Shown piece after piece: positions 1-64,000 of a stretch of DNA of 64,000 nt. The notes beneath the pieces were generated by a model. The model did not search any database, was not told where the DNA came from, and saw only the letters and a list, made by a program, of their open reading frames with translations. This DNA comes from Proteobacteria bacterium SG_bin7 (GTDB taxonomy: Bacteria; Bdellovibrionota; Bdellovibrionia; Bdellovibrionales; SG-bin7). A program made the translations under genes and the position numbers. The DNA lies in contig LWDK01000040.1 of assembly GCA_002083485.1 (NCBI GenBank), positions 3,723 through 67,722 of the forward strand, read 5' to 3'. Position 1 is the first letter of the stretch; every line of letters starts with the position of its first letter.

Positions 1-2
1 TT

Positions 3-194
3 CTCTTTTACCTAATGTCTCACGAGAATGAAGTTATCAGTCGCGAGCAACTCATTTCAGTGATTTGGGGAAAAAATATTCACATCGGCCGTAGTGTTGA
101 TACTCACGTTAATTCTATACGTAGAAAACTCGACGGGTACTCAACATATATTCAAGCGGTTTACGGCGCCGGTTATGTCTTTAAAGCGCTGTAA
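3..194 (+). CDS. OmpR/PhoB-type response regulator, C-terminal winged-helix fragment (5' end lies outside the window)
   Basis: Frame 3 is open from the window edge to TAA 192-194. Translation ..EQLISVIWGKNIHIGRSVDTHVNSIRRKLDG...GAGYVFKAL fits the trans_reg_C DNA-binding domain pattern. Confidence 0.7.
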   Translation, partial: LFYLMSHENEVISREQLISVIWGKNIHIGRSVDTHVNSIRRKLDGYSTYIQAVYGAGYVFKAL

Positions 195-209
195 AAATCA
201 TAAAAACGA

Positions 210-566
210 TCAGTAAAGGGATGGGTCGGCCGAGGAGTGGCTAATAAACTCAACTTTTACGTTTTCGATGTGATTACGAATGTCTCCAATGATTTTTTGA
301 ACCGATTCGCCATCCAATCTTTGGCCTGCACTTTCAAGTTGACGCGCTAATTGCGCTAATAAAAGAAATCCATAGGTTGCTCCAGAACCGTAAAGCTTGT
401 GACCAAGCCTCGCAATAGAAGAAAAATCCTTGGCAGCAAGCCATTTTTCCAAATCAACTAGTTCCGTTTGCCGATTCTGCATAAAAAAAGGAATCAAATC
501 TCTAAAAAGCTCGTTTACTCGGGCAACATTGAAGTGATTTTCCATATAAGCAAAGTATATAAACAC
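210..566 (-). CDS. Stand-alone histidine phosphotransfer (Hpt) domain protein
   Basis: 118 aa ORF. The motif ARLGHKLYGSGATYGF matches the Hpt phospho-His signature (H-K-L-K-G-S-like). Confidence 0.7.
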   Translation of the reverse strand: MFIYFAYMENHFNVARVNELFRDLIPFFMQNRQTELVDLEKWLAAKDFSSIARLGHKLYGSGATYGFLLLAQLARQLESAGQRLDGESVQKIIGDIRNHIENVKVEFISHSSADPSLY

Positions 567-633
567 TTAATCTACGTCAACTCTGGACACAACAGCCTCA
601 TTGGTTTAACAATATTTTAACGGAGAGAACCCA

Positions 634-1173
634 ATGACTATATTAAAAAAAATCTCTATCGGAATAATTTCACTATCCTTATTAGTTGTTGGTTCAAGCT
701 ATCTCCTTCCCGACACCTGGGCCGTAGAAAGATCTGTTGTCATCAACACCTCCCCTTTGAGAATTTATCCATTCATTTCTGACCTCAAAAACGGATGGCC
801 CCAATGGAGTGCTTTTGACTTTGAAGATCCAAACACAGAGTACACCTATTCGGGTACCGACGCGGGATTGGGATCAACACGGGAATGGAAATCCAAAAAA
901 ATGGGTAATGGAAAGCAAACCATTATTAAGAGTGACCCTAACTATGGGGTTGAGTTTAAACTCTATATGCCCGAGCACGACTTTGAACTGCAAGGCAAGA
1001 TTGGATTTTTTGCAACCCCTGAAGGGACTAAGGTCACCTGGGCCGACTGGGGACAAAGTGGAAATAATCCCTTTAAGCGGTGGATGTTTTTTTTCATGGA
1101 TAAAATAATGGGGAAAACCTTTGAGAAAAGTTTAGCGAAACTCAAAGAACTTGCGGAGGGGACAAAAAATTAA
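634..1173 (+). CDS. SRPBCC (START/polyketide-cyclase-like) family protein with N-terminal membrane anchor or signal
   Basis: 179 aa. Hydrophobic N-terminus followed by WAVERSVVINTSPLRIYPFISDLKNGWPQWS, typical of SRPBCC/polyketide_cyc2 proteins. Confidence 0.6.
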   Translation: MTILKKISIGIISLSLLVVGSSYLLPDTWAVERSVVINTSPLRIYPFISDLKNGWPQWSAFDFEDPNTEYTYSGTDAGLGSTREWKSKKMGNGKQTIIKSDPNYGVEFKLYMPEHDFELQGKIGFFATPEGTKVTWADWGQSGNNPFKRWMFFFMDKIMGKTFEKSLAKLKELAEGTKN

Positions 1174-1201
1174 TGCATCTTCTGGGTGGTACCTTTTTAG
1201 C

Positions 1202-1627
1202 ATGCTAAAACTAATTCGGAAACGCGTCAGCGTAGTTATTGTAAACGATGGCAAAATCCTTGGGTTCTACGCTGAGGACCCTTTCAGCAAGCGAAAATAT
1301 TTTTTCTTACCCGGAGGCGTTTTAGAAAAAAATGAAAGTGACGAACAGGCTGCAATTCGCGAAACGCTAGAGGAGACAGGCTATAAAATTACGTTAAACG
1401 ATAAGAAAGTCGTAAAGACTTATGATTTTGAGTGGAACGGAAATATTTATGAGTGTGAAACAAGATTTTTTCTGGGAAAACTGGTTAGCACCGAACAAAA
1501 CTTTGTTAAAGATGCCGACTATCATCGGGGCACCAGTTGGATCCCGCTGAATCAAATAAGAAACGTCTTGGGCTATTCCACCGAAATTCTTTCTGCTACT
1601 TCAGAATTAGTTGGAGCACAAGCTTAA
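1202..1627 (+). CDS. NUDIX hydrolase
   Basis: Nudix box GGVLEKNESDEQAAIRETLEETGY. Start moved to ATG 1202 (MLKLIRK) because the ORF-track start at 1151 overlaps the upstream gene. Confidence 0.75.
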   Translation: MLKLIRKRVSVVIVNDGKILGFYAEDPFSKRKYFFLPGGVLEKNESDEQAAIRETLEETGYKITLNDKKVVKTYDFEWNGNIYECETRFFLGKLVSTEQNFVKDADYHRGTSWIPLNQIRNVLGYSTEILSATSELVGAQA

Positions 1628-1663
1628 CACATCGCCTTACCAAAATTTAACCTGGTACCTTTG

Positions 1664-2365
1664 TTAGCCCAGATCAAAAAGTAAAAACTCAGCGTCTTTT
1701 TCTGATTTAATTTTTAATGCACTCTCGCCTTGAGTAAATATGGCATCGCCAGCATTCATTTTCTGATTATTTACATTTAGGTGCCCTCGTACCATCTGCA
1801 ACCATAGCCCCCTTTTGGGGTTAGTTTTGTACTCTAGAACTTCTCCAGCATCTAAGAAGCTCGTAAACAAAAATACATCCTGACGAACATGAATAACATC
1901 CTTCTCTTTTTCATTTCCAGAAACAACCAGTTTCAACTTATTTTTTTTGTCATCTTCTGAAAAACTCTTCTGATTGTAACGTGGTTGGTAATTTGCTTTA
2001 TCGGGCAAAATCCAAATCTGTAAGAGATGAGTTAAGCCGCTTTGACTGTGATTAAATTCACTATGGAGCACACCACTTCCTGCACTCATGTACTGAACAT
2101 CGCCTGGGTTAATAATCGATCCATTTCCCATACTATCTTTGTGTTCGAGAGCCCCTGAGATGACATAAGTTACAATCTCCATATCCTTGTGTGGGTGTGT
2201 GGGAAATCCCTTACCAGCTTCAATTCGATCTTCGTTGATCACACGTAAACTGCGAAATCCCATACGAGCTGGATCATAAAAATCAGCAAATGAAAAACTA
2301 TGTTTCGCGTGTAGCCAACCATGTTCCGCAGAGCCTCTTGCTTCACTTGGATAATAATGAACCAT
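1664..2365 (-). CDS. Pirin family protein
   Basis: 233 aa. The cupin metal motif HPHKDMEIVTYVISGALEHKDSMGN and overall length match pirins. Confidence 0.8.
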   Translation of the reverse strand: MVHYYPSEARGSAEHGWLHAKHSFSFADFYDPARMGFRSLRVINEDRIEAGKGFPTHPHKDMEIVTYVISGALEHKDSMGNGSIINPGDVQYMSAGSGVLHSEFNHSQSGLTHLLQIWILPDKANYQPRYNQKSFSEDDKKNKLKLVVSGNEKEKDVIHVRQDVFLFTSFLDAGEVLEYKTNPKRGLWLQMVRGHLNVNNQKMNAGDAIFTQGESALKIKSEKDAEFLLFDLG

Positions 2366-2374
2366 TGTTTACTC

Positions 2375-3253
2375 CTACTCTTCATTTGCCATTTCTTTTG
2401 ATGTCCCGATAACCCAAATCAAACCGACAGAAAAATCATAACCCCATAGAGAACGAAATAGTGGGCTCTCATCGTTCACAGCTCCACCATAATAACTCAC
2501 ATTGAACCCAGTAAATGCGCGCATAGTGTCATACACTGGGTGCAAAAAGCGCACCTGGAAATCTGTTCCCATATACCCAGCACGGGCGTTGTAAGCCGGG
2601 CGGACAGCACTCACATATGGAGTTTCTACCTCATAAAAATATTTTCCAAGTGTCTGATCAGAAAAATTAAAGGTAACCTCAAATGCTAGACGTGAGTCCC
2701 GATGCAACAATCCGTAACACTCGAAAACTACCGATGGAGTAAATGTGAACCCCTGACTCGTTAGCGTCTTCAAATCAGTGGCAAATACGAAACGTATTGG
2801 TAGGTTCATAAAGGTATGCCATGGATTTTCGCCGTCATCGAGCTCGATTATCAGGCGCGGCCCCACCTCACCCATCCAATCTAAATCTGGCATTCCATTT
2901 CTAGCAGTATTTTCCTCAGAATTCGCGGGGAAACTTCCAGCGCCACTAAGAGCGAGCTCATAAGCTTCCGCTCTAATTAGTCTCGCTCTTGTTCCCTTTC
3001 TTTGGTCGGCACGAAAAATTGCTCCACGATAAATAAAATAGGGAAACGGCAATCCCCGCCAATGACTTTGATCAGAAGCAGGATAGTCGCTCAAAAATCC
3101 ACCACCAGCTCCCATGCCGTACTCGTAAAGCGGCTTCTTTTCCAGAGCAAAATCTTTAGCAAAAACCAAACCCGAAGATAAAGAAAATAAGACTAAAAAC
3201 AAAAAAAGTATTTTCAATCGTCGATAAATATAGGCTAAGATATTTTTATGCAC
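2375..3253 (-). CDS. MipA/OmpV-like outer-membrane protein
   Basis: 292 aa with a signal peptide. Beta-strand-rich sequence with aromatic C-terminal segments and YEYGMGAGGGF..DYPASDQ, as in MipA-family scaffolds. Uses a GTG start at 3253. Confidence 0.5.
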   Translation of the reverse strand: MHKNILAYIYRRLKILFLFLVLFSLSSGLVFAKDFALEKKPLYEYGMGAGGGFLSDYPASDQSHWRGLPFPYFIYRGAIFRADQRKGTRARLIRAEAYELALSGAGSFPANSEENTARNGMPDLDWMGEVGPRLIIELDDGENPWHTFMNLPIRFVFATDLKTLTSQGFTFTPSVVFECYGLLHRDSRLAFEVTFNFSDQTLGKYFYEVETPYVSAVRPAYNARAGYMGTDFQVRFLHPVYDTMRAFTGFNVSYYGGAVNDESPLFRSLWGYDFSVGLIWVIGTSKEMANEE

Positions 3254-3823
3254 AAGGCACGACTTGAGGCTTTTAGTGACGGAGTTATCGCCATAATCAT
3301 AACTATTATGGTGCTAGAGCTAAAAGCTCCCCATGGAACATCCCTCGAGGACCTATTTCCTTTGCTTCCGATTTTCTTAAGTTATGTTTTAAGCTTTGTC
3401 TATGTCGCCATTTATTGGAACAATCATCATCACACATTTCAAATTGTAAAACATGTTGACGGCCCTACGCTTTGGGCAAATGTTCATCTACTTTTCTGGC
3501 TTTCCCTCATTCCCTTTGCAACTGCTTGGACGGGAGAAAATCACTTTGCACCGACCACGGTCGCTCTTTATGGTTTAGTGTTTTTGATGTCTGCTATCGC
3601 CTACTATATATTGATTCGCGTACTCTTATCGACCCACGGAAATAATTCGGAGCTTGCAAAAGCCATAGGATCTGATTTTAAAGGTAAAATTTCTGTCTTA
3701 TTTTACGTTCTCGCCGTTATCGCATCATTTTGGATTCCTTATTTAGCTCTTGCTATTTATTTCCTAGTAGCAGTTATTTGGTTCATACCTGATAAGCGTA
3801 TGGAAAAAGTGTACAAGCGTTAA
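3248..3823 (+). CDS. TMEM175/DUF1211 family membrane protein (putative K+ channel)
   Basis: 191 aa. The N-terminal RLEAFSDGVIAIIITIMVLEL signature and six hydrophobic segments fit the family. Confidence 0.7.
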   Translation: MHKARLEAFSDGVIAIIITIMVLELKAPHGTSLEDLFPLLPIFLSYVLSFVYVAIYWNNHHHTFQIVKHVDGPTLWANVHLLFWLSLIPFATAWTGENHFAPTTVALYGLVFLMSAIAYYILIRVLLSTHGNNSELAKAIGSDFKGKISVLFYVLAVIASFWIPYLALAIYFLVAVIWFIPDKRMEKVYKR

Positions 3824-3888
3824 TAACTATTTTAACAAAGACCGTTTCTATGCTTGGAAAAAGCCTTAGAATCTCTTACACTTTCTAA

Positions 3889-4230
3889 ATGGTTGTTACT
3901 ATTACCTCGCTCAAACTCCGCCACCTCTGGGGATATTTTCCTCTTACCTATCTCGCCTTGTGGGTGACTCTTCAAGTTTATAAACAAAAAGGGTTTATCA
4001 AATTTAAAAATACAGGCTTTGGTTATGATCATTACACTCTAACCGCTTGGGAAAGCGAAGCTGATATGAAGTCTTTTTCCCGCACCGGCGCTCACGTCGA
4101 TGCCATGAAACACGCTAAAAAACTAGCCCAAGAAGTTCGAATCTTGACTTACAAGAGCAATGCGCTTCCTAGTTGGAAAGAAGTTAAAAAGCTGTTAGCC
4201 GAAAAGGCTGATAGAGTTGTGACTTTTTAA
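3889..4230 (+). CDS. Hypothetical protein, possibly ABM/DUF3291-like fold
   Basis: 113 aa ORF. Weak resemblance (..YTLTAWESEADMKSFSRTGAHVDAMK..) to dimeric alpha-beta barrel proteins. No firm family assignment. Confidence 0.3.
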   Translation: MVVTITSLKLRHLWGYFPLTYLALWVTLQVYKQKGFIKFKNTGFGYDHYTLTAWESEADMKSFSRTGAHVDAMKHAKKLAQEVRILTYKSNALPSWKEVKKLLAEKADRVVTF

Positions 4231-4306
4231 TACATTCTCGGCACCCAAATTGCTAATGGTATACTAATTACTTTAGTTAACTTTAACAACTTTAGGGACG
4301 TCAATT

Positions 4307-5134
4307 ATGTCTAAGTTTTTTTCAGCCTTGCCAATTTTTGTATTCCTGATATCGAGTGTTTTCGCCCAAGCAGAAGACCATTATCAAATCCTCGGGGTAC
4401 CCCGAAATGCGAGCTCAGACGATATAAAAAAAGCGTTCCGAAGAAAGGCTTTTGAGACCCATCCTGATCGAGTTCAAGATCTAATAGAGAAAAAAAAACG
4501 CGAAGGAGAATTCAAGAAGATAAATGAAGCTAACGAAGTGCTCTCGAACCCCGAAAAACGTAGAGAATACGATGCTGGCACAAATGAATCTTTCAGACCA
4601 AACGATTTTCGTCAGAATCAAGCCCGGAGCGCCTACAGCTCCCAAACACGCTATGTAAAACCCTCTGAATTTATAACCCAAACTGTTGCCAAAATGACGA
4701 ACGCTTCTGTCGATTCAAAAATCGCTAAAGCCGTTCAGCTTATGGACGAACTTATTACCAACCCTATTGATCTCTGGAATAGAGGGGTCGTTGACGTTAG
4801 GCACTATAACGGCGTCGCCGGTATTTTAGGAGACATCTGGACGCGAGTAGGATTTTGGTCCGACTATGCCGGCGAAAATCCGACGACATCAGAAGCAGTC
4901 TGTAAAGCAGCATTTTTATGGTTAAAAAATTTCAAACGAGTCGCCCCTGAAGTCTATAGTTACTGGTTCAACTATGGCTTCGACTACATTAACACTCAAT
5001 ATAAATTGGATTTACAAACTAACATCGATGGCGAATGGGTAGAGGCAAAGAGAAAAATTCTAGACTTCGCAAAATTTTACGCCAATCGCGAGTGGACTCC
5101 TCACGATCAAAAAAATTCCTGCAAAATATTCTAA
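4307..5134 (+). CDS. J-domain (DnaJ N-terminal domain) protein with predicted signal peptide
   Basis: 275 aa. [22 protein letters not shown] looks like a Sec signal. It is followed by [32 protein letters not shown], a J domain with the HPD motif. The C-terminal ~170 aa were not recognised. Confidence 0.7.
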
Positions 5135-6388
5135 CTAGCGTGAAAAACTGTCTTGGCGTTGTCGTCCGTCAAAATTCCTAGATTTATTTTTACGGAAATT
5201 ATTCTTCTTAAAATTACGTTTATCTTTTTGCCACTGATCTTTCACGCCACGTTCTTCGCGCCGTGGTTTCGCCTGTATGCGCGCCTGAACAGGGCCAGAA
5301 TTAGATTTCGCTGCATCTTTATTTCGCGTAATCAAATTCCACTGACCGCGGTCTTCAGGAGTTACGAATGAAACGGCTTGTCCTGTCGCGCCGGCACGAC
5401 CCGTACGGCCAATGCGATGCATGTAATCTTCTGCTGTCGTCGGCAAATCAAAATTTATAACGTGACCAACATTTTCGATATCTAAACCACGAGACGCAAC
5501 ATCGGTTGCAACCAAGATACGAATCTCTCCTGATTTAAAACCCGCAATCGCAGCTTTACGTTGCCCGAGAGTTCTACCACCATGAAGTCTTCCAACCTCG
5601 TATCCATATTCTCCCAGATAACGTGTTAATCGATCGGTACGATGTTTAGTGCGTGCAAAAACCAAAATAGATCCCTGGCGCTGATTCAATTCGTCCAGCA
5701 AGCGATCATTCTTTTTACTTTGGTCAACCTCAATTACACTCTGATGAATTTCAACAGGCGCAGAATCGGCGTTGCTAGCTGCGATTTCGACAGGTGAGTT
5801 CATCATCTCTCGCGCCAAACCTTTTACTTCTTTCGTAAAGGTCGCCGAGAATAAAAGGGTTTGCCGTTCACGCGGAATCTTGGCCAAAATTCTACGGATT
5901 TGGGGATAAAATCCCATGTCCAACATGCGATCGGCTTCGTCTAAAATTAATGTTTTCGTCGAATCCAAACGCACAGAGTTTTGACCAATATGATCAACTA
6001 AACGTCCTGGAGTAGCGATAACCAAATTTGGTTTGTGTGAAAGTAGGCGCTGCTGATGTCCCATGGAGGCACCACCAATAACAGTGGCCATGCGAAAGCG
6101 AGTACCTCTTGGAATTAAATTCTTTACGACATCTTCAACTTGAATTGCAAGTTCACGTGTCGGCACAAGTACGACCGCCAAACCGTCACTTGCTAACAAC
6201 TTCTTTAAAGCCGGAAGCAAGTAAGCCGCAGTTTTTCCAGAACCAGTTTTTGATTGTGCGATCACGTCGTGACCATTTGAAATAATAGGAATCGCTTTGG
6301 CCTGAATCTCAGTTGGAGTTTCAAAGCCAAGACGAGCTACTGAACTTAGGAGCGTAGCCCCTAAGTCAAAACTAATAAAATTGTTCAT
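5135..6388 (-). CDS. DEAD-box ATP-dependent RNA helicase
   Basis: 417 aa. Contains AQSKTGSGKT (motif I), LILDEADRMLDMGF (DEAD), SAT, HRIGRTGRAG and a basic C-terminal tail. Confidence 0.9.
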   Translation of the reverse strand: MNNFISFDLGATLLSSVARLGFETPTEIQAKAIPIISNGHDVIAQSKTGSGKTAAYLLPALKKLLASDGLAVVLVPTRELAIQVEDVVKNLIPRGTRFRMATVIGGASMGHQQRLLSHKPNLVIATPGRLVDHIGQNSVRLDSTKTLILDEADRMLDMGFYPQIRRILAKIPRERQTLLFSATFTKEVKGLAREMMNSPVEIAASNADSAPVEIHQSVIEVDQSKKNDRLLDELNQRQGSILVFARTKHRTDRLTRYLGEYGYEVGRLHGGRTLGQRKAAIAGFKSGEIRILVATDVASRGLDIENVGHVINFDLPTTAEDYMHRIGRTGRAGATGQAVSFVTPEDRGQWNLITRNKDAAKSNSGPVQARIQAKPRREERGVKDQWQKDKRNFKKNNFRKNKSRNFDGRQRQDSFSR

Positions 6389-6399
6389 TAATTCTTTCT

Positions 6400-6418
6400 G
6401 TTACTAGAGACTAGTAAC
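6400..6418 (-). promoter_or_regulatory. Intercistronic hairpin between the RRM gene and the helicase gene
   Basis: GTTACTAG (6400-6407) and CTAGTAAC (6411-6418) form a perfect 8-bp inverted repeat with a 3-nt loop. It overlaps the RRM stop codon (6411-6413) and lies 12 nt upstream of the helicase ATG (6388). Confidence 0.45.
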
Positions 6419-6728
6419 GACCGCGTCCACCGCCGCCGAAACCACCACGGCCACCGCCGCCACCGCCACGAGGACGAGATTCTTGGGGTTTAGCAACAGA
6501 CACGTTGATATTACGGCCATTGAAATCTTTACCGTTTAATTGTTCGATCGCTTTCTGTGCCTCTTCTTCAGATTGCATTTCAACAAAACCGAAGCCTTTT
6601 GAACGTCCAGAATCACGATCAGTGATTACTTTTGCAGATACAACTTGTCCTACAGCAGAAAAATGATTTCCTAATGCATCTGAATCAACAGAATACGGAA
6701 GTTGTCCAACATATAGTTTATTACTCAC
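6411..6728 (-). CDS. RRM-type RNA-binding protein with Gly/Arg-rich tail
   Basis: RNP motifs KLYVGQL and KGFGFVEM, with a C-terminal GGGGGGRGGFGGGGRGRY tail. Start set to GTG 6728 because AAGGAGG lies 5 nt upstream. The ORF-track ATG 6773 has no Shine-Dalgarno sequence. Confidence 0.85.
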   Translation of the reverse strand: MSNKLYVGQLPYSVDSDALGNHFSAVGQVVSAKVITDRDSGRSKGFGFVEMQSEEEAQKAIEQLNGKDFNGRNINVSVAKPQESRPRGGGGGGRGGFGGGGRGRY

Positions 6729-6729
6729 G

Positions 6730-6768
6730 AGAGCCTCCTTATGGTCTCTAGGGTCTTTTCGAGGCTCT
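6730..6768 (-). promoter_or_regulatory. 5'-UTR hairpin partly sequestering the Shine-Dalgarno sequence of the RRM gene
   Basis: AGAGCCTC (6730-6737) pairs with GAGGCTCT (6761-6768), giving 8 bp. On the mRNA the 3' arm GAGGCTCT covers the last four nt of AAGGAGG and runs to 2 nt before the GTG. Confidence 0.4.
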
Positions 6769-6929
6769 TCCAAACACGGATCAAAGCACTTACAAAAGAC
6801 AGTTCAAGTGCGTTATACATCGGCCTAAAAGATAATCAAGACAATTATGCTTAAACTTTCTAGGGTTTTAAAAGACTGTTTTAATTTCACGGGTTTAGGG
6901 CAGACCTTTCGACATGAAAGCACCTGAAA

Positions 6930-7946
6930 TCAGCAGTAGCCCACCCTTACCGACTCTTCTATTATTTCGATAACTTTTAGGGCTTCTTCTGCAGAAATAG
7001 GTGCCTCGCCTTGACCGCTTACTATTTTTTTGTGAAGTAAATCATAAAATTTTAGAAAGTTTCCTTTTTCTGTTTTTATTGTCTCTGTTTCAGCCGTCGC
7101 TGGATTTATAAAAGTACCGTAAAGATTTTTGTTTTCGATTCCAAAATTAGGAGACCGCGGACTTTGATTCTGTTTAAGTTGGTCTTCTTGTGGATCAACT
7201 CCATACTTCAAAAAATTTCCGTCGGTTCCGAAAATCTGAAACCGCGGCGTGACGTCGGTGAAATAAGAACTATGCAGTATCGCACGCATATTTCCATAGT
7301 GAGCGATAAGATGAAAGTAATCGACTCCAAGTGTTTGATCTCTTTGCACCGCAAAATCAGCGATAACCCTATCGGGCTTACCAAAAAGACAAAGCATTTG
7401 ATCAATATAGTGTGGACCTAAGTCAAAAAGAGTTCCCGCTCCTTGAATATTCTGTTCCTTCCAACGATCGGCACGCGCCTGGGGACGCCAGCGGTCTAAA
7501 TGTGATTCAAACTGTTTTATTTCGCCAAGCTTTCCAGAAGCGATCAATTTTTTAACTGTCAGAAAATCGCCATCCCAACGACGATTATGAAAAACCGTTA
7601 GCACTTTTTTTGTTTTTTCTGCCAACGCTATAAGTTTTTTTCCATCATCAACTTTAGTGACAAAAGGCTTTTCGACAACAACGTGTTTTCCGCTCTCCAG
7701 AGCTGCGGCGGCATGTTTAAAGTGTTCCGCATTTGGGGTGCAAACGATGACAAGATCGACATCACATCGCTTAACAATCTCAAAGAAATCCTTAGCAACA
7801 AAGGCTTTTGGTAAAATTTTATGAACATCTTTGGCGCGACTCGAAGCCACGGCGGTAATCTCATAGCCGTCATGAGCCTTAAGAAGGCCGGTGTGAATAA
7901 ATTTTCCAGAGCTACCAAAACCAATGATACCAACTTTAATTTTCAT
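6930..7946 (-). CDS. Gfo/Idh/MocA family oxidoreductase
   Basis: The N-terminal Rossmann motif MKIKVGIIGFGSSGK and the EKP motif (VVVEKPF) fit the family. Start set to ATG 7946 rather than ORF-track 8000. Confidence 0.75.
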   Translation of the reverse strand: MKIKVGIIGFGSSGKFIHTGLLKAHDGYEITAVASSRAKDVHKILPKAFVAKDFFEIVKRCDVDLVIVCTPNAEHFKHAAAALESGKHVVVEKPFVTKVDDGKKLIALAEKTKKVLTVFHNRRWDGDFLTVKKLIASGKLGEIKQFESHLDRWRPQARADRWKEQNIQGAGTLFDLGPHYIDQMLCLFGKPDRVIADFAVQRDQTLGVDYFHLIAHYGNMRAILHSSYFTDVTPRFQIFGTDGNFLKYGVDPQEDQLKQNQSPRSPNFGIENKNLYGTFINPATAETETIKTEKGNFLKFYDLLHKKIVSGQGEAPISAEEALKVIEIIEESVRVGYC

Positions 7947-8007
7947 ATTCCGACTTGCTAACATGCCGATGATAAGAAGTTTACCATCGGCACGGCGCAA
8001 GATAGCG

Positions 8008-9273
8008 CTACATCGCGGCTGCTTTGGCGATTAAATCTACAAATAACTTGTCTGTTTTTCCTGGAATATGAGTACCCCCACCAGCTGTCGCCACCTCTTT
8101 ATAAACTTCATAAACTCGACGGAGAATTGGCTCAGCAAATCGCCCCAGTGATTCCACTTTGAAATTTTCACACTGACTTTCAATATCTTTCAGAATTCGA
8201 AGTTCTTCATCTTGACGAAGAACTTCAATACGGCCGATGAAGGCGCGGTTCAAATTGTCTGGGCGGGGTGAAACTGTAAGTGGCAGTACCTGTTCAACTT
8301 CCGACCGCGATAAAATATAGAGAACGCGCAGGCCCGGCGTCTTGAAATAGCCGTGACTCCAAGTATCGAGCATGGCTTGTGCCTCGTCTTGATAAAGACC
8401 GGCACCGATCAAAGCTTGCAGCAATGTAGCGTTCATTTGTTCACCGTTCATAACATGCTTGTTTTCACGCAGGTCGTGATTTTTTAGCTGGCGAATAATC
8501 TCACCCGAAACAGTCACTTCTTTATTGTGACCGATGCCCCTGACCCTTATCATCTGAGCATGCCCCTGAGAATTAACATCAACCAAAAACGTGATCTGCG
8601 GCTCAAACCCCTTGTCCGCTAGAAATGCTAGGTCTAAACCAATGGAATGAATATTAAGGCGCGGTTGATAGTGCCCCAAACCACGATAGAATATAAACTT
8701 TTCTATTTCAGAACCTGCTCTTACAAAATTGCTTTGTACATTGCGAGCATGCGAGTAAATATTTGTCGGATCAACTTCGGGCAATTTCGCATTTTTGCTA
8801 TCCAACACTTCAATTTGATAAGTGGTATTTCCATTTATCAACTTCTCGTCATTAGGTGTTGGAGACGTACTCACCGGCGCCGGATAAGACTGAGTAACAG
8901 CACCATTTGGGAACCTTACATTGATTGTCACCGGTTGCTGCCTATCAGAATAAAAGTACACGACAGGTGTTTCCATTTTCTGCGAGACAAAACTGTTGGT
9001 GATCATGCGCTCCGGAATACAGCCTTTGTCTCGCCTGGGGTCACAGTCCCCAGACCGCCCAAGAAAATTTGATTGTCTCGGTGATAATATTTCTCCAAAA
9101 TTGTGAACAAAATCTGGTAACTTTTCGTCTTCGTGGTACATCCCATGCTGAGTCTTGCCGTTTGATCCGACAAGAGAAGTAAAAGTTCCCCATTCATGCA
9201 CGTCAAGTCGGGCTTGCGCCGACGAAACTCCTGTTAGTAAAAAAAGTCCTATAAGATAATTAAGCGTATTCAT
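8008..9273 (-). CDS. Secreted hypothetical protein
   Basis: 421 aa with a signal peptide (..LLTGVSSAQA). No family recognised. Confidence 0.5.
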   Translation of the reverse strand: MNTLNYLIGLFLLTGVSSAQARLDVHEWGTFTSLVGSNGKTQHGMYHEDEKLPDFVHNFGEILSPRQSNFLGRSGDCDPRRDKGCIPERMITNSFVSQKMETPVVYFYSDRQQPVTINVRFPNGAVTQSYPAPVSTSPTPNDEKLINGNTTYQIEVLDSKNAKLPEVDPTNIYSHARNVQSNFVRAGSEIEKFIFYRGLGHYQPRLNIHSIGLDLAFLADKGFEPQITFLVDVNSQGHAQMIRVRGIGHNKEVTVSGEIIRQLKNHDLRENKHVMNGEQMNATLLQALIGAGLYQDEAQAMLDTWSHGYFKTPGLRVLYILSRSEVEQVLPLTVSPRPDNLNRAFIGRIEVLRQDEELRILKDIESQCENFKVESLGRFAEPILRRVYEVYKEVATAGGGTHIPGKTDKLFVDLIAKAAAM

Positions 9274-9358
9274 ACCGCCCTCCTTCGTACAATAAAATTA
9301 ACTAGAACTTTCATAAAAAAACATTGAATAAATCCTAAGATTTGTTAACTAACAGTTT

Positions 9359-10237
9359 ATGAATATTAAAAGACTTGAATACTTTTTAACGGTCGCGCAA
9401 ACAGGAAACCTACAAAGGGCTAGTGAGATATTAAATGTCAGCCCGCCGGCTCTTTCGAAAGCCATGAAAGTCTTAGAGGACGAGATCGAAACTAAGCTAT
9501 GGATACGTGATGGACGAAAAATCATCTTAACTGACACTGGAAAAATTCTGCTTCAGCGCGCCCCCAACTTGGTCTCAGAACTTCGTTCTCTCAAAGAAGG
9601 TCTAACGGCAAAAATCACTGGGCCACTTCCCGTAAAAATTGGTACATTTGAAGTCTTCTCAACATATTTTTTGTCGTTTCTCGATGAACTAAAATGGAAT
9701 GAACACGCACTTGAAATGCATGAGCTACTCCCCGGCGAAATCGAGAAGTATTTGATCAACGGTGAGATTGACTATGGGATAACTTATATGCCAATCCCTG
9801 ATCCGCAACTTGATTTTTTAAAAGTTACAGCAATAGAAATGGGTGTATTCACACGAAAAGATGCTTTCAGAGGGATACCACAGCAACAACTGCCTTATGT
9901 AATTCCCGTGATGCCTTTGCAGGGCGTGCCTTCGCGTGTACGCGGATTGGATGGATGGCCAGACGACGCCTACCAACGTAAAGTTTTACATAAAGTAACT
10001 CTTATGGAATCAGCTCTTGAGCTTTGCCGCCAAGGCCGGGTCGCCGGCTACTTCCCAGTATTTATCGCAAATGAGCATAACAAAAGATTTCGCGAAGAAC
10101 TTCACTTGGAGCGTCGAAAATCACCCTATCCTGGACGTGTATGTACGAATGATATTTTTTTAGTGAAAAGAAAGTCCCAGGAAGAAACTACAATTTCTAA
10201 ACAATTGGCGAAAGCTTTGCGTTTAATCTGTAAATAA
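9359..10237 (+). CDS. LysR family transcriptional regulator
   Basis: 292 aa. N-terminal helix-turn-helix IKRLEYFLTVAQTGNLQRASEILNVSPPALSKAMKVLE plus a substrate-binding-like C-terminus. Confidence 0.85.
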   Translation: MNIKRLEYFLTVAQTGNLQRASEILNVSPPALSKAMKVLEDEIETKLWIRDGRKIILTDTGKILLQRAPNLVSELRSLKEGLTAKITGPLPVKIGTFEVFSTYFLSFLDELKWNEHALEMHELLPGEIEKYLINGEIDYGITYMPIPDPQLDFLKVTAIEMGVFTRKDAFRGIPQQQLPYVIPVMPLQGVPSRVRGLDGWPDDAYQRKVLHKVTLMESALELCRQGRVAGYFPVFIANEHNKRFREELHLERRKSPYPGRVCTNDIFLVKRKSQEETTISKQLAKALRLICK

Positions 10238-10263
10238 GCTAGTCAGGAGCAGTTGGGGGCACA

Positions 10264-10794
10264 ATGAAATTTTTGGCTTCTTCACTTCTATTATTGTCTT
10301 TTAATGCCATAGCTTCTGGAAATATTAATCCCTTTACTACCGACGGCTGCTCCAAATTTATCGATGGACCTGTTACCGGAAATGGTTACGAATGGCTCCA
10401 CTGCTGTGAACAACATGATGTAAAATATTGGTCAGGACTGGGTGGCCAAACAGCACAAGACGAAGCCGACTTAGAAATTCGTCAATGCGTAACAAATGCT
10501 GGTTTTCCTTGGTATGGAGAGACAATTTATCGCGCTTTGCTAGCAGCAAGGCCGGTGAATGCCCACACCAATGTTTCTTATCGCTGGGGTTACGGATGGA
10601 ATGAAGTCCTCCATCAACGCGAACTTACGAAAAATGAATTGGAGTCCTTAAAACAAATGACTTCCACTATCACCACGGGAATTGCTAACTATCGTAACTC
10701 TAAGGGGCACCCTGCACCAACCCCCGAACAACAGGAGTCGATGGTGAGGATAATTGACAAGATTCTTACAAGCGAAAATCCAACGCTAAATTGA
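10264..10794 (+). CDS. Secreted prokaryotic/fungal-type phospholipase A2-like protein
   Basis: 176 aa with a signal peptide. FTTDGCSKFIDGP..WLHCCEQHDVKYW resembles the TD-C..PD-P...C..HD..Y core of Streptomyces-type secreted PLA2, as I recall it. Confidence 0.5.
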   Translation: MKFLASSLLLLSFNAIASGNINPFTTDGCSKFIDGPVTGNGYEWLHCCEQHDVKYWSGLGGQTAQDEADLEIRQCVTNAGFPWYGETIYRALLAARPVNAHTNVSYRWGYGWNEVLHQRELTKNELESLKQMTSTITTGIANYRNSKGHPAPTPEQQESMVRIIDKILTSENPTLN

Positions 10795-12456
10795 CTTCTT
10801 CCGAGAGACAACCTTACGAACAAACGGCTCCCAGTAGATGGCCTCAGACGCTGATGTTTCCATGGCTGGGAGAGCCCAATTGTCTTGCTCCACAAAGAAC
10901 ACTCTGTCCTTATGAGGCGCTCGCACCTTTTGACAAACATTACCAGCAAGGAGCCCCGGCTGCGCTATCGGAATTGCGTGTCCCCATTGGGTCAATCTTA
11001 TATCGACGAGTTCATGTGGATTGATTTTTAAAATTGGAAGAACATCGTTACGAATCTGATTTTCAAATTCACTTCTGAATTTTTCGTAAGCACCAGATTC
11101 ATACAGCTCCTGCCGACCACCTTCGTACGGCATCGGACGATACATGGAAATTACAGTATGATCCGTACCAACCATACCGAAGCTCGCGTGCACAATGTCG
11201 GTCGCTCTTCTAAGATTTTTTCCAGTCATTTTAGTTTTTAAATCAGCACTCTTTACCATAAGAATTTCGTAGAATGTCGGGTCAATTCTTTTGTTCACCA
11301 AAATGTTGGCAACTAAATAAGAGCGATACTTATACTGATTAATGGCATCGAATCTGTCTTGCTCGATATTTTTCAAAATGTTTCCTACCACAAATTTTGG
11401 ACAGGCCAACACGACGGCTTCGGCTTCGATCAATGTAATTTTTTGAGTCTCTGGACAAAACGAGTGAACGGCAACACCCCCATCTTTAACTTCGACCCGC
11501 AGAACTATCTCACCTGTCCTTAAGTTTTTGTCACCAACCGTAGGATGCATATGTTTAATCAGTTGCTCGGCCAACAATCCATTTCCACCTGGCAAAACCA
11601 CCATCGCACCTTCGGCACAATAAAAGTTCAACGCTGCCGCAGCACTCACTTCATCGCTGGTAGCATTAAATGCGCCAACACAATAAAAATCGATCTGGGC
11701 TAAGAGTTCAGAATGTATTTCACCAATCTCGCTCTCCAAAAACTGTCTAAATGTCATGCGATCAAGTTTTTTAACAGCCGAAGTAATTTTCGTGCCACCA
11801 GAAATTTCAGGGTAAATCCGACCATTTCTTCCCAAATTGAAATCTTCTACAAGTTCGTCAATTTCGTTCATTTGTGGAAGGCGCTTATTGATTGTCGTCC
11901 AATAATCAGCAATTAGATTATTATCAACAGCTACTGGTTCGTGTCCTTTTTTAAACTTATAAAATTTCTCCAGTCCTATATCTTTAAATATTTTTTCCAT
12001 GACACTGCCTTCAGCCGGGACAGTCATGTAGGCCGATCCCATACAGTAACGGGTCTTGCGCCATGTTTGGCCCTTAGCATTTCCACCAAACTGCGGTGCT
12101 TGTTCCAAAACGACCGGTTTTAAATCGCGCAATTGATAGGCTGAAAACAATCCACCTAGACCGCCGCCCACAATCACAACTTTATGTTTTTCTTTTAAAT
12201 GGGGTGGTTTTTTTAAAACATCTTCAGATTTCCAGATGTAGGGATGAACTCTCTTAAAATCGTCGCCGAAAAATTCTCGTTTAGCGACATCTCCCATGTC
12301 GGGAGTAAATGGACCTACCTTGCTAATATCAAGTATGTCACCCTCCCAAAGTCCTTTGGAGTAAAGTCCATCGAGTCGAGAAAATAGTACCGTCAACCCG
12401 CCGGCAGTCGCCAGCTGCAAAATGTGGCGGCGTGATAATCTAAGCTGAGAATCCAT
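10786..12456 (-). CDS. Tat-exported FAD-dependent oxidoreductase (amine-oxidase-like)
   Basis: Twin-arginine motif LSRRHILQLATAGG and dinucleotide-binding motif VVIVGGGLGGLFSAYQL. Start set to ATG 12456 (MDSQLRLSRR). Its 3' end overlaps the PLA2-like gene by 9 nt (convergent). Confidence 0.7.
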   Translation of the reverse strand: MDSQLRLSRRHILQLATAGGLTVLFSRLDGLYSKGLWEGDILDISKVGPFTPDMGDVAKREFFGDDFKRVHPYIWKSEDVLKKPPHLKEKHKVVIVGGGLGGLFSAYQLRDLKPVVLEQAPQFGGNAKGQTWRKTRYCMGSAYMTVPAEGSVMEKIFKDIGLEKFYKFKKGHEPVAVDNNLIADYWTTINKRLPQMNEIDELVEDFNLGRNGRIYPEISGGTKITSAVKKLDRMTFRQFLESEIGEIHSELLAQIDFYCVGAFNATSDEVSAAAALNFYCAEGAMVVLPGGNGLLAEQLIKHMHPTVGDKNLRTGEIVLRVEVKDGGVAVHSFCPETQKITLIEAEAVVLACPKFVVGNILKNIEQDRFDAINQYKYRSYLVANILVNKRIDPTFYEILMVKSADLKTKMTGKNLRRATDIVHASFGMVGTDHTVISMYRPMPYEGGRQELYESGAYEKFRSEFENQIRNDVLPILKINPHELVDIRLTQWGHAIPIAQPGLLAGNVCQKVRAPHKDRVFFVEQDNWALPAMETSASEAIYWEPFVRKVVSRKKSI

Positions 12457-12618
12457 GTGCTTTGATCTAATTACAATTATGTTTTTCTTGCAACAATTTT
12501 GCTTACAATTTTGACGCTCCCGATTGAGACCGAAAATATTTATTTTTTCCATTTTAATTTTTTATGCGTGACCCGATAAGTCTTCTGGCCAATTCGGCTA
12601 AATAGGAAAGGATCGATC

Positions 12619-13026
12619 ATGACAAAAACAAAGTATTTTAAATATGGAAAGCAAACCTGCAAAGCTTATTACCGCACGGCCGGTCAGGGTTTCGAGGTTG
12701 GCTTCATATTTGGTGGAACACCTGCATTTGTGGGTAACTTCATTCATGCCCGCGAAGCCAATGCCTGGTGGACAATTATGAACAAAGAGTTGCGCCGTTT
12801 CTCCAAAAAATATTGGGGAACACCCAAAGCGCCAATCGCTTTTTATTGCAAGTTTTTGTCTCACTATTTGTACAAATGCTACTACAACTACTTGGATCGC
12901 GAATTCGGAAAATATCAACGCAATTTCACAACAGGCTTCCGAAAACACGAGCGCAAGTATACGAATATGAAGAAAAAGTGGCCAACGGCAACTAAAACTC
13001 GTTGGACACTTAAAATCGCTGCTTAA
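12619..13026 (+). CDS. Hypothetical basic, aromatic-rich protein
   Basis: 135 aa. GGAAAGGA lies upstream of the ATG and a strong terminator follows. No family recognised. Confidence 0.45.
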   Translation: MTKTKYFKYGKQTCKAYYRTAGQGFEVGFIFGGTPAFVGNFIHAREANAWWTIMNKELRRFSKKYWGTPKAPIAFYCKFLSHYLYKCYYNYLDREFGKYQRNFTTGFRKHERKYTNMKKKWPTATKTRWTLKIAA

Positions 13027-13036
13027 AGACCAATAG

Positions 13037-13075
13037 GCCCCCTTTTGTCTTGTCCAGGGGGCTTCTTTATTTGAT
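13037..13075 (+). terminator. Rho-independent terminator
   Basis: GCCCCC (13037-13042) pairs with GGGGGC (13057-13062) around a 14-nt loop. A T-rich tract ttctttatttgattt follows. Confidence 0.6.
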
Positions 13076-13077
13076 TT

Positions 13078-13782
13078 ATGTACCGGAACATCCTGATTGT
13101 TGATGACGATCCAGATATAATTAATTTAGTTACCCTTTTTCTGGAGCAATCCGGTTATGCTGTCGTCGCCGTAAAAGATGGCTACACAGCGCTCGATGAG
13201 GTAAATAACCATCACTACGACTTGATTCTTCTAGATAAAAACATGCCGTTCGTGACTGGCGATCAAGTCCTTAAATCGCTGCGCAACAATGAAATTACTA
13301 AAGAATTACCGATCATCATGCTTACAGCCAGTACCGAAGTCGAAGACGTTAAAAAGTCAAAAGAACTCGGCGTTGATGACTACGTGATCAAACCTCCCGA
13401 CAAAAAAACTCTAGTGACCAGAATAGAAAAGATCTTAGGCTCTCAACCAAAGCATTTTGAAATAGTGTTTGACGACAATAAAGGCAAAAACTTGGGCCTT
13501 TCTTCTCAGAATCTAAATCTCACTTTACTTTCAGCAAACGTTGGAGGACTAATTATGAGGTCTAGCCGCGAAATAAAAAAGGGCACCTCACTAGGAACTG
13601 CTAAAATTAAATTATTTGAAGTATTAGGTATTGACTTTTCGAAACTGAAAATTAATCACGTGGAAATACGAGAAGATAAAACCTACGAACTATTTGTTTC
13701 TTTCTTATCGCTATCTAAAGCCGACACTGAAAAAATTCGCGACTGGATCGTAACTAAGAAGTTTAACCTGACGAAAGCGTAA
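13078..13782 (+). CDS. Response regulator: receiver domain plus C-terminal PilZ-like domain (tentative)
   Basis: Receiver signatures ILIVDDDPD, DLILLDKNMPFVTG, IMLTAS and DDYVIKP. The C-terminal ~100 aa (..LSANVGGLIMRS..) is beta-rich and PilZ-like, but I could not see an RxxxR motif. Confidence 0.7.
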   Translation: MYRNILIVDDDPDIINLVTLFLEQSGYAVVAVKDGYTALDEVNNHHYDLILLDKNMPFVTGDQVLKSLRNNEITKELPIIMLTASTEVEDVKKSKELGVDDYVIKPPDKKTLVTRIEKILGSQPKHFEIVFDDNKGKNLGLSSQNLNLTLLSANVGGLIMRSSREIKKGTSLGTAKIKLFEVLGIDFSKLKINHVEIREDKTYELFVSFLSLSKADTEKIRDWIVTKKFNLTKA

Positions 13783-14386
13783 GCCCTAAGATACCATCAA
13801 CTGCGGCACGCCAATATTTACGCATTTTTTCTTTGTGTGCAGACGTTTTCAGCCCATCGTGAGAAAATACCAGGATTGAGCCTTTATTTGGTCGGCCAAC
13901 CACGTGAATCTCGAGGTAAGTTTTCTTTTCCCAATCCAAATCTTGCCATGACAGCCGAATACGTTTGGGAGGCACAACCGTGCGCACGTCGCCAAAAATT
14001 TCTCCCGCAATCTCAAAAGCGCTGTTGGGTTTCAAAGAAAATTTGCCTATGGGTTTTAACCAAGCATTTATTCCCTTACAAGATGTCATCAATTTCCACA
14101 ATGTTTTTTGATCCATTGGGAATGACTTAGTAATAGTCGCCGAATACTCACCTTTGTAATTTTGTCCGTCTATTCTTCGCCCCGTATGCACTTCGTATCC
14201 GTGAGCAACTCCCTGTTGCCACCAAGCACTCAACCTATATTTCTTCTTAAGAAGCACGACGATTTCTTTACGAGTCAGAACACTAGCACCGGCGCGCTCA
14301 AGAATTTCAATCCACTGATCCCAGTTTTTTCCGGTCCCTTTTTTTACTGATGTCGCTGATACGCGACCAATGGATTGGATGGGCAT
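13763..14386 (-). CDS. Hypothetical protein with SRPBCC/AHSA1-like C-terminal domain
   Basis: 207 aa. The N-terminal ..LSAWWQQGVAHGYEVHTGRR.. segment and a C-terminal START-like region (..RIRLSWQDLDW..LEIHV..) are suggestive. Its 3' end overlaps the convergent response-regulator gene by 20 nt. Confidence 0.45.
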   Translation of the reverse strand: MPIQSIGRVSATSVKKGTGKNWDQWIEILERAGASVLTRKEIVVLLKKKYRLSAWWQQGVAHGYEVHTGRRIDGQNYKGEYSATITKSFPMDQKTLWKLMTSCKGINAWLKPIGKFSLKPNSAFEIAGEIFGDVRTVVPPKRIRLSWQDLDWEKKTYLEIHVVGRPNKGSILVFSHDGLKTSAHKEKMRKYWRAAVDGILGLTLSSG

Positions 14387-14444
14387 TATTATTTCGTTAG
14401 TTCGTTACTTTCCGGTTTAGCATCTAAAGAACCTTCTCCTCTGA

Positions 14445-14702
14445 TTGGGCTTTGGGCTACAAAAAGAAGGTTCTAATGACACGGCAGTGAAAAAGCAAGT
14501 ATTGCAAAGAGATCAGGTTTGTCAGTATCGAGACAAATTGAGTGGCAGAATTTGTGGCAGCCAATGGAATTTACATGCTGATCGTATTCAACCAAGGTGG
14601 GCTAAGGGAGCAAATAAAAAAGAAAACCTACAAATTCTGTGTCAGAAACAACCATCACAGGTATCGGCGAGAGACCGAGGTGCGGTTTGTAAACTAGATT
14701 AA
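14445..14702 (+). pseudogene. Decayed HNH endonuclease remnant (truncated, substituted, frameshifted)
   Basis: ..VLQRDQVCQYRDKLSGRICGSQWNLHADRIQPRWAKGANKKENLQILC aligns by eye with the HNH core C..C....CGS..L..(D/H)H..P...GG....N..L.C. The His after Asp is Arg (CGT). The expected C-terminal ..HN.. segment reappears in the +1 frame (FCVRNNHHRYRRETEVRF, 14641-14697). The only start is TTG and no N-terminal region is present. Confidence 0.45.
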
Positions 14703-14862
14703 ATGAGAGCGAAACTCGGAGAAAATTGTGCATCACGGAGGATTAAATCGCATTTATGCGGCTATTATTGCCAAGACAACTCTACAGCGAACAGATTTAG
14801 GCTGAATTTAGCATCAAGTAAAAGACTGCTCCAAATTAACGCGCTATGGACTGGAAAAAGTC

Positions 14863-16047
14863 TCAGGCACTTTTCTTAATTTGCGTTGCGCGATACAGAT
14901 CAAACAATTTGGACGCAAAGGATTTAGGGAAGAATGGCTTACGAATGATGGCCGCGCCACCGGCGACGTCGAGTTCTTTTAGCTCTGACTCTTTGGTCAT
15001 TGCTGTCAAAAAGAAAACAGGAATGTTTTTTAGCTTAGGATCATTTTTAAACATTCGGCAAAGCTCAGCACCAGTGATGTCGGGCATCTGGGAATCCATT
15101 ATTACTACGTCAGGCATAAAGGTCGTACATTCTTTTGCGGCCACTTTAGGATTGGTGGTACTTTTTAATTCCAACATTTTATAGTTTTTTAAGCCAAGTC
15201 TGACAAGATCATGGATGTCTTCAGAATCATCCACAAAATAAATTTTCTTAAACGGAACTGAATTTGGATCAAGATCTCTATTATTAGAATCTTTTTCTTG
15301 AGCCAAGTCTTTGTAAACCTGGATGATATTTTTTTGGAGATCTTGATCTTTCTTAAAAATATTGTGAACCATTTTGATGCGCGGATCCTTTTCGGGATTA
15401 GAATCTGAAGTTACAACGGAAAAAGTAACGCGCTTATTCACTCCATTTATATTGCGCACGATAAACGCTAGATCCGTTGCCCCTATCATAGGCGCGTGCA
15501 TAGAAATGATAACCGAATCAAACTTTTCTTTTAGAAGCCTGCCCAAGGCATCGTGACCGTTACTCTCTTTACCAAAATCCACTCTAAATCTTTTCAATGC
15601 GTCGACACAAAGCTTGAGCGTTACCTCTGATGTATCTACCAGAAGTACCCGGTGAGTTCCATTTGTAGGACCGAGACTCACACCAATTTGATTTTTGATT
15701 TGCATAATTCTAGTTTCGTTACCTGTACCATAAGCTGTCACGGCCCCCATCATGAGATCACGCAAACTCATAAGCCGGTCAATTCTCTCATCATTTGGAA
15801 TCTCAGAAAGCTCAACGAGTGATATTAAATCCTCCATGCGGTGGGCGAGAATCGAAACCACGTCAAAACCATAACCGCCAGCCGTGCCCTTAATGGAATG
15901 TACAATTCTCCTCAGGTTACTTGTGGTATGCGCATCGTTGTTATTACCGACATAAGCAAGAATCAGACACTCAACATCCGCAAGATCATCATTGAGGCGT
16001 TCTAAATAGGCTTTTTGAGAATCAAAGTCTTCGGAACTTCTTTTCAT
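14863..16047 (-). CDS. Hpt - pseudo-receiver - receiver phosphorelay protein
   Basis: 394 aa. The Hpt motif is RRIVHSIKGTAGGYGF (His50). The middle REC-like domain has Ser at the acceptor position (DSVIISMHAPMIG). The C-terminal REC is canonical (FVDDSED, VVIMDSQMPDITG, FFLTAM, IRKPF). Confidence 0.8.
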   Translation of the reverse strand: MKRSSEDFDSQKAYLERLNDDLADVECLILAYVGNNNDAHTTSNLRRIVHSIKGTAGGYGFDVVSILAHRMEDLISLVELSEIPNDERIDRLMSLRDLMMGAVTAYGTGNETRIMQIKNQIGVSLGPTNGTHRVLLVDTSEVTLKLCVDALKRFRVDFGKESNGHDALGRLLKEKFDSVIISMHAPMIGATDLAFIVRNINGVNKRVTFSVVTSDSNPEKDPRIKMVHNIFKKDQDLQKNIIQVYKDLAQEKDSNNRDLDPNSVPFKKIYFVDDSEDIHDLVRLGLKNYKMLELKSTTNPKVAAKECTTFMPDVVIMDSQMPDITGAELCRMFKNDPKLKNIPVFFLTAMTKESELKELDVAGGAAIIRKPFFPKSFASKLFDLYRATQIKKSA

Positions 16048-16355
16048 TAAAACTCAATTTCCAATCTGTCTAAATACTCAGAAATATTTTTTATGATTTC
16101 TGAGACTTTAGCTACGTTTTTTGCCTTGGCTGCTGCTTCTAGTTCCGCTCCGTAGGTTCCTAGGTCCACCAGCCCATAACCACCACCGCTACCTTTTAAG
16201 CGATGGCCGAGCATTGCCAAGGCTTCAAAATCAAGAGCCGTTAAAGCGTTGTTCAACAGCGGAATTTCGTTCTTACGTTTTTCAATATACCCCGGTAAAA
16301 TTTCCTGCAAATCAGGGTCAATTTTTACTTTGAACTTTGGCACTGCTCCCATCAT
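16047..16355 (-). CDS. Stand-alone Hpt domain protein
   Basis: 102 aa with LGHRLKGSGGGYGL. Its stop overlaps the downstream ATG by 1 nt (TAATG at 16045-16049 on the minus strand). Confidence 0.8.
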   Translation of the reverse strand: MMGAVPKFKVKIDPDLQEILPGYIEKRKNEIPLLNNALTALDFEALAMLGHRLKGSGGGYGLVDLGTYGAELEAAAKAKNVAKVSEIIKNISEYLDRLEIEF

Positions 16356-16458
16356 ATATCTATCGGATTTTTTTTCTTAATCTTGTCGAATCTGGACCGT
16401 ACTATGTGAAAAATTTTCCGAAAATATACGTTGGAAGTGTCGGTTTCGATCTAGATTT

Positions 16459-18270
16459 ATGTCTAGGCTATTATCCAGGGGGAACTGTATTAAAGAAACG
16501 CGCTCAGTGAAGATATTTTTGTTTTTTTCATTTTTTACGGCACTTACCGCCTTCTCTATTGCATTGCCATTTTTTAAACCCACAGCAACTATTGAGTCGG
16601 CAGTTATTTTCGCCGCTTCACTATTTGGAATGTTGCTTGCAAAAAAACTGTCCTTTCTCGAGGCGGAAATTGTCGCGAAACTACTAAAGGCCGCCGACGA
16701 CGCCGAACGGGCGAGCCAAATCAAGAGTGAATTCTTGGCGAATATGAGCCACGAAATCCGCACTCCCATGAATGCTATCATGGGTATGGCAGAGCTTCTC
16801 AATGAAACACATCTTAACGATGAACAGCAACGCTATGTGAATATATTTCGTAAGGCTGGAGAAAATCTTCTCGGAATCATTAACGATATATTAGACATTT
16901 CAAAAATTGAAGCCGGACATTTAAAGGTCGAATACATGGATTTTAACCTTCGCGATTTAGTCGAAGACACTGCCGAGCTTGCCGCTCCTCGTGCTTTTGC
17001 AAAAAATCTCGAAGTCTTTTGCCACATTGATTCTACACTTGAAAATTCATTTAGCGGCGACCCCTTCCGCATTCGTCAAATTGTGATGAATCTTGTGGGC
17101 AACGCCATCAAATTCACGGCCAGTGGGGAGGTTCGCATTACCGTCACCCCGAACACCGAAAAGGACAGGCGCGGCAACCTTATGCTTGCAGTTTCCGACA
17201 CGGGCGTTGGCATTCCCCCAGAGGCTCAAACAAAACTATTTCAATATTTTCAACAAGCCGACGCGTCCGTCACAAAGAGATTTGGCGGTACCGGGCTCGG
17301 TCTGGCGATTTGTAAAAAGCTGGCCGAAATGATGAATGGAGAAATTTGGTTCCAAAGCACGCCCGATGTTGGCACCACTTTCTATTTCACGCTATCATGC
17401 GCTAAAGCTCAACAAGCAAAGGACCAAAAACTTTCTGAGATTACCGACAGCCTTAAGGACAAAAAGGTACTCATCATTGATGACCGGCCAACCAACCGAA
17501 AAATACTAAAGGAAATGTTAACTCCCTACGGCATTGAAATTGCCGAGACCGACAATTGGACCGGAGGGTGGGAACATGTCCAAAACAAAAAAGTTGATCT
17601 CGTCATCTCTGAATTTAAACTGTTAAGCGGAGAAGATGCCCTTAACTTTGTTACCAAAATTAAAAAGAATAGCGATTACAAAAAAACTGGAATTATCCTT
17701 TTAAGCTCTGACTACGTTGATGTGACCCGTGTTGAGCTATATGAAATGGGTGTCGCGACTGTGCTTTACAAGCCAACACGCCGCGATCAATTGCTTCGCG
17801 AAATGGCTAAAGCCCTAGCATTTGATGACTTTAAAAAAACGGGTGAGACAAAAGCCCCGTCCCCTCCTATAACTAGCGCCAAGTCCTACAAAATTCTCCT
17901 TGTTGATGATTCCGAAGACAACCGCATATTAATTTTAACGTACCTAAAGAAAACGGGACATAACGTCATCCAAGCTGAAAATGGTGCAGAGGCCGTCACG
18001 AAAGTGAAAGAAGGAAAATTCGATATCATTTTATTGGACATGCAAATGCCAGTGATGGACGGTTATAGCGCAGCACGAACAATTCGCGAGTGGGAATCAG
18101 CTAATAAGTTAAGCCCAGTTCCAATTATCGCACTTACGGCCTATGCTTTAAAAGAAGAACAAGAAAAGTCCTACGCTGCCGGCTGCAACAAACACGTCTC
18201 AAAGCCAGTATCTAAACAACAAATTCTCGATGCAATCCAGGAATACTGCGGAGAGAAAAAAGCCGCGTAA
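16459..18270 (+). CDS. Hybrid sensor histidine kinase (HisKA-HATPase - pseudo-receiver - receiver)
   Basis: 603 aa with two N-terminal TM segments. H-box [16 protein letters not shown] boxes ([25 protein letters not shown]). REC1 has Glu at the acceptor position ([10 protein letters not shown], codon 17611-17613). REC2 is canonical ([26 protein letters not shown]). Confidence 0.9.
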
Positions 18271-18302
18271 GGTGCCTGACAACCACTTGCTCTGTCATGC
18301 GT
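18271..18302 (+). repeat. Copy A of a 32-nt dispersed motif GGTGCCYGACAACCACTTGMTCTGT...GCGT
   Basis: ggtgcctgacaaccacttgctctgtcatgcgt begins directly after the kinase stop codon (18268-18270). It is 27/32 identical to 51148-51179. Confidence 0.6.
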
Positions 18303-18667
18303 CACAAATTTAAAGGATCCGAGTTTTCTAATAGCGCTTTTATTTCGACGGCAATTTTCCCTGCTCCCACTTTAACATCCTCCATCTTCTCCTCTGCGGA
18401 ATCCAAAGCCCCTATCGCAGCCAATTTTTCCATTTCGCCTACAATTTGGTTCATAAAGCTGGCATGAAAATTACAAACTAGGTTTTTAAAAGCATGAATA
18501 GACGCTTTGACTGTATCGGCCTCCCCCGACAAAAAACTTTCTTCGATGTCTTTTAAAGACTTTTCAAAGGAATCTAGAAAACGATTCGCAAAACGTCTGA
18601 AAATAATCTCGTCGCCAACAAATTGTTTTACCATCGCAGGATAATCAATGAGTTTTGTCTGCGGCAT
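18302..18667 (-). CDS. Hpt-like domain protein
   Basis: 121 aa, all-helical. ..DTVKASIHAFKNLVCNFHA.. sits at the position expected for the Hpt phospho-His helix. More divergent than the other Hpt proteins here. Confidence 0.55.
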   Translation of the reverse strand: MPQTKLIDYPAMVKQFVGDEIIFRRFANRFLDSFEKSLKDIEESFLSGEADTVKASIHAFKNLVCNFHASFMNQIVGEMEKLAAIGALDSAEEKMEDVKVGAGKIAVEIKALLENSDPLNL

Positions 18668-18717
18668 TGAATAATTTTATTAGCAACAGCACTCAAATGC
18701 AGTAATATTTTAGTCGT

Positions 18718-19113
18718 ATGCTGTGGCAAGAACTACTACAAATAGCACTTGGCGAAGGGTCTTGGGAATTTTCACGTTCTTCTGGTCCAGGTGGACAGAA
18801 TGTCAACAAGGTTGAAAGTCGGGCCGTATTCCGCTGGAACATGAAAGGCTCCAGGTATTTTTCTTCAAAGTTAGTCAAGTACCTCACAAAGTCCGGTGAC
18901 ATTATCGTGGGGAGCGATCGTTTTCGGGACCGCGAACAGAATCGCCGCGATGTTATTGAAAAATTGAAAGTGCTATTTGAGGAAACATTTTATGAAGCTC
19001 CTCCGCGCAAGAAAACTAAAATTCCAAAAAGCGCCAAACGAAAAAGGCTAGAAAGTAAAACAATACGAAAAGAAATTAAGAAGGGAAGAAGAAAAGTTTC
19101 ATATGATGACTAA
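18718..19113 (+). CDS. arfB: Alternative ribosome-rescue factor ArfB (RF-1 domain peptidyl-tRNA hydrolase)
   Basis: 131 aa. GGQ motif SSGPGGQNVNKVESRAV plus a Lys/Arg-rich C-terminal tail (PKSAKRKRLESKTIRKEIKKGRRK). Confidence 0.8.
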   Translation: MLWQELLQIALGEGSWEFSRSSGPGGQNVNKVESRAVFRWNMKGSRYFSSKLVKYLTKSGDIIVGSDRFRDREQNRRDVIEKLKVLFEETFYEAPPRKKTKIPKSAKRKRLESKTIRKEIKKGRRKVSYDD

Positions 19114-19143
19114 ATACTTCCGCGGCGGAGGTAAATTTTTTTA

Positions 19144-19172
19144 GTGGGGCATCTATATAGCCCCATTTTGTG
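19144..19172 (+). terminator. Rho-independent terminator after arfB
   Basis: GGGGC (19146-19150) pairs with GCCCC (19160-19164) around a 9-nt loop, followed by attttgtg. Confidence 0.5.
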
Positions 19173-20076
19173 ATATATTTTCTCAGTTACTCCTAAAAAC
19201 CAAACTAAAGTTTCTTACGGCCTGGCACGCGTCCTGCTATGTACACCTCAAGTGTTCGATAGCAGCGATGCTAGTCAGAACTCCGGCGGAGGTAGATTCC
19301 GCAGACAGAATTATCCGGTTGCTGTTTAAGCCTGGATCAACCTCGGATGGGGTAACGCATACGAGGGAAGCTGATCGACAAAATTTTTAGGAATTCGTAC
19401 TAAAAATTTGGCGGACTGGTAGGTTGTAGCGAAAGCGAACTTGTTAGCTCAAATAGTCAATGATCGTTGATACGAACGACGGGAGACTAGAGTTTAGCCG
19501 AGCTTGTTAGAACACAAGGCGAAGGCAATTTTTGTTGGCCAAGAACTGGAACATTTGCAGCCAACGATAAACTCAGTGAGCACAAAGACAACATGCCAGT
19601 AGGGAGAGATGATGAAAGCACGGAACCACTTAATGGTCGGTAGCGGACTTCGACGCTAGCAAAAGTGGTTGAATAAGTTAATGCTGTAAAATTGAGTTTT
19701 TGCGGTGTTAACGAAATCAATCACCAAGCCACTATGTGGGGCAGATAAGGTCGCAAAGCTCCTAAAAAGAGCGAGGACCTTTAGAGTAGAACTTTTTGGC
19801 CATGTGCTTAAAAAGTTTTTGTGGCGTGGCTTAAGCCAAAAGTTTAAGCCTAGGGCTTTGGAAATAACTTTAGTTTCAATTGGGTATGCTTCGAAGTTTA
19901 AAGCTTGACCAGAAGGAAGTTAAAGGAAATCCAAGACCTGAGAGCTAGCTCTCGAGCTGATTTGGGGAAATCCCAATGGTCAGTTCCTTACAAAGGGTGG
20001 CGGAGCCGCTAGATGAATATGTCGCCCATGTTACTTCTAGCGTGCCACCGCCCTGTGTAGTTGTTATGATTTTTTC
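19173..20076 (+). ncRNA. Candidate large structured noncoding RNA, family not recognised
   Basis: The 963-nt gap between the arfB stop (19111-19113) and the next ATG (20077) has no ORF over 77 aa in any frame. At least 13 local helices can be read by eye, for example 19381-19390/19400-19409 (10 bp), 19665-19672/19717-19724, 19790-19797/19810-19817, 19828-19834/19844-19850 and a nested terminal hairpin at 19996-20049. GAAA and AAA loops and G-U pairs fit only the + strand. Confidence 0.4.
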
Positions 20077-20769
20077 ATGAACTGTAAAAAAATCTTCACG
20101 ATTTATCTCCCTCTCTTAATTATCTCTATTATAATATGGCCAAAACTTCCGACCCAGGACTCCCCTGCCTATTTTAATTTTGCGGGAGAACCTTCGCATA
20201 ATATTCTGTCAAACATTCCTTTTCTTTTAGTTGGACTGTTCGGGATTCTCTCTTTACGTTGGAGAAAAATAACGAAAATTAACTTTTTAACGAGTAGTTA
20301 TATTTTTTCACTTGGAATTATTTTAACAGCATTTGGCTCCACTTATTTTCACGCCTATCCAACTCCCGAAACACTCTTTTGGGACCGCCTGCCGATGGCT
20401 ATAACTTTTTCTGGAATGCTTGGTGTAATTACGACCGACCGCTTGTTTCCGCAATTAAAAACAGGTTTCATCTACCTAATTCTTCTCATCAGCATCCTCA
20501 CAGTTATTAACTGGTCATTCGGAAACCGTGATTTGCGACCTTACCTCATTATTCAGTTTGTAGGTGGATTTTACGTTTTTCTCACCGCCATTTGCACCCC
20601 GAGTAATATCCTAGCAAATAAAAAAGTATTTTTGTCGACCTTCTTTTATGTGCTTGCTAAAGTCTTTGAAGTTTATGATCTGCAGACCCTAGAGACATTG
20701 AAAATTACTAACGGCCACACACTTAAGCATTTTAGCGCCGCCATCTCTGCATTACTCCTTTTGCCCTAA
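20077..20769 (+). CDS. Ceramidase-like (alkaline ceramidase family) integral membrane protein
   Basis: 230 aa with ~7 hydrophobic segments. ..YFHAYPTPETLFWDRLPMAITF.. and a C-terminal ..GHTLKHF.. resemble conserved His/Asp positions of bacterial ceramidase-domain proteins. Confidence 0.4.
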   Translation: MNCKKIFTIYLPLLIISIIIWPKLPTQDSPAYFNFAGEPSHNILSNIPFLLVGLFGILSLRWRKITKINFLTSSYIFSLGIILTAFGSTYFHAYPTPETLFWDRLPMAITFSGMLGVITTDRLFPQLKTGFIYLILLISILTVINWSFGNRDLRPYLIIQFVGGFYVFLTAICTPSNILANKKVFLSTFFYVLAKVFEVYDLQTLETLKITNGHTLKHFSAAISALLLLP

Positions 20770-21085
20770 CTGCACAAACGTCAGAGGGCAAATAACCTCC
20801 AAAAAAAAATCAAATCGATAAAAATTAAAAATAAGAACGGCATGGATGTTGCTTTGTTAAAGATCCGTGAAAGACATTGTCAAAAACATTCTCACCTTGT
20901 TGTTTTTTTTAACGTCGATGAATCTGATAAAAAAAGACTCCATCCAAATCAATCCTATTTATTTGGCAGCTCAAGAAATAATTCTAATAATACAAGGCTG
21001 GCAGAATTTCGACGATGCCTCTTTAGATAAAAACTATATTTTTAAAAATAAAAGTAGAAAACAGCTCGAAGGAGAAATCCTTCTA

Positions 21086-21235
21086 ATGTCGCCGTTTCGT
21101 CCGCAGTTGATCCAACTAATTCGGGTTGACTGTCACGCCTACGACAAATTGATGCGAGTACACACCCCATCGGCGATATTAAACTCGCAGGCTACCCGCC
21201 GCTTCCTGGACTCTCCATCCAGCCGTGGCGTTTAA
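21086..21235 (+). CDS. Possible small protein (49 aa), unknown function
   Basis: The ATG is preceded by GAAGGAG (21068-21074) and followed by a GC-rich hairpin. It is the 3' part of ORF-track ORF 20867..21235, whose GTG start has no Shine-Dalgarno sequence. Confidence 0.25.
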   Translation: MSPFRPQLIQLIRVDCHAYDKLMRVHTPSAILNSQATRRFLDSPSSRGV

Positions 21236-21253
21236 TTTATCTCCTCTTTGGAC

Positions 21254-21272
21254 CGTGGCCCAAAGGGCCGCG
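21254..21272 (+). terminator. GC-rich hairpin, possible terminator
   Basis: CGTGGCCC (21254-21261) and GGGCCGCG (21265-21272) form 8 bp (one G-U) around an AAA loop. The downstream T-tract is weak (ttcctttg). Confidence 0.35.
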
Positions 21273-21350
21273 TTCCTTTGAGGATTATGTGTTTGACAGA
21301 ATCATTCCCAGATTTCTAGCATTTAAGTAACAAATATTATGGAGGATTTT

Positions 21351-22112
21351 ATGAGGCTTTTAGTACTCGTATTTGTATTTTTAGGTTTGTTAGGCTGTAA
21401 CAGCGGTGGCGGCGGAGGTGGCCATAGTTTTGGCCAGGGCAAAGTGGTCACTACTCCCCTTTCTAGTGAGCAGAAAGCAAGTTTTGTGCTTCTTCTTGGT
21501 TCGCATGGACGTGCCCAAAATGCTTACATGAGGCTTGGGTATCCAAAGGACAAGTCGACTGACGAAACCGAAATGAAAATGTATGAACTGCTGTTAGGTG
21601 CAGGCTGTAAATACGAAAAGGTGCCCAAGAAAACTGGCGATACTTATATTGTTGAAGAATCGATTGCGAGCTCTGGATGCCCTGTAAATTATTTTCAACA
21701 TATCGAAGCCACAGAAACGAAAGCGATTGTTTCACAAAAATATTTGGCACTAACAGATGTCTATAAAATGCTGAATGATGTTGTCGGAATAACCCTCGAT
21801 GCCGAATCTAGAATTGCCGGGCGAAACGCAGCTGCAGAAGGAACCGGAAAAATCAGCTCCAAAGCTTACGGTGAACTTCCATACTATATCTTTGGAACTA
21901 TTCAATCGACCGAAGATGGTAAAAATGGAAAGATTCGCACCGGCCTTGGGGTGCAAATGCCTTTTGGTCTCGTCCAGATAGTTGGAACTACAACGACTGT
22001 TGACGGTAAAACCACAGCAGAAATTGAAATCAACGGCGAAAAAATTGATAAGTCGACGTCGCCAGAATTAATTCCATTTCGAAAACTGTTAGCGAGATAT
22101 TTACTTTTTTAA
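21351..22112 (+). CDS. Lipoprotein, unknown function
   Basis: MRLLVLVFVFLGLLGCNSGGGGGG contains a lipobox. Start set to ATG 21351 because GGAGG (21342-21346) lies 4 nt upstream. Confidence 0.6.
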   Translation: MRLLVLVFVFLGLLGCNSGGGGGGHSFGQGKVVTTPLSSEQKASFVLLLGSHGRAQNAYMRLGYPKDKSTDETEMKMYELLLGAGCKYEKVPKKTGDTYIVEESIASSGCPVNYFQHIEATETKAIVSQKYLALTDVYKMLNDVVGITLDAESRIAGRNAAAEGTGKISSKAYGELPYYIFGTIQSTEDGKNGKIRTGLGVQMPFGLVQIVGTTTTVDGKTTAEIEINGEKIDKSTSPELIPFRKLLARYLLF

Positions 22113-22191
22113 AAATAGCTTTGAAAATTCCACCAGGTACGCTTCCTAAAATTAACGCTCTCGGCCAATAGCTCAGTTTTTGCTCTAAATC

Positions 22192-22233
22192 GTCTCCCTG
22201 TGGTAAGAAATTATGCATTCTTTCCAGGGAGAC
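22192..22233 (+). promoter_or_regulatory. Leader hairpin occluding the probable Shine-Dalgarno sequence of deoC
   Basis: GTCTCCCTG (22192-22200) pairs with CAGGGAGAC (22225-22233), 9 bp. An inner helix AAGAA (22205-22209)/TTCTT (22218-22222) is also present. The 3' arm contains GGGAGA and ends 4 nt before ATG 22238. Confidence 0.4.
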
Positions 22234-22237
22234 ACAA

Positions 22238-23158
22238 ATGCAATTTAGCTCGCCTCGCGTGGATGAAGTCGGCGCCAGTGAACGCGCGAACTTCTTCACC
22301 AAAAGAAGTATTAAAAAAGAATCAAAATTAAAATTACTTTATCTGGCACTCGAGATGGTAGATCTCACTACACTTGAGGGGTCTGATACTGTCGGTAAGG
22401 TCAATCAGATGTGTGCGAAAGCAATTCACCCTGCCCCACCAATGCTTTTTAGTGAAATGAGTAAAGCACCGAATTTTCGTGATCTCCCGAGCGTTGCAGC
22501 GGTTTGTGTTTACCCAAGCATGGTTGCAACAGCCTTGAAGGCCTTGAGGGGAACGAAAATTCAGATCGCCTCGGTTGCAACTTCATTCCCAAGTGGACAG
22601 GTTCCATTGAATACAAAACTCTTGGACGTAAAGGTCGCAGTTGACGCCGGCGCTACTGAAATTGATATGGTAATTAATCGCGGAGCTTTTTTATCAGGTA
22701 ACTATCAGCAAGTTTTTGACGAAATCGCCGCAACCAAGGAAGCTTGCGGCAAAGCCCATTTGAAGGTGATTTTGGAAACAGGCGAACTCGGAACTCTTGA
22801 TAAAGTTCGTTTGGCAAGTGATATCGCTATATCCGCTGGCGGAGACTTTATAAAGACAAGTACGGGAAAAGTTCAGCCGGCTGCAACCCTTCCGGTAACT
22901 CTCGTAATGCTGCAGGCTATCGCCGATCATCATAATAAAACGGGTATAAAAATAGGAATGAAACCGGCCGGTGGAATTCGTACCGCAAAACAAGCGCTGC
23001 AATATCTTTCTATGTTACATGAAACACTTGGTAGCGCGTGGATGACCCCAGATCTTTTCAGATTTGGTGCAAGTGTTTTATTAAACGATCTTTTAAAACA
23101 AATTTATAAAGAGTATACCGGTCGCTACTTTTACGACAAAGCGTTCTCGCTCGATTAA
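22238..23158 (+). CDS. deoC: Deoxyribose-phosphate aldolase (long, DERA-like form)
   Basis: 306 aa. Contains VDLTTLEGSDT, AAVCVYP, ATEIDMVINRG, KVILETGEL and FIKTSTGK (Schiff-base Lys). Confidence 0.85.
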   Translation: MQFSSPRVDEVGASERANFFTKRSIKKESKLKLLYLALEMVDLTTLEGSDTVGKVNQMCAKAIHPAPPMLFSEMSKAPNFRDLPSVAAVCVYPSMVATALKALRGTKIQIASVATSFPSGQVPLNTKLLDVKVAVDAGATEIDMVINRGAFLSGNYQQVFDEIAATKEACGKAHLKVILETGELGTLDKVRLASDIAISAGGDFIKTSTGKVQPAATLPVTLVMLQAIADHHNKTGIKIGMKPAGGIRTAKQALQYLSMLHETLGSAWMTPDLFRFGASVLLNDLLKQIYKEYTGRYFYDKAFSLD

Positions 23159-23169
23159 GGAGAAGTTAA

Positions 23170-24672
23170 ATGTTGGATATGCAAACTAATAAATTAAAGG
23201 TAACTCCGAAAGACAATAAGCCTGCTGTCAATAGTTTTGAGTTTGATTATGCGCCAAGCTTAGAATCGACCAAAGTTGTAAAAATAAATTTGAAAAATGA
23301 TTTATTTATTAATGGAAAATGGGTTGCCCCTGAAAGCAAAAAATATTTTACAACTATAAACCCCGCAACAAATGATGTGTTAGCCGAAGTCGCCGAAGGT
23401 AACGAAGCTGATGTCGAAAAAGCCGTTTACAGCGCAAAAGCGGCGCTATCAAATTGGTCAAAACTTTCTGGCAAAGAACGTGGACGCTACCTTTACCGTA
23501 TTGCCAGAATCATTCAAGAAAGAGCCAGAGAGCTTGCAGTCCTTGAAACACTTGATAACGGAAAACCCATTAAAGAAACAAGAGACGTAGATATTCCGCT
23601 TGTTGCCGCCCACTTTTTCTATTACGCCGGTTGGGCCGATAAATTAGATTATGTTTTTCCTGGAAAAAAAACTTCTCCTGTGGGAGTTGTTGGCCAAGTC
23701 ATTCCCTGGAACTTTCCACTTCTCATGGCTGCATGGAAAATTGCTCCGGCGTTGGCATGTGGTAACACCGTCGTACTGAAGCCTGCAGAGACTACACCAC
23801 TCACCGCTTTAAAACTTTGCGAAATTCTCGATGAAGCTGGCCTTCCTCCGGGAGTTGTAAATGTTGTTACAGGGGCAGGAGATACTGGCGCGGCCTTGGT
23901 TTCCCACAAAGATATCAACAAAATCGCGTTTACTGGTTCAACGGAAGTTGGAAAGAAAATTGCTCTTGCCGTTGCAAACACAAATAAAAAGTTAACCTTA
24001 GAGCTCGGTGGAAAATCTGCCCATATTATTTTCGAAGACGCCGCCATCGACCAAGCAGTTGAAGGGATTGTCAACGGCATCTTCTTTAACCAAGGGCATG
24101 TTTGCTGCGCAGGTTCACGTTTACTTGTTGAAGAGAGTATTGCAAAAACGATTGTTGAGAAGTTGAAGGCTCGCATGCGTCAACTTCGTATTGGCAATCC
24201 ACTTGATAAAAACACGGACATTGGCGCCATCAACTCAACTACAGAACTTACAAAAATTCAAAAACTTGTCGAGATAGGAAAGGCAGAAGGAGGAGAGTAT
24301 TTTGAGCCCGAGAACGTGGCTCTTCCAACAAAAGGAAATTTTCATAAGCCCTGTTTTTTTAGCGGTGTGGCGAGTGCCAACACTGTCGCACGTGTCGAAA
24401 TTTTTGGTCCCGTTCTCGCAATCTCAACTTTCCGGACTCCTGCTGAAGCAGTCTCAAAGGCAAATGACACTCCGTATGGACTTGCTGCCGGCGTGTGGAG
24501 CGAAAAAGGTAGTAAAATTCACCAAGTCGCTGGCCAACTAAAAGCCGGAGTCATTTGGGCAAACACGTACAATAAATTTGACCCAACCTCACCGTTTGGT
24601 GGTTATTTCGAAAGTGGTTGGGGCCGCGAAGGAGGCCGACATGGTCTCCTTCCTTACTTGGAGGTTCAATAA
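23170..24672 (+). CDS. NAD(P)-dependent aldehyde dehydrogenase
   Basis: 500 aa. Contains VIPWNFPLLMAAWKIAPALACGNTVVLKPAE, FTGSTEVG, ELGGKSA and FFNQGHVCCAGSR (catalytic Cys). AAGGAG lies upstream of the ATG. Confidence 0.9.
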   Translation: MLDMQTNKLKVTPKDNKPAVNSFEFDYAPSLESTKVVKINLKNDLFINGKWVAPESKKYFTTINPATNDVLAEVAEGNEADVEKAVYSAKAALSNWSKLSGKERGRYLYRIARIIQERARELAVLETLDNGKPIKETRDVDIPLVAAHFFYYAGWADKLDYVFPGKKTSPVGVVGQVIPWNFPLLMAAWKIAPALACGNTVVLKPAETTPLTALKLCEILDEAGLPPGVVNVVTGAGDTGAALVSHKDINKIAFTGSTEVGKKIALAVANTNKKLTLELGGKSAHIIFEDAAIDQAVEGIVNGIFFNQGHVCCAGSRLLVEESIAKTIVEKLKARMRQLRIGNPLDKNTDIGAINSTTELTKIQKLVEIGKAEGGEYFEPENVALPTKGNFHKPCFFSGVASANTVARVEIFGPVLAISTFRTPAEAVSKANDTPYGLAAGVWSEKGSKIHQVAGQLKAGVIWANTYNKFDPTSPFGGYFESGWGREGGRHGLLPYLEVQ

Positions 24673-25532
24673 TGGCTGGCTTATCTTCTGATCTTGCAAT
24701 TCCGAAAACTATAAAACTTTTTATTGGCGGAGAATTTCCACGAACAGAATCTGGCCGAAGTTTTCCCTGCTACTATGCTGGCACGAAAAAAGTTTATGCA
24801 AATCTTTGCTTGGCTTCACGTAAAGATATTCGGACCGCGGTAACAGCCGCGAGAGACGCGCAAAAGTCCTGGGCAGAAAGAAGCGCCTATAACCGCGGTC
24901 AAATACTTTACCGCATGGCTGAGATGGCGGAAGGCAAACGACTTGAGTTCGCCGAAATACTCGAGAAAGTTATTGGTATCAGTAGTACTGATGTTAAAGG
25001 GGAAATTGATGGCGCTATTGATAGTTTCGTTTATTATGCGGGATGGTGTGATAAATACCAACAAGTCATTGGCGCAGTAAACCCCGTAAATGGTCCTCAC
25101 CATAACTTTACTATACCTGAGGCAACTGGAGTAATCGCGTTGATCTGCGACGACAAGTTTGATTTCGCAAAAATAGTCTCTGACATTGCTGCAATTGTCG
25201 CCGGAGGAAACTCAGCTGTGGTGCTGTTGCCAGAGGGCAGCTCACCGATTCTTGCGGCTCTTTCAGAGGTATTAGCAACCTCTGACCTTCCGAAGGGTGT
25301 TATCAATTTACTGAGCGGAAACATTGAAGAACTCGCAAATCCCTTTGGTTCTCACATGGAAATTCAATCGCTTTGTTATCGTGGCACCGACCAAAAGAGA
25401 ATTTCTGAATTCAAGACACTCGCCGTTGAAAATATGAAGCGTTTTGTTGGACCGACAAAAAAAATAATGACCCTTGAAAACCTTCTGGACTTTGTGGAAT
25501 ATAAAACAGTATGGCATCCCATCGGAAACTAG
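24672..25532 (+). CDS. Aldehyde-dehydrogenase-like protein lacking the catalytic domain
   Basis: 286 aa starting at ATG 24672, overlapping the upstream TAA by 1 nt (TAATG). The N-terminal two-thirds is colinear with ALDHs (KLFIGGEF, AARDAQKSWA, YYAGWCDK, ATGVIALI, LPKGVINLLSG). It then jumps to the C-terminal tail (..VEYKTVWHPIG). No ELGGK or catalytic-Cys segment is present. Confidence 0.65.
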   Translation: MAGLSSDLAIPKTIKLFIGGEFPRTESGRSFPCYYAGTKKVYANLCLASRKDIRTAVTAARDAQKSWAERSAYNRGQILYRMAEMAEGKRLEFAEILEKVIGISSTDVKGEIDGAIDSFVYYAGWCDKYQQVIGAVNPVNGPHHNFTIPEATGVIALICDDKFDFAKIVSDIAAIVAGGNSAVVLLPEGSSPILAALSEVLATSDLPKGVINLLSGNIEELANPFGSHMEIQSLCYRGTDQKRISEFKTLAVENMKRFVGPTKKIMTLENLLDFVEYKTVWHPIGN

Positions 25533-25574
25533 GAGATACTCTATGAAATCATTAATCGCATCTAAATACGGTTG

Positions 25575-25591
25575 TGTTGTTGACAACAACA
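25575..25591. repeat. 17-nt perfect palindrome TGTTGTTGACAACAACA
   Basis: TGTTGTTG (25575-25582), A, then CAACAACA (25584-25591), in the intergenic region between the ALDH operon and the next gene. Confidence 0.6.
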
Positions 25592-25627
25592 TTGACCTAT
25601 AAAAATTCATAAAATCTGGCCCTGCCC

Positions 25628-27589
25628 TTGCTCTCTAAATATTTTGTGAAAACAAAGGCTTCCGGGATACTCATTGCATTGCTTTTGGCGGGACAGATTG
25701 GCTATTCTCTTGACGGATGTCGAGCGCTTTTACGCTCCTTTGTCACTCGCCCCACTGATCTCTATTTTAAAGAAGTCGCTAAAGGAATTGAAGAGCACTC
25801 GATACGTAAAGAGAAAACTGCGGCTCTGGTTTATCTTGACTACACGCAAAACGAAGAACCATATTTTTTCGTTGCCTTTCCAGCAGGTAACTCCGGCGTC
25901 GGAGCTTGGTTTAAGTCAACTAGCCCGTCAAAGTTAGAGTCCTCGGAACCCGTCCCAATTCGACGAGAGGCCAGTCCAAAAAATGGACTCTATGGCCATG
26001 ATGGCCTTAACGGTGTCGAATTTATTATAAAATCAGCCACAAAAAAACTTTCCCTCGAGGATCATGTATTGGGTTCTATGCGCTTTATACGCGACAGGGA
26101 AATAAATCAAAAAGTCCCTTTAGAAGTCCATCAAAACAAAGTCGAATATGTAAACGGAAAAATTCAAATTTCTCGCCCGAGTTTAAATGAACTTGCCAGT
26201 TATATTTTGGAGATTGAGCCTATCAAAAATACGCAAATCACCCAACGTGGCGAAAGCTACGATTTTACGTCGACATCAGAAGTGACCTTAAAGATTCGTG
26301 CACTAACCGGCGAACCTCCAATTACGCCGGTCTTAGTCAGCGAAGTCTTTAAAGACGAGGCACTTAAAAAAATTAGCCACAAAAAATTGGATGAATTTGC
26401 CTTTCTGGTGTGTAAGGAAAAATTAATGGCCGGTTCTCCTCGCTATTTTTCTAAGTTTGGACGCGATTCTATTTACTCTCTCTATATGCTTATGGACTTA
26501 ATGAAGCCCGAAGCTATTGAAAGTATTCTCACGGCCGTTTTAAGTAGTATGGACTCTGAAAGCGGTCTTATCTCGCACGAGCAAAGCGAAGGAGATTATG
26601 CTTCCTGGGACCGTAAGAGTAAGGGTTTACCTTATAGAGGTATTTCGAAACCCATTGAAGACTACAAGATGATTGATGGTGAGTTCGCCTTCGCAATCGC
26701 TTTTGCGAAATATGCGAAAATATACCCTGAACGCCTAAAAGATTTCGTAGATCGCAAAGAGGCCCGTAATATCGGTCAAAAGAAGCTTCTAAATGATCTT
26801 TTCAATTATATTTTGAAAAAAACAAAGGCGTTTGCCGATAAGCCGGTCTATAAAAACCTTGTGAGTCTGAACCCCGGTGAGCCAGTCGGCAACTGGCGAG
26901 ATAGTGAGAACGGTCTTGGTGGTGGTAAGTATCCTTTTGATGTCAATGCCGCCCTTGTACCAGGTGCATTGAGGGCAATGTCCGAATTGGATTTGTTTTT
27001 TAATGAAGAGCAAAAAACCGAACTTGCTCGTCGTTTTCAAGTTTGGAACTCAAAAGTAATACCTCTTTTCGAAATTCATACCGATGAAATATCTTTCCCT
27101 GGCGTCTCAATTGACGAACGTGGCAAGCCGGTCCCGATTATACATTCAGACGATAGTTTCGTTTTAGCCTTTGGCGAACCATCCGAATCGTATCTTCGAG
27201 ACATTAACAGTCATCTTCGTCATCTTGCGACTCCCGTTGGAGTTCCTGTTGCCGATGCAAGGTATGCAACCTCTAAACTCAAAGAACAGTTTGATAATAA
27301 AAAATATCACGGGTACGTCAGTTGGACTATGGTTGAAAATATGATTTTGTTTGGAATCGAACATCAGGTTTTAAGAAATAATATCAGCTCTGAAACAAAA
27401 ACTGAACTTCGTATGACAAGGGATTTTATAAAACATATCGTTACCTCTAAAGCCGAGAAAGCTGATGGGACGGAGGTTTTTTCGATCGTCTTTCTCGATG
27501 GAAAGTACGAAGTCGTCCCACTCTCTGGCGATGCTAAATCGAACTCCAACCAACTCTGGAGTCATTTGAATTTAGTAGTGAATCATTAA
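25628..27589 (+). CDS. Secreted protein or lipoprotein with (alpha/alpha)6-barrel glycoside-hydrolase-like (GDE_C-like) region
   Basis: 653 aa. ..SKFGRDSIYSLYMLMDL.. and ..GGGKYPFDVNAALVPGALRAM.. resemble amylo-alpha-1,6-glucosidase or debranching-type barrels. The start is uncertain (TTG 25628 or GTG 25646). Confidence 0.4.
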   Translation: MLSKYFVKTKASGILIALLLAGQIGYSLDGCRALLRSFVTRPTDLYFKEVAKGIEEHSIRKEKTAALVYLDYTQNEEPYFFVAFPAGNSGVGAWFKSTSPSKLESSEPVPIRREASPKNGLYGHDGLNGVEFIIKSATKKLSLEDHVLGSMRFIRDREINQKVPLEVHQNKVEYVNGKIQISRPSLNELASYILEIEPIKNTQITQRGESYDFTSTSEVTLKIRALTGEPPITPVLVSEVFKDEALKKISHKKLDEFAFLVCKEKLMAGSPRYFSKFGRDSIYSLYMLMDLMKPEAIESILTAVLSSMDSESGLISHEQSEGDYASWDRKSKGLPYRGISKPIEDYKMIDGEFAFAIAFAKYAKIYPERLKDFVDRKEARNIGQKKLLNDLFNYILKKTKAFADKPVYKNLVSLNPGEPVGNWRDSENGLGGGKYPFDVNAALVPGALRAMSELDLFFNEEQKTELARRFQVWNSKVIPLFEIHTDEISFPGVSIDERGKPVPIIHSDDSFVLAFGEPSESYLRDINSHLRHLATPVGVPVADARYATSKLKEQFDNKKYHGYVSWTMVENMILFGIEHQVLRNNISSETKTELRMTRDFIKHIVTSKAEKADGTEVFSIVFLDGKYEVVPLSGDAKSNSNQLWSHLNLVVNH

Positions 27590-27954
27590 CTTCTAAATAA
27601 TTGTTTAATCGGGCCGCTATATTTCGAAAAGAATGCCAAATATATTTCTAAAGCTCCAATAACGACCGCTAGCGCTAAACCTTCGGGAGCCATAAAGGCA
27701 TGTACTAAAAAAATATTAAGAATGACCGGAGCCAATACGACAAGAGCCAAGGGAACAAACATTCCCAACATCAACAAAAATCCAAATGCGATTTCGGTGC
27801 CCTTTAACAGGTAGAAAAAATATCCCGTTGCAGCCATACCCTTAAAAAAGTCAGCCATCGCACCTTCCAAAGGAGGTGGCGTTGTGAAGAAAAAAGCAAC
27901 TCCAGATCCTAAGAAAACAAACCCTAGAAGAAGGCGAGCTATCGTTGACATCAT
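27586..27954 (-). CDS. DoxX-like small membrane protein
   Basis: 122 aa with four hydrophobic helices. Composition fits the DoxX family. It overlaps the convergent upstream gene by 4 nt. Confidence 0.45.
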   Translation of the reverse strand: MMSTIARLLLGFVFLGSGVAFFFTTPPPLEGAMADFFKGMAATGYFFYLLKGTEIAFGFLLMLGMFVPLALVVLAPVILNIFLVHAFMAPEGLALAVVIGALEIYLAFFSKYSGPIKQLFRS

Positions 27955-28069
27955 AAAAATCCCCCTTTGGTTAGAATAGCTTTATTTCGTTACAAATAGG
28001 TAGTTTAACTAATTTGACTGCAAGACTTTAGACCGGTTATTTAGGATCTCGCTTTAAATAGGCCGCCCC

Positions 28070-29095
28070 CTAAAACAAAGCCGCACAACTGGAGCGTGTC
28101 GAGACTGGTACAACCCCAAAAAAACCCTGTAGCTTTTCCCAACCAAAATGATAGACATTCAGAGCAACGGCACCGGTCCAAATAACGATCGAACCAAAAA
28201 CTCCACCCGTCTTAGCATCCATCATGGCAATATTATCAATAAAAGCCGCACCGATTGAAGCAAAGTTCGCCCGCAACTTATATTTTCCGACAAGCTCAGG
28301 ATTTTTAGCAATCATTGCATCGCGCTTTTTTGCAATAATTATGTCGTAGGTCGTCGTCATTGTGTAAGCAATACTCGTAAGAATAAATGCAAGACTTTTG
28401 CTTGCCGGTTCACCGTCTCCACCACCAACGCCTGTTAGGCCCATAAACGCGACTTCCATCAAATACATCTTCGTCAACTGCTCGACAGCGCCAGCATCTT
28501 TTAATTCCGCAGGACGAACTCCGGTTTCTAAATATTGTTTCGCTAGTTCTCTGGCCTGCAAAAATTGTTTTGGGGTCCTACTCTTATAATTAAACATCGT
28601 AATCACGTCGTTATAAAAATAACGGTAGGCAAAGGAAAACGCCATAACGAGCGGGATTGCAGCGAGTTTGTTTAAAGAAAACTGCCCTTCCGCAAAAATC
28701 TGTCCTACAACTATAGATAGCCCCGTTGCTAAAACACTAATTGTGGTAACGTAAGCTTTTTGATGGGAGGTGAAACTCTTTACCCAACGAGCTTTCGTAA
28801 AAAAGCCCAAAGTCTCATTATCTTTTTTAAGCGGAGCAAACTGTCCTCCACCAATCTCGACACTTGAGTTTTTAAGCACCTCTGGGGTTACGTAAATGAG
28901 ACCACTTTCGGTGACCTTTTGATCTCCCGCTTCGACAACCTTTGTCTCGGTACGTATTGTTTCAGCGCCGTTCGGTGTAGCAAAATTGAAGTCTACCTTT
29001 TCGGTTTCGGCCGACTGCGAAACCGCCGTTGCTAGTAAAAATAACATGGTGATAGCAGTTTTTGTCAGTGTCCGAATAATTAAATCGAATTGCAT
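28070..29095 (-). CDS. Hypothetical membrane protein with signal peptide
   Basis: 341 aa with an N-terminal signal and several TM segments. No family recognised. Confidence 0.45.
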   Translation of the reverse strand: MQFDLIIRTLTKTAITMLFLLATAVSQSAETEKVDFNFATPNGAETIRTETKVVEAGDQKVTESGLIYVTPEVLKNSSVEIGGGQFAPLKKDNETLGFFTKARWVKSFTSHQKAYVTTISVLATGLSIVVGQIFAEGQFSLNKLAAIPLVMAFSFAYRYFYNDVITMFNYKSRTPKQFLQARELAKQYLETGVRPAELKDAGAVEQLTKMYLMEVAFMGLTGVGGGDGEPASKSLAFILTSIAYTMTTTYDIIIAKKRDAMIAKNPELVGKYKLRANFASIGAAFIDNIAMMDAKTGGVFGSIVIWTGAVALNVYHFGWEKLQGFFGVVPVSTRSSCAALF

Positions 29096-29155
29096 TGTTC
29101 CCCCCCCGGGAAGAGTTCTCCCAAACTCTGGTACTCCCAGTTCACAGCAATCAAA

Positions 29156-29893
29156 ATGCCAAATTTATTTAGAATTGAATTTGACGAATTTCTTCCTTCG
29201 GGCGAGTATTCCCGCGGAAGGTTCGACATGGAAGGACGATTAGAAAATCTTTTAAATTTTGTACACGAGCAAACCACGGGAAGCAAAGACCCCTCGCATG
29301 ATTTCTTGCACATTTCTCGTGTTTACAAATGGGCTTTAAGAATTGGTCAGAAAGAAGGGGTAAACCTCCGCATACTCCTACCTGCCGCCTTACTACACGA
29401 TCTCGTGAACTTAAGTAAAGATCATCCCCACCGCGCTAAAGCTAGCTCTATGTCGGCTGTAGCAGCTGATCGAGTTTTACTTAATCACAATTATTTAAGT
29501 GAGGAACGAAAAAAAATCTGTGATGTGATCATCGAACATAGTTTTTCTTTAGGCAAAAAACCCTCTTCACTCGAATCCGCAATTCTTCAAGATGCTGACC
29601 GCCTCGACGCCTTAGGAGCAGTTGGAATTATGAGAATGGTAACCTGTGGATGCCTTATGCGTCGGGTATATTATCATGCCGAAGACCCTTTTGCAAAAGA
29701 GAGGGTACTCGATGATCAGACCTTTACGATCGATCATGTTTACAAAAAGCTTTTTAAGCTTCCAGCCCTTATGAACACCGAAATGGCTTTGTGTGAGGCT
29801 AAAGAACGAATGAAATTTATGGAGTTATTTATAGCCCAGCTCAATCACGAAATAACTACACTTCCGCGTGAAGACGATACCCTTTGGACTTGA
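29156..29893 (+). CDS. HD-domain phosphohydrolase
   Basis: Contains HDFLHISRV, LLHDLVN and DADRLDALGAVGI. Start set to ATG 29156 (MPNLFRIEF); ATG 29228 is also possible. Confidence 0.7.
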   Translation: MPNLFRIEFDEFLPSGEYSRGRFDMEGRLENLLNFVHEQTTGSKDPSHDFLHISRVYKWALRIGQKEGVNLRILLPAALLHDLVNLSKDHPHRAKASSMSAVAADRVLLNHNYLSEERKKICDVIIEHSFSLGKKPSSLESAILQDADRLDALGAVGIMRMVTCGCLMRRVYYHAEDPFAKERVLDDQTFTIDHVYKKLFKLPALMNTEMALCEAKERMKFMELFIAQLNHEITTLPREDDTLWT

Positions 29894-31283
29894 AGTTCTG
29901 GGGCAAAAAAACTCGAAACTCTGTCATATCGTTTTTTCTTGCATAAGTTATTTTACCACGATGATTGTCCACAAGGTCTTTTGAAATACTTAATCCCAAA
30001 CCCGTACCTTCACCAAATGGCTTTGTCGTAAAAAATGGTTCCATGATTCGGCTCTCATTTTCAGAAGAAACCCCGCTGCCATTGTCGAGGACAAAAAACT
30101 CAACTCCACCGGGAACAATGTCGGCACCCAAAATAATTTCTTTAGACTTCACTCTGGCAACGGCATCAATGGCATTGTTGATTAGATTCATGAGGACTTG
30201 AGAAATTTGGGTCGGCCGTAAATAAACAGTTTTTTCTCCTGCCCTATTTACTTTTTCAAAGTGAATTTCCTGAGAAACAAAGCGGGGTTCGAACACTTCA
30301 ATGATATCCACTAAAAATTTTTCTACCGCGACGTTAGTTATGCTTTCTGACGTCCCGTCACGTGAAAGGGAGCGCAGGCCATTCGTAATTTTTCCTAGAC
30401 GCTTCGTAGTCTTCACCAGACTATCACCCAAGCTTTTTAAACCACCATCTGCAGTCTCCTCAGCGATATCTAAAACCTGCTGGGCGCGTAAAGAAATAAT
30501 CTGCAGTGGATTATTTACTTCGTGGGCAATATTAGCGGCAAGCTCTCCCACAGCCGCAAGTTTTGCATTCATCAGACGAAGTTGTCGTTCCTCATCAAGT
30601 TCCTTTGTTCTCTCTTCGACGCGCTTATCAAGCTCTTGATTTAAACCTTCAATCCGCCTCTTCCACACATCAAAAATAGAAAGAAACCAAGCCCACACGG
30701 CAACAAGCGCCAGCATGACAAAAGTCACTACCAATGTCCTCCAATTCCCCTTTTTTGAACTCTCGTCAATCGTAGTCTTAATTTCAGACTCTATAAAGGT
30801 CGCCAACCCATTTGCACCAACAGAATATTCAGATTTAAATATTCGGTACTGCTCACTCTGCAAAATTTTATAAGCTTCGACTTGGCGTCCCTTTTTTGCA
30901 AGAGCTATTGCTCTTTCCTCAAATTCCACCATTTTTCTATTAGACTCGGCAATGCTGATTGCGCTACGCCGGATCAACGAAATTTCACTTTTACGCAAGT
31001 TATTCAGTACGTCGTCAAGCTGTCGGGCTCCATCCCGAAATTTTTTATCATAGTAGGAGTCTCGCGTCAGAACAAAGCGAACGGCACGATCAGTAAGAGC
31101 AGCATCGAGAAATAAAATATCCCCTTTGACGTCCGCTAACCCTGTCAAAAAACTTAAAGTCTGTTGATTAGATTTTTCAACCCTACTAATTGCGATATTC
31201 ATGCATAATAACACCATCAGTGTTGCAAATAACACTAAGGTAAACGCGACGCTCGGATATCGGTTTTCGGCAAGTTTTCCCAC
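29856..31283 (-). CDS. Sensor histidine kinase
   Basis: 475 aa with two TM segments flanking a periplasmic-size region. H-box NIAHEVNNPLQ, N box LMNLINNAIDA, G boxes DNGSGV and GTGLGLSIS. Its 3' end overlaps the HD gene by 38 nt (convergent). Confidence 0.85.
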   Translation of the reverse strand: MGKLAENRYPSVAFTLVLFATLMVLLCMNIAISRVEKSNQQTLSFLTGLADVKGDILFLDAALTDRAVRFVLTRDSYYDKKFRDGARQLDDVLNNLRKSEISLIRRSAISIAESNRKMVEFEERAIALAKKGRQVEAYKILQSEQYRIFKSEYSVGANGLATFIESEIKTTIDESSKKGNWRTLVVTFVMLALVAVWAWFLSIFDVWKRRIEGLNQELDKRVEERTKELDEERQLRLMNAKLAAVGELAANIAHEVNNPLQIISLRAQQVLDIAEETADGGLKSLGDSLVKTTKRLGKITNGLRSLSRDGTSESITNVAVEKFLVDIIEVFEPRFVSQEIHFEKVNRAGEKTVYLRPTQISQVLMNLINNAIDAVARVKSKEIILGADIVPGGVEFFVLDNGSGVSSENESRIMEPFFTTKPFGEGTGLGLSISKDLVDNHRGKITYARKNDMTEFRVFLPQNFKSKGYRLHAEV

Positions 31284-31321
31284 GAGCTACTTATGACAAA
31301 AAGGACGCATTTTAGCAATGG

Positions 31322-32800
31322 CTACTGAGTTGCATATAACCACTTTACAAGGTCGACCATTACTTGGGTGTCTTTCCGACAATAGGCGAGTAAATTCTCT
31401 CGAGTGCATCTCCCTAGGTTAGAGTACTTTCCAGTAATTAAATTCCGCAAAGTTACTTGAGCCATTTCGCCGTCAGCAATTTCCATCCCCTCATAGCTCG
31501 CCTGATCTCCTAATAGAGCAGGGGCTACGGTCTTAATGCTGAAGGTGCCCTTAAACTTCGGATCGTAAACATGGTTTTGGAAAATTGGCAACGGATCAAC
31601 AAATCTACTTATAAAGTCTTCCAGTTTATCTTTTAGGTCGGGAAAACGTTTCCCTATGGAATTTAAACACTCCATCTCAAACTTCCTATTATATGCGACT
31701 AAACTTCCCACTGGGCCAATCTGGGTTAGCAGCTTTTCTGCCAATTGTCGTCCTGGGTCTGAGTCATTGGTGTGTAAAAATTCAAAATGCTCAAGCGTAC
31801 TCGACTCTGGAGCGCGCCATACGTGCAGACTATATTGAAAGGGCAGTTGTTGGTACGGCCGTGTTCCGTGATAGCGAGGAATTGCATACATAGCAGTTTC
31901 GAAATCTAAAAAATAAAGTGGGAATTCAAATTCACTCAGGGCACTTCTAATCCCTTCTCTATCAATAAAACGCGTATTGCTTCTGGTACACTCGATCATT
32001 CGTTTAACGTTTCCCGAAAAATCTTCTGGGTTTACCTCATCTATAGAAATAATCCCCTCATTGTAATATTCCCACTTTTTGCCTCCGATCTTATAAATGT
32101 TAAAAACACTCATAGCCGGAATTTTTTGCCAACAGTGACCCTTAAAAACACATTTGTAAGGCGAATCACAATGTGGGCCTATGTCATTTACTGGCTCAGT
32201 AGTCACTTTGGCCATTTTCCATAACTCGTTCAACCTACCTTTCATGGAGTTTACATTTTCAAGAACTTGTTCCGTCACGTCACGAATCACAAAAAGCTCT
32301 TCAAGATTTGGAAATACACAATCCCGATTAATATGCACAACATAAAGCCTTTCGATCGCGACCCCCGCCTTTCCAGAAATCAGATATTGAATTGTCATAT
32401 CGTCGATATGATCCCGCCTTACATCCGTGGATTTTTTCACTTCCATGATGTCCCATTTACCACTCGAAGTATTTCTTTTTAAAATATCGGTTCGTGCGAA
32501 TAAATTGCCAGTTTGTACTGATGCTTCAAAAATTAAGTCTTCTCCGCGCTCAATCGCAGCCTTCGTTTCTCTGACGTATCCATGAAAATCCCATGGCTTT
32601 AAATCTATTAAGTAACCTTTCCCACGACCCAATTGCTGACGAGCAAGAACGCCCACCTCGTGACCTTCGTCGAACTGCGCTTGCAACGCAGGTCCTGGCT
32701 TGGGCTCCAAGTGTTTTTGATGGAGTGTAAAATAAAGGCTTTTTGTACACTGCAACCCGCGCTTGAGGCGGCTTTTACTAAGTATAATTGATTCGGCCAT
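31322..32800 (-). CDS. DUF2779-type protein: Cas4/RecB-like PD-(D/E)XK nuclease fused to DEDDy-like exonuclease
   Basis: 492 aa. The N-terminal LSKSRLKRGLQC is typical of DUF2779. D..EVK motif (RTDIL...IMEVKK). Cys cluster C18 plus HCDSPYKCVFKGHC. C-terminal YFLDFET, AYNRKFE and AYCRKD resemble DnaQ-like exonuclease motifs. Confidence 0.6.
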   Translation of the reverse strand: MAESIILSKSRLKRGLQCTKSLYFTLHQKHLEPKPGPALQAQFDEGHEVGVLARQQLGRGKGYLIDLKPWDFHGYVRETKAAIERGEDLIFEASVQTGNLFARTDILKRNTSSGKWDIMEVKKSTDVRRDHIDDMTIQYLISGKAGVAIERLYVVHINRDCVFPNLEELFVIRDVTEQVLENVNSMKGRLNELWKMAKVTTEPVNDIGPHCDSPYKCVFKGHCWQKIPAMSVFNIYKIGGKKWEYYNEGIISIDEVNPEDFSGNVKRMIECTRSNTRFIDREGIRSALSEFEFPLYFLDFETAMYAIPRYHGTRPYQQLPFQYSLHVWRAPESSTLEHFEFLHTNDSDPGRQLAEKLLTQIGPVGSLVAYNRKFEMECLNSIGKRFPDLKDKLEDFISRFVDPLPIFQNHVYDPKFKGTFSIKTVAPALLGDQASYEGMEIADGEMAQVTLRNLITGKYSNLGRCTRENLLAYCRKDTQVMVDLVKWLYATQ

Positions 32801-32815
32801 GTTTCTATCTTATAA

Positions 32816-33529
32816 ATGTTATATATGATGGATAACAATGCTTTTTTTAACCTTGTCCTTGGATTCCTCTGCATCGGATTTCTAAACTTATTAGGTTGTG
32901 CCGACGCTGAAATTAAAGACACAGAGCCTCCAAAACAACGACCGGAAGAGATAAATAAAGACTCGACTGAGGACCACGTCGAACGTGTCATTAGAAAATT
33001 AAAGCCTCACTTAACTTTCATTGAGAGCGCAGCTTTAAACGAAACTCTTTTGCAGTACCGAAAAATCTACTCCAACTTTTTAAATCGCAACTCTGATCAA
33101 TCACTCAATGAACGTTTGTCGACTTTAGATGAAATGGTTGACGAGTCTATTCAAACGTTATCTTCTAAAGATGCCCAGGGAAAAAAGTGTGTCATCGACC
33201 GGGACTTTTTATCGGCCGAAATGATGCCTTTAGTTGGCGAAATAGAAAGTATGTACAAACGCCATCTCAACAAAGTCCATTTGCCCGCTAACGAGATCTC
33301 TGGTCTAAAGTTAAAGGTAAAGAATCTTAACGAACTTGGTTCACGGATTCAAAGACTTTGCAAACCCTATAGGGATACACTTCGGCTCCTAAATGATGAG
33401 GCTCGCTTAGATGCTGCCTATATATTAAATGGCGGCTCTGCGCCGGGCAAGGCAGTTCCAGATCAGGACTCAGAAGTTGATGATTTACTTAACGACGGCA
33501 ACTCACTGGATAAGTCGTCCGGCCGCTAG
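32816..33529 (+). CDS. Lipoprotein, unknown function
   Basis: 237 aa with lipobox ..FLNLLGCADAE. The remainder is helical and charged. Confidence 0.5.
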   Translation: MLYMMDNNAFFNLVLGFLCIGFLNLLGCADAEIKDTEPPKQRPEEINKDSTEDHVERVIRKLKPHLTFIESAALNETLLQYRKIYSNFLNRNSDQSLNERLSTLDEMVDESIQTLSSKDAQGKKCVIDRDFLSAEMMPLVGEIESMYKRHLNKVHLPANEISGLKLKVKNLNELGSRIQRLCKPYRDTLRLLNDEARLDAAYILNGGSAPGKAVPDQDSEVDDLLNDGNSLDKSSGR

Positions 33530-33537
33530 CTCCTAGA

Positions 33538-34581
33538 CTACAATACTCCACGCTTTTCTTGGTCGCGCTCGATCGCCCTAAAGAGTGCGCCAAAATTTCC
33601 CTCGCCAAATGAGTAGTGATTTTTACGTTGAATAATCTCTACGAAAATAGGGCCAACTATATTCTTAGTAAAAATCTGCAGCAAATACCCCTCCTCGTCG
33701 CCGTCTACTAATACATTTCGTTTTTGAATTTCACCGTGGTCCTCGGTGACATTGGGTACCCTGTTAAAAACCTCTTGATAGTACTGATCGTCGATATCAA
33801 GAGTTTCGATTGAACTTCCTTCGAGGTTTTTTAGTGAATCTAAAATATCTTCTGTCAAGAATGCTATATGTTGAACCCCAGGGCCTTTGTACTCACGCAA
33901 GTATTCATTAATCTGCGACTTTGTTTCTGTCCCTTCGTTGATTGGAATACAAAATTTCCCACATGGAGATTTTAACGCAAACGAAGTTAATCCCGTTTTT
34001 ACCCCACGAATATCAAAATACCTTACCTCCGTAAATCCAAAAACATTCTTATAAAAATCCGAAAGTCCCTTCATCTCACCTTTTTCTACGTTGTTAGTTA
34101 GATGATCGATCAAAAGAAATCCCTTAGACTTTACGTGGATTGGATTTTTCTCGGCAGCAAATCCTAAATTTTCGTAGAGTCTTTTGTTGTCACTATAATT
34201 TTCAATCAAATAAATAACTGAATTTCCAATTCCCCAAATCGCTGGGACCGGTTTGCCATCAACGTCAAGATAATCACCTGTTTTACATTCCTTGGCCCCA
34301 CGCTCGACAGCGGTCTTCAGCGCGGATTTAGCATCTTTCACTCTCCAACCCATGGCACAAACAGATGGACCATGCGCTTTATAAAACTTTTCAGCCATTG
34401 TGGTTGGCTCATTATTTAAAAGGAAATGAATATCATTTTGCCAAAAATAAGAAATATCCTTGGTTTTATGCTTTTTAGTTTTCGAAAACCCAAATTCCAA
34501 AAAAAGTTTTTCTAAAGCTTCTGGTTTTGGCGAAGCAAATTCAACAAATTCGATTCCGTCTAAGTCAAGGTAATTGCTCAT
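33538..34581 (-). CDS. hppD: 4-hydroxyphenylpyruvate dioxygenase
   Basis: 347 aa. Contains GIEFVEFASP, GPGVQHIAF, LLQIFT and EIIQRKN..GFGEGNF.ALF. Confidence 0.85.
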   Translation of the reverse strand: MSNYLDLDGIEFVEFASPKPEALEKLFLEFGFSKTKKHKTKDISYFWQNDIHFLLNNEPTTMAEKFYKAHGPSVCAMGWRVKDAKSALKTAVERGAKECKTGDYLDVDGKPVPAIWGIGNSVIYLIENYSDNKRLYENLGFAAEKNPIHVKSKGFLLIDHLTNNVEKGEMKGLSDFYKNVFGFTEVRYFDIRGVKTGLTSFALKSPCGKFCIPINEGTETKSQINEYLREYKGPGVQHIAFLTEDILDSLKNLEGSSIETLDIDDQYYQEVFNRVPNVTEDHGEIQKRNVLVDGDEEGYLLQIFTKNIVGPIFVEIIQRKNHYSFGEGNFGALFRAIERDQEKRGVL

Positions 34582-34597
34582 AACTTAAGTTTTAGTA

Positions 34598-35470
34598 CTA
34601 TTTCTGATTAGCCGCAATAGGTTCTTTCACAAAGTACGCATAGTCAGCGACATTACCGTACTTGACGTGAACGAGCTGTTCCATGAGCTCCTCTTCTTTG
34701 AATTTAGATGCATCCAAGATGCGTATAACGATCTTACTTTGATTGGGGATCCTTACGTTGGCACGACTCACGAAACCATCAAAATAATCAGTGTGAAAAT
34801 GCCCCGCAATAACAAACACCTTATCTGCAGAAATTCTTGATAATTCGTTGGCCATAACGTCATCTGTAAGGCACTGAGCATCGAAATAGTTCGAAATTTT
34901 ATCAGGGGTAGTATGACCATCCATTGATTCTTGAAAGCGTTTATAGTAATCGGCACCGCCAATCTCATAACCACTGGGGACTATCTTTGGATCGGCAGCT
35001 TTAATTCCGCCTTTAGTAACTGGAGCTTTTTCTTCTCGGGTAAGATTAATTCCAATTAGCTCTCCACCATTTTCGGCTACTGTTTTTAATATCGGAATAT
35101 AAGTATTGTTTGCGGGATTATATAACGTAGCTTTAATAAACTCTTCACCGGTTAATTTTCCACTCACAAAAGAATCCCAAAGCCGGTCGACGAGCGGTTG
35201 CTGGCTGTAAGCCAAAAACTCCCAAGCAAAAACAAAATTTTCTTTTTTAAAGTTTATGACGTCATTAATTGTTCTTGCCTCGGCATCTTGAACTTCTGTC
35301 GTCATATGATTCTCGCCAATAATGACGTACCGATGATCGCTTACATCGCGTACAAAATCATTATAACTAACCTCAGCTCTGTCAGAAACTCGGAAAATTT
35401 TTCCGTTCCATGAATTGGCTAGAGTTGAGCTCGAAATTAGAAAAATAAGTAATCCAATTAAATTTCTCAT
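34598..35470 (-). CDS. ChaN-family (haem-binding/Tiki-like) lipoprotein
   Basis: ..YVIIGENHMTTEVQDAEAR.. is typical of ChaN/Cofac_haem_bdg. Start set to ATG 35470 because AAGGAG lies 8 nt upstream. Confidence 0.6.
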   Translation of the reverse strand: MRNLIGLLIFLISSSTLANSWNGKIFRVSDRAEVSYNDFVRDVSDHRYVIIGENHMTTEVQDAEARTINDVINFKKENFVFAWEFLAYSQQPLVDRLWDSFVSGKLTGEEFIKATLYNPANNTYIPILKTVAENGGELIGINLTREEKAPVTKGGIKAADPKIVPSGYEIGGADYYKRFQESMDGHTTPDKISNYFDAQCLTDDVMANELSRISADKVFVIAGHFHTDYFDGFVSRANVRIPNQSKIVIRILDASKFKEEELMEQLVHVKYGNVADYAYFVKEPIAANQK

Positions 35471-35690
35471 TTTATTTTCTCCTTCTAATGTCATGAAGCC
35501 TTAGCAGAACCCACATTTTTATTTTTATCAAGGGTGATAGAAGCAAAATCAAATTTTTTCTTTTTTGCCAACCTAGTAACTTTAGTTAGTTACGCGTCAG
35601 CTTCAAATATATTAAAACGTTATCTAAAATACCTAGACTAAAGCATTAGGCCTTCCGACATATCCACTTTGTCTCCAGAGCTTCCGATAA

Positions 35691-37004
35691 ATGGTGGATA
35701 TGCAGTGGGAATTTCGAAATATTTTAGCGAAAATTTTTAAGGTTCTGTTCGAACCTCTCTATTTTAAAAGTGACGAAAAAACGAGAAATTTAAACATAAC
35801 TTTCACAATTGTCTCATTTATCTGTTTGCTATCTCAAATTCCTTTTCTAATAAAGATAAGTTTCACCGACAAATATAAGAACTTAACTGGTCTCTATCTG
35901 ATCACCACATCTCTATACATTGTCGTATACGTCTTGAGCCGGACCGGTTGGTTAAGATTGGCTAATTCACTCTTAGTGACGACTCTAATCGTGGGTGTCT
36001 ATTCAGCGACAAAAGCCGATCCAAGAATCGAGATTCTCATCGCTTGCATCCCTTACCTTATCTTACCGGTTTTAGTCCTGGGACATCTGTCAACCTGGAA
36101 GGCCACCCTCGCCTATTCAGTCGTCTGCTTATTTGTGATTAATAACATCTCTCATGGCCTTCAAAATGAGTTGAGGAACGGAATGGCTTTCGGCACAATA
36201 CTTTTTTGCACTCTGGGAATCACTATAACTTTTTTAAAAAAATATTTCCGGACAAAAGGCGAAAATCAAAGAATCATGAGCATCTATCACTCTCGTTTAG
36301 CTTCTCTCAGCGAAATGGGTGCGGGCATAGCTCATGAAATCAATAATCCTCTTACTATAATACAAGGCTACGCCTCCCAAATGACCTCAATGATTCAGAG
36401 AAAGCAACTGAGTGATGACAAAGTCGTTCACGCAGCTGGAAAAATAATAGAGACCTCCGAGAGAATCGCAAAAGTCGTGCATAAGCTCCGCTCCTTTGCG
36501 CGTGACGGAGAAAATGAGGCCTTTCGCCACGAGCAGGTCAAAGTCATAGTCACAAGCGCTCTGGAATTTCACCGTGCGCGTTTTCGCAATCACAATATCA
36601 AGGTAAACTTTTCAGAAATTTCCCCTGAGCTATTTGTTAATTGCCGTCCAGTCCAACTGATTCAAGGCATTTTTAATTTGCTAAATAACTCATTCGAAGC
36701 GGTATCAAAACTCAATGAAAAATGGGTCCAGATTGATGTCTATGGGGTCGAGGATCAAATTGAAATTCACGTCACCGATTCTGGCAAGGGTATCGACGAG
36801 GATATCGCCAAAAAAATGTATGATCCTTTCTTTACAACAAAAGACGTAGGACAAGCCAGCGGCCTAGGGCTGAGTATTACTAATAGTCTGGTAGCCGCAC
36901 ACGGCGGAAAAATTTACCTAAATACAAAGGCAAAAAATACTTGTTTTGTTATTACAATCCCAAAATCTAATCCCATAGAAGTCAAAACAAAATCCGCAGC
37001 CTAG
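35691..37004 (+). CDS. Membrane sensor histidine kinase
   Basis: 437 aa with ~6 TM segments. Contains GIAHEINNPLT, LLNNSFEA, DSGKGI and GLGLSIT. Confidence 0.85.
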   Translation: MVDMQWEFRNILAKIFKVLFEPLYFKSDEKTRNLNITFTIVSFICLLSQIPFLIKISFTDKYKNLTGLYLITTSLYIVVYVLSRTGWLRLANSLLVTTLIVGVYSATKADPRIEILIACIPYLILPVLVLGHLSTWKATLAYSVVCLFVINNISHGLQNELRNGMAFGTILFCTLGITITFLKKYFRTKGENQRIMSIYHSRLASLSEMGAGIAHEINNPLTIIQGYASQMTSMIQRKQLSDDKVVHAAGKIIETSERIAKVVHKLRSFARDGENEAFRHEQVKVIVTSALEFHRARFRNHNIKVNFSEISPELFVNCRPVQLIQGIFNLLNNSFEAVSKLNEKWVQIDVYGVEDQIEIHVTDSGKGIDEDIAKKMYDPFFTTKDVGQASGLGLSITNSLVAAHGGKIYLNTKAKNTCFVITIPKSNPIEVKTKSAA

Positions 37005-37666
37005 GCCGTAGCTCGCGAGAACCACCATGCCCACACCTTCTTGGTTATCATAAATAGAAGGAATAATCCAACGCCCCAAATGACAAAAACCTTAAATCTA
37101 TATAGTGTCGCAAGAATGTCTCGGCCATACACAGAAACAAGAACGAGTTGGGTAGGAATACTCACCAAAGCGGCAAATAAATCCATTAAAATGAACTTCC
37201 AAAGTTTTAGATCCATCATTCCGCAAAATAAATGTCCTGGAAATCTCACGCCTGGCATAAATCTAAAAAAGAACACAGCCCACACTCCATAGCGGTGAGT
37301 GATGTTTTGGATTTTATTCATTTTTCCATTTTTAAATATTTTCTCAAAGCGCGGGCTCTTTTCGAGCATCTTACCGCTTCGATGTCCAATACTGTAAACC
37401 ACGATGTCACTGAATAAAACTGCGGCGACACAAACCAAAGAAGCAATCCAAGGGTTGATTGTAGGAGCGCCCGGATAAGGCGGAGGAAACAAATCAGGGT
37501 TAGCACCCATGTGAGATAAAACGGCGACAGTTATTATCGTGACCTCTTCGGGAATAGGTAACCCAAAAGCACTAAGAACCATCATTACAATGATGATCGC
37601 GTAAGTCATCAGAGGTTGATAAGCGTAGTTAGAAAGATATGAAAATATTGCTTCTTCAGAGTACAT
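37001..37666 (-). CDS. DedA/SNARE-associated family membrane protein
   Basis: 221 aa. ..GLPIPEE.. and ..FFRFMPGVR.. are DedA signatures. Confidence 0.7.
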   Translation of the reverse strand: MYSEEAIFSYLSNYAYQPLMTYAIIIVMMVLSAFGLPIPEEVTIITVAVLSHMGANPDLFPPPYPGAPTINPWIASLVCVAAVLFSDIVVYSIGHRSGKMLEKSPRFEKIFKNGKMNKIQNITHRYGVWAVFFFRFMPGVRFPGHLFCGMMDLKLWKFILMDLFAALVSIPTQLVLVSVYGRDILATLYRFKVFVIWGVGLFLLFMITKKVWAWWFSRATA

Positions 37667-37784
37667 TGAAAAATTCTATCGTTTGTTACTGAGCAAATAA
37701 ATCCCAATTGAAAAAAAATCCTGACAACAACGCGCGCAATCAATGACCTGTTGTTTCAAGGAACGCGAAAAATCTCGTTTTAAA

Positions 37785-38204
37785 CTAGGCAGCGTGCTTA
37801 TCGGCGACGCTAAACAATTCGTTTGCTTCTACTTCGAAACGTTTCTCCAAAGACTCGATCATTTTTTTTGTCTCAGCTAAAAATCCTTTGTTGTCGGACT
37901 GAATATTTTTAACCATCATCCATTTTGCATAGTAACGGTCAAAATCCATCTTCAGTGGATTGCAAGATTTCATAAACGTTTCTGCAACAGTTTTGGTTTT
38001 ATTATTTTTTAACATATCGGGATATAGAGTTTTATCAGAATGGGCCCAATACATTTTCAATGCACCTGAAAGTTTACCAACTGCACGAACTGCGTTCTGT
38101 GGCTCCTTCATCAAATTTTCTACGATCATATATTGTGATAAATCGCCAAGTAACTTGATTAAATTTTCTTGGTTTTTGCGAAACTTGTCGGTCTTTTTGC
38201 CCAT
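37785..38204 (-). CDS. Hypothetical helical protein
   Basis: 139 aa with no recognised motif. A hairpin plus T8 tract lies downstream on the minus strand (37711-37755). Confidence 0.4.
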   Translation of the reverse strand: MGKKTDKFRKNQENLIKLLGDLSQYMIVENLMKEPQNAVRAVGKLSGALKMYWAHSDKTLYPDMLKNNKTKTVAETFMKSCNPLKMDFDRYYAKWMMVKNIQSDNKGFLAETKKMIESLEKRFEVEANELFSVADKHAA

Positions 38205-38270
38205 TCGTGGCCTCCTTGATATCTATATATTATCGGAGGTAAAGAATGAAATTCCAACTGGACCTGAATC

Positions 38271-38714
38271 TTAGGAGGGGAAGTTAGCCCGACCTTCGCC
38301 TATCATCTCACCATTTAAATAGATTGAATATTCAATCGGACAAACACGCGCAATCATGGCGCTTACAGAACAAAATTTGCTCTGCGACAAGCGCACAGCT
38401 TCGATTAATTTATTTTTTTCAATTTTTCCTTCCAGGCGATAGGCCAGTCGAACGCGAGAAAAAATCTTTGGCATTTTTTTCTCAACCATTTCTGCCTCAG
38501 AATCCAAGGTAAATTTAGAGACCTCTTGTTTGTATTTCTTCATTAATGCGATCACATCCATAGCTGTGCATCCGCAAATCGCGACTAAAACCATCGATTT
38601 TGGAGAGGGTGCACCATCATTACCCAGTGGAGATTTAGCGTCCATAACAACGTTATGGCCATCGGAGACGGCCTCAAACTTCATACGTTCAACCCAATTG
38701 CAACTTACCTTCAT
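38271..38714 (-). CDS. OsmC/Ohr family peroxiredoxin-like protein
   Basis: 147 aa with the two conserved Cys contexts ..AICGCTAMD.. and ..SKFCSVSAM... Confidence 0.75.
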   Translation of the reverse strand: MKVSCNWVERMKFEAVSDGHNVVMDAKSPLGNDGAPSPKSMVLVAICGCTAMDVIALMKKYKQEVSKFTLDSEAEMVEKKMPKIFSRVRLAYRLEGKIEKNKLIEAVRLSQSKFCSVSAMIARVCPIEYSIYLNGEMIGEGRANFPS

Positions 38715-38762
38715 TGATCCCCCAATACTAAGAAATCTTTACAACATCTATATCCCGTTCTC

Positions 38763-40634
38763 ATGACGAGCGCAAACCCTTGTGATATAGAATCTCCTAT
38801 GCAAACACTCCTGATTACGCCGCCTCTCATTCAAATGAATTCTCCTTACCCGGCAACTGCCTATTTAACAGGGTACCTTAAAAAACAAGGCCTTCCCGTC
38901 GAGCAAAGAGATCTTAGTCTAGAATTTTTACTCAAAGTTTTTTCAAAAGATGGTCTCGACATAATAAGAAAAGAAATTAATGTTGCTAAAACGGATTCCA
39001 CAAAGTTTTTCCTAGGAGCATTCGACGACTATCAGACCACAATAGAGAGCGTCATTAACTTCTTGCAAGGTAACGACCCGTCTCTCGCTCTTCGCATCGC
39101 AGAGAGAAAATTACTTCCGGAAGGCCCCCGGTTTTTACCCTTGAGCCAGCACGAGAGCTTATTAGTAAACTTTGGTGCCCTTGGAGTGAACGACAAAGCT
39201 AAATACATTGCCTCCCTTTACCTGGATGATATTGCCGATGTAATTCAAAAAGATGTCGACGAGAACTTTCAGTTTTCTAGATATGGCGAACAGTTGGCTT
39301 CGTCCCAAACTAGTTTTGATTCTCTTTACGAGCGCACAAAATACCCATCGGTGCTAATAACTAAAATTCTTAGTCCCATTGTCCAAAGTTACCTCGATGA
39401 AATTAAACCCGAACTCATTGGTTTTACAATTCCATTTCCGGGAAACTTCTTAGGCGCTCTACATGCGGCGCGAATTGTTAAAACTTTTGCACCCAATACA
39501 AAAATAGTGATTGGTGGTGGATTTATAAATACCGAGTTACGGGAGCTTTCTGATAAGAGAATTTTTGAATTTACCGACTATATCGTATTTGACGATGGCG
39601 AAATTGCCCTCGAAAAATTAATCAAAGGGCAGCCACTCTCAAAGACCTGGCACCTCAGTGAAGAAACAAAAGAAATCGTTAAACATGAACAGAGAGATCC
39701 AAAAAATTTTCGCGATTATGCTTACCCTACCTTCATTGGCCTCGACAACAAAAAGTACTTTTCTATGATCGAAATGCCTAATCGCATGCATCGCTTTTGG
39801 TCCGACTTTAAATGGAATAAAATAATTCTTGCCCATGGTTGTTATTGGAAAAAATGTACTTTCTGTGACGTCACTCTCGACTACATTGAGCGCTTTGAAC
39901 CGCTCAAGTCTGAAGAGATTGTTGATATGATGGAGCGACTAGCGGAAGAGACAGGTTCAACAGGTTTTCATTTCGTCGATGAAGCCGCACCACCGGCTCT
40001 CCTTAAGGCAATGGCAACTGAAATTATTAAACGCCGACTCACCTTCAGTTGGTGGGGAAATATTCGCTTTGATTCTTTCTTCACTCCTGACGTTACGGAC
40101 CTACTCGCTGACTCGGGGTGTGTGGCCGTCAGTGGGGGGCTCGAGGTTGCAAGTCCTCGACTACTAAAACTCATCAACAAAGGAGTCAATCTACCTCAGG
40201 TCACAGAAGTTACGAAAGCTTTTCGCAACTCTGGGATATTTGTACACGCCTATTTAATGTATGGCTTTCCAACTCAAACTACTCAGGAAACCATCGATAG
40301 TCTCGAAGTTGTCCGCAATCTTTTCAAGAACCAATGCATCGACTCCGCCTTCTGGCATCGCTTCGTATGTACTATTCATAGCCCAATTGGAAAGAATCCT
40401 GAGAAGTTTAACCTCATACTTTTTCCCCCGCCGAAACCAAAAAGTGGAGTCTTTGCAGTAAACACGATTCCCTTTCATGACCCCACAGGAACCAATCATG
40501 ACGCTCTTGGCAAAGGACTTAAGAAAGCTCTTTATAACTATATGCATGGAGTTGGTATTGACGAGGAGTTACAGTTTTGGTTTGACATCAAAATTCCTAA
40601 ACCTAAATCCGTAAAGGAGATTTTCACCCCATGA
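38763..40634 (+). CDS. B12-binding-domain radical SAM protein
   Basis: 623 aa. The N-terminal LLITPPL..NSPYPATAYL pattern is cobalamin-binding-like. Cys cluster HGCYWKKCTFCDV. An alternative start at ATG 38799 is possible. Confidence 0.7.
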   Translation: MTSANPCDIESPMQTLLITPPLIQMNSPYPATAYLTGYLKKQGLPVEQRDLSLEFLLKVFSKDGLDIIRKEINVAKTDSTKFFLGAFDDYQTTIESVINFLQGNDPSLALRIAERKLLPEGPRFLPLSQHESLLVNFGALGVNDKAKYIASLYLDDIADVIQKDVDENFQFSRYGEQLASSQTSFDSLYERTKYPSVLITKILSPIVQSYLDEIKPELIGFTIPFPGNFLGALHAARIVKTFAPNTKIVIGGGFINTELRELSDKRIFEFTDYIVFDDGEIALEKLIKGQPLSKTWHLSEETKEIVKHEQRDPKNFRDYAYPTFIGLDNKKYFSMIEMPNRMHRFWSDFKWNKIILAHGCYWKKCTFCDVTLDYIERFEPLKSEEIVDMMERLAEETGSTGFHFVDEAAPPALLKAMATEIIKRRLTFSWWGNIRFDSFFTPDVTDLLADSGCVAVSGGLEVASPRLLKLINKGVNLPQVTEVTKAFRNSGIFVHAYLMYGFPTQTTQETIDSLEVVRNLFKNQCIDSAFWHRFVCTIHSPIGKNPEKFNLILFPPPKPKSGVFAVNTIPFHDPTGTNHDALGKGLKKALYNYMHGVGIDEELQFWFDIKIPKPKSVKEIFTP

Positions 40635-40864
40635 CCGACTTACAACCAATCGGTAAGATTCTCGTCATCTCTGGAATCGTAATTACAGTGATAGGAATAA
40701 TTCTTTGGAGTGGCGAACGATTGTCCTTTTTACGCTTTCTTGGCCGCTTACCCGGTGACATCGCAATCGAAAAGGAAAATTTCAAATTTTATTTTCCACT
40801 CGCGACAAGCATTTTGGTCAGCGTCGTATTGTCAGTTATTTTTTGGTTACTTCGAAAGCTTTAA
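40631..40864 (+). CDS. DUF2905 family small membrane protein
   Basis: 77 aa. ..LGRLPGDIAIEKENFKFYFPLATSILVSV.. matches the DUF2905 pattern. ATGA overlap with the radical SAM gene. Confidence 0.7.
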   Translation: MTDLQPIGKILVISGIVITVIGIILWSGERLSFLRFLGRLPGDIAIEKENFKFYFPLATSILVSVVLSVIFWLLRKL

Positions 40865-41190
40865 ATTGCCTGCACGTCAGCCTCGCTGTAAGGCTTTGAA
40901 AAACGAAAGCGCTTCCAGTTTTTAATCTGTCGCTGAATTTGGCTGGCAAGTTTTAATACTAATAATTTGGGGTCATCTTCATTATCAGCAGCGCAAAAAC
41001 GTGCGGGCGCTGAATTGACATTAATGAAGCCAACATAAAAGCTGTTCTTTCTATTGATTTCAATGTTTATAAAAGACTCGTTGGGAGATAGGACTTGAAT
41101 TTGTTCTGCGACCGTTTTCAAAAACGCTAAAAACTCTTGATCAGGGCTAAAACCTCTAAAATCAAAGTTACATTGTGCTAAATCTAACAT
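40861..41190 (-). CDS. Hypothetical protein, possibly HPF/RaiA-like ribosome-associated factor
   Basis: 109 aa. The alternating beta-alpha pattern and C-terminal ..QIQRQIKNWKRFR.. are reminiscent of short HPF/RaiA proteins. Tentative. Confidence 0.3.
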   Translation of the reverse strand: MLDLAQCNFDFRGFSPDQEFLAFLKTVAEQIQVLSPNESFINIEINRKNSFYVGFINVNSAPARFCAADNEDDPKLLVLKLASQIQRQIKNWKRFRFSKPYSEADVQAI

Positions 41191-41415
41191 TAAAAACCCC
41201 CCGTTTCGTGGTCGATCATATCAGCAATTCTGAGTCCGTTTAGCTTTTTGTCCATAAGTTGACCCACTGCTGCTTTTTTGGCATCATCCTATGCCATTGA
41301 ACTTATTGGATTTTATTAGATTTCGACGGAAGTCTAGTCTTTGTAAAGAATTTCTTACTTTGCCGACATCCAAATTTTTTTAGGTAACGTATACTAGTTT
41401 AAGGGAGTTTTAGAC

Positions 41416-42438
41416 GTGAAAACTTGTACTTTAATTTTTTTGCTATCAGGTTTAGTTTCTACAGTTTCCCCCGCCGGAGAAGGAGGAGGCATGACTCAAT
41501 ATTGGAAAACCAATCACATGGGCAAGGACCTAAAAAAAATACTTAGCGAGCAGGAGTACCAAGTTACTCAAAAGGAAGGCACTGAGCCCGCCTTCCAAAA
41601 TAAATATTGGGACAATCATGAAGATGGTATTTATGTTGATATCGTTTCGGGTGAGCCGCTCTTTAGTTCGCTTGATAAATATGATTCTGGAACGGGATGG
41701 CCGAGTTTTACAAAACCCATTGATGACGGAAGTGTAAAATTTAGAAAGGATATAAAGTTATTTTCTGTGCGCACTGAAGTTCGCTCAAAAATGGGTGATT
41801 CTCATTTAGGACACGTGTTTGATGACGGTCCGAAAGACAGGGGCGGAAAACGTTTCTGCATGAATTCTTCGGCAATGCGTTTCGTCCCAGTCAACAAAAT
41901 GAAGGATGAAGGCTATGTTGGATATCTCAAGCTCTTCGAGAAAAAGAGTAAAAATATTGAACGCGCGGTCTTCTCTGCCGGTTGCTTCTGGGGTGTAGAA
42001 GAAATTATACGTAACGCAAAAGGTGTGGTTGGTACGCGGGTCGGTTATACTGGCGGCAAAACTGAATATCCCACATATGAAACTGTAAAGCTGGGAAACA
42101 CCGGTCACGCCGAAGCAATTGAAGTTGAATATGATGCGAGTGTCACATCCTATGACGAACTATTAACTTTATTTTTTAGGCTTCACGACCCTACAACTTT
42201 GAATCGCCAAGGTAACGATATCGGCACACAATATCGCTCAACCATATTTTTTTCGGACGAAACACAAAAGAAAGCTGCTAACCAAAAAATTGCCTCTCTT
42301 ACAGCGAAGAAAAAATTCACAAAACCTATTACGACTACTATTGAAAAACTGGGACAGTTCTATCCGGCGGAAGAATATCATCAAAAATACCTTCAGAAAA
42401 ATCCTGGCGGATATACGTGTCATTATTTACGCGACTGA
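41416..42438 (+). CDS. msrAB: Exported bifunctional methionine sulfoxide reductase MsrB-MsrA
   Basis: 340 aa with a GTG start and signal peptide. MsrB region (..GTGWPSF.., ..[10 protein letters not shown].., RFCMNS) is followed by MsrA (..[11 protein letters not shown].., ..GHAEA..). Confidence 0.85.
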
Positions 42439-42860
42439 CGCTTCGGCATGTTTCCCGATTTGTTAAAGGTCATATGCATACCATTAACTTTTAATGAGCC
42501 CGCGAAATTATAGGTGAGCGGTTTATCTACTAACATATCAAATACTGCTCCAACGAGAGAACTTGTCGGAACAACCATTGGCAATTCAATTTTCTTTGTT
42601 GAATTTGCATCCACGTTTATGTCAGTTCCCAATTCCTGCTTAAAGGGAGCACTATCATTTAATTGAAATGTATAACGTAAATCGTCTATTTCTAGATCTC
42701 GGGAGTTTGGATTCTTCACTTCCAAGGTGACATTTAAATCAATTTCTCTTTCGGTAAACTTTTTTACAGTAAGGCTTTCCATTTTTACTTCCGGTTTTTT
42801 CAGGCTAAATAAGCTACAGCCAGTAAGGCCTAGCAAAAAAATCAGTAAAATATATTTCAT
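42423..42860 (-). CDS. LEA14/WHy-like (LEA_2) lipoprotein
   Basis: 145 aa with lipobox LGLTGCSL. ..[23 protein letters not shown].. is typical of LEA_2 domains. Confidence 0.6.
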
Positions 42861-42885
42861 TTATCCCCCAATGACACACTATAGA

Positions 42886-42908
42886 CGGAAAAAAGTGTCA
42901 GGCACTTT
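42886..42908 (-). terminator. Short hairpin plus T-tract after livF
   Basis: On the minus strand, AAAGTG-cctga-CACTTT (plus-strand coordinates 42892-42908) runs into a T6 tract and begins at the TGA stop. The stem is weak (6 bp, AT-rich). Confidence 0.35.
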
Positions 42909-43612
42909 CAATCACCCAAGTACGCTTTTCTGACTTCATCTGAGTCTAAAAGACTTTTTGCGTCACCTTTTAAGACAACTGTGCCCGTTTCTAACACCAT
43001 TCCCAAATGTGATATCTTTAATGCCTGTAGTGCGTTTTGCTCAACCAACAGCACTGTTTTGCCTTCAGAATTAATTTTTTGAATAATTTCAAAAATTCTT
43101 TCAATCATTTGCGGCGCAAGTCCTAAGCTTGGTTCATCCAAAAGCAACAACTCCGGGTGACTCATTAAAGCCCTGCCGATCGCGAGCATTTGCAGTTCGC
43201 CACCTGACATCGTCCCGGCATTCTGCTTAAATCTTTCTTTTAGTCTAGGGAACAGTCTAAAAACATTTTCTAAATCAATTTCAAAAGATTTTTTATCAGG
43301 AGCTGACCACGCTCCCAAATCTAAATTCTCTTCGACCGTTAAATTTAAAAAAATTCCGCGGCCCTCTGGCGCCTGCACTACTCGCTTACGCACAATTTCA
43401 TGAGGCTTCAAATTGCTGATGACTGTCCCATCGTAAACCACTTTTCCGTGAACCGGCTTCACTAACCCCGAAATCGTTCTCAATATTGACGACTTGCCTG
43501 CGCCATTCGCTCCCACAAGCGTGACGATCTTTCCTTTTGGTACTTCGAATGAGACATCCTTAACTGCCTTAATCGCCCCATAGGATACATGAATATTATC
43601 AACCTTAAGCAT
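42908..43612 (-). CDS. livF: Branched-chain amino acid ABC transporter ATP-binding protein
   Basis: Walker A GANGAGKSS, signature SGGELQML, Walker B LLLLDEPS. Start set to ATG 43612 (MLKVDNI), overlapping the livG stop by 8 nt. Confidence 0.85.
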   Translation of the reverse strand: MLKVDNIHVSYGAIKAVKDVSFEVPKGKIVTLVGANGAGKSSILRTISGLVKPVHGKVVYDGTVISNLKPHEIVRKRVVQAPEGRGIFLNLTVEENLDLGAWSAPDKKSFEIDLENVFRLFPRLKERFKQNAGTMSGGELQMLAIGRALMSHPELLLLDEPSLGLAPQMIERIFEIIQKINSEGKTVLLVEQNALQALKISHLGMVLETGTVVLKGDAKSLLDSDEVRKAYLGD

Positions 43613-44405
43613 GTGAGGCCTTCCCAAGATAGGCTTCAATCACCTTCGGATTTTTCTTAATCTCGTCAGGTTCTCCTTCGGCAATTTTAACACCATAGTC
43701 AAGAACCGCAATGCGTTCACAGATTCCCATTACAAGTTTCATATCATGTTCAATCAACAATATAGTCACACCAAAATTCTTTCGTAATCCTCGAATTGTA
43801 TCCATGAGCGCCTTTGTTTCCTGTGGATTTAACCCCGCTGCTGGCTCATCTAGCAATATAATTTTAGCGCCTGTACCCATTGCTCTGGCCATTTCAAGCC
43901 GGCGCTGATCTCCATAAGGCAGATTTTTTGCGAGAGTATCCCAACGATTCTCTAGCCCAAAAATTTTAAGATACTCAAAAGCTTTCGCAATTTTCATTAA
44001 CTCGTTGTCCGTGGCGGACTGACTTCTCCAGATACTCAAAATTAAGTTAAATTTTTTTATTCCCGGATTTGCGTCCAACGATATTAACAGGTTTTCAAGC
44101 ACAGATAGTTCTTTGAACAAGCGAATGTTTTGAAAGGTTCGTGAAATTCCACGTCGAGTAATCTCGTGGGGCTTCATACCTAAAATCGATTTTCCCAAAA
44201 TTTTCACATCACCACTGGTAGGCCGATAAATCCCCGTAATCATATTAAACGCAGTTGTCTTTCCCGCGCCATTTGGACCAATCAAACCAAAAATCGATCC
44301 GCTTGGAATTACCAAGTTAAAATCATTTATCGCCTTCAAACCGCCAAACTGAATACTCAAACTATTGAGCTCAATGGCTGCGCCGGTAACTTTTGAAGTA
44401 TTCAT
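43605..44405 (-). CDS. livG: Branched-chain amino acid ABC transporter ATP-binding protein
   Basis: 266 aa. Contains GPNGAGKTT, YGDQRRLE and IILLDEPAAG. Confidence 0.85.
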   Translation of the reverse strand: MNTSKVTGAAIELNSLSIQFGGLKAINDFNLVIPSGSIFGLIGPNGAGKTTAFNMITGIYRPTSGDVKILGKSILGMKPHEITRRGISRTFQNIRLFKELSVLENLLISLDANPGIKKFNLILSIWRSQSATDNELMKIAKAFEYLKIFGLENRWDTLAKNLPYGDQRRLEMARAMGTGAKIILLDEPAAGLNPQETKALMDTIRGLRKNFGVTILLIEHDMKLVMGICERIAVLDYGVKIAEGEPDEIKKNPKVIEAYLGKASHA

Positions 44406-45445
44406 AGCGCATGCCCTCTTTTGCCAAAAAACTTTCTTAGTCTAGCTGGCAAATAGTCATAAAATTCTGTTTTCCCAAATAATCCATTTGGACGAAGAAG
44501 CATCAATGCAATTAACACTAATGAAAAGATCACCATACGCAGGTCAATTTTTGTATAGATCTGCAGTTCTCTCAACGCTTCTCGAATATAGGTAAGAAAA
44601 ACGGCAGCAACAACAGAGCCCGTGATACTGCCCATCCCACCCGCTACTACCATTATAATGATTTCAAAATTCCGATTTAAATCAAAGCTCTGTGGGTTTA
44701 AATATTTTAAGTGGTGGGCAAACAATCCACCAGCAATTCCAGCAAAAAATGCCGCAAACACAAAGGCCCTGACTTTACTTTGAGTAACATTAATCCCCAT
44801 AGCCTGCGCTGCTAACTCATCTTCTCGCACCGCCATTAAAGCTCGGCCCTGATAGGAATGGACAAGTCTAGACATACAGAAAACAGTAAGGACAACAAAC
44901 GTGTATACCCATCCAAAACTTGAAAACTTGTCTATGTCAGGAAGGCCACGCGCGCCTCCTAAAAAATCCATATTTAGAATTAAAACACGAATGATCTCGC
45001 CAAACCCCAAGGTCACTATTGCCAAATAGTCACCTTTTAGTCTTAATGTCGGCAATCCGACAACGTAACCAAAAAGTGCCGCGACAAATCCGCCACAAAA
45101 AAGCGAAACTATAAATAGTCCAACACCCAAACTCGAAGTTGAAAAAACGTCGCCCATTTGCCCACGCAGAAACAATGTGATGAATGCACTTGTATAACCG
45201 CCAACGGCCATGAACCCAGCGTGACCCATAGAAAATTGCCCAGTAAATCCGTTTACTAAATTCAAACTACTGGCGAGAATAATATTAATTCCAGCGTAGA
45301 TTAAAATTGTCATGGTTGCGGACTGACTAAATTCGGTATTTGCAGCGAAGACCACTTCTAAAATCCAAACTAAAATAAAAAGCATCATCCAAATACCAAA
45401 CGCTTTAATTCCTGATTTTTGTCGAAAATGGTCTAATTCCGTCAT
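44402..45445 (-). CDS. livM: Branched-chain amino acid ABC transporter permease
   Basis: 347 aa polytopic membrane protein in the livKHMGF order. 4-nt overlap with livG. Confidence 0.8.
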   Translation of the reverse strand: MTELDHFRQKSGIKAFGIWMMLFILVWILEVVFAANTEFSQSATMTILIYAGINIILASSLNLVNGFTGQFSMGHAGFMAVGGYTSAFITLFLRGQMGDVFSTSSLGVGLFIVSLFCGGFVAALFGYVVGLPTLRLKGDYLAIVTLGFGEIIRVLILNMDFLGGARGLPDIDKFSSFGWVYTFVVLTVFCMSRLVHSYQGRALMAVREDELAAQAMGINVTQSKVRAFVFAAFFAGIAGGLFAHHLKYLNPQSFDLNRNFEIIIMVVAGGMGSITGSVVAAVFLTYIREALRELQIYTKIDLRMVIFSLVLIALMLLRPNGLFGKTEFYDYLPARLRKFFGKRGHAL

Positions 45446-45460
45446 TGCTGCTTTCTTGTC

Positions 45461-46363
45461 CTAAACTTTTTCGTTAGTGGCTTTGCCAAAAAGACCTGTC
45501 GGTTTAAAAAGTAAAATTAATATCAATAGGCCAAATGCGAGGGCGTCCCGATAGCTAGGTATCCAATACCCCACTAAGAATTCTTCCGCGAGTCCCAAAG
45601 TTACCGCCCCGACAACGGCACCCACAATATTTCCTATGCCACCAAGCACCGCCGAAACAAAAGCTTTTAACCCAGGCATGATTCCCATTAGCGGTTCAAT
45701 CTTAGGGTAAACAAGTCCAACTAAAACACCCGCGGCTCCTGCCAGCGCGCTTCCCATAACAAATGTGGCAGAGATAATTCGGTCCGTAGGAATTCCCATG
45801 AGGCTCGCAAGTTTATGATCAAAACTCACGGCCCGCATAGCTCTGCCTAAACGCGTTTTAAATATAATAAACTGAAGTATTATCATGAGAGTAATTGAAA
45901 TACCCAAAACAGTAATTTGAAGTGGGTTGATACTCACACCTGCAATCTCCCACTCAGTGTCAGGAGTATAAATTTCAGGAAAAAACTTTGGGTCGGCACC
46001 AAACACAATTTGCCCGGCATATTCAAGAAATAGTGAAACACCAACCGCGGTAATTAATAAATTAATCCTTGGAGCGCCCCGGAGTGGCCGATAAGCAAAA
46101 CGCTCGATAACAAAACCCACAATTCCGCAAATTACCATCGCCGAAATTAATACAAAAAGCAAAGAGCCGAGAGAAGGATTCTGTGCCAGTTGAAATTTGC
46201 CCGCGACATAGAACCCAACAAACGCCCCAAGCATATAGACGTCGCCGTGAGCAAAATTGATCAAACTCAATATCCCGAATACCATTGTATATCCCAAAGC
46301 AATGAGCGCATAAATGCTCCCAAGAGATATACCGTTAATAATGTGTTGAAAAAATTCTACCAT
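45461..46363 (-). CDS. livH: Branched-chain amino acid ABC transporter permease
   Basis: 300 aa. The N-terminus ..QHIINGISLGSIYALIALGYTMVFG.. is typical of LivH. Confidence 0.85.
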   Translation of the reverse strand: MVEFFQHIINGISLGSIYALIALGYTMVFGILSLINFAHGDVYMLGAFVGFYVAGKFQLAQNPSLGSLLFVLISAMVICGIVGFVIERFAYRPLRGAPRINLLITAVGVSLFLEYAGQIVFGADPKFFPEIYTPDTEWEIAGVSINPLQITVLGISITLMIILQFIIFKTRLGRAMRAVSFDHKLASLMGIPTDRIISATFVMGSALAGAAGVLVGLVYPKIEPLMGIMPGLKAFVSAVLGGIGNIVGAVVGAVTLGLAEEFLVGYWIPSYRDALAFGLLILILLFKPTGLFGKATNEKV

Positions 46364-46369
46364 GGAACC

Positions 46370-47518
46370 TTAAGGATTGACTGTTGTTTGATATTTGAAA
46401 CCACTCTCAGTGACCGCGAGCACGACCGCCGATTTTACGGGATTTCTTTTTTCGTCCATTGTGATAACGCCAGTTACGCCTTTAAAAGATTTTGTTTGAG
46501 CAATTTCTTTACGGATGTCCGCGGTATCCCATGATTTCGCGCGCTTCACTGCTTCCGCAAAAACCAAAGCCGCATCATAGCCGAGGGCTGCCAAACCATC
46601 GGGAACAACACCATACTCTTTCTGATAACGCACAATAAATTCCTGAATGTGAGGAGATTTGTCTTCTGATGAATAGTGATTGGAAAAATAAGACCCTGAA
46701 ATCGCTTTGCCGCCAATTTCTTGCAATTTCGGCGAATCCCACCCGTCTCCCCCCAGAAGCGGAACTTTTAATTTCAAACTCGCCGCTTGGCGGGCAATAA
46801 GGCCCACATCGCCATAGTAGCCTGGAACATAGATCGCTTCTGGATTCTTACTCTTAATAGCTGTCAACTGTGATTTGAAATCCATATCACCGTTGCTATA
46901 GCTTTGTTCGACGACGATTTCTCCACCCATTTTCTTAAACGTATCTTTAAAAAATTGTGTCAGTCCCACCGAGTAGTCATTTTTTACGTCAGTCAAAACC
47001 GCTACTTTTTTGATTTTCAAATTCTCTATCGCGAATTTTGCCATCACTTTTCCTTGGAACGGATCTATGAAGCAGACACGGAAAATATAGTCACCGATTT
47101 CAGTAACTTTGGGATTTGTCGAAGACGGAGTAATCATCGGAATTTTATTTTGTTGCGCGATTGGCGCCATCGCTAAGCTTACCGAACTCGCAACTTCACC
47201 CAATACTACGGTAACTTTTTCCTGCGAGATCAACCGTGTTACAACAGTCGCCGCCTCTTCAGGGCGCCCTTGATCATCAAGCGATATTAATTTTATCTTT
47301 TTACCTTTTATCCCACCAGCGGCATTGATTTCTTTTACGGCTAGCTCCACTCCCTTGTGAGTTGACTGTCCAAATGTTGCTTGCGCTCCTGTTAGACTTC
47401 CCACCAAACCAATTTTAATCTCAGCGCTATTAGCCGCCGGGTTGGCGGCAATTGCCACAGCACTAGAAACAACAACTGCTATAGCAATCGCATAAATTCT
47501 ATTAATTATATTAAACAT
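46370..47518 (-). CDS. livK: Branched-chain amino acid ABC transporter substrate-binding protein
   Basis: 382 aa with a signal peptide and a type I periplasmic binding fold pattern (..IKIGLVGSLTGAQATFG..). First gene of the operon. Confidence 0.8.
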   Translation of the reverse strand: MFNIINRIYAIAIAVVVSSAVAIAANPAANSAEIKIGLVGSLTGAQATFGQSTHKGVELAVKEINAAGGIKGKKIKLISLDDQGRPEEAATVVTRLISQEKVTVVLGEVASSVSLAMAPIAQQNKIPMITPSSTNPKVTEIGDYIFRVCFIDPFQGKVMAKFAIENLKIKKVAVLTDVKNDYSVGLTQFFKDTFKKMGGEIVVEQSYSNGDMDFKSQLTAIKSKNPEAIYVPGYYGDVGLIARQAASLKLKVPLLGGDGWDSPKLQEIGGKAISGSYFSNHYSSEDKSPHIQEFIVRYQKEYGVVPDGLAALGYDAALVFAEAVKRAKSWDTADIRKEIAQTKSFKGVTGVITMDEKRNPVKSAVVLAVTESGFKYQTTVNP

Positions 47519-47541
47519 ATAAATCTCCTCAGATTTTTTTA

Positions 47542-47570
47542 ATTATTCAAAAACCACGGTGCGAAAGCAA
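47542..47570 (-). promoter_or_regulatory. Possible sigma70-type promoter of the liv operon
   Basis: On the minus strand, TTGCTT (47570-47565), 17 nt, then AATAAT (47547-47542), about 25 nt upstream of GAGGAG and the ATG. Confidence 0.25.
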
Positions 47571-47627
47571 GAGAATACTGCATTTCGATTGACATGTAAG
47601 TATTGTAAACTACTATGCGTTTTAGTC

Positions 47628-48659
47628 ATGGCTAGTGCTCGGTTCTTCTCTAGTTCAATTCTTGTTACAATTATTGGTCTGATAGCGAGTTACTTTATCG
47701 GAATTGAATTCTCTGGGCCCAAAGAAGGCTTCAAAACTGTTTTCTTTGTTTTTGTTTTGAGCATTCTTGAGATTTCACTTTCGTTTGATAATGCCGTGGT
47801 AAATGCCACCATTTTAAAAAGGATGACTCCAAAATGGCGGCATCGGTTTATTACTTGGGGGATACTCATCGCTGTATTTGGCATGCGTTTGATTTTCCCT
47901 CTTGCAATCATAAGTCTAGTAGCCCATTTGAATCCACTTAGCGCACTATCCCTTGCTATCTACCAACCCACTGAATACGAGCGCATTATGACGAGTGTGC
48001 ATACAGAAATTAACGGATTTGGTGGATTTTTTCTCCTGATGGTGTGCTTGAAATTCTTTTTCGACAGCTCAAAGGAAGTGCACTGGATTCGTGGAGTCGA
48101 AGCCTTTTTATCGAAGTTTGGAAAAATTGAGGCTGTTGAAATTGGCATGGGGCTTTTATTTCTTCTTATTATTTCAAACTACGTTGATGCCCACCATCGC
48201 CTTGACCTGATTATTTGGGGAATTGCCGGAATAACGACTTTCATATGCATTGAGGGTCTCGGAGAGTTTCTTCAGCTCGACACTTCTACTATAAATAATG
48301 CGGAACGTGCTAGTTTTGGAATGTTTCTTTACCTCGAGGTGATCGACGCTTCTTTCAGCTTTGATGGCGTGCTTGGCGCCTTCGCAATTACCAACAACTT
48401 GTTCTTAATTGCTATAGGCTTGGGCATTGGTGCTATGTTTGTGCGAAGTCTTACTATAATGTTGGTCGAACTCGGCACTCTCAACAAATATAGATATCTC
48501 GAACATGGCGCTTTCTGGGCAATCGGGGCACTTGCCGTATTGATGATCATTGGTACGTTCAAAACTGTTCCTGAAATCGCAACAGGGTTAATCGGCTTTA
48601 TCTTTATTACTATGGCTTTCATTTCTTCGCGCAGTTACGTTGAGAAAATTCAAAAATAG
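47628..48659 (+). CDS. DUF475/TerC-like integral membrane protein
   Basis: ..LEISLSFDNAVVNATILKRM.. and a second ..IDASFSFDGVLGAFA.. repeat. Start set to ATG 47628 (MASARFF). Confidence 0.7.
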   Translation: MASARFFSSSILVTIIGLIASYFIGIEFSGPKEGFKTVFFVFVLSILEISLSFDNAVVNATILKRMTPKWRHRFITWGILIAVFGMRLIFPLAIISLVAHLNPLSALSLAIYQPTEYERIMTSVHTEINGFGGFFLLMVCLKFFFDSSKEVHWIRGVEAFLSKFGKIEAVEIGMGLLFLLIISNYVDAHHRLDLIIWGIAGITTFICIEGLGEFLQLDTSTINNAERASFGMFLYLEVIDASFSFDGVLGAFAITNNLFLIAIGLGIGAMFVRSLTIMLVELGTLNKYRYLEHGAFWAIGALAVLMIIGTFKTVPEIATGLIGFIFITMAFISSRSYVEKIQK

Positions 48660-48748
48660 AGAAATAACAAAAATAGTTTTACTTCTCTATAAACACGCGT
48701 TAATTCATCAAAACTACAAAACTAATTAATAATTCTGCTGGAGGATTA

Positions 48749-51148
48749 ATGAAGCTGAATTTAAAGCACTTATTATCAATTCCATTTATATTTTTAACGC
48801 AAATCGCGTTTGCGAGTGAAGCTGAACTCGTCGTTCCAAATTTGGGAGTGAACTTCAACGTTTTCGGTTCACAATATTCTGGTAGCGGCTTGCTGATGGC
48901 AGGTCTTGTCGTAGTTGTCCTCGGGATGATCTTCGGTTTACTTGAATATTTGAAAATTAAAAACCTTCCTGCCCATAAATCAATGCTCGACATCTCATCG
49001 TTAATTTATGAGACGTGTAAGACTTACCTCTTACAACAAGGAAAATTTTTAGCACTTCTTGAGGTGGCAATTGGCGCCTGTATCTTTTTCTACTTTTACT
49101 ACCTATCTCACATGGAGTTTGGAAAAGTAATGATGATTCTTTTCTGGTCGGTGATGGGTATCTTAGGAAGCTTCTCTGTCGCTTGGTTCGGAATTAAAAT
49201 TAATAATTACGCCAACTCAAGAACTGCATTCGCATCTCTGGCAGGCAAACCTTACAACGTGATGGACATTCCTTTGCGTGCGGGTATGTCAATCGGCGTT
49301 CTTTTGATTTGCGTAGAACTACTAATGATGATTATTGTTCTACTTTTCATTCCTGGAGAAAATGCCGGAAGTTGTTTTGTAGGGTTCGCGATCGGTGAAT
49401 CTCTTGGTGCGTCGGCTCTTCGTATTTGCGGCGGTATCTTTACCAAAATCGCGGACATTGGCTCTGACTTAATGAAAATTGTATTCAAAATTAAAGAAGA
49501 TGATGCTCGTAACCCTGGTGTTATCGCTGACTGTACGGGTGACAACGCAGGTGATTCGGTTGGTCCCACGGCTGATGGCTTTGAAACTTACGGTGTAACT
49601 GGTGTTGCCCTTATCAGTTTTATTATCTTGGCTGTTGGAAAAACTTTGGGCACTGATGGTTCTCCCGTTGCCGCTCCGGGCGGAGAAGAACTACAGGCCA
49701 AACTTATAGTATGGATCTTTGCTATGCGCGTTCTTATGATCGCAACATCCATTGGTTCTTATTGGGTGAATGGGATGATCTCTAAAGCTATGTTTGGCAA
49801 TAAAGATCATTTTGATTTTGAAGTTCCACTGACTTCTCTCGTGTGGGTAACTTCAATTGTTTCTATTATTGTGACTTTCGCGGTTTCAAAGATTCTTCTT
49901 GGCGATATGAGCGAATCACTTTGGTGGGTGCTTTCGTTAATTATCAGTTGCGGCACTCTCGCAGCAGCAATTATTCCTGAGTTCACCAAAGTTTTTACAT
50001 CCGCAAAATCTCGTCACGTCGCTGAGATTGTAAGTGCGTCACGTGAAGGTGGCGCAAGTCTTACAATTCTTTCTGGGTTAGTTGCTGGTAACTTCTCGGG
50101 CTTCTGGAAAGGCATGACGATTGTTGGTTTAATGCTTATTGCATTCCTGACCTCAGCTCATGGCTTAGACCAATTCATGGTCTATCCATCGGTATTTGCG
50201 TTTGGCCTTGTTGCGTTTGGCATGTTAGGGATGGGCCCCGTCACTATTGCGGTTGATTCTTACGGTCCAGTAACCGACAACGCGCAATCGGTATTTGAGC
50301 TTTCGCAAATTGAAAGCATTCCAAATGTTGCAAAAGAAATCCAAAAAGATTTCGGCTTCATTCCAAACTTTACCAAAGGAAAAGAATATCTAGAAGAGAA
50401 CGATTCTGCGGGAAATACATTTAAAGCGACAGCCAAACCAGTTCTCATCGGAACTGCAGTTATTGGCGCAACGACAATGATTTTCTCGATCATTCTTCTT
50501 TTAAAATTGAAACTTGATCTTATGAACCCTGAAGTTCTCCTTGGACTCATTTCAGGTGGGGCTGTGATTTACTGGTTCACAGGAGCCTCTATGCAAGCTG
50601 TAACAACTGGTGCGTACAGGGCAGTTGAGTACATTAAAAAGAATATTAAACTTGAGAACCAAACAAAAGCCTCTGTGGAGGCCTCTAAAAAGGTTGTTGA
50701 GATTTGTACACAGTACGCTCAAGCCGGTATGGTGAATATCTTTTTAACGGTGTTCTTCATCACACTTGCATTTGCGTGCTTCAACCCAACGTTCTTTGCA
50801 AGCTATTTGATTTCGATCGCCGTGTTTGGTTTGTACCAAGCGATGTTTATGGCAAATGCCGGTGGCGCCTGGGATAATGCTAAGAAGGTTGTGGAAGTTG
50901 ACCTGAAAGAGAAAGGCACTCTACTTCACGCCGCAACAGTTGTTGGTGATACAGTCGGTGACCCATTCAAGGACACTTCGTCTGTGGCGCTGAACCCCAT
51001 CATTAAATTTACAACATTGTTTGGTCTATTAGCCGTTGAAATTGCTGTAAGTGCAAAAGAAACCGCATTCTATCTTGGCGTAGTCTTCTTCATCGTAGCG
51101 CTTTTCTTCGTCTATCGTTCATTCTACGGAATGAGAATTACTCGTTAG
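48749..51148 (+). CDS. hppA: Membrane-bound proton/sodium-translocating pyrophosphatase
   Basis: 799 aa. Contains GGIFTKIADIGSDL, DNAGDSVGP, DSYGPVTDNA, GGAWDNAKK and GDTVGDPFKDT. Confidence 0.9.
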   Translation: MKLNLKHLLSIPFIFLTQIAFASEAELVVPNLGVNFNVFGSQYSGSGLLMAGLVVVVLGMIFGLLEYLKIKNLPAHKSMLDISSLIYETCKTYLLQQGKFLALLEVAIGACIFFYFYYLSHMEFGKVMMILFWSVMGILGSFSVAWFGIKINNYANSRTAFASLAGKPYNVMDIPLRAGMSIGVLLICVELLMMIIVLLFIPGENAGSCFVGFAIGESLGASALRICGGIFTKIADIGSDLMKIVFKIKEDDARNPGVIADCTGDNAGDSVGPTADGFETYGVTGVALISFIILAVGKTLGTDGSPVAAPGGEELQAKLIVWIFAMRVLMIATSIGSYWVNGMISKAMFGNKDHFDFEVPLTSLVWVTSIVSIIVTFAVSKILLGDMSESLWWVLSLIISCGTLAAAIIPEFTKVFTSAKSRHVAEIVSASREGGASLTILSGLVAGNFSGFWKGMTIVGLMLIAFLTSAHGLDQFMVYPSVFAFGLVAFGMLGMGPVTIAVDSYGPVTDNAQSVFELSQIESIPNVAKEIQKDFGFIPNFTKGKEYLEENDSAGNTFKATAKPVLIGTAVIGATTMIFSIILLLKLKLDLMNPEVLLGLISGGAVIYWFTGASMQAVTTGAYRAVEYIKKNIKLENQTKASVEASKKVVEICTQYAQAGMVNIFLTVFFITLAFACFNPTFFASYLISIAVFGLYQAMFMANAGGAWDNAKKVVEVDLKEKGTLLHAATVVGDTVGDPFKDTSSVALNPIIKFTTLFGLLAVEIAVSAKETAFYLGVVFFIVALFFVYRSFYGMRITR

Positions 51149-51179
51149 GTGCCCGACAACCACTTGATCTGTGGCGCGT
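51148..51179 (+). repeat. Copy B of the 32-nt dispersed motif
   Basis: ggtgcccgacaaccacttgatctgtggcgcgt starts at the last base of the hppA stop codon (TAG 51146-51148). It is 27/32 identical to 18271-18302. Confidence 0.6.
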
Positions 51180-51183
51180 TAAA

Positions 51184-51208
51184 AGGAGAGCTTAGGCTCT
51201 TCTTTTTT
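51184..51208 (+). terminator. Rho-independent terminator of hppA
   Basis: AGGAGAGC (51184-51191) pairs with GCTCTTCT (51196-51203) around loop TTAG, followed by T5. Confidence 0.6.
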
Positions 51209-51210
51209 AT

Positions 51211-51786
51211 TTAGTCAAAACGGCCGTTCTCGGTACTTTCGCCCGCAGGAACGGGCTTTTCTGGCTCCTCGGCAGGGGTCAGTAAATTTACTTCGGAATT
51301 TAGTGGATAAACAATTTTACGATCTTTAGAAAGACTTAAATACATATTAAGATTACCGCATGAGTTTGCCCAAACGATAATGCCGCCCTCGTAAGCGTAG
51401 TATTTATCTTCGGGACCACAAACAGAATCGGGCTTACTACAAATGCCATACGTGCAGGTGTAACCGTTTAAATCTACGCCATACATGATGTTCTTTTTAA
51501 AACCCTCGGCCGCAAGAATTCGACCATCTAACTTTGTCGTTCCTTTATGCGTACCTACGGTATACAAAAAGACATATCGAGCTTTCGTATCAATATCGAC
51601 GAGTTTGCGATTCTCTAGAACCTTTAAAAAATCGCTGGCCTTGGCTAGAGGCTTATAAGCAGCGAAGTCAGCAGGGCCGTCAAATTTGTAATAATCTGAA
51701 AAGCTAGGATCGAGCGAGTCAATCTCTTGCGCAAAAATCGTCGAAACTGAAAAAATCAATAAAATGAATAGCCCTAAACTCGACAT
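51211..51786 (-). CDS. Secreted hypothetical protein
   Basis: Start set to ATG 51786 (MSSLGLFILLIFSVSTIFAQE, signal peptide). The ORF-track N-terminal extension overlaps the upstream gene. Confidence 0.5.
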   Translation of the reverse strand: MSSLGLFILLIFSVSTIFAQEIDSLDPSFSDYYKFDGPADFAAYKPLAKASDFLKVLENRKLVDIDTKARYVFLYTVGTHKGTTKLDGRILAAEGFKKNIMYGVDLNGYTCTYGICSKPDSVCGPEDKYYAYEGGIIVWANSCGNLNMYLSLSKDRKIVYPLNSEVNLLTPAEEPEKPVPAGESTENGRFD

Positions 51787-51917
51787 GTAAGTCCCCAAAA
51801 AAATTTTTGTACTTCGAGGCAGTTCAAAAACTAAGCCAATTTCAGAAGCCCATCTTTTGCTTATCGTGAATTTAATTTGAAATTTTGAGACGAAAATTGT
51901 TAGAGGCAGTGAAGTAT

Positions 51918-52811
51918 TTACTCTAAGCAACGCACAATGTTTACTGATTGCCCTTGGGTAGCTTCTCCTGCCTCGGTGGAATAAATGAAGCTTTTCTGAT
52001 CCGGCAAATAAGTGATCGCCTCTTGTTGCGGAAGCTGTCCGACAACAATCGGCTGGTAATCAACGCCCAAACGCAATTTTTTTGTAGAAATGATTGATTC
52101 ACTCAAATCCAAATTAAATTCCCAAGCACGCCGGTAGCTCATTAGAATAAATCTTCTGCTATCATCTGATATCGTCAGACCGGTAACAACTTGATCGTCT
52201 ACATCCTGGTTTTTGGATAGATAAGGAAGATCGAGTTCACCTATCAAAGTTAACTCTCCCTGAGGCTTAAAAATGGAGTTTCGAAAAATTTTCGCCGAAT
52301 GTGCGACGCCGTTCTTTTTTTCCTTTGTGACTATGTAAAGCGAACCGTCACGGTGAATCGCCATCGCCTCGGAATTATGCGGACCATCTGAGTAATGCAT
52401 ACGATAAACCGCAAGTGGTTTAATGGAATCAGAAAATTTTTCTTCTTCGCGCACAACCACAACTTGGATGAACGAGCGCTGTCGACCATTGTCACCAATG
52501 TCACCAATGTAGATACAGTACTTTTTGTTATCGTCAGGGCAGCTGCCATAGGCAAGCTCTTCCACATCGTGAAGTTTCACCTCATCAATAGATATTTCTT
52601 TTGTGACTGTTCCCTCGGCATTTGATACGATTAGCGAAGTACTTTTACCATCGTTCACATGATAAAGCCGATTACTAAATTGACGTGAATAAATTAACCC
52701 ACTAGCTTCATCTGCAATCTGCGGAACATTTCCGAAGTACTCGGAGGGTCCCCACTGGTTACACAGATCTGCACGAGCAATCCCAATGAGAAGACTTAAA
52801 AGTAAAATCAC
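51918..52811 (-). CDS. Secreted hypothetical protein, possibly beta-propeller (phytase-like or SdiA-regulated-like)
   Basis: 297 aa with a GTG start overlapping the SDR stop (TAGTG). ..ASGLIYS..LYHVNDG..CIYIGDIGDNG.. resembles propeller-type secreted proteins. Tentative. Confidence 0.4.
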   Translation of the reverse strand: MILLLSLLIGIARADLCNQWGPSEYFGNVPQIADEASGLIYSRQFSNRLYHVNDGKSTSLIVSNAEGTVTKEISIDEVKLHDVEELAYGSCPDDNKKYCIYIGDIGDNGRQRSFIQVVVVREEEKFSDSIKPLAVYRMHYSDGPHNSEAMAIHRDGSLYIVTKEKKNGVAHSAKIFRNSIFKPQGELTLIGELDLPYLSKNQDVDDQVVTGLTISDDSRRFILMSYRRAWEFNLDLSESIISTKKLRLGVDYQPIVVGQLPQQEAITYLPDQKSFIYSTEAGEATQGQSVNIVRCLE

Positions 52812-53581
52812 TACTCTTTTTCACCTCGCCTATGAACTTGCCCGACTGCCGCTTGATCTGTCGGAAAAACTACCATCTCTTGAATGTTGACGTGAGGAGG
52901 GCGAGTTAACGTCCATAAAATGCACTCGGCAATATCTTTAGCCGATAGTACTTCTAAACCTTCATATACTGCGAGCGCTCTTTTCTCATCTCCAAATCTA
53001 ACAACACTAAATTCGGTATCGACCATTCCTGGTTCGATATTGGTGACACGTACACCACTACCAGCAATATCCATACGCAATCCTTCACTGATCGCACGGA
53101 CCGCGAATTTAGTAGCGCAATAAACCGCTCCGCCGCGATAACTCCAACGGCCCGCGACACTACCAATATTTATAATATGGCCACTTTTATTTCTGATCAT
53201 ATGAGGTACGATCAACCGAGTCATATAAAGCAGACCTTTAACATTTGTATCAATCATTTGATCCCAGTCAGCAAGGTCTGCCGTTGGAATCAAATCGGTC
53301 CCTAGCGCCAGGCCTGCGTTATTAATAAGTATCGTTACGCTACTAAGTTTTGCCTCAATTTCTTTGATAGAACTCTCAACTTCGCCTTTGTTAGAAACAT
53401 CAAAACAAAGCGGAAGAATGGAATTCCCATTGGCACCAAGACGTTTCGCCAGCGCTTCAAGTCGGTCCTTCCTTCTTCCAGTTAAAATTAAGTCATATCC
53501 TTCAATAGCAAGAAGTTCTGCGGTTGCCTCACCAATTCCTGCCGTCGCGCCTGTAATAATTGCCAATCCTTTTTCTACCAT
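52811..53581 (-). CDS. SDR family oxidoreductase (YdfG-like)
   Basis: 256 aa. Contains TGATAGIGEA, NNAG and YCATKFAV. Confidence 0.85.
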   Translation of the reverse strand: MVEKGLAIITGATAGIGEATAELLAIEGYDLILTGRRKDRLEALAKRLGANGNSILPLCFDVSNKGEVESSIKEIEAKLSSVTILINNAGLALGTDLIPTADLADWDQMIDTNVKGLLYMTRLIVPHMIRNKSGHIINIGSVAGRWSYRGGAVYCATKFAVRAISEGLRMDIAGSGVRVTNIEPGMVDTEFSVVRFGDEKRALAVYEGLEVLSAKDIAECILWTLTRPPHVNIQEMVVFPTDQAAVGQVHRRGEKE

Positions 53582-53677
53582 CCGTAAATAATTCCCGAGT
53601 TTATGAAAAATGCAAAGGAATAACTCCTAACGACTTTTCTGTGTTGCGAAAATTCCTGCGACGGGGCATTAAGACTT

Positions 53678-54604
53678 ATGGACAATGTTAGAAATCCATT
53701 GGAAGAGTCTTACCTAAGACGTCAGAAGTTGACAGAGTCTACAAATGTTTTTCGCGCGCTCCACCGCGGAGAATTGCCCGACGTTGATCTAGTCGTTGAT
53801 ATTTATAACAAGTACTTTTGCGCGATGCTCTACCAGGACAAAAATCCTAGTGACATACTTACAAAAATATCAAATAGGTTCAATTTGATGGGTGGAGTAC
53901 TTAAGTATCCCCAGAAAGACCCCCATAATGTTGGCTGGATAAAGGAGTTAGAAATAGTTGGCGAAAAACCTCCTGCATGGTTCGAAGTTACTGAGAACGG
54001 AATCAAATTTAAAGTCACCTTAACAGAAAAGCAACATACCGGACTCTTCTTAGATCAACGTGACAACCGTTTCTGGGTAAAAGAAAATAGTAAAAATAAA
54101 ATGGTCGCTAATTTATTTGCGTATACCTGTTCATTCTCAGTTATGGCTGCAGTTGGCGGGGCGACAAAGGTTCATTCTGTCGATATTTCCAAACCGTTTC
54201 TCGAATGGGGCAAAGAAAACTTCCTGTTAAATGATTTGAAAACCGAGGGTCATTATTTTTTCGCCGACGACGTAAGAGATTGGTTAAATCGCAGAATTAA
54301 AAAAATATCACTGAACAAAGAGCCTAAATTTGACTTGGTAATTTGCGATCCACCAAGTTTTTCAAAGGGCGCAAAGAACCAGAAGCCCTTTAAAGTGGAA
54401 CGTGAATGGCCAGCTCTTTGTGAGGGCATCAAAAAAATTTTAAGCCCAAGTGGGGTGGCAGTTTTTTCTAATAACCTCCAAGAACGCTCTGATAAATTTT
54501 TTAAAAACCATCTCCTCCTACATTTTTCTATTGAAGAGCTCGCAACACAACCCGATTTTATGGGAACTTTTCATGCGCGTTATTTTAGAGCAATACCAAA
54601 ATAA
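53678..54604 (+). CDS. Class I SAM-dependent (RlmI/RlmK-like) RNA methyltransferase
   Basis: 308 aa. Contains GLFLDQRDNR, NLFAYTCSFSV and FDLVICDPPSF. Confidence 0.7.
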   Translation: MDNVRNPLEESYLRRQKLTESTNVFRALHRGELPDVDLVVDIYNKYFCAMLYQDKNPSDILTKISNRFNLMGGVLKYPQKDPHNVGWIKELEIVGEKPPAWFEVTENGIKFKVTLTEKQHTGLFLDQRDNRFWVKENSKNKMVANLFAYTCSFSVMAAVGGATKVHSVDISKPFLEWGKENFLLNDLKTEGHYFFADDVRDWLNRRIKKISLNKEPKFDLVICDPPSFSKGAKNQKPFKVEREWPALCEGIKKILSPSGVAVFSNNLQERSDKFFKNHLLLHFSIEELATQPDFMGTFHARYFRAIPK

Positions 54605-54698
54605 TTTTTGTGTTTGGACTGGGAGATATTTCGTTTCCGCAAAACTTCATGGCATATTTGTTGTTAAATTGAGCTAGGTTATTGTACACTCTAAATGT

Positions 54699-55856
54699 AT
54701 GACGTTTCAGAAAAACAAGATTGTTAGTCTTTACAAAAAAACAAAAAGACCTTTTTATCTCTACGATCTTAGGGGCATGCGGTCACGATGTCGCGAGTTT
54801 AGAAATGCAATTAAGCTTGATAACGTCAACATCCACTATGCCATGAAGGCAAACGCTAACAATAAAGTTTTACAGACAATCTTGCGTTCAGGCTTTGGCG
54901 TTGACGTTGTCTCGGGTGGCGAGTTGCATCGTGCGCTCTCAGTTGGATTTAAGCCTAAGCAGATTATATTTTCTGGGGTTGGAAAGACTGAAAATGAAAT
55001 AACATTGGCACTCCAAAGGAATATTAAACAGATAAACGTTGAAAGCGTCGAGGAGCTAGTTCGGATCGCTACAGTTGCAAAGAAACTTCGAAAGCGGGTT
55101 GAAGTGGGTGTACGTGTAAACCCCAACATCTCTGCCAAAACTCATCCCTACATCACAACGGGTTTCCACAAAAATAAGTTTGGTGTTGATCTCGACTCAA
55201 TCAGAGAGATCGAAAAAGTTTTTAGTGAAAATTTTGATAGTATAAAATTTGTCGGCGTTTCAATGCACATCGGCTCTCAGATCCATGATTTGAAAGTATT
55301 TAACGATGCCATAAAAAAGGGGCTTGCACTTATTGATAAACTAAAAAAGAACGGCTGGCTAATTTCGCGCTTTGATATTGGTGGCGGGCTTGGAATAGAT
55401 TATCGAAAAGAAAGTTCAGACGACAAAAAGAATATTAAACGCTATGGAGCCCTTGTTACAAAACTTTTCAAAAATGTAAGTTCTGACCTAGAAGTTCAGT
55501 TAGAGCCAGGAAGAATTCTAGTCGCGCGTTTCGGGGTTTTAGTTTCGCAGGTTCAGTACATAAAAAAAAATAAATCTCGGACCTTTGCAATTTTAGATAC
55601 TGGTTCTCATCATTTAATTCGCCCCGCTCTCTACGACGCCTATCATCGAATTATTCCATTGGCAAAACGCCCTAAAAGTTTCACTTATCAAGTGGTAGGT
55701 CCACTCTGCGAATCTTCAGATTTTTTAGCAAATGATCGAAAAATTTCGGAACTAAAACAAGGGGATATCGTCGTTATTTCAGATACGGGAGCCTACGGCT
55801 ACTCGATGGCTTCGACCTATAACCTCCACGAACTTCCGACCGAATATACTGTCTAA
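54699..55856 (+). CDS. lysA: PLP-dependent decarboxylase, diaminopimelate decarboxylase-like
   Basis: 385 aa. Contains HYAMKAN (PLP Lys), VVSGGEL, GGGLGI, EPGRILVA and CESSD. Somewhat short for LysA, so substrate assignment is tentative. Confidence 0.65.
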   Translation: MTFQKNKIVSLYKKTKRPFYLYDLRGMRSRCREFRNAIKLDNVNIHYAMKANANNKVLQTILRSGFGVDVVSGGELHRALSVGFKPKQIIFSGVGKTENEITLALQRNIKQINVESVEELVRIATVAKKLRKRVEVGVRVNPNISAKTHPYITTGFHKNKFGVDLDSIREIEKVFSENFDSIKFVGVSMHIGSQIHDLKVFNDAIKKGLALIDKLKKNGWLISRFDIGGGLGIDYRKESSDDKKNIKRYGALVTKLFKNVSSDLEVQLEPGRILVARFGVLVSQVQYIKKNKSRTFAILDTGSHHLIRPALYDAYHRIIPLAKRPKSFTYQVVGPLCESSDFLANDRKISELKQGDIVVISDTGAYGYSMASTYNLHELPTEYTV

Positions 55857-55876
55857 ATGAATTTGAATATTATCTT

Positions 55877-56845
55877 CTATTGTTCAAGTATATACGCAAA
55901 CATCAACGGTGCGACAATCGAAGCATCAGACTCTACGATAAATTTTGGAGTTTCGATGCCAAGCTTTCCCCACGTGATTTTCTCATTGGGAACCGCACCC
56001 GAGTAAGAACCATAGCTTGTCGTCGAATCACTAATCTGACAAAAGTAGGCCCATTTTGGAACTTTCTTTAATAAATCTTGTTCGAGCATCGGAACTACAC
56101 ATATTGGGAAGTCCCCCGCAATACCACCACCGATTTGGAAAAAGCCGATCCCTTGCTTCGGGCAATCTGTCTGATACCATTTCGCAAGGTCGATCATGTA
56201 ATCAATTCCAGTTTTCACGACAGAGCGATCAACTTTTCCTTCAATCACACGCCCTGCAAAAATATTTCCCGTTGTTGAGTCTTCCCAACCCGGAACAAAC
56301 ATGGGTAAGTTCTTTTTTGCAGCAGCTACCAACCAAGAGTCTTTAGGATCAATTTGATACTCTTTTGCTAAAACTTCCTCTTGAATAATTTTGTATAAAT
56401 ATTCGTGCGGGAAATTCGCACCTTTATTTTTAGTATTCGCCTGCCAGTGCTTCACCACATGTCTTTCAATCTTACGAATCGCTTCTTCCTCGGGAATACA
56501 AGTGTCAGTAACCCGGTTTAAATGCCGGTCTAGAAGCTTTTGTTCATCCTCAGGAGTCAGGTCACGGTAGTTTGGAATCCGCACGTAATGGTCATGGGCC
56601 ACTAAGTTATAAAGGTCTTCTTCAAGATTCGCTCCAGTACAAGTAATTGCATGCACCTTGTCCCTACGAATCATCTCAGCCAAAGACAAGCCCAATTCGC
56701 CTGAGCTCATGGCACCGGCAAGAGTTACCATCATCTTTCCACCTTTATCGAGGTGGGCTTTGTAAGCTTGTGCCGCATCCTTTAATGCAGCAGCATTAAA
56801 GTGACGATAGTGGTGATCAATAAATTGTGAAATAGGACCTTTCAT
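55877..56845 (-). CDS. Deoxyhypusine synthase-like (homospermidine synthase-type) protein
   Basis: ..TLAGAMSSGELG.., ..ITCTGANLEEDL.. and ..GGGIAGDF.. Start set to ATG 56845 with AAGGAGAAAAATCC upstream. Confidence 0.75.
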   Translation of the reverse strand: MKGPISQFIDHHYRHFNAAALKDAAQAYKAHLDKGGKMMVTLAGAMSSGELGLSLAEMIRRDKVHAITCTGANLEEDLYNLVAHDHYVRIPNYRDLTPEDEQKLLDRHLNRVTDTCIPEEEAIRKIERHVVKHWQANTKNKGANFPHEYLYKIIQEEVLAKEYQIDPKDSWLVAAAKKNLPMFVPGWEDSTTGNIFAGRVIEGKVDRSVVKTGIDYMIDLAKWYQTDCPKQGIGFFQIGGGIAGDFPICVVPMLEQDLLKKVPKWAYFCQISDSTTSYGSYSGAVPNEKITWGKLGIETPKFIVESDASIVAPLMFAYILEQ

Positions 56846-56893
56846 GGATTTTTCTCCTTGTAACAGGCCGGTATATAACACTATATTTTGCCT

Positions 56894-57601
56894 ATGGAAA
56901 CTGCTAATATTCTGTTTCGTCAGCTCTTTGAGAAAGCCTCTTCAACCTACACCTACCTAATCGCAGATAAGAAAACCAAAGAAGCCGTTGTCATCGACTC
57001 TGTCAGGGAAACTGCGGAAAGAGACATCAATTTAATCAGGGAACTTGGATTAAAACTCGTTTATATACTTGAAACGCACATCCATGCCGACCACGTAACT
57101 GGAGCACATTTGTTAAAAAAAGCCACTGAGGCAAAAACCATGGTGAGCAAAAGTGCAAAAATTAGTTGTAGTGATGGAGAATTTAGTGACGGCGATTCGA
57201 TTAAATTTGGAAGCTTAACCCTAAAATGTATTTCCACTCCAGGACACACCGATACTTGCACGAGCTTTTATATGGAGGGATTTGTGTTTACTGGGGATGC
57301 TTTGATGATTCGGGCTTGCGGTAGAACTGATTTTCAGCAAGGCTCACCGGAAGTTCTTTATGACAGCGTGAAGAATAAACTTTATAAGCTTCCCGACACC
57401 ACACTTGTTTACCCCGCTCACAACTATAATGGACTCGAAGTATCGACTATTGGCGAAGAAAAGAAATGGAATCCTCGCCTGGGAGACAGTATTTCAAAGG
57501 AAAATTTCATCGAGATAATGAAAAATTTAAAATTATCTTATCCTGCACAAATTGATGTTGCCCTTCCGGCAAATATGAAATGTGGTAATCTCGAGACATA
57601 G
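56894..57601 (+). CDS. MBL-fold hydrolase, ETHE1-like persulfide dioxygenase
   Basis: Contains ETHIHADHVTG, TPGHTDTC, FTGDALMIRACGRTDFQQGS and VYPAHNY. Confidence 0.75.
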   Translation: METANILFRQLFEKASSTYTYLIADKKTKEAVVIDSVRETAERDINLIRELGLKLVYILETHIHADHVTGAHLLKKATEAKTMVSKSAKISCSDGEFSDGDSIKFGSLTLKCISTPGHTDTCTSFYMEGFVFTGDALMIRACGRTDFQQGSPEVLYDSVKNKLYKLPDTTLVYPAHNYNGLEVSTIGEEKKWNPRLGDSISKENFIEIMKNLKLSYPAQIDVALPANMKCGNLET

Positions 57602-57621
57602 ACAGGGTCGCAGGACATGTC

Positions 57622-57647
57622 TGGGTTTATGGAAAACCCAAATTTTT
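57622..57647. terminator. Bidirectional terminator between convergent genes
   Basis: TGGGTTT (57622-57628) pairs with AAACCCA (57634-57640) around a 5-nt loop. T5 follows on the + strand. A-rich 5' flank is absent, so it is stronger for the + strand. Confidence 0.5.
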
Positions 57648-58197
57648 AATCTAATTCCTTTTCCGGCTCATGGTGATAGCGTACGTACTCTTCGGTAAAA
57701 GCAAGTTTGCTCCGATCAGTTACTTTATCCACGAAAAGCGTTCCATCGAGGTGATCAAATTCATGCTGAAACACGGTTGCCAAAAATCCATCGGCTTCAA
57801 TCGAAACCTCTTTGCCTTTACGATCTAAAAACTCAACTTTAATTGCTTGTGGTCTCTCAACCCAGCCACGAATTCCAGGTACCGAAAGGCAGCCCTCCCA
57901 AAATCCTTTGGTTTTTTTATCGAGCACAGTGATTTTGGGATTTATCGCCACGATCAACGATTGCTTCTCCATTTCTTTATAACGCTCACTTTCCAAATCA
58001 AATTCAATCACAGAAATCCTCAAAGACTCGTGAACCTGAGGCGCCGCCAATCCCACGCCATCATATTCGTGCATGGTTTCAACCATGTCGTTGATCAGCC
58101 TCTGAATAGCATCCGACTTGATTTCAGACTTTTTTACTTCTTTGGCTCTTTTACGCAAAATAGGATGCCCCATGCGCGCGACTTTTAGAATGGCCAT
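57646..58197 (-). CDS. def: Peptide deformylase
   Basis: 183 aa. Contains GVGLAAPQV, EGCLSVPG and HEFDHLDG. Confidence 0.9.
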   Translation of the reverse strand: MAILKVARMGHPILRKRAKEVKKSEIKSDAIQRLINDMVETMHEYDGVGLAAPQVHESLRISVIEFDLESERYKEMEKQSLIVAINPKITVLDKKTKGFWEGCLSVPGIRGWVERPQAIKVEFLDRKGKEVSIEADGFLATVFQHEFDHLDGTLFVDKVTDRSKLAFTEEYVRYHHEPEKELD

Positions 58198-58206
58198 AAT
58201 TTTTAC

Positions 58207-59787
58207 CTAAAACACTTCTGCTCGTGAATTTTCCCAAGCATGTTGGTAACTGCCTGGTACTTTACCGTCAAGCAATGACCCCGGAGCTAAATAATCATAA
58301 GCCTCACCGTAATGACGAACGGTTGAAAAACTCTCGCGCCGGTGGATATGCCAGGGGCGCAATTCACTTGGATGGGACAATCCCGCTGCTGCCAATACTT
58401 CTAGAAAGCTTTCGATGGTACTCTTATGGTAATTGTAAACTCTGGTGGCTTTGTGAGTAGGATCTAATCCTCCCATAAGGCCCTTATCTTGTGTCGCGAC
58501 TCCAGCAGGACAATGGTTAGAATTACACCTGAGAGCTTGAATACAGCCCAGAGCAAACATCATTCCACGGGCGGAGTTACAAAGATCTGCCCCCAGCGCA
58601 ATTTTCGAAAGAATATTAAATCCGGTTATGACTTTTCCCGAAACAATAATTTTAACTTTGTCACGAATGCCAGTGCCGACAAGGGCGTTATGAACAAATA
58701 TTAATCCATCATTTAATGGTGTGCCAACAGAGTTCGAAAACTCAAGAGGAGCAGCACCCGTGCCACCCTCACCGCCATCAACGGTAACAAAATCTGGATA
58801 AATTTTAGTTTTATTCATCGCCTTAATAACGGAAAATAATTCTCGTCTCTTGCCTACACAAAACTTAAAGCCCACTGGTTTTCCGCCAGACAGTTCCCTT
58901 AATTTCTGCAGAAACTCCATCATCTCAATCGGTGTTTTAAAAGCCGTGTGATAAGGGGGCGAAAAAACCGTTTTGCCAACTTCGACCCCGCGAATCGCAG
59001 CAATTTCTTTTGATACTTTTGCGGCTGGCAAAATGCCTCCATGACCAGGTTTCGCCCCTTGTGACATTTTGAGTTCAATCATCTTTACGTTTTCAAGGGT
59101 TGCTTTCTCTTTAAACATTTCAGGATTAAATTTTCCATCTTTAGTTCGGCAGCTAAAATACCCAGTCCCAATTTGCCAAACCAAATCTCCACCCTCCTGT
59201 AAATGGTATGGTGATAGGCCACCTTCACCAGTGTTGTGATAGAAGTTTCCGAGCTTCGCGCCGCGGTTTAGCGCCATAACCGCATTTTTTGAAAGTGCCC
59301 CGTAACTCATTGCTGAGACATTAAATAAAGATGCTGAATAGGGCTTTGCACACTGCTCATTACCTATTTTTACTTTTGGTTCTTCATGAAGGGTTGGCTT
59401 TGGGACCATCGAATGATTAATCCATTCATACCCTGGTGAATACATATCAAGTTGGCTGCCAAATGGTAGAGTGTCCAAATCACGTTTAGCTCTCTGGTAA
59501 ATTACACTTCGCTGGGCACGGCTAAATGGTTTTCCCTCTTCGTAACTCTCGATAAAGTACTGTTGAATTTCAGGGCGAATCATTTCAAGGAGATAACGAA
59601 AGTGTCCCATCACAGGAAAATTCTTTAAAATACTGTGCTTTGTCTGCAGACAGTCCTTAACGCCCACGATGAAAATAGGAATAAGAAAAATGTAGGTGTA
59701 AAAAATCGGTGGCCAAAAAAATCCAATAAGGGCAACGGTTCCTAAAATCCCAAGGGAAGTGAGCCAAAATATTTTGCGCATATACAA
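58207..59787 (-). CDS. FMN-binding glutamate synthase family protein (GltB domain 2-like) with N-terminal TM segments
   Basis: 526 aa. Contains ..SAMSYGALS.., ..KMSQGAKPGHGG.. and ..DGGEGGTGAAP... Confidence 0.8.
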   Translation of the reverse strand: MYMRKIFWLTSLGILGTVALIGFFWPPIFYTYIFLIPIFIVGVKDCLQTKHSILKNFPVMGHFRYLLEMIRPEIQQYFIESYEEGKPFSRAQRSVIYQRAKRDLDTLPFGSQLDMYSPGYEWINHSMVPKPTLHEEPKVKIGNEQCAKPYSASLFNVSAMSYGALSKNAVMALNRGAKLGNFYHNTGEGGLSPYHLQEGGDLVWQIGTGYFSCRTKDGKFNPEMFKEKATLENVKMIELKMSQGAKPGHGGILPAAKVSKEIAAIRGVEVGKTVFSPPYHTAFKTPIEMMEFLQKLRELSGGKPVGFKFCVGKRRELFSVIKAMNKTKIYPDFVTVDGGEGGTGAAPLEFSNSVGTPLNDGLIFVHNALVGTGIRDKVKIIVSGKVITGFNILSKIALGADLCNSARGMMFALGCIQALRCNSNHCPAGVATQDKGLMGGLDPTHKATRVYNYHKSTIESFLEVLAAAGLSHPSELRPWHIHRRESFSTVRHYGEAYDYLAPGSLLDGKVPGSYQHAWENSRAEVF

Positions 59788-59827
59788 CTAGATTAATTGA
59801 GGAGCTTCGCAACGAGTAGTCTAGGAA

Positions 59828-60433
59828 TTAAGTAACGGAATTTGTTTTAAACCCCGAACAAATAAAGAAAATTTCCTTACTTTCTTGCCTCGTGCCCTTA
59901 GGTTTAAGGGCGCCAACCGACGTAAAACTAGCACGGAGCATTTTACGATAGTTCTCGAAATCACCACTATGGAAGAATTTAACGACGAAGGTGCCGCCGA
60001 CTTTCAAAGTCTTCTGGGCTACATAAAGAGCCATTTCACAGAGAGCCATTGAACGTGCTTGGTCCGCCGACTTAATGCCAGTTGTTCTGGGCGCCATATC
60101 AGAAATCACGACATCGACCTTTGGTCCAAGACCATGGATGGCAAGCAACTTTTCCATATCCGTGTCTTCAATATCCCCGGCAACAAAAGTCGCATTTGGT
60201 AAATTTAGGGCGACCGGAGTTAGGTCAATCCCAAGAATTTTTCCTTCGCTTCCTACCTTCTTAGAAACATATTGCGACCAGCTTCCCGGTGACGCTCCTA
60301 AATCGATAATTGTCTGTCCGCCCCTAAAAATGCGATGACGCTGATCGATTTCTTCAAGCTTATAAACAGACCGTGCGACAAAATTTTCTTTTTTCGCTTT
60401 TTTGAAATAATAGTCTTTATGATTAAATGCCAA
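59828..60433 (-). CDS. rlmE: 23S rRNA 2'-O-ribose methyltransferase RlmE (FtsJ)
   Basis: 201 aa. Contains SVYKLEEID, DLGASPGSWSQ, VISDMAP and VVKFF. Confidence 0.85.
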   Translation of the reverse strand: MAFNHKDYYFKKAKKENFVARSVYKLEEIDQRHRIFRGGQTIIDLGASPGSWSQYVSKKVGSEGKILGIDLTPVALNLPNATFVAGDIEDTDMEKLLAIHGLGPKVDVVISDMAPRTTGIKSADQARSMALCEMALYVAQKTLKVGGTFVVKFFHSGDFENYRKMLRASFTSVGALKPKGTRQESKEIFFICSGFKTNSVT

Positions 60434-60440
60434 CTTCTAC

Positions 60441-61238
60441 CTAAAGTTCTTTGTTAATTTTCTCTCTCAGGCTGGCGGCACTTTTTTGAATCGCAGCTTT
60501 GTACATGGCCTCGATTTCGTCATTGAATACGAGCTGCTTGCCAAGACCCGGGCTGCTTGTATCAGAAAAGTACCTCTCGCCAGAACCGTTTTTAACTTCT
60601 GGTGTAGATACTACAATAGCGCCAGTTTTAGCAATGACTTTTAAAGATGAGGCGACGGAAGCGAACGCACCCATATTAATTGAATGGTCAGGTGCATACG
60701 CTAAGTCCATATCCACGAATACAACGGCATCAAGCCCCAGTTGGCTCGCTATTTTTTGAATTTCCTTCATAGTATCTTTTTTTAGTACTTTGTTCTGATC
60801 ACCGATAGGGGTCATACCTTGAGGCGAATACCAATTGCTAATTAACTCGGAAGCCACTGATCGTCCGGGTATATTCTGAATAGTTTTCGAAAATTCTTTG
60901 TATGCCGGTGAGCCCACAACCTTTATTGCCGGTACAACTTGCCATCCCCGAATTTTTCCTAATTCTTCTTCGAATGTGTTTAACCCAAAGTCGACTAAAC
61001 GAAATCCGCCCGTGGCTGGAATTTGCGGAAGCATCAACGGTTCTACGGCCCCTTTTCCCAAAAAAACCGGAAAAGAGAAGAAAGTGAAACCCCTATCAAT
61101 TTCTCCTGTACTATAGATCCCTTGATTAGTTTGGATTCCCACGATCGCAAGTTTCTTGATATTAAAAACATCAGGCTTCTTAACGATTCCTGAGCACGCA
61201 TTTGTTAAGAGAAGTAAGCCAAAAAATAGTTTTCGCAT
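60441..61238 (-). CDS. Lipoprotein, unknown function
   Basis: 265 aa with lipobox LLLTNACSG. Confidence 0.5.
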   Translation of the reverse strand: MRKLFFGLLLLTNACSGIVKKPDVFNIKKLAIVGIQTNQGIYSTGEIDRGFTFFSFPVFLGKGAVEPLMLPQIPATGGFRLVDFGLNTFEEELGKIRGWQVVPAIKVVGSPAYKEFSKTIQNIPGRSVASELISNWYSPQGMTPIGDQNKVLKKDTMKEIQKIASQLGLDAVVFVDMDLAYAPDHSINMGAFASVASSLKVIAKTGAIVVSTPEVKNGSGERYFSDTSSPGLGKQLVFNDEIEAMYKAAIQKSAASLREKINKEL

Positions 61239-61400
61239 AAAGTTTATTATCTCGCGATCAAAGGAATCTTTTAACTCGTTGGCGTAAAATCCCTACCGTG
61301 GTCAGAAGAAAACTCGACCTAGATCTCGCCCAAGACATATTTGAAACGCCTGGTTGAATTTAAATGTTATTTTCGAGATAATTTTTGTGGTGGGGGATAC

Positions 61401-61874
61401 ATGGCTCAAACTGATGACAAAAATCAAAAAAACCGTCGCAGTGTGAAAAATATATTAGTCGACTCACGATTTCAGCTAACCTATGTCCTCTATTTTATTT
61501 CCTTCGGATTAATTAGCGCCACTCTTGTGGTAGCAATAATTTCTCATTTTCAGAAGAAATTTTTTGAACTCGTTATTAATTCTGATAAGGATATTTCGCC
61601 GAATTTATTCCTTGGCTTCGGATCGATTATGCAAGAAATGGCAACTGCTCTGGCGATCTTTGTGGTTCTTTATTCTATTTTGGGAGTTGTTTTAGCGACA
61701 TTTCTTAGTCACAAAATCGTCGGACCGGCAGCCGCAATTCGTAAATTCATTGAAGACCTGAAGGCCGGACGTTTCGGCGGGCAAATGAATTTGCGGCAAG
61801 GTGACGAGTGGCGCGATCTTGAAAAGGATCTCAATGAGCTCAGTTTGATTCTAAAAGAAAAAATCGGGAAGTAA
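61401..61874 (+). CDS. Small membrane protein with HAMP-like segment
   Basis: Start set to ATG 61401 (MAQTDDKN). Two TM helices are followed by ..IVGPAAAIRKFIEDLKAG..LRQGDEWRDLEKDLNEL... Confidence 0.5.
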   Translation: MAQTDDKNQKNRRSVKNILVDSRFQLTYVLYFISFGLISATLVVAIISHFQKKFFELVINSDKDISPNLFLGFGSIMQEMATALAIFVVLYSILGVVLATFLSHKIVGPAAAIRKFIEDLKAGRFGGQMNLRQGDEWRDLEKDLNELSLILKEKIGK

Positions 61875-61907
61875 TCCCACAATCAAAAAAATTCAACGAG
61901 GAGACTT

Positions 61908-62543
61908 ATGAAGAAAGTAGCTTTAATTTCATCACTTTTATTACTCACAAATTGCGCATCGGACCAAAAAAATACCGCTATGGGAACTGGAATCGGTGCG
62001 GCAGCCGGAGCTGTGGTCGGCGCCGTCATTGGCCATCAAACAGGTAACCGTGACAAAGGAGCTCTTATCGGTGCTGCCCTTGGAGGCGGACTTGGTGCTT
62101 ATGTGGGTAACCGTATGGACAAACAAGCCAAAGAACTTGAAAAAATTGCTGAAACTAAAAGAACAGAACAAGGATTAGTGACCAAACTAAAAAGTGATAT
62201 TCTCTTTGACAGCGGGAAATTCCAGCTCAAAGACCAAGCCCAAAACAACTTAACAAAAATGGCAAACATCATGAAAAAATATCCAGAGAATGTCCTAACA
62301 ATTCGAGGATACACTGATAATGTAGGCTCTAGTCAGGTTAATGAAGAGCTTTCTAAGGGAAGAGCCGACGCAGTAAAGAGTCAGTTGGTAGGGGCTGGGC
62401 TTCCATCAGACTCTATATCGACAGTTGGGATGGGGCCGGCAAACCCAGTTGGCGACAACATGACTAAAGATGGTCGCAAACTTAATCGTCGTGTAGAAAT
62501 TGAAATTACAGTTGACCAATCGAAGGTTCCAAAAGAAAAATAG
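61908..62543 (+). CDS. OmpA-family lipoprotein with glycine-zipper region
   Basis: 211 aa with lipobox LLLTNCAS. Gly-zipper GTGIGAAAGAVVGAVIG. OmpA_C motifs ..ILFDSGKFQL.., ..GYTDNVGS...N..LS..RA..V and NRRVEI. Confidence 0.85.
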   Translation: MKKVALISSLLLLTNCASDQKNTAMGTGIGAAAGAVVGAVIGHQTGNRDKGALIGAALGGGLGAYVGNRMDKQAKELEKIAETKRTEQGLVTKLKSDILFDSGKFQLKDQAQNNLTKMANIMKKYPENVLTIRGYTDNVGSSQVNEELSKGRADAVKSQLVGAGLPSDSISTVGMGPANPVGDNMTKDGRKLNRRVEIEITVDQSKVPKEK

Positions 62544-62603
62544 ATTTAGAACCTATTGACATTTAGGTAAAAGAATTTAATTTCCTTCGGACACGAGGAT
62601 TAA

Positions 62604-63950
62604 ATGACCGCAGTCACTGATGCCGAAGAGCTGACAACCGTTGGATCTGAAGTACCCGTGTCCTTATTGGAGCGCTGGCCGAGTCTTTCTCATGAAGAAA
62701 GAATTACAGAATTCAAAGCTCTGCTAAGAACGGACGCCGAGGATCTATTTTTAAATCTCCATGCTCAGGAACAAAATGAGATTTATTCGGAACTCACCCC
62801 CGCCGAGCGACGCTCCTGGATTCGCCTACTAGCTCCCGATGACGTTGCCGACCTAATTCAACTTTTCGCGGCTGAAAATCGCCCCGCAGCTTTGGCACTT
62901 CTTGACGACTTCACACGCACTGAGGTCGTTGCTCTGCTCGCCTACTCAGAAGATGAAGCGGGCGGTTTAATGAGCTCACGATTCATTCGGTTACGTCCAG
63001 AGATGGCCGCGGACGAGGCCATTCACTACTTAAGAGCTCAAATGAAAGCGCCCAGTATAGAAGTCGTTTATTACGCCTATGTCCTGGACACGAGTCAAAA
63101 GCTTCTCGGTGTGGTTTCCTTTCGCCAGCTCATGCTTTCTCCACCGGCAAAAGCCGTTCGCGACATCATGACAACAGAAGTAATTTCAATCCCTGAGGAC
63201 ATGGATCAAGAGGAAGTTTCCAAAAAATTTGCCCAACATGATCTCATGGCTATTCCTGTTGTCGATGCTGAAAATAAAATGAAGGGTATCATTACCTTTG
63301 ATGACGTCGTTGATGTTGTTAAGGAAGAAGCTACCGAAGATATTCAAAAACTTGGTGCCGTCCAAGTGATGGATATGCCGTATCTACGCACCCCATTTTT
63401 ACAGCTGATTCAAAAACGCGCCGGCTGGCTTATTGTATTATTTATTGGAGAAATGTTTACCGCCACAGCTATTGGACATTATGAGAGTGAAATTGCTAAA
63501 GCCGTCGTTTTAGCGCTATTCATTCCGCTAATCATCAGTAGTGGAGGGAATTCAGGCTCACAGGCATCGACACTCATCATTAGGTCATTGGCGCTCGGCG
63601 AGTTAAGAATTGAGGATTGGTGGAAAGTTTTAAAAAGAGAAATTCTTTCTGGTCTTGTGCTTGGTTTAATTCTCGGCCTAATTTGTGCGGCTAGAATATA
63701 CCTTTGGCCAAACCGCGATCAATTATATGGAGAACATTACGTTTTACTAGGCATCGCAGTGAGTATCAGTGTCCTTTTTGTAGTCCTTTGGGGAGCCACC
63801 GTAGGCTCAATGCTACCACTGGCTTTGCGAAAATTGGACTTTGACCCTGCTACGGCCTCGGCACCTTTGGTCGCTACTCTTGTTGATGTGACCGGTCTTA
63901 TTATTTATTTTACAATTGCCCGGGTTGTTCTCAACGGATCTTTATTTTAG
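62604..63950 (+). CDS. mgtE: Magnesium transporter MgtE
   Basis: 448 aa with an MgtE N-domain and tandem CBS (..MTTEVISIPEDMDQEEV..AIPVVD..). The TM domain has ..GGNSGSQASTLIIR.. and ..PLVATLVDVTGL... Confidence 0.9.
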   Translation: MTAVTDAEELTTVGSEVPVSLLERWPSLSHEERITEFKALLRTDAEDLFLNLHAQEQNEIYSELTPAERRSWIRLLAPDDVADLIQLFAAENRPAALALLDDFTRTEVVALLAYSEDEAGGLMSSRFIRLRPEMAADEAIHYLRAQMKAPSIEVVYYAYVLDTSQKLLGVVSFRQLMLSPPAKAVRDIMTTEVISIPEDMDQEEVSKKFAQHDLMAIPVVDAENKMKGIITFDDVVDVVKEEATEDIQKLGAVQVMDMPYLRTPFLQLIQKRAGWLIVLFIGEMFTATAIGHYESEIAKAVVLALFIPLIISSGGNSGSQASTLIIRSLALGELRIEDWWKVLKREILSGLVLGLILGLICAARIYLWPNRDQLYGEHYVLLGIAVSISVLFVVLWGATVGSMLPLALRKLDFDPATASAPLVATLVDVTGLIIYFTIARVVLNGSLF

Positions 63951-64000
63951 AAATTATATCCAACGTCTATATTGAATATTGAAAGAAAGGCACTAAATTC

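Follow-up and report, generated by a model that had tools for sequence, protein, structure and literature searches.

An ORF-less group II intron-type ribozyme RNA conserved between arfB and a ceramidase-family gene in Bdellovibrionales-like bacteria

The window analyzed here, i.e. the whole stretch of 64,000 nucleotides from Proteobacteria bacterium SG_bin7, includes an interval between two protein-coding genes for which no protein product is apparent, which raises the question of what this interval encodes and whether it serves the host. The upstream neighbor is an arfB-type gene with an RF-1 domain (18718–19113; Pfam PF00472, E 1.6e-14), the product of which is 78% identical to its orthologue in a related genome, L001. 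The downstream neighbor encodes a ceramidase-family membrane protein (20077–20769; PF05875, E 1.5e-7, just below the cut-off). Both genes and all the features described below are on the + strand, with the exception of one spacer to which no strand is assigned. An earlier note on this DNA placed the arfB stop at 19113 and the ATG of the ceramidase-family gene at 20077, and these coordinates and the gene context are correct, as is the claim that the interval 19114–20076 is free of any credible ORF: the longest start-to-stop frame spans 77 amino acids and the longest stop-to-stop frame 87 amino acids. A Pfam search with the ten longest frames of the interval gave no match even at E ≤ 10, no ORF is held in frame across the orthologues of the element, and no codon periodicity is detectable in the variable columns of the orthologue alignment (92/81/89). 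With no Pfam similarity, no conserved frame and no periodicity, a decayed protein gene or a small ORF was dropped from consideration.

The same element is found between arfB and the ceramidase-family gene in three metagenomic relatives (L090, L091 and L092), so that, with the window, four sampled genomes of a Bdellovibrionales-like clade carry it at one and the same site. L001 represents the empty site: only 12 nt separate the stop codon of arfB from the start of the ceramidase gene, and the two encoded proteins can be aligned with those of the window over their full length. The element lies between two intact genes, not inside one. In particular, the ceramidase-family gene is intact from M1 and its N-terminus aligns with that of the L001 orthologue from M1, which rules out an intron within this gene. 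ArfB homologues are also present on short contigs (P0010 and P0011, 82% identical).

The RNA encoded in the interval belongs to the group II fold. The Rfam model RF02003 (group-II-D1D4-4) matches 19284–19434 along its full length (model positions 1–138 of 138) with 50.1 bits, compared with a gathering score of 49 (E 4e-8 over the whole window); among the orthologues, L090 scores above the cut-off as well (54.0 bits), and L091 and L092 fall just below it (47.4 and 47.3 bits, respectively). The earlier note had assigned the RNA to an unknown family, and the match above the gathering score does not bear this out: because the match is confident, which by that note's own reasoning makes the RNA known rather than novel, the kind of RNA is already known. 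The likeness to the GOLLD, ROOL and OLE classes that it had drawn finds no counterpart in Rfam either, given that GOLLD, ROOL, OLE, raiA and HEARO are not detected in the window at the gathering threshold, nor in 18900–20300 at E ≤ 10.

On the same strand, 520 nt past the end of the RF02003 match, begins domain V (DV; 19954–19986), which reads GAGCUGAU-UUGGG-GAAAU-CCCAA-UG-GUCAGUUC and features the AGC catalytic triad (19955–19957), a 2-nt bulge in the 3' strand and a GAAA-type loop. This is the single match of a custom DV descriptor in the 64 kb (both strands), compared with none in 200 simulated 64-kb sequences; the descriptor also matches L090, L091 and a control intron, L086, the DV of which is near-identical to that of the element and which scores 45.2 bits on RF00029. 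All four copies share the triad and the lower helix of DV without change, and the upper helix shows covariation from G-C to A-U. The Rfam D5 model RF04336 is the top match for this domain, but a weak one (13.5 bits, E 0.68). The DV/DVI model RF00029 has no match at E ≤ 10 in 18900–20300 or 19900–20076, and none at E ≤ 1 in L090–L092, because the domain VI (DVI) of the element takes the form of a 73-nt hairpin that lacks a conserved bulged A.

Taken together, the RF02003 match, the DV descriptor, the consensus fold and the conservation delineate an ORF-less ribozyme RNA of the group II intron type, about 802 nt long (19252–20053), with domains I to VI in the canonical order from 19252 to ~20053, where the 3' end was placed by likening CCACCGCCC to the consensus of the DVI 3' strand. 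The multi-branch domain I-like part (19252–19626) is defined by the minimum free energy (MFE) structure and by consensus helices 3–19, with covariation; in the MFE structure, its closing helices pair 19266–19284 with 19603–19622. The 5' and 3' strands of this domain may resemble those of the Oceanobacillus IIC intron. Within domain I can be recognized the IA hairpin (19286–19302), IB (19303–19327), IC1 (19335–19376), with a GNRA loop and the GC of an epsilon' candidate at 19370–19371, IC2 (19381–19409) and ID (19415–19600). The sequence of the IC1 GNRA loop, the GACAAA junction and the GC of the epsilon' candidate are all kept, and the epsilon'/lambda region reads GAAGC, that is, an IIB-like AARC bulge by the criteria of PMC12350094. 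A branched domain II-like part (19621–19744; consensus helices 20–24) includes a 15-bp hairpin at 19677–19712, and a conserved joiner, GGGGC-R-GAU-R, precedes the domain III-like hairpin (19747–19781; consensus helices 25–26, 3 covarying pairs). The domain IV-like region (19783–19952) is the least conserved part of the element, although its helices 27–33 covary, and contains no ORF; specifically, an intron-encoded reverse transcriptase/maturase was sought there by inspection of the frames, Pfam searches at E ≤ 10 and codon periodicity, and none was found.

The claim of a large, structured, non-coding + strand RNA under selection stands. The + strand folds with an MFE of -302 kcal/mol (z -6.4; none of 20 shuffles is as good), compared with -248 kcal/mol for the - strand of the interval. 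In the consensus fold of the four orthologous sequences (the window, L090, L091 and L092, all of them metagenome assemblies), 96.6% of the cells are paired and 39 of the 258 pairs covary, a number that none of 500 shuffles reaches (12 ± 3), with 4–10 in slid controls. Most of the helices read by eye in the earlier note recur in this consensus, several with compensatory changes, namely 19341–45/19362–66 (4 covarying pairs), 19381–90/19400–09 (2), 19747–52/19776–81 along with its inner GCUC/GAGC (3) and 19790–97/19810–17 (5); those at 19665–72/19717–24, 19534–39/19560–65 and 19286–90/19298–302 are conserved. The helix at 19957–83, with CTGA..TCAG enclosing TTGGG-gaaat-CCCAA, is real and turns out to be a domain V of the canonical group II form, and the terminal hairpin, equally real, corresponds to the DVI-like hairpin. 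Other parts of that list fared less well. The ACAC/GTGT part of the first helix, TGCTAT/ATAGCA, is lost in L090 and L091, and since this inner part lacks conservation and the left arm coincides with the -12 box of a putative promoter (see below), the 5' helix was discarded as an RNA helix; a 3-nt shift of register improves the pairing of TCGTT/AACGA; and the short repeats GTTTAAGCCT and GGCGGAG, which had been thought to allow alternative pairings, are not co-conserved among the orthologues.

The pattern of conservation is far from uniform. Among the three closest genomes (the window, L090 and L091), the element is 88–94% identical, compared with 70–81% for the arfB and ceramidase genes; versus L092, the identity is 73–76% for the element and 61% for the ceramidase gene, and the ceramidase proteins are 53–57% identical between the two subclades. 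An AT-rich, poorly conserved spacer upstream of the element (19173–19221), defined by its identity to L090 and L091, provides a local, near-neutral baseline. The identity of domain I among the three closest genomes is 92–95% (92–93% for the window versus L090 and L091) compared with 51–71% for the spacer (51–56% for the window versus L090 and L091, and 71% for L090 versus L091). The domain IV-like region is 71–72% identical to L090 and L091 and has 39% invariant columns, versus 82–94% in DV and the 5' end. Thus, the core is under strong purifying selection with compensatory changes, and the adjacent spacer and domain IV drift; the compensatory changes imply that the selection acts on the fold.

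Upstream of the spacer, the intrinsic terminator of arfB that had been proposed at 19144–19172 is confirmed by direct reading of the sequence, with a GC-rich hairpin (UGGGGC/GCCCCA) followed by a T-run, and by the presence of the hairpin in all three loci that cover the region; in L090 and L091, the hairpin and the T-run are kept, and the loop and the upper stem differ. A terminator scan detects an additional terminator-like hairpin with a T-run at 19115–19143, which is confined to the window genome and corresponds to a gap in L090 and L091 in the alignment.

With regard to the history of the element, the identity matrix of the ceramidase proteins groups L092, which has the element, and L001, which lacks it, as sisters, and therefore the element either predates the whole clade or was gained twice. 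The spacer and the terminator share the L090–L091 affinity of the element. Recent homing of the intron alone was rejected given that the spacer shares the history of the element and that domain IV has diverged like neutral DNA. Further copies of the element were detected neither in the 64-kb window (repeat search) nor in 1.0 Mb of compared loci (nhmmer with the element profile), and there is no other group II RNA in the window or in the 1 Mb of compared loci. Distant-mode blastn of the interval against plasmids and phages found no match, scans of viral contigs for exact occurrences of the DV pattern and of two invariant segments of the element came up empty, and a relaxed search with the ceramidase protein added no close relatives. 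A metagenome scan with the DV pattern retrieved 8 contigs, in 7 of which the match is due to chance, the 'upper helix' being non-complementary; the eighth, L086, carries an unrelated canonical intron that was used as the positive control.

The 5' end of the element is sharply demarcated. All four copies start with GUGUU (19252–19256), 32 nt ahead of the RF02003 match, with U instead of G at the fifth base of the group II consensus GUGYG, and complete conservation sets in abruptly at CUCAA|GUGUU. The CUCAA pentamer (19247–19251), invariant in all four copies (alignment columns 1–5), could be either the predicted transcription-start region or a residual IBS1. However, no conserved segment of domain I is complementary to it over at least 5 nt, as EBS1–IBS1 pairing would imply; the only complements to the 5' flank are 4 nt long (e.g. 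UUGA at 19467) and sit in predicted stems, so that at most a 4-bp UCAA/UUGA contact between the element and its 5' flank can be drawn. Furthermore, the positions at which an IBS2 would be expected (-13 to -6) differ among the copies, in contrast to the invariance of domain I.

At the other end, the long DVI-like hairpin (19988–20060), with the invariant terminal loop UCGCC (~20023–20027), forms in each of the four copies (z from -3.2 to -7.4) and covaries from CGCUAGA/UCUAGCG to CGUCAGA/UCUGACG; its base is formed by J5/6 UUACA paired with UGUAG of the 3' flank. There is no conserved candidate among the four copies for a bulged branch A located 7–8 nt from the 3' splice site: in the window and L092, A20047 faces C in a 1x1 C.A loop, in L090 and L091 it forms a Watson–Crick pair with U, and the position of an alternative unpaired A, just before UGUAG, is occupied by G in the window.

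A sigma-54-type promoter motif, TGGCACG-CGTC-CTGCT (TGGCACGCGTCCTGCT; 19223–19238), immediately follows the spacer and is the putative promoter of the element. It matches TGGCACN6TGCW exactly and keeps the GG-N10-GC spacing of the consensus TGGCACG-N4-TTGCW. In L090 (CGGCACACATCCTGCT) and L091 (TGGCACACATCCTGCT), the two genomes with which the promoter region of the window was compared, the boxes and their spacing are conserved; specifically, GGCAC and CTGCT and the distance to GTGTT are kept, and the bases between and after the boxes vary. The predicted start of transcription is at ~19249–19251 (counted from the C of GC at 19237), 1–3 nt before the first ribozyme base. There are two exact matches to TGGCACN6TGCW in the 64 kb (both strands), and the other one is inside a coding gene. 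Additional sigma-54-like sites of the window fall between genes, in the correct orientation, and no GAFTGA-type activator is encoded in the window. As a motif match, a sigma-54 site of this kind can also arise by chance, as the exact match within a gene illustrates. A second candidate promoter, detected by a promoter scan, is located at the end of the element: a sigma-70-like match, GTGCCA-17-TATGAT with TGn (20042–20070), with a -10 box that ends 6 nt before the ceramidase ATG and reads TATGAT in L090, TATAAT in L091 and TACAAT in L092. Judging from this box, the ceramidase gene may be transcribed from a promoter of its own into an mRNA that lacks a leader. A U-rich tail follows the long terminal hairpin, but it is not adjacent to a GC-rich stem.

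How, then, can a group II ribozyme persist between two genes, neither of which it interrupts? The explanation that we favor, and to which we give about even credence, is that the element is a vertically inherited, host-retained, ORF-less group II ribozyme that is driven by its own promoter and is located upstream of, or forms the leader of, the ceramidase gene. The host seems to keep this RNA for a purpose because the element persists at one spot and is better conserved than the neighboring genes. Under this explanation, the RNA would be transcribed from the predicted sigma-54 promoter, starting 1–3 nt before the first ribozyme base, and because the predicted start abuts the element and the arfB terminator lies upstream, there would be essentially no 5' exon. 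At the other end, the ribozyme RNA would end 24 nt before the ceramidase start codon. The ribozyme would no longer be a mobile intron and would instead make up the first part of a transcript dependent on sigma-54 that extends as far as the ceramidase gene or into it. With DV invariant, no conserved branch A and no detectable EBS1–IBS1 pairing, Mg2+-dependent hydrolysis appears to be the likeliest activity, rather than lariat splicing. Such hydrolysis could occur in cis at the 3' boundary (after 20053), freeing a ceramidase mRNA with a short leader, or in trans on another nucleic acid; of the two, the self-processing leader acting in cis is the single most likely mechanism. Several observations weigh against this proposal. 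RF00029 has no match and the match of the D5 model is weak. In model group II introns, hydrolysis at the 3' splice site is inefficient when no 5' exon is bound. The -10 box 6 nt before the ATG suggests that the ceramidase gene has its own promoter, in which case the ribozyme would be a separate RNA, not a leader. Finally, the 4-bp UCAA/UUGA contact could, as in class IIC introns, support splicing. The fully specified version, i.e. an ex-intron ribozyme of canonical domain order, without a protein gene, exons or a branch site, that is inherited vertically at one chromosomal site across a bacterial clade, is transcribed from its first nucleotide by its own sigma-54 promoter and, domesticated by the host as a regulated catalytic RNA, functions either as a self-cleaving leader of the ceramidase gene or as a trans-acting, RNA-guided hydrolase, is held somewhat less firmly, at slightly worse than even.

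The most serious competitor, possible albeit clearly less probable, is that the element is nothing more than an ORF-less group II intron of the ordinary kind in the arfB–ceramidase intercistronic region, be it a splicing-only relic or a passenger mobilized in trans. It would be transcribed by read-through of the arfB terminator and spliced, perhaps also moved, with the aid of the maturase/reverse transcriptase of a related intron elsewhere in the genome, and the conserved flanks would be exon-binding or homing-site sequences. The complete order of domains, with the D1 match, DV and the DVI-like hairpin, speaks for such an intron, and published bacterial ORF-less introns nearly always accompany related introns that encode the intron-encoded protein (IEP) (PMC4424553). 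On this view, the invariant CUCAA would be a candidate for IBS1 and the conserved 3' flank for an IBS3-type sequence, with the 4-bp UCAA/UUGA pairing to the 5' flank, and the tight arfB–ceramidase operon of L001 implies that an intron in the spacer would be tolerated. However, a conserved terminator separates arfB from the element, the upstream block follows the sigma-54 consensus position by position whereas the would-be IBS2 positions vary, there is no conserved bulged A, and searches of the 64-kb window and the 1 Mb of compared loci revealed no second group II RNA. Moreover, because neither gene requires splicing, 92–95% identity of the core against 51–71% in the spacer is unexpected of a relic; the spacer and the element have a single history, unlike the case of homing; and non-mobile derivatives are said not to persist in bacteria (PMC4424553).

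A stand-alone catalytic RNA acting in trans, in the manner of the HYERs, is less probable still, and on balance unlikely. Such an RNA would be a sigma-54-dependent ncRNA in its own right that ends near 20060–20076, with the ceramidase gene expressed separately, and an EBS-like loop would bind and hydrolyze target DNA or RNA, for example, in defense or in predator–prey biology. An ORF-less RNA with an invariant catalytic DV and a promoter motif abutting its 5' end fits this scenario, a separate, leaderless ceramidase mRNA would be in keeping with the conserved -10-like box 6 nt ahead of the ATG, and the U-rich tail after the long terminal hairpin would fit its 3' end. Possible guides are available in the form of invariant single-stranded loops, ACUGGA (~19545–19551), UCGCC (DVI) and the palindromic GAAUUC (IC2), and HYERs are protein-free, ORF-less group II nucleases, some of which dimerize via palindromic loops (PMC11754743, PMC12990946). 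Against it, a search for targets complementary to the conserved loops found none, and the U-rich tail is not beside a GC-rich stem, which makes termination before the ceramidase gene doubtful. Furthermore, HYERs are class IIC, multi-copy RNAs of 0.4–0.64 kb and this one is ~0.8 kb long and single-copy in the searched sequence, and its strict tie to one gene junction across the clade suggests a role in cis. The initial interpretation of the interval, a new 'ornate' large ncRNA outside group II, is by now hardly credible, and neither is a decayed protein gene. The size and helix density do resemble those of the large ornate RNAs, and RF00029 has no match, but the full-length RF02003 match above the gathering score, the only DV-descriptor match of the window 520 nt after it on the same strand, and the absence of Rfam matches to GOLLD, ROOL, OLE, raiA and HEARO all speak against it; the lack of Pfam similarity in any frame, of a conserved frame and of codon periodicity speaks against a decayed gene. 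As far as these searches reach, both readings were rejected on the evidence of RF02003, DV and coding potential.

Bacterial group II introns are seen as selfish retroelements, and ORF-less copies are rare and usually reliant on related introns within the same genome (PMC4424553). The element resembles these introns in the end-to-end match of the 5' half of domain I to RF02003 and in the canonical DV, with its AGC triad, 2-nt bulge and GAAA-type loop, as well as in the order of the six domains and the variability of domain IV. Unlike RF02003-type introns, it has no IEP, RF00029 match, conserved branch A or EBS1–IBS1 pairing of at least 5 bp; it is also intergenic, and the promoter motif would leave a '5' exon' of 1–3 nt. 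What is unusual about this copy is that it is ORF-less, syntenic, highly conserved and, apparently, exon-less. The GOLLD, ROOL and OLE RNAs are similar in size range, helix density and intergenic position, but no covariance model of theirs matches, and the fold is that of a group II ribozyme.

If the promoter and the lack of exons are as predicted, the element would be a natural instance of a host taking a group II ribozyme into its service. It would then offer a tractable system, 800 nt beside one gene, for studying the cellular role of protein-free group II ribozymes, and would bear on the transition from intron to cellular RNA, and hence on the origin of spliceosomal RNAs from group II ancestors. 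Even a plain intron spliced in trans would still be a record of long-term vertical inheritance of a bacterial ORF-less intron.

Among the known systems, C.te.I1 of Clostridium tetani (PMC4424553, PMC3919590) is likewise an IEP-less bacterial ribozyme that persists without obvious retromobility, but it lies within a coding region, which it splices in alternative ways, and its exons are functional, whereas the present element is intergenic, apparently exon-less and syntenic across genomes in which the ceramidase proteins are 53–57% identical between subclades. The HYERs (Liu et al. 2024, via PMC11754743 and PMC12990946) are similarly ORF-less, with an intact core from which hydrolysis is expected rather than branching; they belong to class IIC, are ~0.4–0.64 kb long, and are reported to occur in multiple copies per genome and to carry a 6-nt target-recognition site (PMC11754743, PMC12990946). 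In contrast, the element is ~0.8 kb long, single-copy in the searched sequence and fixed beside one gene. The arfB terminator is ~80 nt upstream of the element rather than adjacent. The circularly permuted (CP) group II RNAs (Roth et al. 2021, PMC8637638) are also conserved, ORF-less and argued to serve the host, but in these, D5–D6 precede D1–D4 and a bulged branch A is present, as opposed to the canonical order and the lack of a conserved branch A seen here. If host recruitment is the correct reading, the element would stand beside the HYERs and the CP group II RNAs, distinct from both.

The interval between arfB (Pfam RF-1 domain) and a ceramidase-family gene, both on the + strand, extends, as the earlier note had it, from the arfB stop at 19113 to the ceramidase start at 20077, and is essentially devoid of open reading frames, with 77 aa for the longest start-to-stop ORF in the gap and 87 aa for the longest stop-to-stop frame. 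None of the ten longest frames of the interval shows Pfam similarity even at E<=10, comparison of orthologues reveals neither a conserved small ORF nor codon periodicity in the element, and no intron-encoded protein (IEP) was found in it. The note had proposed a candidate RNA of unknown family, in the range of GOLLD, ROOL and OLE in size and architecture; none of these, nor raiA or HEARO, gives an Rfam match, and the Rfam scan of the whole window yields a single one, RF02003 (group II intron D1-D4-4), at 19284-19434 (+), over model positions 1-138 of 138 (50.1 bits, with a gathering score of 49). About 520 nt past this match, on the same strand, lies domain V (DV) at 19954-19986 (+), GAGCUGAU-UUGGG-GAAAU-CCCAA-UG-GUCAGUUC, with all the textbook features: the AGC triad at DV positions 2-4, a lower helix of 8 bp, a 2-nt bulge on the 3' strand, and an upper helix of 5 bp topped by a GAAA-type loop. 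For the 5' end, the sole GUGYG-like candidate is GUGUU at 19252, 32 nt upstream of the RF02003 match. Folding of the + strand produces a multi-branch, domain I-like domain, closed by pairing of 19266-19284 with 19603-19622, and then D2-like, D3-like and D4-like domains, DV and a DVI-like hairpin. The element (19252 to ~20053, +; about 800 nt) is thus a ribozyme of the group II type that lacks an ORF.

A descriptor of the DV features has a single match on both strands of the 64-kb window, namely 19954-19986, and none in 200 simulated windows; it also finds the orthologous sites and a control, L086, a metagenomic intron that was itself picked up by the DV pattern. The DV of this control is almost identical to that of the window element and is accompanied by a canonical DVI, with 45 bits on RF00029. 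The window element remains unmatched by RF00029 at any window size tried because its domain VI is a 73-nt hairpin (19988-20060), and its best DV-only match, to a group II D5 family, is non-significant (13.5 bits). The control sequence (L086 229-302, JGI contig Ga0315310_10008403) is the 3'-terminal part of a canonical, unrelated group II intron. It has in common with the window element the GAAAU pentaloop and an unusual lower helix of DV, GAGCUGAU/GUCAGUUC; its DVI, in contrast, is normal and includes a bulged A, and its contig ends 230 nt upstream of DV. It may represent an ORF-containing lineage that gave rise to the window element.

For 19173-20076, the folding energy of the + strand is -302 kcal/mol, compared with -253 +/- 8 for shuffled sequences (z -6.4) and only -248 for the - strand, in agreement with the + strand RNA proposed from inspection. 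Most of the helices read at that stage recur in the consensus structure of the four orthologues, the exceptions being TCGTT/AACGA, which does not hold in the register listed, and the first helix, TGCTAT/ATAGCA with ACAC/GTGT, the inner part of which is missing from the orthologues, pairing of the upstream block with the intron start not being kept; the short internal repeats are not co-conserved in the orthologues either. In the consensus, 96.6% of the cells are paired, compared with 32-45% when the partners are slid. Among the 258 pairs, 39 changed on both sides yet still pair; shuffles give 12 +/- 3, none of the 500 attaining 39, and controls with slid partners give 4-10. The count comes from only four sequences, with the structure predicted from the same alignment. 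The sequence of the IC2 loop (19390-19399) is GGAAUUCGUA; the loop contains the palindrome GAAUUC in the three closer genomes (the window, L090 and L091) and AAUUCGU in all four, and UCGCC of the DVI loop (20022-20028) is invariant in all four copies; the cores of both loops are constant though the stems covary, and these loops are candidate sites of kissing, dimerisation or tertiary contacts.

Among the few sequences compared, all of them metagenome assemblies, DNA identity among the three closer genomes is 88-94% for the element, compared with 77-81% for arfB and 70-76% for the ceramidase gene; against the more distant L092 the element is 73-76% identical, where the ceramidase gene shows 61%. 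Invariance declines from 94% in the first 34 nt to 82% in DV and 39% in the D4-like domain, a gradient expected of a ribozyme. Between the window and L090/L091, identity is 92-93% in D1, 71-72% in D4 and 51-56% in the adjacent spacer, so that the least constrained parts of the element diverged like the neighbouring neutral DNA. Selection acts on the fold and the catalytic core of the element, which has been inherited along with its surroundings.

The three metagenomic loci L090, L091 and L092, found via protein homologues, carry the element at the same arfB-ceramidase junction (RF02003, 47-54 bits), and no additional relatives were found in the protein database. In the nearest genome of the GTDB set, a Bdellovibrionales MAG (L001), the gene order is that of the window, with 12 nt from the arfB stop to the ceramidase start; both flanking proteins align end to end with their window counterparts, which makes this junction an empty site and places the element between genes. 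By ceramidase identity, the element-bearing L092 and the element-free L001 are mutually closest (64%, compared with 53-57% to the window subclade); hence the element either is ancestral and was lost in L001, or was gained twice at the same junction. The L090-L091 affinity of the element is shared by the spacer and the terminator, which implies one history for the whole intergenic block and counts against recent homing of the intron alone.

Immediately 5' of arfB (16459-18667 and further upstream) are the genes of a hybrid histidine kinase/response regulator and of three Hpt-domain proteins, a cluster conserved in all relatives, in the same order in L001, L090 and L091. A 42-nt direct repeat (CGTAAGGTGCCTGACAACCACTTG...; 18266-18307 and 51143-51184, 81% identical), one copy of which is found where the convergent hybrid histidine kinase and Hpt genes meet, could be a shared intergenic motif or terminator. 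Directly past the arfB stop, the window genome alone has an extra hairpin with a T-run at 19115-19143 (+; a gap in L090/L091), so that two tandem terminator-like structures follow arfB in the window.

Upstream of the element, a conserved block, TGGCACG-CGTC-CTGCT (19223-19238, +), conforms to the -24/-12 consensus of sigma-54 promoters, including the correct GG-N10-GC spacing. The window has one further exact match, within a coding gene, so chance matches do happen. L090 and L091 preserve both boxes and the interval from them to GUGUU, with variable bases between and after the boxes. The predicted start, at ~19249-19251 (12 nt from the C of GC), is 1-3 nt upstream of GUGUU, and the onset of 100% conservation coincides with it exactly. 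Further sigma-54-like sites in the window lie between genes, in the correct orientation, and one of them, 3' of the ceramidase gene, is conserved; no GAFTGA-type activator is encoded within the window. This second conserved motif, CGGCATGGATGTTGCT (GG-N10-GC; window 20838-20853 (+), L090 4656-4671, L091 6769-6784), is located downstream of the ceramidase stop and upstream of a small ORF without a family match (20918-21235), followed by a 257-aa gene without a Pfam match (21339-22112). The neighbourhood may contain two sigma-54-dependent units. The sites at 4239-4254 (+) and 29146-29161 (-), each preceding the start of a gene on the same strand (4307 and 29095) by ~50 nt, suggest regular use of sigma-54 promoters by this organism. 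At the other end of the element, a sigma-70-like match at 20042-20070 (+), with an extended -10 TGT-TATGAT, ends 6 nt upstream of the ceramidase ATG. A -10-like hexamer (TATGAT, TATAAT or TACAAT) is conserved 6-8 nt upstream of the ATG, as TATAAT/TACAAT in L091 and L092. In the window, no Shine-Dalgarno sequence is present between the hexamer and the ATG, and a leaderless ceramidase mRNA is possible; in contrast, L001, without the element, has an AGGTGA Shine-Dalgarno instead of this arrangement.

We infer that the element has its own sigma-54 promoter and essentially no 5' exon, and that its transcript reaches the ceramidase gene or runs on into it. A bulged branch adenosine is not conserved among the four copies: A20047 is opposite C in two of them and U-paired in the other two, and the alternative unpaired A is G in the window. 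Without a branch site or a 5' exon, the element is unlikely to splice through a lariat, and the chemistry to be expected is hydrolysis. Judging from sequence, there is an even chance that the element is a self-processing leader, detaching from a short-leader ceramidase mRNA: sigma-54-dependent transcription would start 1-3 nt upstream of the ribozyme, the RNA would extend up to or into the ceramidase gene, and the ribozyme would separate itself by hydrolysis, leaving a ceramidase mRNA with a short leader. Against this reading, the conserved -10 box could be the ceramidase gene's own promoter, and in model introns 3'-site hydrolysis is poor without a bound 5' exon.

An ordinary ORF-less intron, reached by read-through from arfB and spliced in trans, appears rather improbable. 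The group II layout is there. Several traits set the element apart from a functional intron: it lacks an IEP and a conserved branch A, a sigma-54-like motif precedes it, the arfB terminator hairpin is kept upstream of it, no domain I loop matches at least 5 nt of the 5' flank in an EBS1-type pairing (only a 4-nt UUGA, within a stem), and at the 3' end UUACA of J5/6 pairs with UGUAG of the flank. Still less credence is given to a stand-alone, trans-acting ribozyme akin to the HYERs (hydrolytic endonucleolytic ribozymes), ORF-less like the element. HYERs are of class IIC, 0.4-0.64 kb long and multi-copy (PMC11754743, PMC12990946), whereas the element spans about 800 nt, and neither the window nor 1.0 Mb of sequence from the collected loci contains a second copy. 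In circularly permuted group II RNAs, the order of the domains is permuted and the branch A retained (PMC8637638), unlike the element, in which DV follows the D1 match and a conserved branch A is missing. Published ORF-less introns of bacteria are rare, mostly co-occur with IEP-encoding relatives and reportedly do not persist (PMC4424553). The kind of RNA is already known, and the present copy is unlike each of the described kinds.
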